The notes under the pieces are model-generated. The model saw only the letters and a list, made by a program, of their open reading frames with translations, was not told the origin of the DNA and made no database searches. Position numbers and translations under genes: made by a program. Shown piece after piece: positions 1 to 64,000 of a DNA stretch of 64,000 nucleotides (its first letter is position 1; every line of letters starts with the position of its first letter). Origin of the DNA: Lepidodermella squamata (lineage: Eukaryota; Animalia; Gastrotricha); contig JBLDXI010000058.1 in assembly GCA_047495785.1 (NCBI GenBank), positions 124,001-188,000 of the forward strand. Direction: 5' to 3'.

Positions 1-502
1 AGACAGAAAACACCTGGCTTCATGAAGAAAAAGGAGAGAAACCAGGCGAGCGAAGCGAGCTAACATTTTTGCAAATTGCTCCCTAAAAGTAGCTGAAAAT
101 AGCCTAAAAATGACAGAAAACTGGTTTCTCTTGACCTTTGAAACGTCTATCAAAGTGGTGGAATGGCTGGTCAGAGTGAGTTAGCTCAAATGCTTCGCGT
201 GCGCTTATGCGCATGCGTGCGAAACCGATCTTTCGAAATGCGCCAATGCGCACGGGTGCGCCACTTTGCGAACCGCTGCTTTACGGTGTTCATTTTCGAT
301 CTTCACGAGTACACACGCTTTTTGAGATCGTCGTGCTGTGTGATTAACAGCAACTAATTAGCAACTCTTTTTGCGCCACGTGAGTAATGCGCACGCACAA
401 CAAAGCATTCAAAACTTAATAAAAAATGCGCCTTAATAATTTTCAAAGTGAAATTTGTCGAGTTGTGATTGGCTCGTCAGTGACTCTAAAAGCCAGAAAT
501 GT

Positions 503-515
503 TCTATAAAAGGGA
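503..515 (+). promoter_or_regulatory. Candidate TATA box for the gene at 1324
   Basis: CTATAAAAGGG at 504-513, preceded by GATTGG (reverse CCAAT) at ~467 and followed by a purine-rich leader. Confidence 0.35.
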
Positions 516-1323
516 AGAAATGGAAGAGCGCCGCGTCAGAGCCGCGGCGCAATCTGGAAGACAGATTGGAAGATTGGAAGATAGAGAGGGAAGAATAGAA
601 GGGAAGATAGAGATGGAAGAGGAAGAATTACGACTCCATTGTGTTGATTAATTGCGGCTGTGATTGTTGGTAGAGCCGACTCGAGCAATATTCATCGCCA
701 GCCGAGCAGAGAGGCAGGAGAGATCACACAGCAGGGGGAGCACAGGAGTTGGGGCGGGCAGGAAGAAGCCGAGCAGATCGCTGAGCGGCAAGCCCGCTGA
801 TTACCATTCGCCAGAGCCGGCGCGGCACTGTTGTTGACTCGTGAAATGGACCCTGACGACTCGGGCACTCGGCGCTTGCCGTGTAGCATTCCGCCGACTT
901 TTTTGTCGCGCCTGCAATCCGCGCGGAACCGAATGCATAATCGGCTATAGGCGGCCGCAGCAGCGACGACAATCTCGTCGTGATGACAAGACATGCCCTT
1001 GACTCACTACAACAGCGACACGACCAGGCAGTAAATGTGAGCGCAGCAAGCGTTATGTTTGCCTGCTATCTCTGCTGGCGGCGGCGGGCGCATCTCATTA
1101 ATCTCGCCCGAAACAACAAGGAGCCGCCCGCCTGCCCGTTCCAACAGCCGCCTTCATTTTGCTCATCCTACTCGGCATGAGAGCTGCTCTCTCACTCAAT
1201 GACCATTCTCCTAATACTTTGTCTCCGTGATTAGTATTCCAACATCATTTTGTATACCTAATTCACATATTTAGGTTATTTTCCTGCGTTATATGATGAT
1301 GCAGCTTTTGACGACTTGATCGA

Positions 1324-4300
1324 ATGGCTGCGACGGCTTTCGTTAAAGACGACTCGACGTCGAGTGGCAGCCAACTAACGGTGAGCAGCCTCGCCGAGTC
1401 TTACTTGCTGCGCGGCTCCGACGCCCTCCGTCGGCGCCATGCCGGTCTCACCGCCAATTTTTATCACCAAAACACCGAAAGTCATGAGACGCGCGCGCCC
1501 CGACCCGCAAACATGGGCGCTACACTGTCACCCGTCGTCGATGAGCCTGTGATTACAGCTGACAACTGCAGCTTGGCGACGACGTCCACAGCTCGCCGAC
1601 ACCATTCGCACCGTCACCGCCACTCGCACAAGTGCAGCCATCGGCATAGACGCCGCAGCGGAGGCGAGGCGGGCGACGAGACACAAACTACGTCACCTCC
1701 ACCGGTCGCACCAACGCCTCGGCCGCCGTCGTCGCCACCGTCGCTGCCCAGCTTCCGGCCCGGCAGCAGCACCAAACCCGGCGCCGATGACCGACCGGCG
1801 GACTCGGTTTCGGCAAACAACCGCCACGAGCGCGCAACGTCACCGACTTCGACCATTATCAGGTAGGAATCCAGGTTTAATGCGCCCTGAATAAATACCT
1901 GTCTTCCGCCGCGACCTCGCACAGCCATCCTGAATTACAACCCCATCCTCCTTATATGTTGCACTCGCTTTTGCCTCCAGTTTTTCGTTGAGTTTCATAC
2001 ATATATGTATTATTATTATTTGCTTATTGTTGCGAACACTCGTTAAAACGTGAATCGATTTGTTGATTCATGCGATCATCGAAAGAGCGGATGGCGGAAG
2101 ACTGGTCATCTTGGAAACGACGCTGTCGCTCCGTACCTTCTCTATTTGACAACGTTTCTCGTTTCAGTGATAATAGGAGCTACGCCAACTACGGCACCCG
2201 AGTGAATGGAGTCGGCAAGCTCAAACCAGCCACCTCTCAGCTGATACCATCGTCATCGTCACCGGCACCACCGGACCAAAATCGGCAATATCCGGTACTG
2301 TCACCTCCGAACGTACAATCAGCGTCGGTTTCGCCCATGTCTCCACTGAACGTAAACACCGACAAAACGGGTGTCGCGGCGCCATCGCCTCGGTCGAGAC
2401 AAAACGAGGCCACGACTGGTGGTGGTGATAAATTGCTGACAAGAAGCGACGCCGTTTTCAATCCTAGCAATAACTACATCAACAGCCTAACAGAATACTT
2501 CAGCAGACTGCAAGTGGCGGCAACGAATAACAGCACGCCTTCGAACTTGAACAACAACGACAAGTCGGCTTCAAATAATTTCAACAGCGAACTACCACCC
2601 AATCTTGCACCGCCCGGCACCCCGCCGTTTTATTGGCCGGGCGCTGCCTTTCTGGCAGCAGCCGCTGCGGCTGCGGCATCCCAGCCGCCTCCGACTGCAA
2701 CACCTACGGCGAACACTGGTGCCGAGGGTAACCTCCCATTTCCGCCATCTTTGTGGTACCCGCCACCGTTCTACCTCCCTTATCCACCCCAGACAGGTTT
2801 GCCTTGTTGAATTACCTTAATGAAAAGATTAAAAAATAAATTATTTTATAGGTTGGCCGCCTGCGCAACCCCCCAACGCAAATACCAACACAGCACCACA
2901 ACCACCGCCCGCGTCTTCTCAGCGACAGCAACACCAAGACCCGGTTGCAAAAATTACTAAATCGAATAGCAAGAACAACATTTCGGCTAAAGCCGCGCCG
3001 AGCAAACAGCCTCCATCAGACATGGGAGCTAGTGCAAGTGTAGGCAAGTTGATGTCGGCAACGCCCGTGAACTGCGTCGTTGCCAACATGGCATCGGAAC
3101 CGAAAGGCGAACTGGTGCGTTCGACGCACACAGCGTCAGTTAAAAAACGCGACCAAAGCCCGTTAGGAGCTAACAGATCGCCAAGCCGGCAGCAGCAACC
3201 GCAGCAAAGTGCGCCACCTCGATCTAAAACCGCGAATAACATCTCCTCAGTAGCAAGCAGCCTATGTGCCAAACCCCCGATCCCTCCCAAACCGCGGTTG
3301 CGGCAATCTGCCTCGCCGGTTGCGCCAAAGTTGACATCGCCTGCTGGTCCTCCAGGAAAGAAACCGGCGATGGCCGATGCATTTTCTCAAACGCTGTCAC
3401 CTGTACCTGGTGCCACCCCGACTTCGCCCTCAGTTGCTCCGTCTACGGTTACCTTGGTGAACCAAATGGAACGAGCTGATGCCGAGACGTTCAAAGACGA
3501 CTGGACCGTTGCCGAACCGACCCCGCCCGGATCGGAAAGCGGCGGTGACACTATGCACTTTTCGTCTTCCTACTGCAGCCAATTGATGTGGGAGCCACGT
3601 AAGGCAAAGACTGGCGTTACCGAGTCCTCCGAGTCGTGCTTACCTGGTAAGCGCCGCTCATCCAATGTCGAAGACACATGCCCTGACTGCGAGTCCGAGA
3701 AACCACACCAGAAGAGCCCATCGCGCCAGAAACCAAGTCGGGCGCCTTCTAGGGCGACTGCGAAAACTCCGCCGTGTTTGTCACCGCCGGCGGTTAAGGA
3801 TGAAACAGGGATCAAATCCCCATCTCAACAGCAGCAGCAACAAGAAAATTCAATAGCATCGCATTCGATTAAAATTTCAATAGATGGCGTCACGCCTCCG
3901 CCTGTCCGCAAGGTTTTCGCCGCAAACTTGAAAGCTATGAAAGCAGCCAAAAAGTCGCCGAGCAGTCTCGACAACGACGAGCCGGCTGAACGTGATGCGA
4001 CGTTCGATGTCGAAAGCCAGGGAGTTGTCGTCACTACGAAATCGAGTGCGAATAATAAGCAGAGGACAGATTCAAGTTCACACACAAAACCAACTACGAA
4101 CAAAAAACCAGCTAAATACAACACGATCGATCGCACTTTTTTCCGATCACGCGAAGAGTACGAAGAGTTTGCGGCTGCTGTAAAAAATGCAGCGGCGGTC
4201 ATGTCGACAATGCGCCGTCGCAATGGCTCGAAATGGTTCGCAGGGTTGCCCGATGACGCAGAAACCAGAGCTAGTGCCGAGTCGGAGCCGAGATCACGCC

Positions 4301-4452
4301 CGGCGCGCCAACATTCGCCAGCCCGAACAGCTCGCAGTTTCGACGAGACAAGCAGTGGTGGGGCTTACAACGTTGCGCTTCAGACGGCTAGTTCTCACCA
4401 CGCTGCCCCGACGCAACCTTCAACAAACAACGGATCAAACAGGTATCATTGA
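1324..4452 (+). CDS. Large Pro/Ser/Ala-rich, low-complexity protein of unknown function (3 coding exons)
   Basis: ORFs 1324-1866, 2070-2810 and 3022-4452 can be joined through GT-AG introns at ~1863-2167 and ~2797-2851. GC-rich exons against AT-rich introns. No domain recognised; the 3' end could splice further. Confidence 0.6.
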
Positions 4453-5564
4453 ATATATTTTCAACCATGAAATGAACTTTTCAATTAATTAAACCCGTAT
4501 TTACATTTAAACCGAGGCTAATAATAGCCATGTTATGCTTTTCCATAAGGTTACATTTACCTCTTTTATTCATGTTTTCGATATGTATAACGAACAAGAT
4601 AGAAAAATTATTATGACTCCTGATATAAATCAGAGATTGTATAGATTGTGTCAAAATGCTACATATGTATATCGGTGAAGTTAATCGGAGAAGTGACGCC
4701 TGTTATACTATTACAGCATCAGCGACCCTGGCTACTAAAAATTTCAGCAGCTGAAATACGACATTAGGCACACGGCAGTTGTAGCTGGTTAGCACACTCG
4801 CTCGCTACACTGAATATCGCAGTGTCGCTCGTAAACACGCTGTTGCTGGCCGCTTGTGTTTTCGGACGGTGTCAAGCCGGCGCGCGCGCGCGTCCACGTC
4901 GTTGCCGATCGGAGGTGTCGGCGTTGCGCACTCGCGGCCGCGCGCAAAAACTGTTTTTCGCCGACGTGTATCACAACAGCGCGGCTGTTTGTAGTAGGAA
5001 AGAGCGTCAGTATTTTGCGCGCACTGTTGCTATTGCTGCCGTTGCCAAAAATCCGCTCGTGCGCTTGTTTGCGAAAAATCTCGCCGAACGTGCCGCTTTT
5101 TGTTTTTCAAGAAGTCGCTCGCTGGGCGTCGGCGCCCCGGTCAACACGCCGTGTTTGGCCGCCCCACTGAAGTCGTCGACTACTGCTTGCGCCGGCACCG
5201 GTGTGGCGCCATTAGCCGGCGCTGACGCAAACACGCGGCCGAGGTGCTAAAAGCGCGTATTACTTCCAGTCTTGCTTGATACATATACACACAGATACAG
5301 TAGCGAGCTCATCGGTCACGCCTATTTTCACGCCGCTAAATGCTGTTTGCGGAAGTGCCGCGACTTGGCGCTGCTCTTGACCGCGATCTCGCTTAATCCG
5401 TCGTACTCCTCAATTGTTGCCTATACTTGTAGCCTTCAGCTCGGCGAGAATATTGTTGCCAACTCGTTGAAATTAGTCCGCCCCCTGTTTATCTTTGTGT
5501 TGTCGAGTCGCTGCCACCACCACCGCCGCCGAGCGAACATCAGCTCAAAGCGGGGCTGTTGACC

Positions 5565-8500
5565 ATGCGCCCACCGCGAGTCCGCCCTGTCGACGACAAC
5601 GAAGCGCCAAGTCCCGTCAAGAAGGCGCCGGCGCTGCTAAGGGCCGCAAGTCAGCGATTGTTGACAGGCTTTTGCGGCAGCAAGCAACAACCAGTTAACA
5701 ACAAGAGCTACGGCGAAACTGCCGCGCCGCACCCGCGAACCGCTGCTATTTCAGTACCGCCGGGATCGCCAATGAAGACCGTGAAGCCGAAACTTGGCGC
5801 GAGTTTGTTGCGAATCAACTGCGAAGATTTGCCTGTCGACGAACTGCCGCTGCCGGCTCATCGCAAACAACCAGATGTCGTGCGAGCTTTAATGCGCCGG
5901 TCGTGTAGCTCTGTAGCTCCGACAAAAATTGAACCCTCGCCGCGCCCAGACACCGCTAACGAGCCGCCGCCCCCGTACAGCCAGCATCAGCAGCGTCGAA
6001 TCAACCGAGCTCACACAGTCGCCAATGAAAGTCTACTCAGCACTAGCAGTAGCGCCAGTAGTTGCGCCGGCGAGCAGGCCTCTGCGCAACTGAGCAGCGA
6101 CTCGGGCTGCGTGAATATCACGAAAAGCAAATCGCCTAAACCAGAGACTGAACCGCCGACGCCGAGCGCCGCCCAAGAAGAGAAACAAGAGCAGAACGCC
6201 GAAACCACGGGGCTTTTTCGGCGAAACACTACGGCGTGCCGGCCTGCTGGCGCCGCCGCCGCCAACCACGGCGAAGGACACGCTCGAAAGGCGCAATTCG
6301 TCGATGGCAAGGCGACGTCGCATCTAGTTGTACTCGGCGCAGGTTCCGCCGAGCCGCGTTCAAACGGCGCCCCTAGGAACATGCAACTTCTCCTGCCGAG
6401 GCAACCGCAACATCGCTCGTTATACGTTACACATGAAACTGCCGAACCGGAGAGTTTGTCAACCGACACCGGCATCGAGGAATCGGCGCGAGGATCGCGC
6501 TGCGTCAAAATGGTTCTGTACCCTGAGGATCTACGGCTCATCAAACAGCAGCATTTATTGAGCGACACCGCCTCGTCCCGCCTGTCGACGCCGTCACGGT
6601 CGCAACAGTTCGAACGCGACGTACTCGTCGCACACGCCGCTGCCGCTTCCGTTTCGTCGTCTTGCACCACGACTTCATCGCTGTTTAGGCCGCGACGAAG
6701 TGTCGTGATTGCCGAGTCGCCGGCTCACCTCGCTGATACGGGTAACTTGCGGCGGAGTAGTGCAAAACTGCGCCAATCGTACCCGGCTTGCATCGACGAA
6801 GCTTCCCAGCAGTCACCAACACCCGGCAAATTGCCTCAGGTGCTCTTCAGCCGCGAGGATATTCTCGACGCGATAGTCGAACGCGAGCGCCAACGCTCCA
6901 ACTACGCGCTAATGTCACAACGTCGCTCAAAGAGGTTCCAATTAATTTAAGAAAAAAATTATTTAAATTTAGCTTTCAATTATCGATAGATATTTTGAAT
7001 CCTTTTATGCTCAAACTTGACGGTATTATTTTTGTTTTACAGGCGCCAGAGAAATGGGGTAAGGTCGGAAATAGTCGATGTCGACGCTTTCGATGCAGCG
7101 ATGAGTGACAACGAGCAGTACAGGCAGAACGAACGTGACGAAGATTGCGATGGCGATGCGAATGGCAATGAGGCCGAGCACTCGGCTGAGATGATGAACG
7201 GCACCATCTACGTCGATGCCTCGTCCGACCAGGGTGGCGCCAACGGCAGCGGCACCGATGAAGCGGCGAATCTGTCTAAGCAGGGCAGTTTCCTCAACAG
7301 CCAGAGTCGTTACAAGAAGAAAATTGACGTTGCTGCTATTCGCAATAGTAAGCAGAATAGATATGCAACTGCGCGAGAGAGGCGCATGTCGATCGGCGCC
7401 TCGGCCGCAGCGCTAGGCGCACCGCCATCTAACGGCGACGGGTACGACGGCCAGAATGAGGATAACATCCTCGTGTTGAATGGTTCGAAACACGTTCGCA
7501 AGTCAATCCTATCGAATGGCCAGAACAAGTTGGCGATGATGGCGTCAAACCAGCAATCTGGCGATTCGGCCGAGGTCGGACAGTTGGTTACAATGTTCGG
7601 AAATGAAATATCCTGCTCTGAACACCCTGGCTGCTCGTCAAACGGCGAGCCGAATGGTTCGTATATGGCGTCGAATGGCAAGCAAAATAGTTCTGCGCCA
7701 CAGGCAGCGGCCTACTGTACGGTGTGCTACGCGGCTGTATGCCGCCAATGTGCGCAAAAACCGATCCATTCACAGCATACAATCGTGTCCTTGGAGGTAT
7801 TTCATTTTTAATTTAATTATCTTGGTTGTTTAGAGATTTTATGTTCAACAGGTCGGTGCAAAGCGTAGAATGCATGAGATGCAGGCGACCTGTCGCGAAA
7901 TCGACGAAAAGGCGAAACATTTCGAAGACAGCCTGCAGAGGCTTATTAAGGATAACAAGGAGTTGAAGCGGCACCGCGCCGGCGTCAAGTCTCACATTCA
8001 GGCAACGGCGAGTCGGCTCGTCAGCGCAATCACGATGCGCGCCGAGCAGTTGCTAGGCGAGCTCGACGACGCCTACAACGCCGCCGAGGGCGACTACGTG
8101 CGGCAACGCGACGACGTCGACCGCGCGTTGCTTGTCCTGCGCGGGACGAAAAAGTTCGCGCAAAACCTGTTGCTCAACCTGGACAATCCTCACTTCCGCG
8201 CACTTCTGCTTTCAAGCAAGGTCGAGGTCGAGCTGAACCGCCTTGTCGCCGAGCGCCGGGTTCCTGCGACCCAGACTAGCACAGCTGCTGTAAACCCCGA
8301 TGGTTCGAATCTCTGGTTCGATGAAGCGGCTACGGCAACGGTTCGCGCCGCTGAGTTAGCCGCTGAAACTTCACCTGCTAGCTTACCTGATCTCGTCGAT
8401 ATTGGCCGTCTCGTTGTTGCGAGCGGAGCGACGCGGCCGACGATGAATCAGCAACCGCCCATCCCACCACCGCCGTTGTCGTCCCAGTTACCGCAGATTC

Positions 8501-9786
8501 CACAGTCGTTGTTCGCGGGATGCTCGACTCGAGATCAAACGCCTCCAACTTCTGCGTCATCCTCGAATGGCCAGCATTCATCGTCAAACGGAACAGCTGT
8601 CGGCAACTCTTCAGTTCACACGATGCAGTCTCAAGTTGTGTCTCAGCTCGCCAAGATGAACTCCCAGCCTTCGATGCCCGAATACGCACGGCTTGAGTTG
8701 TTGTTCGGTAAGTTTTGAATTCGAACGTTTTACCTGGTTTTTTTAACGGTTTTTTTTCTAGATTTCCACAGCCATATAGACACAGATCGTTCGGCGCCGA
8801 TGCCAGAGTGCATAGCGACGGGACCGCAAGGACAAATGCTGGTGACTGACAGCGCCAATCGAAAGGTCAAGGTGTATCGGCACGACGGAAATTTTGTTAT
8901 GGAGATCCAATGTCGTGCGCAACCTTATGGCATCGCAGTCCTCGGAAACGACAAATTTGCGGTGACGCTTTACGACGAGTCGACCCACAAGGCTACGGTT
9001 GAGTTCTACGAGTTGGCGGCTGGTAATTACCTCCGTGCGCTGGCTTACACATCCGAGTGCCGGAACCGCAAGATGGCCATAGCACCGACCACACCCGGAG
9101 CATCTGCAGTGACAGGCATCGCGTCAAATACGCACGGATTCGTCCTCACCGACTCGGACTGTAATCAGCTGCGCCAATACGACGCCGCTGGTCAGTTGCT
9201 CGCCAGCTTCGACCTGCACGCGGTTTCGACGCCTGGACGGTCCGCCCTAGCGAGTAACTCAGCGACATCGGTTCCTTCGAGACCGCCTGGCTCGACTCCT
9301 TCCTCGTGTTTTGCCCATCACGTGATCTATGTTGACGCGCCAGCTCCGAGGCAACAACGGGCGCCGGGTGGGTCGTTGGCGGTGCCCCCAAGCGAGCCCA
9401 TGCTCGTCGCATCCCTGCTCGACTCGAACCAAGTTGTGGCGATAGGAGCACTGACTGGGAAACTCGCCTTCCGCTACGGCTCGCAAGGCGTCGGTCGAGA
9501 GCAGCTCAGCTCGCCGTGTGGCCTTGCCGTCGACCCGCGTGGTAACGTCGTTGTAGCCGACTCCGGAAACTCGCGCCTTCACGTTCTGTCATCCACTGGA
9601 AACTTATTGTGCCACCTCCCCCAGGCTTCTTCGTCGAAATCGTCCAGCAAGTCCGGCCAGGGTGTACGCCACCCGCGCGCTGTCGCAATCGCCTCAGGTC
9701 TCGGCCAGCAACCGGCGCGGCTTGTCGTCGCAGAACGCAGTGGCCATGTCAAGGTATTTGCCTACTCGGTATTAACGTCGCGGTAG
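5565..9786 (+). CDS. TRIM-NHL-like protein (long disordered N-terminus, B-box, coiled coil, NHL repeats; no RING seen)
   Basis: Phase-compatible exons 5565-6934, 7043-7796, 7852-8707, 8762-9786. B-box CSEH...YCTVCYAAVCRQC...HSQH, then a coiled coil. NHL repeats such as PECIATGPQGQMLVTDSANRKVKVY and LSSPCGLAVDPRGNVVVADSGNSRLHV. Confidence 0.8.
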
Positions 9787-11233
9787 TCTCCGATCTCTCG
9801 AGGAAAAATTGTTTATACAGAGTGTTCCCAATATACTTTGTCATAAATTCGTTCTCATCATAAACGTGCCCTTGTCTCTCTCTATGTCTCAAAAATATTA
9901 AAACTGTTTGTACATATTGGATGGACGTCGCTTGAGCGATGGCCGATCTTTCAAAACACCCGAATCTCATCAATTTATTGTTATAATATTAATTACTGGA
10001 TACAAATATTTATGTCTTATATAATGCATGCTGCTAAAAGCATCTCTAAAATTCATCTAAAAAAATATCACAGCCTGCGCTAAATTTGAGATGTTTTTTT
10101 CCAAATGAATGTTTCATGAGCGTGCCATTTCGAGTGCCATTTTACTCAAAGCCTCGTATGAATCACGGCTGATGAGGCGGACAGGTCTCTTCGCTGTCGT
10201 CTGTTGTACTGAAGTATGTGTATATCATTGAGCCAATAAAATGCATCAGGTATCTCTATCATAATTTGCTATTTTTCACACATAGTCGGTATATACGAAC
10301 ATGAGCGATAAAAAATCGCCAAATTAATTGAAGAATGAAAAATATACGGGTTTTATTCTGGTATTTAATGGAGATCTGCCACGAAAAATCGGGAAAAAAT
10401 GTAATCGGCAGTTTTTTTAAATAATATCATGCGGCTTAATGATCAATAGCTTCAAACACTCCAGTTCACAGCACAGGTGATGATTATATCTTGGAGTTAG
10501 GCTATATTTCGAAATTCGACCTTGCCACGTAATATTTTCGACTTTTTTGGCACTGGCGACTAGATTTTGTCCCTACTTCCGGTAACGTCGCACAGCGTTT
10601 AGAGCAGCAAAATTTCGAATTCACATTAAAAATCGAGTTTTTTCAATTCTTAGTAGCTTGATTCCAAGGCTTTTTTCAGCGTCTAGCAAAAGTGAATAAT
10701 AGGTGTTTACCCTAAAAAACGTTTTGCATGTAAGTATGCAGAGGGGCTGTTTTTAATTTGGGGTTTTCCAAAAATATATGGAAGACGATTTTTGAAAAAT
10801 GTCCGAAACTAGGAGTTCGATAAAGACCACTGTTCTTTGATTGAGTTTCTCTTCCTTCTCTTGTGCGCAACCTGCTTTTTACATTTACTTTTTCGCAATT
10901 GAGGCTTTTGGAATGATTTACACAATGAGCTGTTCTGTAGGTCAAAACAGAAGATGATGGTCGGAAGCGATGTTTTCTTTTCACGTGAGTACGAGATTAG
11001 AATGAATCGATGTAAAAAACTACGACAGCCTGGCGCCATTTCATTGTTAAATTTCTGTTGCGCAATGACGGCACGCGCTTCGCCGCATGACAACACGCGT
11101 CTTTTTTGTGCACGCGTGAAAAACAGAACTTCGCTGCGCCAAAACAGTAGCTCGATTTAGTTTAGCAAAATTGAAAGCGTAGAAAGCTGATTAATTTGCA
11201 CCGTTATTTTCGACCTGAAGAGCGCGGTTTGCT

Positions 11234-13418
11234 ATGACTATTTTTGGTATCAGTGGCCCGGCGTTGGTGCCGCCGCCGCAACAAGTCGAGACGCCCGCTA
11301 GTGAGCCGAGAAGCGACGAAACTGGACCGAGACAAACGGGCGAAGATGAGCCATCGAAACAGCTGTCTCAAGCGCTGATTTCGTCCTTCAATCGCCTCAC
11401 CGAACAGGATGACGATGATGATGACGAACGCGGTATGGCGCTGGTGCCATCGCAAATGCTGGCTATGAGCCTTGGCGACCATTCGCATCACGACGACGGC
11501 ATGCACGGGCTAGAAGATGACGAGGCCGAAACCAGCTGGAATCTCGACGGAAGCACTGATAGCCACGCCGTGCTCGGGGGTCTGAGTACCGCCACGCTGG
11601 CGCCTTTCACGAGTCGCGCTCATGCCGCTGCGGCGTTCGGACGCCTCGCCAAGCGCGCAATCACATTCGGCGATCTCATTGCGGCTGTCGACTGCTTCAC
11701 AGCTGCGTACGGCCAACTTGAGCAGTCCGAGCAGCGAATTGTCATTGCTCGCATGTACTTCCTAAATCGACAGCTTCTATACTGCCAGGTAAAAATGATC
11801 GCTATTTTTTCAAATTTTTTCTAAAATTGATATTTATTCCAGCATGACATCATTCGGCAGAAGCAGGCCTTGGCGGTTGCTGCCCTTGCCGAGGCGCAGA
11901 ACAGGATGCTCGAATCTGGTCACGTGGCAGATGCAGCCCACAGCGCAACTGTGCTGGCCGGTTCTGTCGAAGGGCTAACAGACAGCCCGGATGGTTTTAT
12001 GCAGCGGGGATCTTACCGGTCGCCATTCGCCACCCAGCAGCATCATCATCACCACAGCCACTTCCAGCAGCAGCAGCAGCACCAGCAACACGACTCGGCC
12101 TACGCATCCGGGTACCTGCGTTCGATGATGAATGCCGAGGCGACACCGTTCACCATGGGCAACCATCACCAACAGCACACGCCGCTGGCTTTCGGGATGA
12201 AGCGCAGCCCAGACATGGGCGCTCAGTCGACGCCTACGCCTGTTCTCAAGCCTGGCGTTCCGCTGGTCCACATTCGGCGATCGGAACCACGCTCGGCACA
12301 GCCGCAACAGCAGCCCTACCACCACCCACACCATCCGCAGCACCAGCCGCCGCAGCCCGTGCGCCTCGACGCGAAGCACTTGCTCTTGTTGCAATACTTG
12401 CAGCAGAACAATAGCCCGAACAACCAGGCGCCCATGACTCCATTCGCGTCGCAAAAGTCAACCCGGCAACCTCCAAGCGCCCCCAATAGCTCCATGTCGA
12501 ATCGACAACAGCGCAATGATGGTATAAGATCTGTTTTAAAATTGAATAAATCGATTGATATAAGTTTCTAATTGTTCAGTCGCGGTTCAAGTCAGCTTGC
12601 TCCCGAACGAGTCCTCTGGCTACAGGCAACGGCAGAACGGTGCTGAGGGCGCAAGGCAGCAACCCGGAGGGCGGCGAGTTGCCACTCAACAGCCACCGGC
12701 GCCTGCCCGCAGCCGGGGACGTACTGCTATGTCGTGGTGGCCTGGTATGAGCGGAGCCGACATCGAAGACGAGGTGATGTTGCCTCAACCATCGCCGTCT
12801 TTGCCGGTTAACCAGGCAGCGGCTTTGGCCGCGCTTATGATGCCGCAACAGCCGCCTCAACAACCACCGCGTCGCTCGTCCAGCAACCGAAGACCGACGA
12901 ATGGCAATAACGGCCCGCGCGGCAATAACTGGAATCAAAACCAGTTTGGCGGTCGTTTCGTCCAGCAGCAGCCTGAGATGCCGAGTGACTTTTCTGAATT
13001 CTTCGACCCTGAGCTGCTCATCCGGCAGGCTAGCAATAGGTTTGATCGTTTTTTATCACGAATATTTCCGTCCTTAATTGAATTTTACAGCGGCTACAAC
13101 CGATCGGCGCAAGTGCAGCAACAGCAGCAGATGAATAACCTGATCGAACAGTTGCTGAGCTTGAACGTCGCTACTGGAATGATGGGCTGTGGGCCTATTG
13201 GCAGCGGTAAACCGAATGCCTCTGACGTCCATTCATCGGCGCCTGCGCCCCAGCCGCCGCACCGCGCCCCGCAACCGGCGCCGTCTCCCGTGAACCTGCT
13301 CAGCCAGCAAGCGGCCATTATTCAAAATCGCCCGCTTCGCCGGTTCGACAACGTCGAGGATGGCGACTTGCCACCTGCCAAGTCAGCACAAACCGCTGCT
13401 GCTTCATCGTTTGCCTGA
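11234..13418 (+). CDS. Q/H/N/P-rich protein with a short helical (TPR-like) segment, unknown function
   Basis: Phase-compatible exons 11234-11788, 11843-12521, 12580-13039, 13091-13418. Poly-Q/H tracts; helical segment AAAAFGRLAKRAITFGDLIAAVDCFTAAYGQL. Confidence 0.65.
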
Positions 13419-14536
13419 AAAAACCGAGTTATTTTCTGTTGTTACGTGTTCGTGATATTTCTTGTGGTAAGAGTGAGAGAGTTGGGGACTAAATGTCTAG
13501 TGGGAGTGACAAATATATTGTACCTGTATATTATATCTCATTTATTGTGCTAATTCTTAAAAAAAATGTGCTTTTTTTTCTTTTGTTTAATTCTTTTTTC
13601 GCTTCGCGGACGTCCACTCGATCGCCGATATCTCTATCTTGAAAACAGTCTCGACGAGTCGCCGCCGCTGAGTTTGATCGAAAAATTATGATTCGGTTTT
13701 TGCTGCGTGTATTACAATTATTCGCTAATATTTATCGGTTACAATGCTATCAAATTCCAGTCGTTATAATCTTGTCATCACACCACAGCAAGTCGGCTAA
13801 GTGCCTTGTACTGAAATTTTTTCGTTATAAGAAAATTATTTCCGTAGTACAGCCCTTCGTATGCCAGCCACTTCCTACCTCTACGATTCCTCCCAGGTGA
13901 ATTATATGGCGCGGAAATCGAAAAATCTGTTAAGCTATTATATGAATTCAATAGTTCTTAATGATTTTTAAAAGTTTGTGCAAGTCTGATGATTTGAGGT
14001 ATAAGAAAGCTGTCATGCGAAGCGCGGTAATACGATATATTTACTGGCCGGAAAATGCAATCAACACCGGTAAAAAATAAAATGAATATAAAATCGGGTC
14101 GTTCATTTTGAAATATTACTTTTTTTATAACGGTGTTTCATGCAACATTTTGAAAAAGGCAAAATGAAGACATCTTTTCTACACTCTGCCGTCTCATGGG
14201 TGCCGAGCAGTGCGGGCGAAGTGGGACATGTAGGTTCGCAAAAAGTTCGCGTTCCTGATGGCCACTCCCTCGGAGTTCTCATTTCGAGATATTTCAATTT
14301 CAAACGATATTTCAAAGTATCAAAGGAGAAAAGGCAGATACCTAGCTGATTCTGAGGTATTTTATTCATTTTTTAACAATAAACAATAGCAGCAGATGGT
14401 GTAAATCGAAACATGGAAATAATTAAATAGGAATCACCGTATTATTGGAGCAATTCGCAATCGTATTTTAAAATATGATAAAAAAAGGTTTTTCATTCGA
14501 TATCTGGTTCGGCGGATAATGATCTCACACCTCAAT

Positions 14537-15190
14537 TTATTCAAGGATGGGCAGGGGCAGGATCGATCGCTCGACAAGTGCTCGCCAACAAATAGCAACT
14601 GCCTCAACGTCGAATTCAGCATTGTGCCATGGAGGAGTTATAGTTTGGGCTTCGTTTGTTGGGAAAAGCAGAGAGTAAAGCTCCTCAAGCTTCGGTCTCT
14701 TATAAGAACTAGTGTTCCAGAATGAAGGGACGTAATCGTCCGGGAAGGGCAGTCCACAGAAATCAACAACTCGCTGATCGCGGCACGTGTCAACAACGAC
14801 TTTCTTTCTGAACAGGTTTATTTCCTTCAACAGCTTGCACCGGAACATTTCACACCTGATCACCTTGACGTCGAAGGATTTTACGTTGTGACCGATCAGA
14901 TGCGTGCATTTGACTAGTGCTTTTGAGAACTCTTGAAGAATCGTTTTGAGATCCTCGCCATCCGCCAGAGCTACAGTTTGGTCCACGCCGTGGAAATCAC
15001 TGTTGTCGATAACAAAGCCAACGGGTTTGATTATCGCTTGCCGGCACTCGATCGTGTCGCCATCAGCATCGTCGAGACGCCAAGCAAATTGCACAATGCG
15101 CGGCCAAAAGTCCGTCTTCTTGTATCCCACGTTCGGACTTGGTCTGTTCCGCGAAATACGGGTTGTCTCCACGTCCAGAAATAGAATCAT
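14537..15190 (-). CDS. DnaQ-like DEDDh 3'-5' exonuclease, copy 1 (intronless)
   Basis: ExoI FLDVETT, WPRIVQFAW, HG, ExoII GHNVKSFD, PKLEEL, ExoIII WHNAEFD. Confidence 0.85.
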   Translation of the reverse strand: MILFLDVETTRISRNRPSPNVGYKKTDFWPRIVQFAWRLDDADGDTIECRQAIIKPVGFVIDNSDFHGVDQTVALADGEDLKTILQEFSKALVKCTHLIGHNVKSFDVKVIRCEMFRCKLLKEINLFRKKVVVDTCRDQRVVDFCGLPFPDDYVPSFWNTSSYKRPKLEELYSLLFPTNEAQTITPPWHNAEFDVEAVAICWRALVERSILPLPILE

Positions 15191-15238
15191 GACTGGATTT
15201 TCTAATAATTATCTGACTGGATTTTCTAATAATTATCT
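15191..15238. repeat. 24-bp perfect tandem duplication directly upstream of the exonuclease copy 1 ATG
   Basis: GACTGGATTTTCTAATAATTATCT twice; single diverged counterpart upstream of copy 2. Confidence 0.9.
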
Positions 15239-16707
15239 GAAGCCTTAAAATTGAAAACAATTGGGGGCGCTGCCTTTAAGCCTTAAGCACTCAGCAGCCA
15301 TATAACACAGGTGCGATTTACGACCTTTTGCCTACTTGATGCCTACTATCGCCTGAGTAATAAGACATACCTATAGGGCTTTGTTCAAGCTATATATATT
15401 AAATAAAGTTTTATATAAAAATGTATTGAAGTATAACGCTTGAGTACAGTCTCAGGTCTGAGGTGTTAATGGGCATGAAGTTATAATTCGCACAGGCGTT
15501 CTACGGCTGCATGTATAACATTAGATGTATAGCATTAGATGGGCGAAACTCGAACAGTTCGAGCGAAAGCTGTGTTTGCCAGGAGCGGCTTGATTGCTCA
15601 TATTATAGCGTCATTAGCAGCCAGAAAATGTGCCATTTGAACAAATTCAAATGACCGAGAGAAACTAAAATAGCGTATTTGAAGTGCGAAACCGATTCAA
15701 ATTTGGGTTATCTGTTGGAATGTAACATGTTAGTTGTTTTTTTCTGCCGATTTATTGATACCATCAATACTATAATGTATTATAATGTATCAATATTAGA
15801 AAAATAAATTAGTCATGACCACTCCTATGCTGCTTATATGGCTTATTTAACCAACAATTATAAACTACTAGCGAGTGCCCGAATGGTATATAGTATATAT
15901 AGGTATAAATGGCGCATCATTTTTCCGGTCGAACTTGGGAAACCGGACTTCACTGGAACCGACGTAGAAAACTGGGTAAGACAAATTCAATTTTGAAAAA
16001 ACATGTAAATGACATATTATCTCCCGTTGTGACGTTATCTTGTATGAAGCTGTATTATTCATATTATACTGTATTATTCATATTGAGGTTTAATATGAAT
16101 AATGTTATGGAAATGGGCGGCTCCTTTTAAACCCAACGCAAAATGATTACTTACGAATTCCGGCAAGAAAGTGGGTCCTAGGTATGGTCCTATTGAATTT
16201 GAAACTGCTTCGTTTCTGTTGTACTCTGCGAAAGTAAACTAATGTGCAGTGATTACAAGTACAAGTACGATTATACAAGCGACGAGCGCACTATTAAGTG
16301 CGTGCAGCCCCCTTTAAGTAAAACGGATTTCGGCAATCTCGGATACCCAAGCTGTTCACCTTGGTGATCCGTGCCCTACTTTCTAACCCATGAAGCGACA
16401 GAATGGCTCGGTGATACGGGCGAAGTCTGACATGCGAAGCCGCAAAAATTTCGCTGCTGGCCACTCCCCGGATAGGTATAATTCAATTTCAAACGACATT
16501 CTAAACGAGAAAAGGCAGATAGCTGATTCAGTGGTCTTTTATTAATTTTTTAACAATGGCAGCAGATGGTGTTTATCGAAACATGGAAATAATCAAATAG
16601 AAATCACTGCATTTTGAGTAATATTTGCAATCAAATTTTGAAATTATTTCAACAAAGCGTTTTTCATTTGATATTTGGTTCGGCAGAAAGTGACCTCACG
16701 CCTCAAT

Positions 16708-17355
16708 TTATTCAAGAAAGAGCAGGATTGAACGCTCGACAAGTGCTCGCCAACAAACGGCAACCGCATCAACGTCGAATTGAGAAGTGTGCCATCGAAG
16801 AGTTTCATTTTGGGCTTCGTTTGTTGGGAAAAGCAGAGCGTAAAGCTCCTCAAGCTTCGGTTTCTTGTACGCATCAGTGTTCCAAAATGCAGGGACGTAA
16901 TCGTCCGGGAAGGGCAATCTACAGAAATCAACGACTCGCGGATCGCGACACGTGTCAACAACGACTTTCTTTTTGAACAGGTTTATTTCCTTCAACAGCT
17001 TGCACCGGAACATTTCACACTTGATCACCTTGATGTCGAAGGATTTTACGTTGTGACCGATCAGATGCGTGCATTTGACTAGTGCTTTTGAGAACTCCTG
17101 AAGAATCGTTTTGAGATCCTCGCCATCAGCCAGAGCTACAGTTTGGTCCACGCCGTGGAAATCACCGTTGTCGATAACAAAACCATCGGGTTTGATGATC
17201 GCTTGCCGACGCTCGATCATGCAACCATCAGCATCGTCGAGACGCCAAGAAAATTGGACGACATGGGGCCAAAAATCTGTATTCTTGAATCCCACATTGG
17301 GGCAAGGTCTCTCCGACGGTATGTTGGTCGTCTCCACATCCAGAAATAGAAACAT
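16708..17355 (-). CDS. DnaQ-like DEDDh 3'-5' exonuclease, copy 2 (intronless)
   Basis: ATG at 17355 (MFLFLDVETT), GHNVKSFD, WHTSQFD. Close paralogue of copy 1, including several hundred bp of 3' flank. Confidence 0.85.
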   Translation of the reverse strand: MFLFLDVETTNIPSERPCPNVGFKNTDFWPHVVQFSWRLDDADGCMIERRQAIIKPDGFVIDNGDFHGVDQTVALADGEDLKTILQEFSKALVKCTHLIGHNVKSFDIKVIKCEMFRCKLLKEINLFKKKVVVDTCRDPRVVDFCRLPFPDDYVPAFWNTDAYKKPKLEELYALLFPTNEAQNETLRWHTSQFDVDAVAVCWRALVERSILLFLE

Positions 17356-17935
17356 GTCAGGTTTTTCTAATAATTTTCGGATGGAGCCTATAAAATAGAT
17401 AGGGCTGATATAATTGCCAAATGACCTGAGAAGTAGAGAAAAGAAGATGAAGATGATTTCGCACGAATTTCGGCTAGAAAGAAACAAATTTCATGTTTCT
17501 TAAGTTCTTGTTAAATTTTGTTCCACCAAGTCAGTCCAACCGCCATATACGCTCTTTCAAATATTTTATAACCTATAACCGTCAACGGCTGCTTCAAATG
17601 ATTTCAAATGAAAGGACTAATATAAGCCGAGAAAAAACTGCGCGAGTGGCGATTTCAACCGGCACGATAGGTTTAAACGCGAACCGTTGTGCGCGGAAAT
17701 GAAATTTACAGTTCGCAACATGGGCTGCGCATCAATGAGAAGTTAACAGCGAAAAATACGCCGTTGCCTTTTATAATACCGTCATGATGAAACTTATTAC
17801 GGGAAACAAAACAGCCAGCCTCTCGTCATATTATCATCTTTATTTCGCGCAAAATAAGTTTGACAGGCGCGAAAAATGATTTACTTGTTGAGTTTTCATC
17901 ATCATCATCATCATCTACATCAGTTTTCACAATTT

Positions 17936-18574
17936 TTAGAGTTTCTGTATGATTCGAATTTCAATGAGCTTCTGAACACACTCGGCGATTGCTTCAACAT
18001 CGAACTCCGCGTTGTTCCACGAGCATGGTTTAGCACTACCAGGAAAGAGAGCAGCATACAGCTCTTCGAGCTTCGGCCATTTGTACTTTTTCTTGCTGTC
18101 CCACAGTGGGCTGTAGTCCTTAATAGGGAAAGGCAGTCGGCAAAAATTGACAACACGCTTGTCAATGCACGGATCGATGATTGCTTTCCGCCTGAAGTAA
18201 TTGACTTGGCTCAGCAGTCGGCAGCGGTACATTTCGCATTTAACAACTTTGATGTGGAATTTTTGGATGCTGTGTCCGATCACATGCGTGCTTGATTTTA
18301 GAGCCTTCGAAAAATCCTGGAGAACCATCGTTAAATCCTCGCCGGAGTTCAAAGCTTTCTGTTGGCTGATACCGTGACGTTCGCAATTATCGATGACGAA
18401 ATCGACTGGCTTGATGATTGCATTTCTTCGTTCAACCGTGTGGCCGTTGGCATCGTCAAGTCGCCATGCAATTTGAACGATGCGCGGCCAGTAGTCCGTT
18501 CTCGTGTAGCCGACGTTACCGCCCGGCTTGATTGGAGAAACTTTAGTGGATTCCACGTCGAAGTACAAGTGCAT
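17936..18574 (-). CDS. DnaQ-like exonuclease, copy 3 (diverged, catalytic residues altered)
   Basis: ATG at 18574 (MHLYFDVEST), WPRIVQIAW. ExoII reads GHSIQKFH (D to H) and ExoIII reads WNNAEFD (H to N). Confidence 0.8.
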   Translation of the reverse strand: MHLYFDVESTKVSPIKPGGNVGYTRTDYWPRIVQIAWRLDDANGHTVERRNAIIKPVDFVIDNCERHGISQQKALNSGEDLTMVLQDFSKALKSSTHVIGHSIQKFHIKVVKCEMYRCRLLSQVNYFRRKAIIDPCIDKRVVNFCRLPFPIKDYSPLWDSKKKYKWPKLEELYAALFPGSAKPCSWNNAEFDVEAIAECVQKLIEIRIIQKL

Positions 18575-20214
18575 TTTTATTATAGATGTTTCTGTATAAG
18601 TCAATTTCTATCCGACGAAGAACGGCATTTCAACAAAAATGAAGCGAAGCCACCTGAAAGTCATCATTAGCCTTGATTTGCTAACACGATCATCAGCTGG
18701 ATCATCAGCTTCAACCAGGTAAATTTCGAAGCAATACAAAGAAAAAGAGATAGAAAAACGGAAAAATTAATAATTTGGGCAGAGCGAAGAGCGTGAAAGA
18801 GGTTATCAGCGCAATTATGCGAGTTCACGACGACGAGAATGATGAAAAAAATAAAGCCGAACGCACATGACCGTCTATTTCTTGATGAATCAAGCGCCGC
18901 CAAGCGGATGAGGGAAATGTACAAAAATGACAACACGCGCGTTTTATTGCTTGGAACATGATTGAAAGAATCACCAAGATTACACAGTGGTAAATAAAAG
19001 TTGTGTGTATCAAATTCGAAACCGACACGAAAGGTCCCATTGTCCAAATTTCGCAATGATTACAGAAGACGATTATTACGTGCATGGTTGCATTACACAA
19101 TTTGGCTCGATTTTTTTCGAATGTTTCGCAGGTTTCGCAGGTTGCAGTTGAACGAAGACTTCAGTTCAGAAATGAGATCCGATGAGCAATTTCGGTACTA
19201 TCATCTCTTTTTCTTAGTTGCTTGAAAAAGCAACAGCAGCCGCATAATCATCATAACGCAACAACTTACCGTAATTTGGGATGACTTTGACATGTCAAAA
19301 AGGGTGACTGGCCACTCAAATATCGAAGCCGGCAACCCCATGAGTGAGATACCGCCGGATAGCTCAAGCAATGCCAGGCCTAGATGTGTTGAATGTACAC
19401 CAATCCGACTTATTAAAATCCGAATTATTAAAATGGCAGGTAAAGTTACGGGGAAAATTAAAAAAAAGTTCGATTTCCGGTAGAATTAGGGTGACTAACC
19501 AAAGAAATCCATGCGATCAAAGTCGAAATCGAATGTCATTTTCGAACCACGCTGCTTACTGGCTATCAAACGGTAGCCCACCCATGGGGCCTTTACCATA
19601 TCGGCTTCGATATTTGAGTGGTTCAAAGTCACGCCATCAACATCTAACGCGTTTCGGGTGACTTTGACGTTTGACCACCGTTACCTGTCCACTACAATTC
19701 ATGCTTGTACCTGATAGTTACTTTGACTGTACTATCTGTTTCTACTTGTTACTGGCTTGCCGGCGACATCCATATTGAGGGGGTTAGCTCGTCAATTTGC
19801 GAAGATTTTATTTACCTATTGAAAGTCGATGGCAAAAACCTATGCTAATGTCACACAAACTTACACTACTTTATTTGACGGGAAACACAACAGAAATACC
19901 TACTGTAGGTTAGGGTCATTTGGGCAAACCGAGGATTAAAAATCAGACTTAATTCAAAATTTATAATATTTCAAACAAAGGTGTGTACGGTGATTTGCGA
20001 TTTGTTGATTGGTGATATTGCACATTTTACCTGATTTTTGACGGCCGAAAACAATTTTGCGTTAAGTTGGACGATTTCAGCGGTTAATTTTACACGCTCA
20101 TTTGCATACGGAATGGCAGTGTCAAATTTTGAAAAATTGTTCGGCGTTGCAAAGCTATTCATTCACCTGTCAAGCCGAAGTGTCCTTTTTCAGTGATAAC
20201 TGGGTGATAATTGG

Positions 20215-20423
20215 TATATCGTTAGCGACGCGCCAAAACAACCACTTTACTATTTATAGCTTTTTTATGGAAAGTACGTTCGACTTTTGAACGTAAATTC
20301 AAATTACTATGAGTACGATCAGTGCTCAAAAAGCCGAACGTACTCCCTCTTAACGTTCGGCTCGTCATAGTACGATCAAATGAGTCATCAAAGTGGTTGT
20401 TTTGGCGCGTCGCTAATGATATA
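20215..20423. mobile_element. MITE-like element with ~34-bp terminal inverted repeats
   Basis: TATATCGTTAGCGACGCGCCAAAACAACCACTTT (20215-20248) and AAAGTGGTTGTTTTGGCGCGTCGCTAATGATATA (20390-20423), one mismatch, TA ends, non-coding interior. Confidence 0.75.
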
Positions 20424-20599
20424 GAGTAATCGTAATCGTAATCAGAAACCATGAACTCCAAAAAACAAGTTTGGTCCTCACACAATATTTTATTTTACTT
20501 TTACTCTCAATAAACTTTCCGCACTACTTCAACCGGATCATGTACTTCAATACTTTTCATAAGGCCAAAACGGCCGTGAAATTCGCCAAAAATAACCGT

Positions 20600-23500
20600 T
20601 TAAATCTTGTTGAAGGCAGCAACGTCGACGCTTTGACAGTAATCCTGTGAAAATACATAATTGACGACTCCGAAAAGTAAGATGAAACATTAGATACCTC
20701 GAAGCTTTCGATCTTCTCAGAGAGTGCATCGATCGAAACCTTCTCGTCCTCAACAACGCATCCGATTTGCAACTTCTTGATACCGAAGGCGACGGGAACG
20801 AATTTCGAGGCGCCCCTAACACATAAAAACGCTCAAAAATGACATCAATATGCACGTGTGGATTGTTCTTACCAGAGGAGACCGTCCATCTCAATGGAAC
20901 GAACAGCCTTCTCCATGGCCTCGATATCTAGAAAGAAGAAATAAATCATTATTCATGTTCAAGATTACAACATGTTGCAGCAATACAAATTGTCAATTTA
21001 CTACCCACCCAAAATATTGTTATCGGATGCGGATATGGTCCATATATCACCCAACGGTAATCTGAGGCGATTTTTATGCACATGATCGTGTCCTAGGTAC
21101 AACCGGGAGACCCGATGCAAGCGGTGCCAAACTAGTCAGCCACCTATACAACTTGAATATTAAGCTACTCTCGCAAGGCGAGCACACCTATACTATTAGG
21201 AAAGGCAGGAAAGAGTGCCTGGACCTGTTCATCGCCGGTGGTAAAGCCGCAAAACGTGCAACTGCTGTCGAAGTTCTACCGGATATCGGCCCGGATATCG
21301 GATCACATGAAAATCGAGCTGTTCTGTCAAGCGATCGAGCGCGATTGCAGTAAGCTGGATACGTCAGACCTGCATGTAGTCGCCGATATTGACAGAGCAG
21401 TCGAAAAGCTCGAATCTGTCATTATCACCGCTACTAATGCCACAACACCACGATGCGATGCGAGTAAACTCAAGGGCTGGCGAATAACTTCCGAAATATT
21501 AGCGGCAATCAAGGAAAGGCGGCGAGCGAGAAGAACAATGGAACGGTTCCGTACGGCAGTTTGGCGGAATCGTTACAATGCGGCTTGTAAACGAGTTCGG
21601 TATCTCATCGCAAAAGAACGATCCGACAAGTTCAAAAGACGACGTACAGAATTGTCGAAGATGCTCCACGATAAGCCACGGCTATTCTGGAAAGAGTTCA
21701 ACGCGCTAGCAAACAACTCGGCCGCTTCAAACCAGCGCCAATATCCGCCAATCACAAGCGATCACGGCCTCGAAACCTTCACCAACCCAGGCAAGGCAAA
21801 GATCTTCGCCGACCACCTCGAAAGTGTGTGGAAAACGCCCAGTGATCCTAGTTTCTGCAAAGGAACGGAGGAACTGGTCGAAAGAACGCTAAAAAATTAC
21901 GGCCACGAAATCGGACGTCCCGTCAACCCAAGGCGTGACAGGTCCGGCCGCTGGACAGCGAAAACCAACGAAGTGTTAACAATAGTAAAGAAATTGAAAA
22001 GTACGGCGCCAGGCGAAGACGGCATTCTAAATGCAGTCTTGAAAAGAGCCTCTGGGCGAAAGCTACCGACGTCTTCAACGCTTGCTTGCGGTATAGCTAC
22101 ATGCCGAGAAGGTGGAAGAAGGCAATCGTCGTCCTTATTCCAAAAGAAGGAAAAGATTGGCGAACGCCATAAGGATACCGCCCGATCAGCTTTCTCAACT
22201 GTATCGGAAAAATACTCGAGCGCCTAGTCGCAAGGCGGGTGATTGACGAAATGCGGGAACGCAAAATAATGCCGCCCAGTCAATCCGCTTTCCAAAATCG
22301 TCACTCAGTCGAGGACCATCCTCATCGAATAGTACAACTGGCCATAACTGGTCTTCGAGACCATGAAGAAACCTACGTTTCGTGCCTCGATATCGAAGGT
22401 GCCTTTGACCGCATCTGGCAACGAGCAGTAATTTACAAGCTACTCAATTTCGGCTTCCCTGACATCGCGACGGCGTGGATTGCGGATTTCCTCACCGACC
22501 GCGAATTCAGCTGCCGGGTAGGCAACGACCATAGTAGCGTAAGGCAAATCACCGGCGGGGTTCCGCAAGGTTCACATCTGAGTCCGATACTGTACGTTCT
22601 GTATACGGCCGACCTACCGCGTGACCTGCCGAAATCGGTGGCTAACTGCCTATTTGCCGATGACGTCGCTCTAATCTCGAAAAATAAGAAAGGCGAGGTT
22701 GCCCGCGCCAACCTTAATGACGGTATGTCAAAAGTCTCAGAATACTTCAAGAAATGGCGCCTCAAAGCGAATGCCGGGAAGAGCCAAGCGATTCGAATTT
22801 CGAATAAGTCAAAACCGCCTGAGTCAGCCATTAAGTTGGATAACACCGAGTTGAAGTGGCAAAACGAGGTGAAATACTTGGGCGTCACAATTGACTCGAA
22901 GCTGCTATTCAAAAAGTAAATCGACTTGGCTATCGCAACGGCGGCGCAACGTATCGTGGCGCTGCATGCTGTCTGTCGCAGGAGTTTCGGCCTCACCAAA
23001 GAAGCGGCCGTAACCGTGTACAAAGCGTACATTAGAAGCGTACTAATCTTTGGCAGCCCGGCATGGGTCGGTATCGACAGTGGGCTCTGGCAAAAGCTCG
23101 AGGTCATTCAGAACCAGGCGCTCCGAATCGCCATGCGACTTCCGCCTTGGCACAACACTGACGACCTTCGTAAAAGGGCAGGCATCGAGTCGATTCGAGA
23201 TCATGCTACCAGGCTTGCAACGAATTGGTCAAATCGATCGTTAACTTACGACAACCTCGTCGGGAAGGAGAGTGCTATTCTCATGCGAAAGCCTATTGAT
23301 GAACGAGTGTACCGACACTCGAAACGACCGCCTCTTTCAGCCATGCGGCTAGTACTAGATGGTCGACGTCCGTAATTAACACTAGTTTACTTTTTACATA
23401 AACAACACTAGCCTGTTCAACCAGCAAACACCTGAGCTTAACTGGCCCTCGACTTGGGCTTCTCACAGGCCCGGCTGGTCCTCTACTCGGGTGGTTTTTA

Positions 23501-24448
23501 CTAAGCCACTAGTTTTCTCTTTTCCGGTCAGATCCGCACAAGCCTGTACCCCAGCACTCCGTTTCGTGATGATGGGGCGGGGGCCTTAGGCAAGCCCACT
23601 CGGCGTGGATCTGGCTATTTATTAATCGGACTGGATCAATCCACAGCCGAACGAAGGCATGAATGAAGGCATGTCGAAATCAGCAACTTAATTCAAAAAG
23701 TGGCAGCTGAAAGCCAAAGCCGGAAAAAGTTGAGCGATTCTTATATCGAATAAATCAAAACCGCCCGAGACAGCCATTAAGTTGGATGAAACAGAGCTGA
23801 CGTGGCATATCTCAGGCCCGGCCGGTCCTCTGCTAGGAGGAGAAACTACGTGACTATATGTTTAACTGCTACTAGGAAAAGGAACCATGCGAGCATCACT
23901 GAGACTTCTCTCGAAATTGAGCCAAATGCCGCAGCAGGTTAGTATTTCTATTATTTCTATGATTGAGGCTAAAAAAGAGACATACCGGTTTCATCATCCC
24001 ACGGCTTGACGTCGAGAACGACAGAGGACTTGGCGATGAGCGCGGGCTTCTTCGCCTTCTTCGCGGCGTAGTCAGCCAGGCGCTGTTCGCGGACCTTGGC
24101 AGCCTCGGGGTCTTCCGGGGCATCCTCGTCGCCGAACAGCTCGAAATCCTCCTCCGCAGCTGGTGCGGCGGCTTTCGCAGCGGCCGCCGGGGCCGGGGCA
24201 CCACCGGTCAGGATGCGGATGTGGTTGTACCAGCGAAGGGCGTGGAAGAGATCGGCCGAAGGGGCAGAGCTCAACTGGGCAAGGGTCTTCTTGTCAGCTT
24301 CGCTCAGCGAGTAACTAAATGAGAAATCGATAGAAAATTATAAATAAAAAATGAGCAGAATATACCCTTCAATGTAGCTGCGAGTGGCAAGGAAATCGTT
24401 CAGGGCACGGAGGCCAGCCGGGGTCTTGAGGTCGCCAAAGTTGGTCAT
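20600..24448 (-). CDS. EEF1B2: Translation elongation factor 1-beta, paralogue A (5 exons; ~3 kb intron 2)
   Basis: Exons 24448-24366, 24314-23986, 20927-20873, 20815-20698, 20644-20600 give MTNFGDLK...HALRWYNHI...[17 protein letters not shown]...[21 protein letters not shown]...[10 protein letters not shown] with an intact frame. Confidence 0.92.
21030..23660 (+). mobile_element. 5'-truncated, decayed non-LTR retrotransposon (APE-RT, Jockey/I-group-like), antisense in EF1-beta intron 2
   Basis: APE remnants (GDFYAH, TY, DL). RT motifs [38 protein letters not shown]. Frameshift near 22050, in-frame stop at 22917-22919, structured 3' UTR. Confidence 0.9.
23662..23850 (+). mobile_element. Fragment of a second, related non-LTR element
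   Basis: 23662-23807 aligns with 22717-22861 ([17 protein letters not shown]) and carries stops; 23810-23835 matches the 3' UTR at 23462-23490. Confidence 0.8.
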
Positions 24449-24536
24449 TTTTGCCTTCAACTAATTTAAAGTGCCTATCAAATCATAGTTATAATAAAAT
24501 CTATTGTATAATATTGTTTATGCAAATCAAAAACAA

Positions 24537-25241
24537 CTAAGGCGAAGCCTCAACCTCGCCTTTAACCTGGTCGAAGTTATCTTCTGAGCGATGCTTGGCA
24601 GTGAAATCATACCCACTTCGAGGCGGCATAATAATTGCGATGTAACCATCTGTTAGCGGCTATAAATCACAAACATGAAACCGAATGATAAAAGCAAATT
24701 ATTCCAGGGAATTTACGCGAGATTTTATGATGTTAGGATTGAGGCTCAACAGCTCGTTGACTTCGATTAAACGACCCTTCGCTGCAGCTGCCAGGCGATA
24801 CACCTTTCCATCAGACGTGGATATTCTGCAAATTAGCTCTTCTTCACTCTTGATTATTTGAGCCATCTTAAACAAAAAATATATAGGTGAATAACTCAAC
24901 ACTGGGTTTCAATTCACCTTTTTCGACTTGCCAACTGGTTTCGATTCGAGGCGGTTAGTTCTCGGACCAGTTTGAAAATCGATATTTTCAATTTGTACGT
25001 CAGGATCTGAAACGATCGGATGTTTCGGCGAAATTCCAATAATACAACACCCGTTTGAATGACATAATACGCTGGTTGTAGCCCATTGTGGCAACGTTTT
25101 ACCAACTACCGTTTCATCAGCCGGTGGACGGAAAAACTTCTGCGTGTAGTACCGCTCAACAACCGTCGGATAAGCATCGAAGTCGTAGTCGTCGGGCAAA
25201 TCTGAATGCCATTCAACAAAGTTGGGTTTCGTGTCAGACAT
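24537..25241 (-). CDS. ABITRAM: Abitram / Simiate / FAM206A-like protein
   Basis: Exons 25241-24918, 24866-24717, 24659-24537. Motifs YPTVVERYY, HSNGCCIIGI...HP, NRL...VGKSKK, KGRLIEVN, PLTDGYIAIIMP. Confidence 0.85.
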
Positions 25242-25586
25242 GATAAAACTCTAATTAGAGAAGTAAATGAATGAGCTTCGGCCTTTACTGTTAATTTTAT
25301 CGTTATGTTCGATCTTTTTAAATCATTATTTATAACCGGATCACACGCTTCACTCACAGCGATATCAGCGAGAAAGAATTTGTTGCAAATGAATGTGCGC
25401 ATATTCTATAATAACATCACCGATTTTCGGCACTAGCACGTCATACAAATTATGACTGTAAACAGCAAGCTGGAATGATGAAAGAGAAAAGAGACAGAGC
25501 GCTTTTGAAGCGACTCAACCAACTAATCAAGTTTTTTACTATCATCTTGAGACAAAGGCGTCGAGAAGAGATGGCTCGGAACGGGG

Positions 25587-26737
25587 CTAGTCGCGCTCGG
25601 CCAGCCGGACCAGGTAGTCGTCGATCTCCTTCTCGGTAAGCTTGGTGAAGGGGCGGGTCTTTGAGACAACACCGACTTCGATCTCGCTCGGCTTCAAGTC
25701 AAGCGACAGGATCGACGAGAGGCACGAGACGGCAAGCTCGACAGCCTCGTCCAGGCTGTAATCCTGCTTGGCCTTGATCTTGCGTTCGAGGAAACTAGTC
25801 GCCTCGAGCTGCTTGACGCCGGCGGAGGTGGCGCGGAAGCCGCAGAAGTAACCGGCCGCGTCAGTGCGGTACAACAGCGGCACGTCGCGCTCCTCGTCGT
25901 AGCCGATGAGCATGGCGACGCAGCCGAGCGGGCGCATTTCCGCCGACTGGGTGTACACCTGCGAGATGTCGGCGAGGCGCTTGCACAGCACGTCGACCGG
26001 GATCTCGAAGCCGTTCTTGTACATCCAGTCAATCGCTTCGTACTGCGCTCGCACCACAAACGCGTGGCTGTCCGCCGGCAAACCAGTCATCACACAACCA
26101 ACACGCTTCGTCAACCGATGAACGTTGGTGACGGTTTCTGAAAACAAAAAGGGCACATGTACCTTATTTTGCATCCATTTTTTGAATAAGCAACTTCTTG
26201 TAAAAAATTTAGGTATATATTTTTCCTAACATTACCCAGAAAAGGAATTCCAATATTGATTTTCTTCTCTGAATCTGCTTAAAACTCGGGGTTACGCAGC
26301 TGAAGAAAATTTATCCTTTAAGTTTCCTTTATATGGGAAAATACGATAATAAAAAAATCCACCTTGAAAAATCTGTATCGTTTTTAGCCTCGTCGAATTT
26401 TCTGGTCATGACATCGCATTAAATTTTAGACCTTCTGACCCATTTTGCGGTCAATTCCTTTGGTTATGTAACCTTTCGAATAATTAATGAATTTCATGTC
26501 AACTTTAAGCTAGCCCTTAAGAAAGCTTAAAAGGTACCAACCGGCGACGAGAAGCTTGTCAGGGACCTTCTTCTGGGTCGCGACAACTGCACAGTCCTTG
26601 CCGCGAACACCGACTGAAGTGAGACCACTTTGATTGACCGCTTTCAAGGCATACTCGACTTGGTAGAGGCGGCCCTCGGGTGAGAAAATAGTGATGAGCC
26701 GGTCGAAGCCAGCGCTAGATCCGCGACCGCCAGACAT
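25587..26737 (-). CDS. PSMA6: Proteasome subunit alpha type-6
   Basis: Exons 26737-26542 and 26137-25587. [42 protein letters not shown]-terminal LAERD. Confidence 0.95.
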
Positions 26738-26850
26738 TTACAACACGCTCAAATATATTGGTAACAAGCAGCACCAGACAACTTCTATTAATAAAAAAAT
26801 AGGAATAATTTTTAACCGATTTCATTCAATTTATTTTCCAATGTAGCTTT

Positions 26851-27903
26851 TTATTTATTTTTTCGCATGGCTTCGTGCACCACTTTTCTTTTTGGTAATT
26901 TCATATATATTCTGCGATTTAGCACGGGCCTGCTACCTTGACCTTGAACGAAACGCAAAATATATAGCAATAATATAATCCAGATTGGAAATGGTAATAT
27001 AATAGCAATATTATGTATAACAGCAATAACGAAAATTAAGCATATCAACAGCTTTGAATCTGGGACACGTAATAAATAACAGCGCCAGGGTGTCGACAGA
27101 AGACGCTCGTCCAATCGTCGAATGCATAAGTTTTGGACGCGGTTTACATCCATAAAATAGGTAATATATATAAGCCCTCCTCGGTTAGTAACGAAATCAA
27201 AATACGTATAGAAGCAAGAAATCATAGTACAGCAAGCCATGAACCAGGAAATGGAAAGAGCATATAGTCCAAGATAGTTATTATAATTATAGTTAATCAA
27301 AGTCAACATTACACTAGATATGCAGATGAGAGTGCACACTTCCCAACAATTCCCGCAAAATAAAAGAGACTCACGGCGACGGAAAACACAGCGAAATGAT
27401 TAATGTCTTTGGAATTACGTTTAACATTTAAAAACCAAAGAACATAATAATAAGTATAATATTATGAAGACATAATAAAGCTCGTTATTTTCTAGAAATT
27501 CTAGGTCACATCTACTGCTGCAGTGATCGGCAAACGTCATCTCAAATGAACAAAAGAGGCATAGAAAATAGAGAGACACAGAAAGTGTAACAACCTCGGT
27601 TCTATGAATACAGTAGGAATTAAAAGCATCATTCCAACGAGCAAGAAAAAAAATGAACTGAAGAGCATTTTCCAGTGTATTTCTTTTTACGAATTTCAGA
27701 CTAAACGCATCTGCGTAAGAAAAAAGGCAGAAAGAAAGATAATCTTTTCGAAATTTACAAAGCAGAAAAACGCTGATAGACCAGACATCGGATATAAGTA
27801 TTTTTAACAAAGACGTGTGGATTTTTCTCAGAAATAGAACGATAAGAATCGAAACGGTGGCAAGGCTGGTATTTCTAAATTTTGATGAACTTAATATAGG
27901 CAA
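26851..27903 (-). CDS. Possible orphan multi-pass membrane protein (AT-rich; gene structure unresolved)
   Basis: Two adjacent ~160-codon minus-strand ORFs with several hydrophobic segments, longer than expected in AT-rich DNA. No family recognised. Confidence 0.35.
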
Positions 27904-28404
27904 CGTGAATGCTACAGTACTAATTTGACGCCAACAAATGACGAATCAATCACAGGGGCGAAGAGAAGACACGGCTGCCCTCTTCTTTGGGAGGAAATAA
28001 ATCAAGGCACCAAAGAACAACATACCTCTTACAATCGATAACTCAGAATTGCACCGATATTATAATAGCTTCATAGGGGAAAATTACTAGCTAATCAAGA
28101 CGTAGGTGGCAATGATAAATTATAAAATCCCGTTACCGAGTTTATAACGGAGTCAATTATATTCATAATTTTAACGTTCATCAGCATTTTCAGCATGAGA
28201 AAATAGCCGATCAGCTCGAAACAACTGAAGAGATTTGAGAAGTTCTGACAAGAATTCGAACATGCTAGAGTAGATATTAAACGTTATCAAGTGACAAGAA
28301 CAGAAACTGCACACATCCCCCAAACACGTGAGCAAAAGCTCAAGGCCCATATCATATTTTATATATTTTGAAGTCGGCTTGGCTAAAATGTTAACAATTC
28401 GGTT

Positions 28405-30375
28405 TTAATCGAGTTCTTTGTAGTTTTCTAATTTCCATTTTTGCGAGAGCTTCCCGCTGCACCGAGCTGCATGAAAAAAATCGTTAACAAATCGAATTCG
28501 CAGTAAAAAATAACTTACATAAAGTAGGATTTCTGGCACCTCTGGGCGCATCAACGCAGTGGCCAGATGAGATATGAACCAGTTGTTGAGTTTGGACGTT
28601 GTACCGCCATCGTTGACGATCGTTGGTGGCGTCGGCAGGGGCGCAAGACTGCAACCGCATTCTTTCGCCATCTCCGTCGATGCACATACCGTCGTTCATG
28701 AGTTGATTCGAGACTCCGAGAGAGAATAACTGGTTACCGCCCTGGTAATGGCACCTGTAGAGACTAATCTCAACGCCGGACTTTTCTCCGCCAGTGTCTA
28801 AACACGTTTCGCCGTCGTTCACCTTGACGAAGCCCAGCGAGTAAAAGCGAATGGGCATCGGTCCTTCAGGGTAGATGTTCTCGAGATACCACCTGAAAGG
28901 CTTGCATTCCAGCTTTTTCCGCATTTCCACTCGCTCTGCGATTTCGCCGTACTGCGTATCAGCAGCGCCAGGAGTGATTTTAAGGTAGAAATCTTTGTAT
29001 TCGTCCAGCCAAACCATCGCTGTTCGCATCGAATTATGGTTGAGCACGTAAGAAACGCCTCCGGGCCATTCGTAAGGTGAAACTTTGCGGAAAACGTGAC
29101 CCACACGACTGAAAAATGGAGGAAACAAAATTAGAAATGCCTAAAAAACTGAGCTAATAGCTTTTACCTGCAGGTAACAATTAGAATTTCGCCACCACAT
29201 TGCCACAGGCGGAAAGACATTTCGAGGTTTTCGCCACCCCAGACGATGTAGCCGGGGTCGTAGGCGCCAACTTCGTAGAAGAACTTTTTGTCGATGGAAA
29301 ACAGACCGCCGGCCATGGTTGGCGTGCGGATCGGGACAGACCGGTCCCGACCTCGCCTAGCGCTCTCTCGCTCAGAGACTGCAAACCAGCGGAACTGAAG
29401 TTTCCAGTTAAAACCACCCCAGGTCATGTCAGAACCGGTGGAGTATTCGAAAGTATCGTCGCTGATGACATCGATAATCGGACAAGCGGCGGCCTTTCGG
29501 TTTCGCTTCACCTCGGCAAGTAGCGGCTCGAGCCAGCCGATAGTGCATTCACAGTGGGCGTCCAGGAAGGTAAGAACCTCACCCTTGGCGAGCGCCGCGC
29601 CGTGCAGACGCGCTTTCACAAGACCACTACGCTCGGGCATGCGCTCGACAATGACGCGGGTTGGCAGTTTTTTAAGATATTCATCGAGCTGCTCCTTCAA
29701 GAAGTCAAAGGTAGATGCATCATCGACGAGGATAATTTCGTTGAGCAGGTCGGGCGGCGATCGGTTGATCACCGAAAAAATCGTTCTCATCAAAGTAGAC
29801 CACGCCTCGTTGTGAAACACGATGATAACTGATGTGTCGGGTAGGTCCATCGGGTATTCCTTAGACCGGCAGTCAGACATGCGATAATCAGGTAGGGTAC
29901 GGTTCACACTCATAATGTCACTCGCCATCAAGTTGAATTGATGCACCTTAAACAATTTATCAGCTTCGGATTGTTTATCAGCTGGTATCGAAACTGGGCG
30001 ACCGCCCTCGCCAGGGCCTTCAGGATACGGCCCATGGAAAGCGGAGTTGATGATTTTTCGGATGAGACCAGGCGGACGGGTTTTCTTTTTTGCGCCACCG
30101 CCTGGGTCGCCGCCACGAGGTATGATTAAGCCTGGACGGACTGGTCGACCAGGGTCTTCTTTATCAGTTAAGGCGGCTGCTGATGGAGCATCAGCGTGAT
30201 GTTCAGTGGGATCATGGTCTGACGGCTCGGATGGTATAGTGACCGGCGGGGTGGAGCAGTCCCAGAAAAACTGGAAGAGGAAAATGTCGAGGATGAACCA
30301 CACTGCTGAAGTCAGGAGGATGGCTTTGAGCTGGCTAGGCATTCTTAGTAGAGATCGTCCCCGGGATTTCATCAT
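28405..30375 (-). CDS. Polypeptide N-acetylgalactosaminyltransferase (GALNT1/13-like)
   Basis: Exons 30375-29168, 29108-28519, 28466-28405. N-terminal TM helix, [23 protein letters not shown], ricin-type lectin C-terminus. Confidence 0.93.
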
Positions 30376-31215
30376 CTGTCGGCCATATAAGTATCAATCT
30401 CTAACAATGGGGATGAACCTAGGTAAAACAAAAAACAAGAAATTTAACAGTCATTTCGAAACATTTAATTTTTAAAACTGTAGCCAAAGTTATGAAGAGC
30501 ATAGCTTACAACACCAAGAATAATAGTAATAAATCCATTTTTCATCATCACCATCAAATTTGTTCCGAGATATCAAGAATCATATCATGTCATTAGAATT
30601 TATGAAACGCAGTTAATTGAACAACAATTGCGACCAGCAACTAAAATGTTTCGGCTACAGAGTTACCTTCAACTGCACATTTTCATGTACGATAAAACAT
30701 AATTTGCTAAAAGAAAGCAGCAGTGGTCATGCATCTTTGTCACATAATTAACAAAACACTCGGTAACATGTCGAAAATATGCGTTAAAGATTTCGATTTC
30801 CGTCCGAAAATAAAACTCTGCGACTACTGAGGAAGCGTACGGTTCATGATGATTGTAAATTCCTGTTCCACCGAGTTTGGTCGCTTGATACTAAAATTTG
30901 TGGTGGTAAAATTGTTCAGGTATAAAAGCACGAACTTGAATTAATACTGGAAGCCGAATAACTTTAACGATTGGTCTTACAAACTGGTATTCAAGGCTAA
31001 AACGGAGCAGAATCGTGTTGGCACAGGCTGCACGCAACAGCAGCAACAACAACAACGAATTGAAAGACTGGTGACGGCGTGTCACAAATCTCTAGAACTT
31101 GCATTGCGCCAGCTCTAGATGATGTCATACAAAGCGAGCGAGATGAGATAGCGAAAAACGCACTAATTTTATCTACAGGCATGCACATGGGGGTGAAATC
31201 GGTAACATCGGCTGG

Positions 31216-32621
31216 CTACATCACCGAGCAGCTGCTGCACAACCCCTTGCCGCGGTTCTCCTTTTTCGGGAGACGCTCGTTGCCATTCGCAGGCTGCGCC
31301 CCACCCCCGCCACCACTGCTGCCGCGTTGGGTATGGCGGATGAGTCGCACGATTGTGTGGAAAGCTTCGTCAACGTTCACCGCCGGCGTTTTGGCCGACG
31401 TTTCGATGTACGGAATCTGCAGGTCCTGGCCGAGCTTGATGCCATCGGCCTGCGAAACAGACCGCATGTTGCTCAAATCGATTTTGTTACCGACCAGCAT
31501 CACCGGGTAACGTTCCTGGTCTTTGACACGCAAGATCTGATTGTAGAATTTGGAGACGTGGCTGAAACTCTTCGGGTCAGTCACGGAATAAACCAACAAA
31601 AATCCATCACCGCGGCGCATGTAGCGTTCTCGCATAGCCGTGAAGTCATCCTACAAAAAAAAAACATTTGTAAAAAGATCCTCCTTAATAATTGTAGGTG
31701 ACGTGCGCAAAACAATAGATTGTGGCCATAGATAACAGAAGAACAAGCGAGTGAAGAAGAATGACGGTTTTCTGCTTTTGGGACAGCTATTGTTACGCCC
31801 ATTAAATGGAAAAGTGGGCGTTACTCAAGCACTTCCCATAAATTTGATAGTGCGTTTAAGCCGCCCATTTGAGTTCGAAGCATTATGTATCTCCCTGCAC
31901 AAAGGCGTTGACGACACGCCGTTCAACGAAAAAATGAGTTATTTTTGCATTTTTGGCAGTAGCATATATCCGTTTTGAATTTTCGAGGTTCAAGACCAGT
32001 CCTATTTACCATAAAAATGGGAGCCCAATTCGAAAAAGTACAGCCGGAGAAAAATTTTGCCGAAAATTAGTTGGTTTGCGCTAAAAACCCGCGCAATTGG
32101 AGAAAAAACACAAATCAAAGAAAACCGCTTCGAATTAATGTGCCAGGCTTTCAGCTAGATTTTCCTCTCTTGTTCTTCTGTTCACTGTGATTGTGGCTAC
32201 AACTACTACTAGTAGGTAGGTATACTACTTGTGCTATTTAAGGAAAGAATATTTTAACAAATCACAAATTACGTTATCACAATCCCTTCAGTTTTAGTAT
32301 TCCTTTGAATAATCAAATGTGCAATTATTAGTTGGAAAAAGTACAAAATAATCCATTATTTACCTCGCCGGCCGTGTCGAAAATGTCGAGAACGCACCAC
32401 TCGCCGTCGATTTGGATAGTTTTAACGTAGGAATCTTCGATTGTTGGATCGTAGTCCTCAACGAAAATGTGTTGCAGAAACTGGAGCGTGATGGCCGATT
32501 TGCCGACAGCACCGTCGCCGACTACAACCAGCGTGTACTTGGGCAAGTTGTCGGTCGACATTCCAGGCGCCGCTTCCGCGCCTCCTGCGGTAGCTGCCGA
32601 CGAGGTCGGGTTGCGGCTCAT
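31216..32621 (-). CDS. M-Ras/R-Ras-like small GTPase
   Basis: Exons 32621-32364 and 31650-31216. [36 protein letters not shown] box CSVM. DNLPKY and [14 protein letters not shown] resemble M-Ras. Confidence 0.9.
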
Positions 32622-33087
32622 TTATCACGCTTCTTGTTGCGGGTGTTTGTCGGGTGTTAATAAATTACTTTGTTCAACAAAAAGCCTAGAATTTGAAATA
32701 GTTATAGGTAAATCAAATGGAACGTATTGTTTATTATAAAACAAAAGATGCAAAAAGAAACAACACCAACTTGTTGAGAGAAACAACCGCATTTGATTGG
32801 CTTTTTCAGTTCACTCGTAGTGATTTGGCTCCACTCGGCAAGATGCGTGTTGCTATTATGACATTATGAAATCGTTGCTCATAATATTAGTAATGACTAT
32901 TATTTAGTGCGGAGATCGCTGGTGACCATTATCGGCCCAGAGCTAGAAACCGATGTGCATCTTTCATATATATACGTAGGTATGTTTCATATCAAGTAGT
33001 ATAATAAGACGCTATATTATATAAGACAGGCGCTTTACATCACAGAATCGCATGTGGAAACTAGAAAATGAAGGCATCATCGATTCG

Positions 33088-33691
33088 CTAGTACAGGCTA
33101 GTCTTTTTCATAATGCGTAGAAACTCTTGCTCGCTGATTTCCCCGTCGCCATCGCGATCGGCCTCGTCGATCATTTCCTGCAATAAAGATGTGTATATCG
33201 ATCGGCATCCCGGAAAAAGCGCAGCGATCACTCACCTGCAGCTCTTCGTCCGTCAGATTTTCGCCAAGTTCGCGTGCAACGCGCTTTAGATTCTTGAACG
33301 AGATTTTGCCGGTGCCGTCGTCGTCGAAGAGCCGGAAAGCTTTCTGAATCTCTTCCTTAGTGTCCTTCTCCGCCATCTTTTGGCTCATCAGATGCAGGAA
33401 ATCGTTGAAATCGATTTGTCCGGAGCCTTCCTTGTCGACTTCGGCGATCATTTTCTTGATCTCGTCTTTCTTGGGCTCGAAACCAAGCGCCCGCATCGCC
33501 ACCTTGAGCTCCTTCGCATCGATGTAACCGGTGCCGTCAGCGTCGAACAAATCAAAGGCCTCGCGAATTTCCTGCTTCTGCTCCTCAGTCAGCTCGATCT
33601 TCGGTCCGCTCTTCTTTTTCTGAGCCCCGCCGGGCACTGGTTTCTTGCCCGCGGCACTAGACGCTCCAGCAGCTGCGCCAGATTGAGCCAT
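33088..33691 (-). CDS. Centrin (CETN1/2-type)
   Basis: Exons 33691-33236 and 33177-33088. [18 protein letters not shown], four EF-hands, C-terminal KKTSLY. Confidence 0.95.
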
Positions 33692-33897
33692 TATTAATTA
33701 GAAGACTATTACACACGTAAAAATCTAGACTTGAAAAATTAAGGGTGGTTCAGACTTCAAACACTTTGCTCCGATACCGTTAGGAATGAAAAGAAGACAT
33801 AAATTAGATGTTGCACGCGCATCTTTAGATAATAATATAATTTTCTCGAGGCAAAACCACTTCCCGGTTATACAGGTAAATAATATGAGCAGCAGTT

Positions 33898-36807
33898 TCA
33901 AGACGCAAAAATTAGACTGAGCTGTTCCGTTGACGGGCAGTTGATTATGGCCCGCTCTTCTTCTGAAAAGGCCGGGCTCAGCACAAGTCTGACGAAATCA
34001 GTAACAGCGAATTCGATCCCAGTCTATTTGTGCAAAAAGGAAACATAACCTATGCATGTTGAGATTCGTAGCTCAAAACCTACTCGAATAGGCCGAATAA
34101 GCAGTCGCTCCGTGTCCGCATTGGCAATGTAGAGAGATAGCGCTTCTCGAATGCGAGGAAAGACATTTTTAAGGTTGCGATAAAACTCGCCTGAGACATC
34201 GCTCAGAGACTGAGCGTTGGCCCATGGCTGCGACTTTAAAGCCTCAACCGTTAGAGCACCGCCTTGCTTGTTAATGAAGGCGTTCGCTTTTTCAACAACG
34301 TCTTGCACTTGTCCAGCAATCGACGAAACGGCAAAACTGATGAATTCATCACAGGCTCGACGCAATTCGCGATCGATTTCTTGCCGGCTGTCAATCGTCC
34401 GCTCAACGATTTCGGGAGTTGATTCGAACAAAAATCGCAATAAGGCATTGTTCGAACTTAAGGCCAAAATGCTTGAGCGATTGTCAACAAGGCCTCTTGC
34501 GGCCGCTACAAGTCTCCGACCAACGTCCGGTAAGGCAACGCTAACACGAGAAGCCAAATTATAGGAAAAACCAAATTTGAATATCAGTAGGCGTACCTGG
34601 TTTCACGTAGAACTCCATCGATATGAAGCGGGCCAAGTTGCTCTCGTAGCACTAACAAGTGCTTGACAAGAAAGAGGTGACTATCGACGGTATTTGCGTG
34701 GTTCTGCTTTATTTGAGCAGCAGCCCTCTGCAGAGACAGAATGCAAGCACCCAACGCTTCTTGGCAGATTCCTGCAGAACAAAAATTTCATTCAATCAAA
34801 TGAACCAGGCTGAACACCCAACGAAATGTGCAATAGCAGGATTCTAGGGCACAGGCAGTTTAAAGTGTGTTAGTTCGAAGTGCGTTCATGAATAAATTAG
34901 GCATTCGAAATCCCAGTTATAATACCTGTATATGACGACTTGTCCGACCCTGAACATCAAACAAACACCCGATTAAAGCCACGCGTTGCAGTTAACAAAT
35001 CACTCGGAAAGTGAGTTTACCGAAAAAACAGGACACATCATAACCAGTAAGGCATACCTTGCATAGTAGTGCGGTCCAGGCAGCGGTGGAGACGACACAA
35101 CAGAGTGATAGTTCGCCGCACCGTCGGGTACCAGATAGCTGGAAAGGCAGTTGGGTTGACAGGCGCCGAGGTCACCGGACTGCCAGGGTAAGGACTAGGC
35201 GGCGGTATATTTTGTTGATTTTGCTGTTCGCCGATCGACCGAGCCATTTCCAACTTCTCAGGATAGGCAACGTCGCCTGAAGCTGCGGCATAATTGAGAA
35301 TTTGGTCACGAATGTACTGTGTCGACGCATAGACAAGCCGTTCTTGGATGTCTTGAAGCAACATGCGGCAAGCAGCTTCGAAGCCAGAGAGAGGCGAATC
35401 AAGCACGCTTTCACCGCCTTCAGTCGCAGCATATCCTCCGTCTAAAATTCGCAAATCAATTTTGGAAAAAATTATAATAAATGTTTACTTACACAGGGAA
35501 GAAGTTTCAAATGCCGAGCTGCTAGCCATTTGCGAGTCCATCAGTTCGGCATTGATGGTCATACACATCTCTGCCAGCGTTTCCACGTGACGCGAATGAA
35601 TGACACGAGGCCGAAACAAATCGGTCATGCAGGAACACAGCTCAGTCAACATGATGTCCACATGCTGCGTCGTGTGAGTGAAGAACGCAGAATACAGCTG
35701 CTGCTCGTCCTGACAGAGGCGCCGCAGAAACGCACCGACCGCCTTCAAAAGGGCGCAGTTATTTATGATTCCAGCTCCAGATGCAGGCGAGGCGCCGTTT
35801 TTTGCAACGATATCAGCAACCGAGGCAGCGACTACTGGGGAAAGAAGGGCCTCACGCTGCCGCGCATAAGCCTCGTGGCACTCTGAAATCGCCTGGCCGT
35901 ACTCTTGAGGGTTGCGGTCCAACCGAGCTTCCAAGAGCTCGACTAACGGCCGAACGCGGAAAGCTGCAAGCCGGAACCGACCGTACAAAAAGGCGTAGGC
36001 TACGCCTAGCTTTTCCTCCTCTTCCCCGGTAGCCGAGACGGAAAGGACGTCGATTTGCGGGGTATTTCCATCGAAATTCGCCGTCGCTCTGATGTAAGTC
36101 GTCACCTGATTCCGAATATTCGCCACCGCTTTCGACAACAGCTCGCGATATTTAGCCTCGAAAGCTGGGCCGTCTTTGAAATGACGAGAAGCAACGAAAA
36201 ATGATGTGCACTGATCGAGTCGGTCTAGAATAGCGCCGTAAGTGTCCGGGGAAACGGGGACGAGAGGCGAGTTCAGTCGAGCGGCTAGACGGTCATGATC
36301 TGCGAAGAAACGCAGGCAAGATGATAGCTCTTCCAGCCGATCGGACAGTCCGACTTGTTCTGCGAGCAAATGGTCGCACTGCATGTGCAACGAGCCTGTT
36401 TTCTGAGCTGCTTCGTTATACGTCGCCTGCAATCGCTCGAGATTGTCGAGAATTGCCCCCAACGAGACGAGTACTGCGCCACAACAAGATTCGATCGACT
36501 GGAGACGGGCGACCATTTTTTTCAACGGTTGCTTCGTCGTAGCCATATCATCTGTGATTTCACTCAACCGCAAACCATTCTCCGAGCACAACAGGCCCAT
36601 GAACGTGTTGGCCTCGCGCGCCTCCAGTTCGGCAAAATTGCCATTCGTAGGCGCATTTTCGGAAGAACTAGGCTTTTTCCATGCGATTTCAGCTAGATAA
36701 AGGAAGCTGTCCTTTTCTTCCTCGGTCAAACGGTCATCTGAATAATAGGATAGGTCAATGGCGGCGTTCGATTTCGCTGGTTTTGAGACGATTGTTGAAG
36801 CTTTCAT
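33898..36807 (-). CDS. COG3: Conserved oligomeric Golgi complex subunit 3 (Sec34)
   Basis: Multi-exon. SLHMQCDHLLAEQ, LYGRFR, CQDEQQLY, LQDIQERLVY, DVAYPEKLEM, WYPTVRRT, IDSRQEIDRELR. Confidence 0.9.
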
Positions 36808-37208
36808 TTAAATCGTCTAAATCAAGTAGAAAAATGGAACATATTGCAGTTTTATCTCAAAATAAAAAAAACTTCACAAGACATGATCATCAGAAAGTTG
36901 TTAGTAGATATTGAAGCCAACGACTACTTTGCGATGACATTTTGCATCAGCCCTAAACCGGCATGTATGGCAATGAGCGTCTTTCATATAACAAATACGA
37001 AAAGATAGCTTATGTAGCAGGTAATGTGATGCGCGTTAATGTGACACAACACGGCGCACCCGCCCGGGTGGCTATAACGTTAGTCATCAATTTCATAAAA
37101 CCATGAGCGTTACGACAATACGATAAGAGACAGACATCGACAACATGGGCGTAAAATCAAATCGCCTTTATACATATAGTTAACAGTGCACTTGTGTATC
37201 GCGTGTTT

Positions 37209-39243
37209 TCACAGAAGGTTCGACGGAATACGGAAGAAGTCTTCGGGCAGCGGCGTGCAGTGAGTCGCGTTGAAGTCCTTCACGCAGTGGAGCAGCACGT
37301 ACGCCAGTAGTTTGCGGCGGAACTCGAGAGGCATGTCCGCGCCCAAATCAGTGCTTAGCACCTTTCCGTTTGATTGTTGCATCTTTTCGGAGTATGATTT
37401 AATGTAATCGCGACAGTCAGACCGGTCCTTGAAATTCAACATTACTAAAACAATAAACGCGTAAAAATCACTCAATAATCAAGGAATAATCATCTTACAG
37501 TTAACTTCAAGGGGTTCAGAAAGCCATTCATATAGTTTATCAACAGTTTCCATTTCATCTGATCGGTCACTGGCAGGGTTGGCATAGTCCACCTTAGGCA
37601 CAAGTGCAGGAAAACGATGTCTTAAGGTCGACACTATTAGATGATTAATGCAGTTTGTCGCAAGTTGGCCTGGAACGAGTGATATGATTTCATCGCGGGA
37701 GCGCCGCACAAACTGAACAGGCCCGGCGTAGCCTCGGACATTCTTCGCCACGTCAAGGTTGAAATGACTTTTGATGGTCGAAGTCACTAGAGGGTGCAGA
37801 ATCGCCGGCATTTGCCGCTGAGCCATCGCTTCAATATTGTCGAAAGTTGCATCGAGGAGAACAGCCCGAACCGGTGGGTTGGCGACAGACGCCAGCCAAC
37901 TAGCCGTGAAACCACCGATAGACCAGGCGAATATAACGATATCTTGACTAGAAAAGCCGAGCTCAGTTGTTGCGAAGTGATAAACGGAGGCTATGGCGGC
38001 GCGGTCGTTTTCAGGAAACGGCCAACCAGACGACCCTGCGAAGCCAGGGTGGTTCCAGCCCAGTAACGAGTAGCCAAGCGGGTTCGGCGTCGTCATCGCC
38101 CCCACCTCCCAGAACCCAGCATTACCCTCCGCGCATATAACTAGGATATTACCATTCGGCGAACTGTTATCCTTGTTGCGTCGATCAACAAAACAGGTAT
38201 CGATTTCGTCGTTGAGCGGTGTGCGTAGCTTAAATCGCCGTCCGCCTCGTTCAGTCAGCCATTTCGTGCGCTCGATGGTCAGTTGCGGGCCTACCATCGC
38301 GTTTATCAGGCCCGTGCAACCGGGATAGATCATGCGAACGCCGATGATGTTAGCTACTAGTGAGTTGATCCAATACTGGATCGGATTGACGGCGCGTTCC
38401 TCGCGATATCTGAATAAATTAAGGCTAAGAATGAGAAGCGCATCGAGAAATCAAACTAACTTGAATAAATGCGGGTTCTTCTCGACCATGTCAGCGCTTA
38501 TCACGAAATCAGCCGGCCAAGCGTCAAATTCAAAGTCATACTGACGCAGCTGTTCCATGGCATCGTCAGCCGATGATGTCGCTCGCTCTAGTTGCGCCTT
38601 CGTGAGCACTTTAATAAAGCGCTGATATTCGGGGTTGAAATAACGAGACAGTCCGCGCAAGAGCATAGCCGGCAAGAAAATGCCTGCGCTCACTATGGCA
38701 ACCTTGCTAAGGTAAATGGCGCCGTCTCGGCTAAAATAACCGCGCCGATACATTATTGGCAAGACAATAGGCCATAAGGCGTACAGCAGTCGGAATACGA
38801 ACAATGTCTGCAAAAAAATCAACGTAATGAATGAGTTATACCGTGCTACATGCAATAGTGGATGCATATGAAGGTATACTGGCTAAAAGTAGAAACGCAA
38901 TAATTGCCCAACAAGGCCCAAAACCTCTATTCTCTATTTCTGGTGTTAGTAATTCTGCTACCCAGCATCTAATCAGTATTCTTCAATAACTGCTAATTGC
39001 CTTGGTGCTAAAAAAATCCACCTTAATAGTCCCAAATAAAAACAATCACTGGCTTACCGAATTAATGGCAGTTGAAGTCACAGATTCGAGCCGATGAGGT
39101 TCATAATCGTTACTGTGCACATGAGAATGTTGATGTTGCTGTTGTTCTTGTTGGGCGGAAGTAATGCTTGATCGCGATGAGTAGCGGGTGTATAGACTTG
39201 GCCCGACTATGCACCGCCATAGGGTAGACAATTGACTAGGCAT
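37209..39243 (-). CDS. ABHD16A: ABHD16A/BAT5-like serine hydrolase
   Basis: Multi-exon. CAEGNAGFWE, LGWNHPGF, nucleophile elbow WSIGG, LDATFD, RRSRDEII, C-terminal HCTPLP. Confidence 0.9.
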
Positions 39244-40224
39244 GGTTTTGCATAAAAATTAAACCATTGCACGTAAAAATCTAAGAAATTACAACGAAAA
39301 TAATTCAGAATTGATTTAAGGTATGATTTAATTCACACGAAAGAATCATTTCACGTGAGAGAATTACAGTGGCAACAAAACGTAACTCGTTACGTAATGG
39401 GTCAAATAGCTTACTTTTCACCTATAGCTACAGAGTGGCAGGCAGTTCTTCCATTTTATCAAGGAAATTGTGCACAGTCTTAGCAGTGAGAATTTTCGAA
39501 TTACCTCGAATTCATAATGAACAACATTGAAGAAAAGAATCAAGGATTATAAATCACACGTTCAAGGAAACGAGAATCATCAGTATCATCGATGCTTGCA
39601 TAGCTACTGTACTACGGGGACACATTCTACCAACGAGGTGCTCGTTACAATGTGATTTGTCTTCAACTTAAAAGCAAGCAGTGGGGCATATTCAGTCAGG
39701 ATATATTCCTCGCTACCAAAATCAGAAACTGTATTAGCAGCAAGATCAATCAGTTAGTAGCTAGTGCACTCGATGCGAAAAAAATATAATCGAAAGGCCA
39801 GAAAGATGGACACAATCGGCTGATTAAGTGAACACAATGTGAAAACAAAACTAAGTAACAGCAGAGTAATGAACCACCAGTGCGATTTAGGAAAATCATA
39901 TAAGTAAATATTCATCTCGTGTTCGTGTGTACCGTGCATGATATCAGTAAATAATTATTTCAGTGTATGATTTGTGAAGATGTTCATTTCATATATTTGT
40001 ACATATCACCGTACCACGCAAGGGATTGCAATATACGAATAATTCAACGTAAAGCTATTTATATATTTCTCATCATCATCTAATCACCAGAAGTCAATTT
40101 ATACACTCTAACGTAAGATGGAGATATCAATCGGTTTTCGCACGCAACAAAATATAGGGATGTGCGATAATTCTCACGCGACGTACGAAACGGTAATTTC
40201 GGGTAAAATTAACGCCCCCGCTGT

Positions 40225-41846
40225 TTAGTCAGCGATGGTGGCCGCTTCCGGAGGACCGCCAGCGCGAGCACCGACCAGCTTCATCAGAGCATCGGTGTTC
40301 AGCGACTTGGGGCGCTCAATCGGCAGGCCAAGAGCGCGATCCCAGACCAGCGAGGCCAGGACACCCAAGGCACGTGATACACCGAACAACACAGTGTAGT
40401 ACTGCATTTCCTTCATGCCGTAGTACTGGAGGAGAACACCGCTGTGAGCGTCGACGTTCGGCCACGGGTTCTTGATTTTACCAGTGCTCTGGAGAATTGG
40501 CGGGATTACACGGTAGAGCTGAGCGACCAACTTAAACAGCGGGTCGTTCGGCAGGTGCTTTTTAGCGAAGTCCTGCTGGGCAGTGTAGCGCGGGTCGGTC
40601 TTGCGAAGGACGGCATGACCGTAGCCAGGGACAACTTGACCCTTCGACAAGGTTCCCTTGACGAAAGTGGCTAATTGTTCATCGCTTGGGTTCGATCCGA
40701 TTTCCTTGGACAGCTTCATGAGCCACACCAACACTTCTTGGTTGGCGAGACCGTGCAGAGGACCAGCAAGGCCAGCCATGCCAGCGGCGTAAGACAGGTA
40801 CGGATCAGACAGAGCGGAGCCAACCAAGTGGGTAGTGTGGGCACTGACGTTGCCACCCTCGTGGTCGCTGTGAATGGTGAGGTACAGACGCAGCAATTCG
40901 GTGAAGTTAGCGTCACTGTAGCCCAGCATTTCGGCGAAATTGTGAGACCAATCGCGATTGACATCGATCGGAGGTACTTTTGCACCATCACGATAGAGGT
41001 TACGATAGATGATCGATGCAACGGTGGGCAGTTTCGCAATGAGGCTCATCGCATCTTCGTACACATACTAAAGAAAAGTAACTTAGTGATGAACTTCCCG
41101 ATAGTAAGAAAACAAACCTCCCAATACAGGGCCTTTTTCACGCCTTGCTGGTAAGCACGAGCGAATTTGGACTCGCTATTCATAGCAGAGACGGCAGCAA
41201 CTAATTGAGACATCGGATGAACATTGCTTGGCAAGTTATTCAGGAGCGTCACAACATGATTGGGAACCTCAGCGCGAGAGGCCCACTCTTTTGAGAGACC
41301 TCGAACTTGTTCTTTTGTTGGTACTTCGTCGGTGAGGAGAAGCCAAAACAATCCCTCTGGCAAGGGTTCTTGGCCACCCTCAGCTTTGGGCAAAACGTCG
41401 CGCAGCTCGTTGATAGTATGATCACGGAATTCGATACCTTCATCGGGATGGAGAAGAGAGGTTTCCGTAACAAGACCTTTGATACCACGCATGCCTCCGT
41501 ACATCTACAAAAAGCAGCTATTAAAACGAAACAAGGAAATGACAGCGCGTACCATTTCAACCGTAACTTCGCCGACTTTGACATTTCCAAATTCTTTACG
41601 AAACTTGGCAACAACCGGTTGTTCCTTAGTGATTTTGTTGGCCAGGACATCTTTCAAATTCTGCAATATGAGAAAATTATGCGCAATAAAGGAAGACAGA
41701 AAGCAAATTCAATTATTACCGTGTATTGGGTCTTAGTTGCTAGTCTCCGGGAGGCATTCAGGCACATCTGTTAACAATGCAATTAACATAGGATACAGCA
41801 ATGCCATGATCTTACTTGTGCCGGGCCATAAATCTTTGAAGAAAGG
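40225..41846 (-). CDS. CS: Mitochondrial citrate synthase
   Basis: Five coding exons. [46 protein letters not shown]. Confidence 0.95.
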
Positions 41847-42394
41847 GCTGAATATGCTCCTTGCATAATTGTGATTAAAATAAGATGTAGCCTAAGTTCT
41901 GAGAAAAAAAAAATAAAAAATATTTCCAGCTCTCCAAAAAACATAAGCTAGCGTTACGCATTACGAACGATGACTATAAGAAATCAGAACAAAAATGTAA
42001 AATCCATGTAGTGGGCAATCATCAGCGGCTTAAACCGTGAATATATCAACGATAATAAAAGATCTGATTTCAGAAAATTAACAATTGATCAACAAGAATA
42101 TCAACCACATAACGAATGGAGCACGGGAAATTATGCACAAGGCAAAAAAATAGCGGCGAATCTGGAAACCGGCTTAACGTTAGAAGAAAGGCTTGTGTAA
42201 GCCGTTTCAACGCCCATCGCGTCATTGTAACTTGGGAGAATCGCAATCTTTAATCTTTAACATTTGCTTACACCTAGTTCGACGAATTTCTCAGAAAGTT
42301 TAAAGCAGAGCGCACTCTCTCAAACTACGCGGTAAAGACTGAGTTGAGAGGAGGGCGTAGACAGAAGACAACAGACAACAACTGACAAGGGCTT

Positions 42395-42421
42395 CTTTTG
42401 ATTTTGATTTTGATTTTGATT
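42395..42421. repeat. (TTTTGA)4 microsatellite
   Basis: Direct read of the sequence. Confidence 0.85.
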
Positions 42422-43537
42422 GTCATTTCAAGCAAAATCGGAGACCGAGTTCCCTCACTGTACGTGTGTACATCCTCTTACAGCCCTACAGCCTAGAAAC
42501 CCAACAGCTTATGGTACCCTTCATTCATGACAATAAAACTGTGGAAAATTATTCTTGTCGTCGGTAAACATAGAAATAGTAAGAAAAATAACTTGTAATT
42601 TGGTTATTATATAAGTTTCGCGGCCATATTTGAATCTTACCGCGAATTTTTTTCATACGCATGCCGCTCTTTTGCTGGATGCTGACGAGCATTTGTAAAA
42701 CGTGTAGCGTTTAGCTAACACCTACTACGCCGGATTCGGAATTTTCTTGGTTTTTTAGTTCTCTCACATCTGTCATTACTTTAGAAATGCTTCCCATGAT
42801 TAGATCGTAGATTTTCGTTGTGGATTTTTTCCTATTCCGGTGCCAAATGGCGTTTGGCCATCTTAACACGCAGATCGCAGATCGTAATATGAGTCATTTT
42901 GTTTTGGTATTTGTGTTTTCTTGTCGCCATGATCTATAGCTGTTGTGGCCGGTTGCCTCTATTGATAAAAGCAATTTAGATCTCTCTTGATCCACAGTTG
43001 TGTTGATAGAACTCATGCTGAAAGCTGACATCTTGGCATGTTATAACGCCCAGACATTGATGCTTTCTACCTTGTGCATCCATCATGCCACCACTGACTG
43101 ACGTGCATTATAAACCGCCAACTGCTATCTACTAGTACAATTTTTTGTTCGGTTTTTGAGATATAGGTAACCAATGGTTACCAAGGTTACCAATTGTGTC
43201 GTTGTAATATGTGTCAGTGATCAGTGATACTATATTGCTTGGAGCCTTGAACGTGAAGCCTTGAAGTAGAGCTACTAATTCTTTATTTTGTGAAGGCTTA
43301 TGATCTATAATGTGTTTATTTAGTCATTCAAAAGCTTAAGCCCAGAATGAAAGCTCGTTGTAGAGTTGTCGAGTGCATGTAAAGTCGGCAGAAGATAAAT
43401 CAGAGTCGAAGTAGGTGGTTGCTTTTACTTTGGTTACTCTTACCATTTTACCATTACCATGATGCTACCATCTTGTTCTCTAAAATTTGTTCTCTACGAA
43501 CCATTTCTAGTTAATATATTATATAATTTCGATCAAA

Positions 43538-44394
43538 ATGACCAACTTCGGCGATTTGAAGACTATGGATGGCATGCGTTCCCTGAACGAATACCTCGCA
43601 ACACGCAGCTATATTGAGGGGTAAATTTTTGGGTCTTCAACTCACTCGGAACCAGAACTTGTTTGTAATCTCAGATTTTCCCTGAGCGATGCTGATAAGA
43701 AAACCCTCGCCCAACTGAGCTCAGCACCACCAGCTGAGCTCTACCATGCCCTGCGCTGGTACAACCACATCCGCATCCTAACCGGCGGTGCTCCGGCTCC
43801 GGCCGCCGCTGCGAAAGCTGCCGCGCCTGCTGCGGAGGAGGATTTCGAGCTGTTCGGCGACGAGGATGCCCCGGAAGACCCCGAGGCAGCCAAGGTCCGC
43901 GAACAGCGCCTGGCTGACTACGCCGCGAAAAAGGCGAAGAAGCCCGCGCTCATCGCCAAGTCATCTGTCGTCCTCGATGTCAAGCCGTGGGATGACGAAA
44001 CCGGTAAGTCTCTTTTGTAGCCGCAATTGCATAAATACTAATAAATTTTTCTTTCTAGATATCGAGGCCATGGAGAAGGCTGTTCGTTCCATCGAGATGG
44101 ACGGTCTCCTCTGGTAAGAACAATCCACATGTGCATATTGATGTCATTTTTGAGCGTTTTTATGTGTTAGGGGCGCCTCGAAATTCGTTCCCGTCGCCTT
44201 CGGTATCAAGAAGTTGCAAATCGGATGCGTTGTTGAGGACGAGAAGGTTTCGATCGATGCACTCTCTGAGAAAATCGAAAGCTTCGAGGTAACTAATGAT
44301 TTCATCTTACTTTTCGGGGTCGTCAATCAAGTTTTTTCACTCGATACAGGATTACTGTCAAAGCGTCGACGTCGCTGCTTTCAACAAAATTTGA
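43538..44394 (+). CDS. EEF1B2: Translation elongation factor 1-beta, paralogue B (5 exons)
   Basis: Exons 43538-43620, 43675-44003, 44059-44113, 44171-44288, 44350-44394. Same intron positions as paralogue A; intron 2 is only 55 nt. Confidence 0.92.
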
Positions 44395-45760
44395 ATACAT
44401 TAAACTCAAAACGCAAGGAAGAAGCAGATAATGTGAAAGATATAATGTTTATTGTATAATAAAATACTTGAAACGGTATACCAATCAGTTTCGACCTCTT
44501 ATTCATTTGAATGGATAACACCGACTCGTTATTTCGCGTGCTTGATTTATGCTTGGTACATTCGCGACATTTGCTGAACCGGAATTAACTAATTATAATG
44601 GAGGCGTCATAATAGCGGGAAAGTTACAAGCCAACCTTGACGAACAATCAGAGAGAACACAATAATTTAAACTGCTGATGATTGATTGAATGCAGTGAGT
44701 TGATTCTAATAATGAATCATGATTGTGAGCCTACGCATATGATAATCGTCGCCGATAGTATTCAATTTTCCAATATTGCCCCACGCAACGTGCACTTACG
44801 GGTATGGGCAAACATCAGAAGAAATGCCGACATTCAATTGGAGCTTCCGATCCTTCAGCATTTACCAGTCAATACAATCACACGTAATTCACGTAGCTCT
44901 TGTACATGAATTGCATTTTTTACGATTATGAATTTTACGTTTAAATCCACACTAAACCCAGCAGTACTTGACATTCAAGGCAAGCGGATCATTCGGACAT
45001 ACAATGTTTGCTCATTTGCCTTATTGGAATTAGTTTACCAATCCTCGTTTATTCTGAGGGGGCAGACATCGCGTTGGCTACTGTACAGTTTTTGGCCTTT
45101 AATGACGCGCCAGCGGTCGGCACTTTCTCGCCTACGAAAAGCTGTGATAATTGTCGCCTATAAATCATGTTTAATCCTTTTGTCAGCTATTGCCAATGAA
45201 GCAGATAGTAAACTTAATGCTTTACCAGCTTTGAATGACTGTTTAGGACACAGTTGGTTCCTAATTTGAACTGTTTTCGTAGTTAGAAACGGTGTTTCCT
45301 ATTTTTCGTTTCAATTCACCCACCTAAACGATTTAGTTTGGGAATATACAAGTTTATTGCGATCACCGATCAATGACGTCCATGCGGACGAAACGCCCAT
45401 GTTTTGTCGTTCAATGAATATATCCTAAGTTCAAGGGATTTTGCGGCCATTTCGCCTATGATGTACCATAGGTATCGATGAAAAGCTCATGCTAGATTTC
45501 ACTTGGTCATGTAAAAGTCACGTCAGACAGAAGCAATTAACTTTCCCACTCATCAAATTTCGGATTAAATGGCTCCTTCCTGTATTTAAGCCTTATTTTC
45601 CCAGCTCCTGATGTTTTCAATCGCGTTTTAATTATTTATCCTCGAAAGAGATTTAAGACGGTGTATTATTTTTTGTACTTTTTTCTGAATTTCGAACTTT
45701 TTCACGCACCAGTAATATTCAGGTCATATAGTTGTGATAGATTTATTAAAAATTGCTGAA

Positions 45761-46607
45761 ATGCTTCGAAGCTTGCTCGTCAGCTGGATTGGTTTGCTTT
45801 TGATAGTGGCGATTAAAGCAGAGGAGAAGGTGATGTGGGTTAGTTTTAACCTCCACTTACAAAATCGTCATTACATGAGTTTTTGGTCGCCGGTATAGGT
45901 TCACGAGCCCGAGGAGGACGATAGCCAACAGCTGTTGGAAGATGCTGCCGCCTCTTTGAACGATGACATCGAAGTCGCATCTAGGCGACGCCGAGATGCT
46001 AACGATAGGGACAGTGGACTGCAACTGTGTCTTTTGCCATCTGGTCAGCTGACAATCGTTCGAGAAGCCCGAGCGGTCGATACCCCACCAGCTTCTCCAA
46101 CTCATCAAGAGTCAGTAGAAAAAATCGGAATCACGAAACGTGCCAAATTTCTCGACTTTAAAAAGCGAGGTTTGTTACATATTATTCTAAGTTCTGAGAA
46201 TTAGTAAAGATTTCATTTTCACCTTCATAGCCAAGTACATAGACGTTTTCAAGCGAGCCAAGTTTATTGATTTCAACAAACGCGCTAAATTTATCGATTT
46301 TCGAAAGCGCGCCAAGTTTATTGATTTCCGAAAACGTGCCAAGTACATCGACGACCCGGCATTCCTCTTCGAAACTCGAGGCAATAATAATGTGGCTCTT
46401 CGAACTGGCCTTTCCAACTTGCCAGCCTACACTGTCTCGCCTGCTGCGAAATTCCATCTACGTCTTCGCAGTCGGTTATTTGGTTCAACTACGACACCCG
46501 TATCGAAGCGCGGCAACCAGCATAGCTACAGCATGTCGATGATTCAAGGAAATGGCGCCTACGTGAAGTGTATCCAATTGAAACCAGACCAACAACACGC
46601 TGTTTAA
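45761..46607 (+). CDS. Putative neuropeptide/prohormone precursor (238 aa) with AK[F/Y][I/L]D[F/V]x repeats
   Basis: Exons 45761-45829, 45899-46169, 46231-46607 total 717 nt in frame. Signal-peptide-like MLRSLLVSWIGLLLIVAIKA, acidic spacer, RRRR, then tandem KR-delimited heptapeptides. Confidence 0.8.
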
Positions 46608-47360
46608 CTATAAGTTAATCGCGGTATGCTGTATGATTGTCATTGTATCAAATTTCCGCAAAATGTCTGCATGAGAAGTAGTTTTTTTATACACACCTTG
46701 TTATTAGTAATCGTGATTATTTTCACGCATCACCACGATTGATAAATTTTTCGGAGAAGATGCGGCTGCATGCTCGAAAACCATGTTGAAAACGGCTAAT
46801 AAACGTGTTTAGATATGTGTGTGGAATCTTCTTGCGGCTTCGCTGCAATGCGATAATAAAATCAACACGGCGGCAATTACCAAGTGTTAAGTGTTGCATA
46901 AGTTTTAACGCTTGTAGCGCGTTGTGCAATTTTCCGCGCTGGGAATAGCGCGCGCCGCGCTTCAAAGAATATTTGACCCGGGCAACAGCTTATGAAAACA
47001 AGCGTTTCGGGTTTCGCTTGTCGATGATGATGATAAAACAACAAAAACAACGCCTCGAGTAGTCTCGTATTTGATAAGCATCTCAGCAGCCGTTTATTAT
47101 TTTCAACAATTAGTTGCAGAAAAGTAAAATACAGCATTGCTAACATGCAGAATAAATAAAGAAAACGGGCGCAAGTAATTCGACCCCAGCAAATTTTTTC
47201 TCGATGTAGAAATAAGTTGACTATAATATATCTAATGAAATTGCGCTAGCATTGATGGAACTTGGCTGCTACTGCTCACAAAAAGTTACAACAACAACAA
47301 CGCATCAATACTGAGATGACTAGAAATTGGCTGATTGGGTGGTGGAAAAATATGCAATCA

Positions 47361-49282
47361 TCAACAATCGGTGCCGGCGTATGAGGATGCCGAACCGGTG
47401 GCGGTCACCGCGCGCCCGCTCATCGACGACCAGGCTGGTGACGAATCGGTAGGTGATGTAGAGTTGGCAGCGCGTTTTGTTGATCCTGTCGAGCTGCCGC
47501 CGCCGCCGGAATTCGAGCCGGACTCCATGCGCCAAACTGAAAACGCCATGGAAAGGCGCTCATGCGCCAAAACAGCTGTGGAAGCGGACGCTGGAGGCGA
47601 GCTGACGGCCGGCGACAGCGATGAAGAGTCGGCAGAGGGAGCTTCCGAGTCAGCGGTGCGTAAAACTTGGAACAAAAAGTCGATGTAGCGCGTCGCCAAC
47701 TTTAGCGTTTGGATTTTGCTGAGTTTATCACTGAAAAAAAAGCAAAACAGATATTGCAATAATTCTTTACAAATAATTTAACGGCTGAAAATTACCTGGG
47801 AAGTGTTGGAATGATTTTCCGAAGCTGACTGAACGCGTCGTTTAGCGATTGAGTTCTCTGCCGTTCCCTGTGGATGACAACAAAAAAAACGAAATTAAAC
47901 ATATGCGCATTCTGAAAGGTATATCCACCACCATATTCCTACATTATTCTTATAAAAGAAGAGCCTGGCCCTGATGTCTAAATATGTATGCTATATTCTA
48001 TGTTTATATTCACCGATTATTGTCGCCAACTCGCGACGTCGACGTAGCTTGCATTGGGTGCGTGATCGGCGCGGGTACTTTGAATTTCGCTGCTTGAGTA
48101 TTGAATGATTGGTGTTGGTGTTGTTGGAGTTGCTGCGATTGCTGCCGCTGCTGGTGTCTGTGGACATTTTTGGGTGACAGTCATCATCAACATCAAATTG
48201 TCAGACTAATTATAGTAGCATCAGTCGCCTTATTGTGAATTAAAACTCAAATTGTTTGCCCGTGCACAATATATCAGAGCAAAATGAATAGCAACAAAAT
48301 ACAAAATAAGAGAACTCGGGCCAGGCTCTCGAATAGCGTAAAAAATAATGATTTAACCAGCCAAAGTCATGCAAATAATAATAAACAATTCATGCGATTT
48401 CTTAGCATTATTAGTTTTTTTTGAGAAATTCAGTACCAACCTGACATTAGCGAGAACACGTTGCTGACCGCCACCGTCGATCATCAGCGACGACGGCGAC
48501 AAAGCCGTAGATGGCGAAGGGTAAGATGCCAATATCGGTTTGGCTTCTAAAATCGTCTGCTGGCCGAAGGTAGACACGTCATTCGATTGAATAGGCGCCG
48601 ATTTTTTCACGCCACTGGCGGGCGGGCGCGACGCGGCTTGTTTGGCAACTGCTGCAGTGCTGGCATTTGCTGCAGACTTCGGCTGTTGGGCTTTAGCCTT
48701 TTTCGTCCCACCAATGCTTGGCAGGTGCTGATTGCTATCGGTACTAATTGAACCGGTGGCATTGCCGTAAAAAAGCGGCGAAGCGGAATCGGGATTGTTG
48801 TTTGACGACGCGAGCGGCCGTTTCCTGCCCGCCCCCGCACCGGCCCTGCTTGCTTGTCGTCGATTATTAGCAGCCGGCCGTTGTGTTTGCTGCTGCTGCT
48901 GCTGCTGTTGCGGCGCTGGGTGTTGCTGCTGTTGTTGTTGAGCTGTCAGCGCAGGTATAAAATTCGAGCTCTGCTTGACCGAAGCCGGCCACTGAGAATT
49001 GTTGTAAGATGACGATGACTGAAGCGGCGCCATGATGTAGGTCGAATTGCCGTAGTGCTGCGGCATCGGCTGCATGCCGGCGTGAAAGTTGGCGGCATTG
49101 TCGAAAGGAGCCGGGTAGGCGTGAAAAGCTGCCTGTTGCTGGGTGGGGTACATGGGCGTGAAGTGCTGCGCTTGGAACGCGTAGTTGTTGTAGGCTGGCG
49201 TGTTGTACGACGTCGAAGAGGCGTTGCTGGGCTGATGGAGCGGCATCGATGCGATGCTGAGTTGCTGTTCGGCCGTGGCCAT
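47361..49282 (-). CDS. twist: Twist bHLH transcription factor
   Basis: Exons 49282-48441, 47867-47796, 47730-47361 give [51 protein letters not shown] and the WR motif [13 protein letters not shown]. Confidence 0.93.
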
Positions 49283-51405
49283 CACTATCGGGCAAAAAAG
49301 CGATAACAACAAGTGCCTAGAAGCAAAATCAGCAGCACACAATTTTATGAAGCGCTATACACCGCTAGCGAGTTCATCGCGCGCGCTCACAAGGCAAACA
49401 CGGCGAGTCTGGTTCGAATTTCGGTGATTGGATTATTAGGAGTGGAATTATTGGGGGTTCTGCGGAAAGACGCGCCAATTCGAGCATTTAATCTAGCCAT
49501 AAATAAGAATGCAGTGTTATCTCCGGCAACGGCTTCTGGTTGCAGTTAGCGCCAAGACCGTTTTACGAGCCCAACAAACAGGTACCACTAGCGTGATCTC
49601 ATTAGCGCGCGCAGCAGGCCGTGAGGTGCACGGCCAAGCGTGATTTACTATGTAATATAACAACAGTTATCGCCGATGAACCGTTCCCTACACGGAGAAC
49701 GGCCGGCCGTATCGCGAGAGATGATCGCAACTTGTTACATTCCACTGCGCTGCTCTGCGCTGAAAAAACTAGCAATTATACTGGCCAAGCTTGAATGGGA
49801 AATAACGAGAGCGCGAGAGCCAGCGATTGCTGATTGGATGCGCTCGCCAGCCAATCACGGCTTAGCGTACCAGGAGATGATCGCGGAATTATTACACGTT
49901 ATTGCGCGTAATGCGGGCGGCTTTACAGCTAACAACAAGCCAATTACAGACGCATTCCGATTATTCCGAGTCATCTCGTCGGTTGTTTCGGCACTAATGC
50001 GCGAGGATGCTCGCTGGGCGCGGACGGGTCGCGCAAACACGAATTACGCGACGGCGCGTGCCTTTGCGCGAGGCTCACTTTTCGCGTTTTGGCGACCGGC
50101 CGTTAATTGCCGCGCGAGACGATCGTTTAGCCGATATTGACGGTCACTACCGCAGTTAATTTGCTTCAAGTTTAGCCGCCCTTGTACGCTTCCGACTTCA
50201 ATCATCAATTTATTTTAGATATATTGAGGTAATTAATATTGTCATCGTTTCAAGTATCAGCAGTCAAGCAAAAGCGTGATTTTCTTCAGCCGACAAAAAT
50301 GAGCACTTAGCTTAGTTATAGTTAGCATCGGTTGCACTTGAATTTGAAGTTCTTTATTCCCACTGCTTGAGATTTTCAGACAATAATTGCAACAAAATGC
50401 AACGAGATTGACGAGATAACGAATATCTATAGGCATCGTAAGAAATTTCCTTTCATTTCCAGTCATTTTTTTGACGAAAAACAATTGAGAATATGCGAAC
50501 ACCATAGAGAGCGAGAAAAACCTAAAATTACCTAAAATTTGGGAACTACATCCTTAATTATGTCATAATTTCAGTATGTGGACTTCAGCGTGTCCGTAAT
50601 TTTTCCTCGATTCCAATTAGTCAATTCTCAAGAAGGAACATTTTACATCATGGTTATAACCGCCATGGCTCTTCGAATTTTTGTTCCAACCATATGATGA
50701 GTAAAAAAAACTCATTTTTTGCATAGGGCCTGATCATCGAAAGAGCCCCACTAAACGGTGATGCCACATTTTGAAGCCATCTTGGCCCAATGGGCATTTC
50801 GTTTTAATGAACTGGCCTCTGGAAATTATAGAAAATGAGTAGCGGTATTTACGATATTATAGACAAACCTCATAAATGTAACGGCAACGTAAAGTATATT
50901 CGATCTGAAGGCAGCTTGTACATTTTGATACAATTTTACCTCGACTGTGAAAAACGATCGTTTCGATTTTCGCCTTTTTGCGCAGTGTACAAGTTTCAGC
51001 TTCCATGAAAAAGTTCAAGCTTTCAAGTCCCAACATTTCTACTTGCGCGCTGAAGTTTCTTAGTTTTTGAGTGAGCAGTCCGCCGAAGCCAGTTTGCTGT
51101 TGCCAGCCTTATAAAATTCTGTCTGCCAGCAGTAAAGTATTTTACGCCATTTGTGTGATTGGTTCGATTTCAACATTGGCCTGAATAATTCCAACAAGAA
51201 TTTCGTTCACAATAGCAATTTTATTGAAGAAACGACAAAAATATATAGTTGATTATACATAAATGATTAGCAGTTGAAAGAGGAATCGTTTTGTCTGAAT
51301 TCATTAGTCACCGATCACAACAATAATCCACAAATTGCACGTCAACAGCATGAAATAAATTAGCACGGTTGATTCAAGTAACTAGGCACAGCAGAGTATA
51401 TCACA

Positions 51406-53034
51406 TTATTTCGGTACTACAGCTTGGATTTCTCCAAATTTTCCCGAATAGGACCAATCAGGCGACTCTTTTTGCAGACGAGCGGCAACTTCGGGCGTTA
51501 GACCGAAGCCAACTTCGCATTTCAACGTGCGGGCGACACATATGGCAGTGCTTCCGTTGCCGTCACAACCGAACATCTTAAGCAGAGGGGCAATAGCCTG
51601 AACCAATGGAGCGGTCGGGTCCCACTTCAAATCAGCAAACATTTTACGCGCATTGAGATCGCCTTTGAACAGAATCAGGCTTGAAGTTTTCAATTCCGCA
51701 AACAAATCAGGCGCTTTCTCTTCTAATAGCCAATAGTGATAGGGAAGAGTCCAGAATCGGTGAGCTTGAACAAGCAGACGACCGGACAAGAGATTATCTC
51801 GCAGCCTTTTCGCCAGCTCGCTACTTGACGCTATCCCTAATAAAATAAGAAAGGGGATTGGCGTACTTACTGCTACTCGCAGTCTTACCTGATAACCAGT
51901 CAAGCGTGAAATTGAAATCTTCAATCGTTGTGTCAGAAACAAACCACGGAAACGACTTGCAATGTAGGACGATGGGCGAAAATAGGAAATTCCCACTTTC
52001 ATCACGCTGGTGCAGCAACCAGTCCGTAATCAAAAGATCGTTGATCAGTTCGTAGCCCGAGTTATCAAGAACCTGAGACAAATGTATCGAAAATGTGGTC
52101 TCAGTAAAGTTATGGTAGCAAAATTACGATATCAATACGACGAGCGTTTTTATCTCCTCGTTTGCTGAGCCACTTCCAAACAGCGGCTGAATGATCCACG
52201 AGTAACCAAGGTTTCAATTGACGAATTTCCTCGTCCGGTGTAACGTGCGTCGCAGATGCGGCCGACTGGTTTCCACCTGGTTTACAAAAAAACTCTCAGT
52301 ATTAGAGCAGAAAAGTAGCTTATTTGCGAACTCACTCGACAAAGACAAATCGCAACGGTTGCCCCACAGCGATAGTTGCAACAGGATATCGAAATCTTCG
52401 CTCTTCGCCGAGTGCTTCCCGTCATTGAACATGTTATCATGGTACCAACCAATCAACGCGTCCAGCGCCTGTTGCGAGGCAGTCAGATTGTCCAGTTTCG
52501 CCTCGCCAAACGGGTCGATATCAGCCACTAGCGGGTGGATACGGAAAGCCTCGCGAACAGCTCTGTACATGAAGCACTCAACCTCCAACCATGGCGCGGT
52601 AAACCACCTAAAATCACCGAGGTTACTCCCAACTTCAGCCGGGCATGAAATAAACCTACGAGTACTTAGGGTTCACTTGCAGCTTCGATTCGAGCCATTC
52701 GTTCCAGAGATTCACATCAGACGAGCCATCGTCCGAACTAAGCGTCTGTAATGGTTTATCGGTCATCATTTCATAGCGTAGCTGTGACATCTTCGAGATG
52801 GCGCTATTAAGCTGATCAAGGCCCTCTGCACCATGCTTTTCTTTTATTTCAGCATTTCGCCGGTGCAGGGAGTCGATAGTCTTCGTTAAGATTTGAGGCA
52901 TGCGCTCTTTTATCGTTTTGTAGGCGAACGATCTAAATCAATCAATCAAAATAAAAAATATTCGATATTTTGCTTGTAACCTACCCGACAAACTTTCCAG
53001 ACTGAGGTTCCGGGATCGATCCGTTGGACACCAT
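51406..53034 (-). CDS. ARMT1: Damage-control phosphatase ARMT1 (DUF89)
   Basis: Multi-exon. SFAYKTIKERMPQIL, PWLEVECFMY, SLWGNRCDLSL, LDNSGYEL, KSFPWFVSD, FKGDLN, RTLK. Confidence 0.9.
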
Positions 53035-53241
53035 TTCGATGTAATATTTCTATGAAATATGAAATCTTTTAGCGTCTACCGGGATTTACTAGCACGAGTA
53101 TCAAAAAATGTGAGCCATTGTTTGCTAAAATACGGCTATTATGCAGTTCGAATAGAAAACAAAAGAGATTAGCGTGATTATCTCAACAAATTGAGCGCAT
53201 TCACTAATTTCACTATGATCAGTCAAGTCAGTAATTGAGCT

Positions 53242-55655
53242 TCACAGGTATCGCTGCCGCAATTTCTCGCCCAAAATAACGCCTTTGATAATGCGTCGCC
53301 AGTTCAAGAGAGCTTTCTCAGTTTTTTTCGTCTCCTTGGTGATTTCAAAGGCCTCCTGCTCTTCACGTAACGTTCGCTCCAACTGAGCTCGGTATTTCTC
53401 CATCACGACGATACCGTCCAGGAGAGCGTGACTCATGCCTCCGTGATAGTCCCACCCAATCATTGCTGTGACGTAGTCAATGCCAAGACGACGCGCTATC
53501 ATTTGTATACCGGGAGTAGTAAGATGGCAACAACCAACTGGCAACATCCATGGTTTGAACAGCTGAAATTCAGATCAGTTGAAATGGAATATACTAAGCC
53601 AATGTGAAAAAGTACCTCGTAATTCCCGAATTTATTACGCGGAATTTTATCGTCAACGATAACAGGTGGCTTGAATCGTTCGGTCTGCCACTCGCCGTAA
53701 AGGCCTGATAAGGGCGGGGCTTCGTTTTCCGCCTTCTTCTTTCGGTTCTGGTGCCCACGCACCTCCTTATAAGGCTTTTCGCCCGCCTTAATGCTGCGAC
53801 CTTCCTGGAGCCATTTGCTCTCCGTATGCATTTGCTTAACATTGCTACGAAGAAAAACGTTGACACCGTTGACTTTGGCAACTGGCTCGGTATCTGGAGG
53901 GTACAATGCTTCGTATTTGTGGATGTTCGAAGCCATGACGTAGAGTGGATGACCCATCAACTCGGACTTGCTGGTTGGAACAGGATGGAACTTGGTTGAA
54001 GATAGATACTCCAGCTCTTCAGCCTCTAGTTCGGCCATTCTCTTCACAGGTTTGTATGGTAGCAACATCTGTACAGGATAAAAACCTAATTAATGAGTTG
54101 AATAAAAATGAGCAACTGCTTACCTGCTTTAGCCAAGGTTCGATTTCAGTCGGATGACGCTCCAAGCGGGTTGCTGTATGTAGACTATGCAAAGCATAGC
54201 GCGGCGTAACGTCAGAGATGCGGCTTTCAGCGTCAAACGCGAAAACATAGGCAATGGTAAATGATTGCTTGCTTGATCTGGACGTGAAATTCAACATATT
54301 TTCCATTTCGTCAGGCTTGCGAACAGCTAACGAGTAAGGATCGACATCTGTAAACAAACAATTCATGTAATGATGAAATATTATCATGAAAGACAGTACA
54401 AACATAGCCATTTCTCTTCATTCGAGTCGAAAACTTCCGGCCAAACATCGAAACATTCAGTCGAGTCCAGCTCAAATGGAACGATTTTCATATAGTCGAG
54501 AGCGTCGTCATTTTCTGCTGTCGACTTTTTCTTCTTCCCCGTCCCTTCAGTTTTCTTGTTTTCGTATGAGCCCGATTCCAAAATCTTCGGTGTGTAATGA
54601 ATCAAAATGCGGCAAGGAATTCCTAGCACCCTGAAAACTGAAACAAGTCCCTGTGAGAGCAACAACTGTTTACAAATGACGAATAATGACATGAGAGCTT
54701 GCCTGGATAAATCTCGCCTTGGACATCGCAATTTTATTCGCGAAAAGATCCAAAATCGACTCCGGCTTCTTCGCATCAGTAGATGCCGCAAACTCAACTT
54801 TGAACGTTTTGCGATACCACTTCAAAATTTGGTCGATGCGCGAACGCGCTGAGTTCTTGCTGCGCTTTTGAGTGGGATCAATGAATTCGCGCGGTAATAC
54901 AGACAATGCCGCTGCTCTGATGTAGAAGTAGTCGCAAGATCGGCTAAGGAAGAGCCCGCGGCCCAGGCAGCAAGTCAAGTGCAGCTTGTTTTCAAAATAA
55001 CATGAGGCATTTCACAAAAGGCCAAACAAGGTGAAGCTAACCTTCCGAATTGAAAGGGCTTGGTTCTTTTGAAAGCGTTTCCACAGCAACTGCACATAAC
55101 GATGAATGTCCTTATCTAAATCATCTCGCCTTGAGGAGTGCCTTGACAACAATGTAACGATATGAAAATGGCAAATTAATGAAACCAGTGACCAACTTTT
55201 GCATCGCTTTGATCGAAACCCCAACAGAAGCATAATTATCAGCAGGTACATCTATCAAGATGAAATGTTTAGTGAAAATAAAATACGACTTCCAATTATT
55301 TACCTTCAAATTCGTCAAATTCAGAATCATTCTCATCTGCAGATTGAACTTTCTTGCGGGAGGCTTTTCTCTTCCCACTTGGTTTGGGGCTGGTCGGTGC
55401 TGGCTTTTTGTATTCAGTGCTCAACAACAATTCCTTTATATCGACTGGTTCCGCTGAGTCCTCGGCCAATTCAGGCTTGATTTCAGCTGGAGAAGCAGCT
55501 CGTTTACGAGTTGAACCTTTGGTGCTCTTGCGTTCAGGTTTTGACCTGACGTTTCCGCTTTCAGCTTTAAGCATAGCTTCAACGTCTGGCGAAGACGCCT
55601 CATCGTGGACCTCGGGTTCTGCTTTTTCCGGTTTTGCTCGCTTTCTCGGGGGCAT
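53242..55655 (-). CDS. XPC: DNA repair protein XPC/Rad4
   Basis: Multi-exon. HLTCCLGRG, DVTPRYA, HPLYV, LYGEWQT, IPRNKFGN, MLPVGCCHL, ARRLGIDYVTAMIGWDYHGG. Confidence 0.9.
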
Positions 55656-55844
55656 TAGAAGAAATATTCAACAATATAAAGTACCTATTAATAAATTAGC
55701 TCAATGAATGAAAGTCGTAAAAAAATAAATGAGCGTAGCAACCACGGAAGAATATAAATTCCATATCAGAAATCCATAATCTCTTGCATATCATTCGATA
55801 TGCATCTTTTGCGTGTCCTGACTGCACGCATGGGCGTAATTCGC

Positions 55845-56440
55845 GAGCACTCATTGAGTCAGCGAGGATAAAATTGCGGCCTTGTGTAATACTATCCGAC
55901 TGAGTGGCCGGAGGTGCGACTTGCTCGAGGTCCGCGGCGGCGGAAGGATGGATGGATGTTAGACCCTACCACCAATTTTGGTGAATTTACAGGTCTCGGG
56001 TTGATACCGCAGAAAAACCTGTCAATTTCGTGCTTGGCGCTTAGATAGCACAACAGCATAGACAATTCAATTGTTAACATTTCAAATAGAGCTATTCTAT
56101 CTGGTCCACTAGGAATCCTGCTCGATAAAGAAATGCTTGCTTAGCGACAAGAATCGAGCTTGTCAGCTTGCGAATATAGGATATAGGAGTCGGGCTGACT
56201 CTAAACCTTCGTGCCACGGATGATAGTCGGACGCAGTCGCAAGACCGAACCCTCGAGTGGCATAGAGGCACTAGAGACTAACTTGTTTTCGAATAAGTAC
56301 TGAAGTGCCTTCTTTTAGCCAGAGACGAGATACCAGAATGAGCGTCAGGTGGCAACGTAGCCCGTCGGCTGGATATGAGTACTTCATCATCGGCGCACGG
56401 ATGGCGTTGTCTTGAGCCCTCTGCCAACTGCCAACAGCTT
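55845..56440 (+). ncRNA. Candidate structured non-coding RNA, unidentified
   Basis: GC-rich island without a credible ORF. Many hairpins with G-U pairs and UUCG/GCAA loops that favour the + strand. Confidence 0.4.
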
Positions 56441-57153
56441 CTTAAAGGTGGCTTAAAGTTGCCGCAAGGGGTAAAAAAAGGTTCCAAAGGTTCAAAGCTC
56501 CCAGGGCTCCAAAGCAAACTGCGCGCCCTTTCGATCGATTCAAAATTCAAATGAAAATTATACAAATCCCATAATATTTTGTGAACTAATTTAAAATTTT
56601 GGGTAACAGTATAAAACATTACTAAGTTGAAAAAAAATTGTGGCGCGGTAATTTTGAATGAACGCTTCCTCTTTTGGCGCCGCTTTGGCTGATGCCTGAT
56701 GGCCTCGATTTTTTTATTTCCAACTTCTGGCACGGATGCGCCCTCGGTTATCGGTTATTGTTTAAGAGCGTAGACTTGGGCGGCCATATTCATTCGCTGC
56801 TATGAATCACTGCCAAAATGGCATTACATTTCTATCTTCCGCCAACAAGCAACAAGTATTTGATTGTAAAATGTGTTTTTTTCATGCTAACCCATTCTAC
56901 ACTTTGAATAACATTTGAATGCAGCCAAGTGCCGTATCTTGAATGTCAAAGTTTGCGGATATACAGAGTGTAAATCGGTGTTATCAATTTGAATACGCTC
57001 AGCCCATTAAATTAATGTTGGTAGTTGGAGAACAGAATATGGAACAGGTTGCATTGCTTCAATTCTCAAATTAGAATTCAATCATTAGCGCGCGTAACAT
57101 GAAATTTTTAATGTTCGTTGTCTTCAAGATATCATCTCTTATCTTGTGAAATA

Positions 57154-58081
57154 ATGCCTGAAGCGAAAGGAGATGACAACGCCAAAGTCAAGTTGGCTAA
57201 AATTTGCACAGAAATGACGGATACCATCGTTCGTGAAGCTGCAGATTTGGCTGGTGAATTGCTATTAATTAACGCCAGAATTCGCGTGTTCAATGAAAAA
57301 CGAGCCGATACCAGCGTTCGACTTGTGAACAGTAAGTTAACACTTTTCTTTTTGACAACCTTTTATTTTTGCCTTAATACCAGAGAAACTCCCTATAATC
57401 GCTGATAAATACGGCGTTCTCGCCCAAGAAACCGAAAAGCGCCAGGAGCGTATGTATCTCAAGTTTTGCGTATTAGATCGGAAATGACTTGCGATTTCCA
57501 GATTTCCAAGATCTTCGAAGCCAGCTTCATTGTCTTAGAGATGAGTCCAAAAAGCGTCGGGACGATTTGGCCAAACTCCGGTCTTTGTTCACATCCTTGG
57601 AGAAAATGCTACTGGAGCGCAGAAGTCAATGTGATCTCATTGAGGATGTTATAGAAGAATCAATTCCCAAGAAGGAGCGTGAAATAAATGCGATGGTAGA
57701 AATGAACCAGATCATCGCTTCGCAAGTTGGCTGCTCCATTTATCCGCATAAAGGTATCACGCTTTTCTTGAGTTATCTTCAATTTTCATCGCCTATATCT
57801 TTCTTTAGATGGAATTCGACTTGTGCTTTCATCCGGTGGAACCTATATCATCACACCAGAGTCAAGTGAGTCATAGCTGTCTGCTGTCATATCTCTATTT
57901 AAAAATGTTTTTTAAAACTTTAGTTTACGACTCCTCATCCATGCAGGAAGTTACCGCCAACTGGCAAACTGAGTTTTTCCAACAACCCATTGGCGCAAAG
58001 CCAACTTTGCTCCAATTCGACGCTCTTTGTAAGAAACTGCGGGAGTTCGACATCGATAAGAACACACACAGTGCTCATTAA
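57154..58081 (+). CDS. Small coiled-coil protein with a C-terminal globular region (possibly Spc24/Spc25-like)
   Basis: About five short exons separated by ~50-60 nt introns. Heptad-like region followed by VGCSIYPHKDGIRLVLS. Confidence 0.55.
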
Positions 58082-59504
58082 TTCATTCGTGAATGGCATT
58101 TTGTTACCAATAAAATCTACTTGCATACTTTCCCAGTCGTTCCAAAATCACTGTTCACTGTTCAGTCTCTCTCGGGATGACATCGCCGTCTTAAGTGATC
58201 AGCTGCTTTTATCGTTTCGTCTTTGAGCCAATAATGTGGTCCAATCACATTTTAATCTGATCCATTCCAATTGTGGATCCATACTTATAGAATTGAGACG
58301 AGTTCCTAAATTTTGAAACGTAGCTGACGAGAAAGTGTTGAGTGTTTGAGGGTAGGCAGTATCTCTCTAGTACCTAGTGATGTCCGTAGTCAGCGGACTA
58401 AGATGGAAAATACTAAAAATTCTGAGTGCATTTCCACTGCTCACTTCCGATTTCGAAACTGGTTCAAGTCGAGATTCCTCCACGCTGTCGAACAATTTTG
58501 GAGGCACACGTTTGTCGCGATGAAAAATGATGAAAAAACCAGCGCGCAAAGCTTTTTAAGGTGATTTTAGAGCATTATTTGATAAAGAAAATCACTCGCA
58601 GTTACGTAGGTATTGCCTCTTCACAGATCGAATTTTTTGTGATGAATCCCGTTTCACCAGAACACTCGAATTTCGAAACGCTGCTGTTTCAGCTTAATTT
58701 GAAGCTGAGAAAAGTTGGCAAAAAAGACAGCAGTATTAAGTAAAAGTTAGCTTTATTATTACTTGTAGTATTTATTACATGCAGCCATAACAAATAGCGC
58801 AAGCCTCGCAACTTTTATAGAATCATATTTTATAGATGAAATATTAGATTTATAACATAGCACTTAACTTTTCAGTGGTTATATGAGACAAAAAGATGAG
58901 GGCCAATCGGGCAAACTAGCAAAATCGATTCTCGATTGGAACATTTCACACGCAACAGCGAATCAAGTATCGTTTGCAATCGAAGCACTAGGGACTTCTG
59001 AGTTGTGTGTGTTTAACGCATGTTGTTCATGTTTGACACACAGGACATCAACAACATATTGCAGTAAATAGACGAATTATGCAAAAAATAAAATGACAAC
59101 CGATGATCCCGTCATCACCCTTTACGCACCTAGGTACGTATGACATATGCACATTTAGAAGATTTCGTTACACGCCGAGTAGGAAAAATCGGTGTATATA
59201 TATGTACAAGAGGGGAAGTCGCGGCGGCGTTAGGTAAGAAAAATGACAGAAAATGAATAAACATATAGATAGCTTCTGTTGATAGCGTTTTTGTAAGAAT
59301 AAGAATATTGACAAAGGCAGCCAAAGGCCCAGTAAATACCTTGCGCAGATGGCTGCGCTATTGTGAAAAGGCAACAACAAACAATATGAAAACAAGAAAC
59401 AAGTACTCTTCGAATCGTCTGACTGCGTTCACTCACCAAATAATTCATCATAAATGTAACAAAAAGATCACTGATCATCAGCAAAATAGTCGATAAAGGC
59501 ATGC

Positions 59505-62500
59505 TCATTGCGCAGGCGGTGGTGGGGGCTGACAGGCAGCGCGACCGGCTGAGTACGAGGGGGAATGAGCCGCCGATGAAACATCATCGTTCGAGGCCGA
59601 AGAGATTGTTGTGTTGGTCGTCAGTGTGGCTGTCAGCGCGTTGTGAACCATCGCCTGCTGCTGTGCAGACTCATCAGACACCTCCATAGGCTTGCTGCTT
59701 TCGCTATTGACTAGATTTCTCGCGGGATATTGCGAGGCATCGACGTGCGTTGTCGAGCCCGAAGAAACAGTAAACTCTGTTCGAAAAAATGAATGATTAT
59801 TTCGACTTAGCTAATTAAGCCTCCGGTAAACATACCAGCAGCGTCATTGCTGTCATCGACTACTTCACTCGAATCGTCTCCGACTTTTATCACCTCTTCC
59901 AACCAACTGTCAACCCGTTGCAATTTGGCCATTCGTTCCGCCTTTGTTGGAATGATTATGCGAAGGTCAGAACCCGGCAGTTGATTGTGACGATGCTGCC
60001 GGCGACGAGAATTAGGCCGGAGATTTCCTTTCGCGGCTGAGTTGCTGCGATTGGCAGAAATTTCCCCCATAGGAGCTGTCCCACTATCTTTCACGGCCAC
60101 CGACCGGTAACCGGATAGGTGAAGGTCAGAGGGCAGCGGAGTGACGAGAATGTCATCGTGGTCAATATCGACGTCGAGCAGCACTGCACTGTCGACAATT
60201 CTCTCGCTCGGAGTCGTGCACGAAGGTGCGGCCGCCGGCTCGCCTGTCAGAGATACGGCAGACGTAGTTGCTTCAGTCGCCTCTTGTCGAAACGCCAGTT
60301 CCATCGGAGTTTCTAAGCGGCATAAATTTCAACTACATCTCATCATTTAAGGGCGGAAGAAACTAACCTGTCGCCGTCGAAAGCTGAGCAGAGGTATTGG
60401 CAACTTCAAGGGGTTCGCGAATGCGCTGTTTGTACTCTTTCAGCGAGACTTTCCGCTTTGTTGGAGGCTCTACGATGGCGGGTTGAGCAACCTCCATCAC
60501 AGGAGGAACGGGTGGCACGGGAATGCAAAAAGCGGTCTGGGTAACATCTGGCTTGCTTTCAGCAACCGACGCCTCAACTCCCAATTCCATTGACTCAGAT
60601 TTCAAGTCGCTGCTAAAAGCATTAACAGCTTGTGAGCTCTCCGCTGCGGGTGTTGCATCGGCTTGCACAGGCGGAGGCGACTTGACGACTCGAAGACTGT
60701 CAGGAATTTGCAGCACTTTGAATTCGCTCGCAGGAGATACGATAGCCGGCGCCGGCTCAACGACGGGCGTTGATGTGGATTCGGTGCGGGCATACCGTTT
60801 TTTCAGAGGGGCTAACACAGGTTCAGGGGAGCCGGGAGGCGAGGCAACCGGTGCGGTATCAGCAGTGCGAGAGTCTAATCCCATTGATGGATAAGCACCC
60901 TTGAAGGAGTTACACAAAGGATCCGGTGAGAAACCATCGGGAACTCGCGAATTAAAATTCTGGGAGCAGTCGAATGCAGAAGGATGAGAAAAATTGGGAT
61001 TCACCGACAGTTGAGGACCAGTCACGATTTTCGAAGATTCCTCCAATTCAGATGGCACAAGCCACCTCTTTTTACCGGTCCCCGACAAACTACCTGTTGC
61101 TGAATTATGAAGTTGCTCATCATGGAGAGCCGTTAACTTGGTTTGTTTCGACTTATTGCGGAATCTCGAATTCGCGGGGGTCGTGGCTTCGACACTTACA
61201 GAAGATATTGTGGATGAAGAATCGGAATTTATCACGTCTTCGACTTTGCTCTGAGACTTTCGGCTTTTGATTTTGTTCTGGATTTTACGAACGGCATTTT
61301 GGCTGCGCTTCTTGAGCATTTTAGCCAAACCCGCACGGGGCTACATAAGACGTATATATCAAAAGTATTTCATATAAAATTCACCATACCTTTTCAGGAG
61401 TTTTCTGCTTTCCCTTGTTAGTTTGTAAAGCATGCCGTTTGGCAGATTTCGACGCAGGTTTAGGTTTAGCAACCGAAGTAGGAGAATTCATTTTCTGTGT
61501 ATCATTCCGCTTTTCCGTCGAATCATCAGATGTTGGTACATGGTCCGTTTTTTCGCGGCTGCGCTTCTCCATCTCTTCAAACTGCCGAAGTATTGCCATC
61601 AGCTTACGTTCCTTTTAATAATAAGCTCGCTATGGCATCATTCATAAAATTATTTAATGAAGTTACCTCACGACTGATCGCACTCGATAAACCGTCCGCA
61701 TTACCAGGCGACATATCACCGACCAGCGAAGCAACAGGTTGTACTATAGATTCAAGCTTTGAACTTGGTCGATTAGGTGGAATTGCTACTGAATTTGCGC
61801 TTTGCTTGAGAGACGGCCGTTTTTTCTCAATCACAGGAGCAGGTTTTCTCTCAACTTCTTTTTCGATCGTCTTCTCAGTCTTTCTCACAACCTCCTTCTT
61901 CTGAGCTGATTTCACTAAAACAAATACGATCAACTAAAACTTGTTTTCCAAAAGAGAATATTGATTACTTACCAGCACCACGTTTGACTTTTCGCTCTTG
62001 TATTGAGAAGGCACGGGACCGATTAACGTCGCGAGGCTCGCAAATCTCGCAGTAAAAACTCTTCTTCATGTTTTCCTTCGATAAGGCAAAGCACACAACA
62101 TGCTGCCAAGCAGTGCAGCATTCACATTGGATCATGAAACCATCATCATGTAAAAATCCGCAGATACAACGAGTGCCGCCAACTTTCGGCTTCTCGACGC
62201 CGCTGCTTTGATCGTAATGCAGGCAAGCATTGTGAGAAGCGAGTTCTTTCTGTTTCTTGGTGAGTTTAAGAGCTGGTTTATCGGCTACAGCAAGCCGCTG
62301 AGGTTGTGTTGGAGGCACTTGAGCTGCTGTTTGCCGTTCAGGACTTAACTGATGAACAGGTATGGAAGAGACGGGCGGGTCGATCGCTTTGACTGAATGA
62401 GCTATTATTGGTACAATAAGCTTCGGAAGATCGTCATTATCAGGCATAGGAAGAGGGGTGGTTGAGATTGTCGGTGATAGAAATGGCATTGGAGCACCAT

Positions 62501-62999
62501 AATTGTGGTCCTGATAAATGACACCGCAAAAGGAATTCACTTCCCGACTTTCCATGCGCGAAGCTGAAAGGGAGCGATGGGTTACGATAGAGTTGTTGGG
62601 GACGATTCCAGGACTCGATGATGTTAAAACATCTTGACGATCAAAAGCTAACAAACATAAGCTTTATCAAATCAGGCGAATTATATAACAATGGTCTTAC
62701 TCTGATTGAGATTTAATTCGTTCTTGAATGTCAGCATTGATGAGCCAATAGCACTGGCTGGAAGCATATTCACCATAGATGATGACTGATCAGAAGAATT
62801 TCCAACTTCGTCCGCATTGGATGGTGCAAGCAGCGAAACCCTAGAATAAGGCTCTTTATAACTAAAAACCATTTATTACAACTAAAGCTTACTCAAATGA
62901 TGGAATTCTCTGTTCAAACGGAGCCGCAAATTTGACATCGTCGACATTGTCAATCGAGGATGGCAGTGAAGAAATTTGCTTATGCAATACTATACTCAT
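59505..62999 (-). CDS. KMT2E (MLL5)/SETD5/UpSET-family PHD protein lacking a SET domain
   Basis: MSIV start, YQDHNYGAP, PHD TRCICGFLHDDGFMIQCECCTAWQHVVC...FYCEICEPR, RERKLMAILRQFEEMEKR, KKRWL, KRKVSLKEYKQR. Confidence 0.85.
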
Positions 63000-64000
63000 G
63001 GCTTTATGGGATGATGAGTGCATACAAATTTAAGCAAATTGGAAAACACATGTCAAAAATAGCCTAGATTGAAGATTGAAACAATTTGAATGAAAAGGAA
63101 TCAATGCATCAAAAACAAAGGACAGGGTCCGTAGAGCTAAATTGGCTTGCTCCAGCTCCACAGGCGCGTAGACGAGAAGTAAGTCTACAATCAAGTTACT
63201 ATCAAGTTACAATCAAGTAAACAAAATATCAAGCGTGTATAAGCTTGGATATACTTCGCTCAACAACAGGAGAGAGGAGATGACCAATTCTGAGTAGATA
63301 ATTAAGGCAAACAAACGACGTTTACATTAATGAAGAAAAACGAAATGAATCGCAAATCGCACGTCGAATCTAAGCGAATCACCACGCCCTTGCTTTCGCT
63401 TTTCGCTCCAGAAGGAGGAAGGAGCAGTCAGATGGATGTATCATGATACCTGTGGAGCTGTCATATGCAGTGATGTTGTCCGTTCTTTATAGCTGAAACT
63501 TGAAGAAGTCTCGTGCAAGGGCTCGGCGCTTCGAGGATGGCTTCAAACCGTTTTCTCCATCGTCAGGTCTCAGGATTTGTTGAAAGCAAAAAAAAGCAAA
63601 AAAATGTTGATTGCAGTTTTTCACAAAAATAAGTTGTCACATAGTGGACTATAAGAATAGCGCAGTATGCAAATAATTATTGCATTTCTAAAAAAATTCA
63701 AATTTATGAAAGCGCGCGCATCAGGTCGCGCGAATGCGATCTCCCTAGCGTCAGCGCAGCCTTCGAAGAGAGCGTCGATTTGTGATGTCCATTTCCCATC
63801 CTCAGCAAAGTCATTACTTCAAGCAATACAGCCCTTCAGTTGATTTCAAAACTGCGGTGGTTTTGCTGAATGGACAAGCCGTGTCGAGTGAAGCCTACCT
63901 TAATTTTATTACTCGTCAAACCGTTTGGTTCGGCGTGACTGATGGAGCCGCTAATTGGGCGTTTAAACATAAGCTTGAATATAAAAGTAGAAGTGGTTTT

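Follow-up and report, generated by a model that had tools for sequence, protein, structure and literature searches.

A transcribed multi-copy peptide precursor gene of the gastrotrich Lepidodermella squamata and its probable relation to the spiralian AxxxDF neuropeptides

The stretch of Lepidodermella squamata DNA analysed here, called the window in the following, is 64,000 nucleotides long. At positions 45761–46607 of its plus strand lies a genuine, transcribed and spliced gene with three exons, which starts with an ATG at 45761 and ends with a stop codon at 46605–46607. The genome assembly of this species has been published (122 Mb, 157 contigs, 43% GC; PMC11660948), and the GC content of the window is mostly 40–50%. 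The neighbouring genes are of animal type, with a proteasome alpha-6 that is closest to vertebrate chains. Tail-to-tail with the peptide gene there is a twist-like bHLH gene on the minus strand (47361–47759 and 48353–49342), with an HLH match, a WR-like motif identified by eye and an RNA contig starting at 47136. A gene that by eye resembles elongation factor 1-beta is present in two copies, one at 43531–44400 (plus) and one at 24451–23949 and 20957–20599 (minus), which are 83% and 93% identical by blastn. The minus-strand copy is split by ca 3 kb containing frameshifted reverse-transcriptase ORFs (21238–23375; RVT_1, E 2e-32), apparently a non-LTR element within an intron. Further away, at 14537–18604 (minus), there are three tandem intronless ORFs of the DEDD/RNase T exonuclease type, the first of which matches PF00929.

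Three public sequencing runs, here called X1, X2 and X3, contain the stretch of interest and were mapped onto positions 44700–47250. Run X1 contains a SMART cDNA adapter and is limited to the exons, as expected for cDNA, and the same exon-only coverage is seen for X3, which comes from a different study. Run X2 is taken to be DNA, because its coverage includes introns and flanks. The RNA contigs cover 45814–46872, such that the start codon lies upstream of the covered part. The coding part of exon 1 (45761–45838, 26 codons) is supported by its hydropathy, by the RNA contig over 45814–45837 and by a similar hydrophobic first exon in the orthologue discussed below. It is followed by intron 1 (45839–45898, 60 nt, GT–AG, phase 0), exon 2 (45899–46169), intron 2 (46170–46230, 61 nt, GT–AG, phase 1) and the coding part of exon 3 (46231–46607), all on the plus strand, the last two exons being covered by the RNA contig. 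The 3' untranslated region extends over 46608–46872 and has AATAAA signals at 46798 and 46855; the contig ends at 46872, 17 bases past the second of them.

The original prediction had three in-frame exons with GT–AG introns, a first donor at 45829/45830 and a protein of 238 residues. Intron 2 agrees with the RNA, and the junction 46169/46231 is seen spliced in contigs of both X1 and X3, that is, in two studies. The first donor, however, has to be moved. The X1 RNA contig (depth 72, contig depth being a poor measure of expression level) reads on past 45829/45830 and then skips 45839–45898, which puts the end of exon 1 at 45838 and adds three codons, for a protein of 241 residues. The junction seen is thus 45838/45899 and not 45829/45899. 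A minor isoform using the upstream donor is still conceivable, because contigs drop rare variants.

We now turn to the layout of the encoded protein. The N-terminus contains a hydrophobic stretch with a 9-residue hydropathy of up to 3.4 and, judged by eye, has the n/h/c arrangement of a signal peptide in both species, with cleavage likely after Ala20. Exon 2 encodes an acidic spacer, a furin/convertase-type RRRR site (45983–45994) that is absent from the orthologue, a conserved segment QLCLL..G.L..VR (46022–46063) with a single cysteine at 46028–46030, and the first peptide copy. The remaining five copies are encoded by exon 3, together with a C-terminal spacer and a cysteine-bearing tail. When the sequence was re-read, the signal-like N-terminus, the acidic spacer and the RRRR site were all found where they had been described.

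The predicted peptides are AKFLDF (46142–46159), with KR upstream and KKR downstream, (A)KYIDVF (46233–46250), whose alanine codon is split by intron 2, AKFIDFN (46257–46277), and two copies of AKFIDF (46284–46301 and 46311–46328), each followed by RKR. The last copy, AKYIDDPAFLF (46338–46370), is atypical. It has 9 of its 11 residues identical in the aligned orthologue, and its C-terminal end is uncertain, the next dibasic site being 56 residues from the start of the copy. After a conserved SKR site, a C-terminal product of 31 residues is predicted (46512–46604), which contains the conserved SMIQGNG...KC and a single cysteine at 46569–46571. The six KR-flanked peptides were described in the same way in the original prediction, including the lack of glycine before any KR; over the two species, none of the 11 copies, six here and five in the orthologue, has a glycine at that place. 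A search of all six reading frames finds the repeat motif nowhere else in the window.

The varied synonymous codons of the repeats had been read as a sign of selection on the peptide, and two kinds of data agree with this. First, among the five KRAKxxD units the mismatches amount to 0.06 at the first and at the second codon position, and to 0.57 at the third. Second, at least 13 exonic differences are listed between the X2 DNA (a run from 2024) and the window, and all 13 of those listed are at the third codon position, 12 of them silent and one changing Glu to Asp. If the positions were random, the probability of this outcome would be about 6e-7. The listed indels of X2 are confined to introns and flanks. 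When the codons of exon 3 were shuffled, a 4-mer occurring four times was obtained in 1 of 100,000 cases. The repeats are thus kept up as peptide and not as DNA, and the gene is under purifying selection. A DNA satellite or a chance repeat was also considered and is ruled out by the third-position variation, the shuffling and the orthologue. As a separate observation, X2 presents a second haplotype over window positions 45226–46800, which differs from the first at many sites within introns and has both splice sites intact; around intron 1 there are 12 substitutions and 3 gaps across 151 bases.

The gene is conserved in a second species. With exon 3 as the query against 1.8 billion representative proteins, one convincing match was obtained, called P0001 (E 2e-10), which is encoded on two short ENA metagenome contigs (ERZ23486787 and ERZ27333047); a BLASTP comparison that includes the QLCLL segment gives E 4e-10 for the pair. 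The corresponding locus, L001, spans 652–1256. Its reading frame opens with the ATG at 652, the first exon is hydrophobic, and positions 709–776 form a phase-0 intron. An intron of this phase after the signal peptide is thus common to both genes, while the second intron is lacking in L001. Its source is inferred from the orthology to be another gastrotrich, and the presence of the gene on a metagenome contig means that a related animal was present in that sample. No shared upstream motif or synteny could be detected on the 2-kb orthologue contig.

The orthologue has five copies, namely AKFLDGIIT, AKFLDGVYF, AKFLDQGMM, AKFLDGVYM and one starting with AKYYDDPAMLF. What is kept in both species is the KR-AK[FY]xD core, the last copy, an LRLR block and the late SKR site. 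Two flanking segments are kept as well, each holding the sole cysteine of its part of the protein; the first, QLCLL..G.L..VR, precedes the repeats, and the second, SMIQGNG...KC, is C-terminal. For P0001, an AlphaFold model built on a three-row and partly misaligned alignment has a pLDDT of 51 and a pTM of 0.19. The cysteine segments are drawn as short strands in it, which in a model of such low confidence is a hint at most.

Taken as a prohormone, the protein would be handled by a well-known pathway, in which a signal peptide gives access to regulated secretion, the precursor is cut by PC1/PC2-type convertases, and the fragments are trimmed by carboxypeptidase E. Here, the signal peptide would route the precursor into this pathway, the convertases would cleave after KR, and the basic residues would be removed by the carboxypeptidase. 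The expected free-acid products would be AKFLDF, AKYIDVF, AKFIDFN, two AKFIDF and a longer one initiated by AKYIDDPAFLF. Once released, these peptides would act on a receptor, most likely a GPCR. Since the two species share AK[FY]xD and differ after the aspartate, it is probably the five N-terminal residues that the receptor recognizes. The two single-cysteine flanks, which enclose the repeats, probably form one disulfide that closes the precursor around them; this may serve as a sorting loop or be left after processing as a two-chain product. The earlier reading of the gene as a prohormone with a signal peptide, dibasic-flanked and non-amidated copies, and selection on the peptide is backed by the RNA, the polymorphism and the orthologue, and we consider it very likely that the gene encodes a processed peptide precursor.

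Database searches place the protein next to its orthologue and nothing else. Pfam contains no family for any exon or for the orthologue, and searches for homologous proteins within a length window, in which exon 3, the repeat part of exon 3 and P0001 served as queries, returned P0001 alone; neither these searches nor the one among the representative proteins gave a brachiopod or nemertean protein. The matches of exon 3 to Plasmodium, frog and bacterial repeat proteins were dismissed as weak similarities between repeats, with low identity. Two JGI metagenome scans gave pattern matches, none of them confirmed, and the ESM Atlas gave no usable match. In a full-text literature search, the sole match to AKFIDF was an unrelated laminin paper, and no mention of these peptides in any gastrotrich was found in the papers covered. 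No AKF-type peptide is among the entries listed in the parts of the mollusc and planarian catalogues that were available. PKYMDT/whitnin was considered and dropped, as we take it to be single-copy and to have a different cysteine layout.

The closest likeness is found among the AxxxDF (ASWLDF) proneuropeptides, which are non-amidated and have been reported from nemerteans and brachiopods only, as a lineage-specific innovation of these two groups without clear relatives (Thiel et al. 2021, PMC8557429). The precursors of the brachiopods Lingula anatina and Glottidia pyramidata have, after a signal peptide, tandem AKFNDF with variants AKFVDF and AKFFDF between KR sites (PMC8557429, supplement 1), while those of nemerteans have ASWLDF with variants ASWLDM and ASWIDT (PMC8557429). 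Spacer peptides are among the products of the Lineus precursor detected by mass spectrometry, meaning that it is processed; no receptor for the family is named there (PMC8557429). In the window gene, the AxxxDF motif is present in four of the six copies (AKFLDF, AKFIDFN and AKFIDF twice), and AKFIDF and AKFLDF are identical to the brachiopod peptides in 5 of 6 residues, both ends included. The rough chance of such an in-register match against 1000–3000 peptides, catalogue sizes that are assumed, is 0.2–0.5%, or 3–9% with a generous background. For the orthologue, the chance of its 4/5 match is 3–57%, which alone is not significant.

Compared at the level of peptide motifs, the gene is probably a gastrotrich member of the AxxxDF family by homology. 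For the full reading, that the three-exon gene is a neuropeptide precursor and the gastrotrich counterpart of this spiralian family, we estimate a probability of about 0.6. The earlier claim of an undescribed family is then probably wrong, a match to a described family having been named at the outset as what would remove the novelty.

The main alternative is a gastrotrich-specific and undescribed family of convertase-cut secreted peptides with the core AK[FY][ILY]D, in which case the likeness to AKFNDF would be convergent. In its favour, the orthologue keeps AKFxD and has no copy ending in DF (0 of 5). In addition, the published AxxxDF precursors do not show the best-conserved blocks, that is, the last copy and the two cysteine flanks, and there is no significant database match beyond the orthologue. 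However, the unit KR-AKFx-DF-(K/R)KR fits the brachiopod one, with a chance estimate of 0.2–9% over both backgrounds, and the AxxxDF family itself tolerates the loss of the final phenylalanine, as in ASWIDT of Cephalothrix and ASWLDM of two nemerteans (PMC8557429). We regard a separate family as a serious possibility, but a rather unlikely one.

Another option starts from the cysteines. One could think of an undescribed gastrotrich system independent of AxxxDF, in which the repeat block would be cut out and the single-cysteine flanks would stay joined by their disulfide. Its precursor would then supply two chains linked in this way besides the short AK[FY]xD peptides, an insulin-like processing topology with unrelated sequence. 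We find this proposal unlikely.

It is also conceivable that the protein is a secreted, processed precursor of a non-neural tissue, such as a gland, with a pheromonal or defensive role and the cysteine-linked flanks perhaps as the main product. This would be in line with the high depth of the whole-animal cDNA contig (165, again a poor measure of level) and with flanks that are as conserved as the repeats. However, the layout is typical of multi-copy neuropeptide precursors, a catalogued proneuropeptide is what it matches best, and AlphaFold predicts no confident fold for the orthologue. A non-neural origin seems very improbable.

Should the gene indeed be the gastrotrich member of AxxxDF, the family would extend to a third phylum. 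On trees that group gastrotrichs with flatworms, it would then be an older spiralian system that annelids and molluscs have lost or in which it has been overlooked so far. If the gene is not a member of AxxxDF, it would represent a lineage-specific family of the ordinary kind. Gastrotrich neuropeptides have barely been surveyed, and the comparison of two species points to AK[FY]xD as the residues that matter. Since a genome of L. squamata exists (PMC11660948), mapping the expression of this orphan family and matching it to a receptor are feasible. No new mechanism is involved, and the result will be of use to specialists in neuropeptide evolution.

Finally, the peptides can be compared with other known systems. 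The short multi-copy peptides AWDF and LWDY of acoelomorphs, confirmed by mass spectrometry (Thiel et al. 2018, PMC6188537), share the aspartate and the aromatic end with the window peptides. These are two residues only, however, and the acoelomorph peptides have a tryptophan directly ahead of the aspartate, no Lys-Phe, and come from a distant lineage. Phoronid LKFL (PMC8557429) shares the KR-x-KFL start and is partly non-amidated, but it has four residues, no aspartate and long acidic spacers between the copies. The original prediction named the amidated annelid FLamide as the nearest likeness, but the brachiopod AxxxDF peptides are far closer. A de-amidated, diverged precursor of this type is the least probable of the readings considered here: the FLamides (AKYFLamide) of Platynereis and Capitella and planarian NPP-22 (AKYFRLamide) do share the KR-AK-aromatic start and a multi-copy precursor, and phoronid LKFL precursors do combine amidated and free copies, but FLamide and NPP-22 peptides have an amidation signal (GKR) and a C-terminal FL or RL, whereas the copies here lack both a glycine before KR and such an end and have an invariant aspartate at position 5 that is absent from those families.

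With AxxxDF, the window gene has in common the signal peptide, multiple copies placed directly between KR sites and the lack of amidation, and its repeat unit equals the brachiopod one in start, length and end. The differences are the lower number of copies (six, and five in the orthologue), the extended or Tyr-type form of some of them, the missing final phenylalanine of the orthologue, and the single-cysteine flanks and conserved last copy, which have not been seen in the nemertean precursors that are complete; those of the brachiopods are C-terminally incomplete. What is already known is thus the AxxxDF family, and what is new is, probably, its gastrotrich member.
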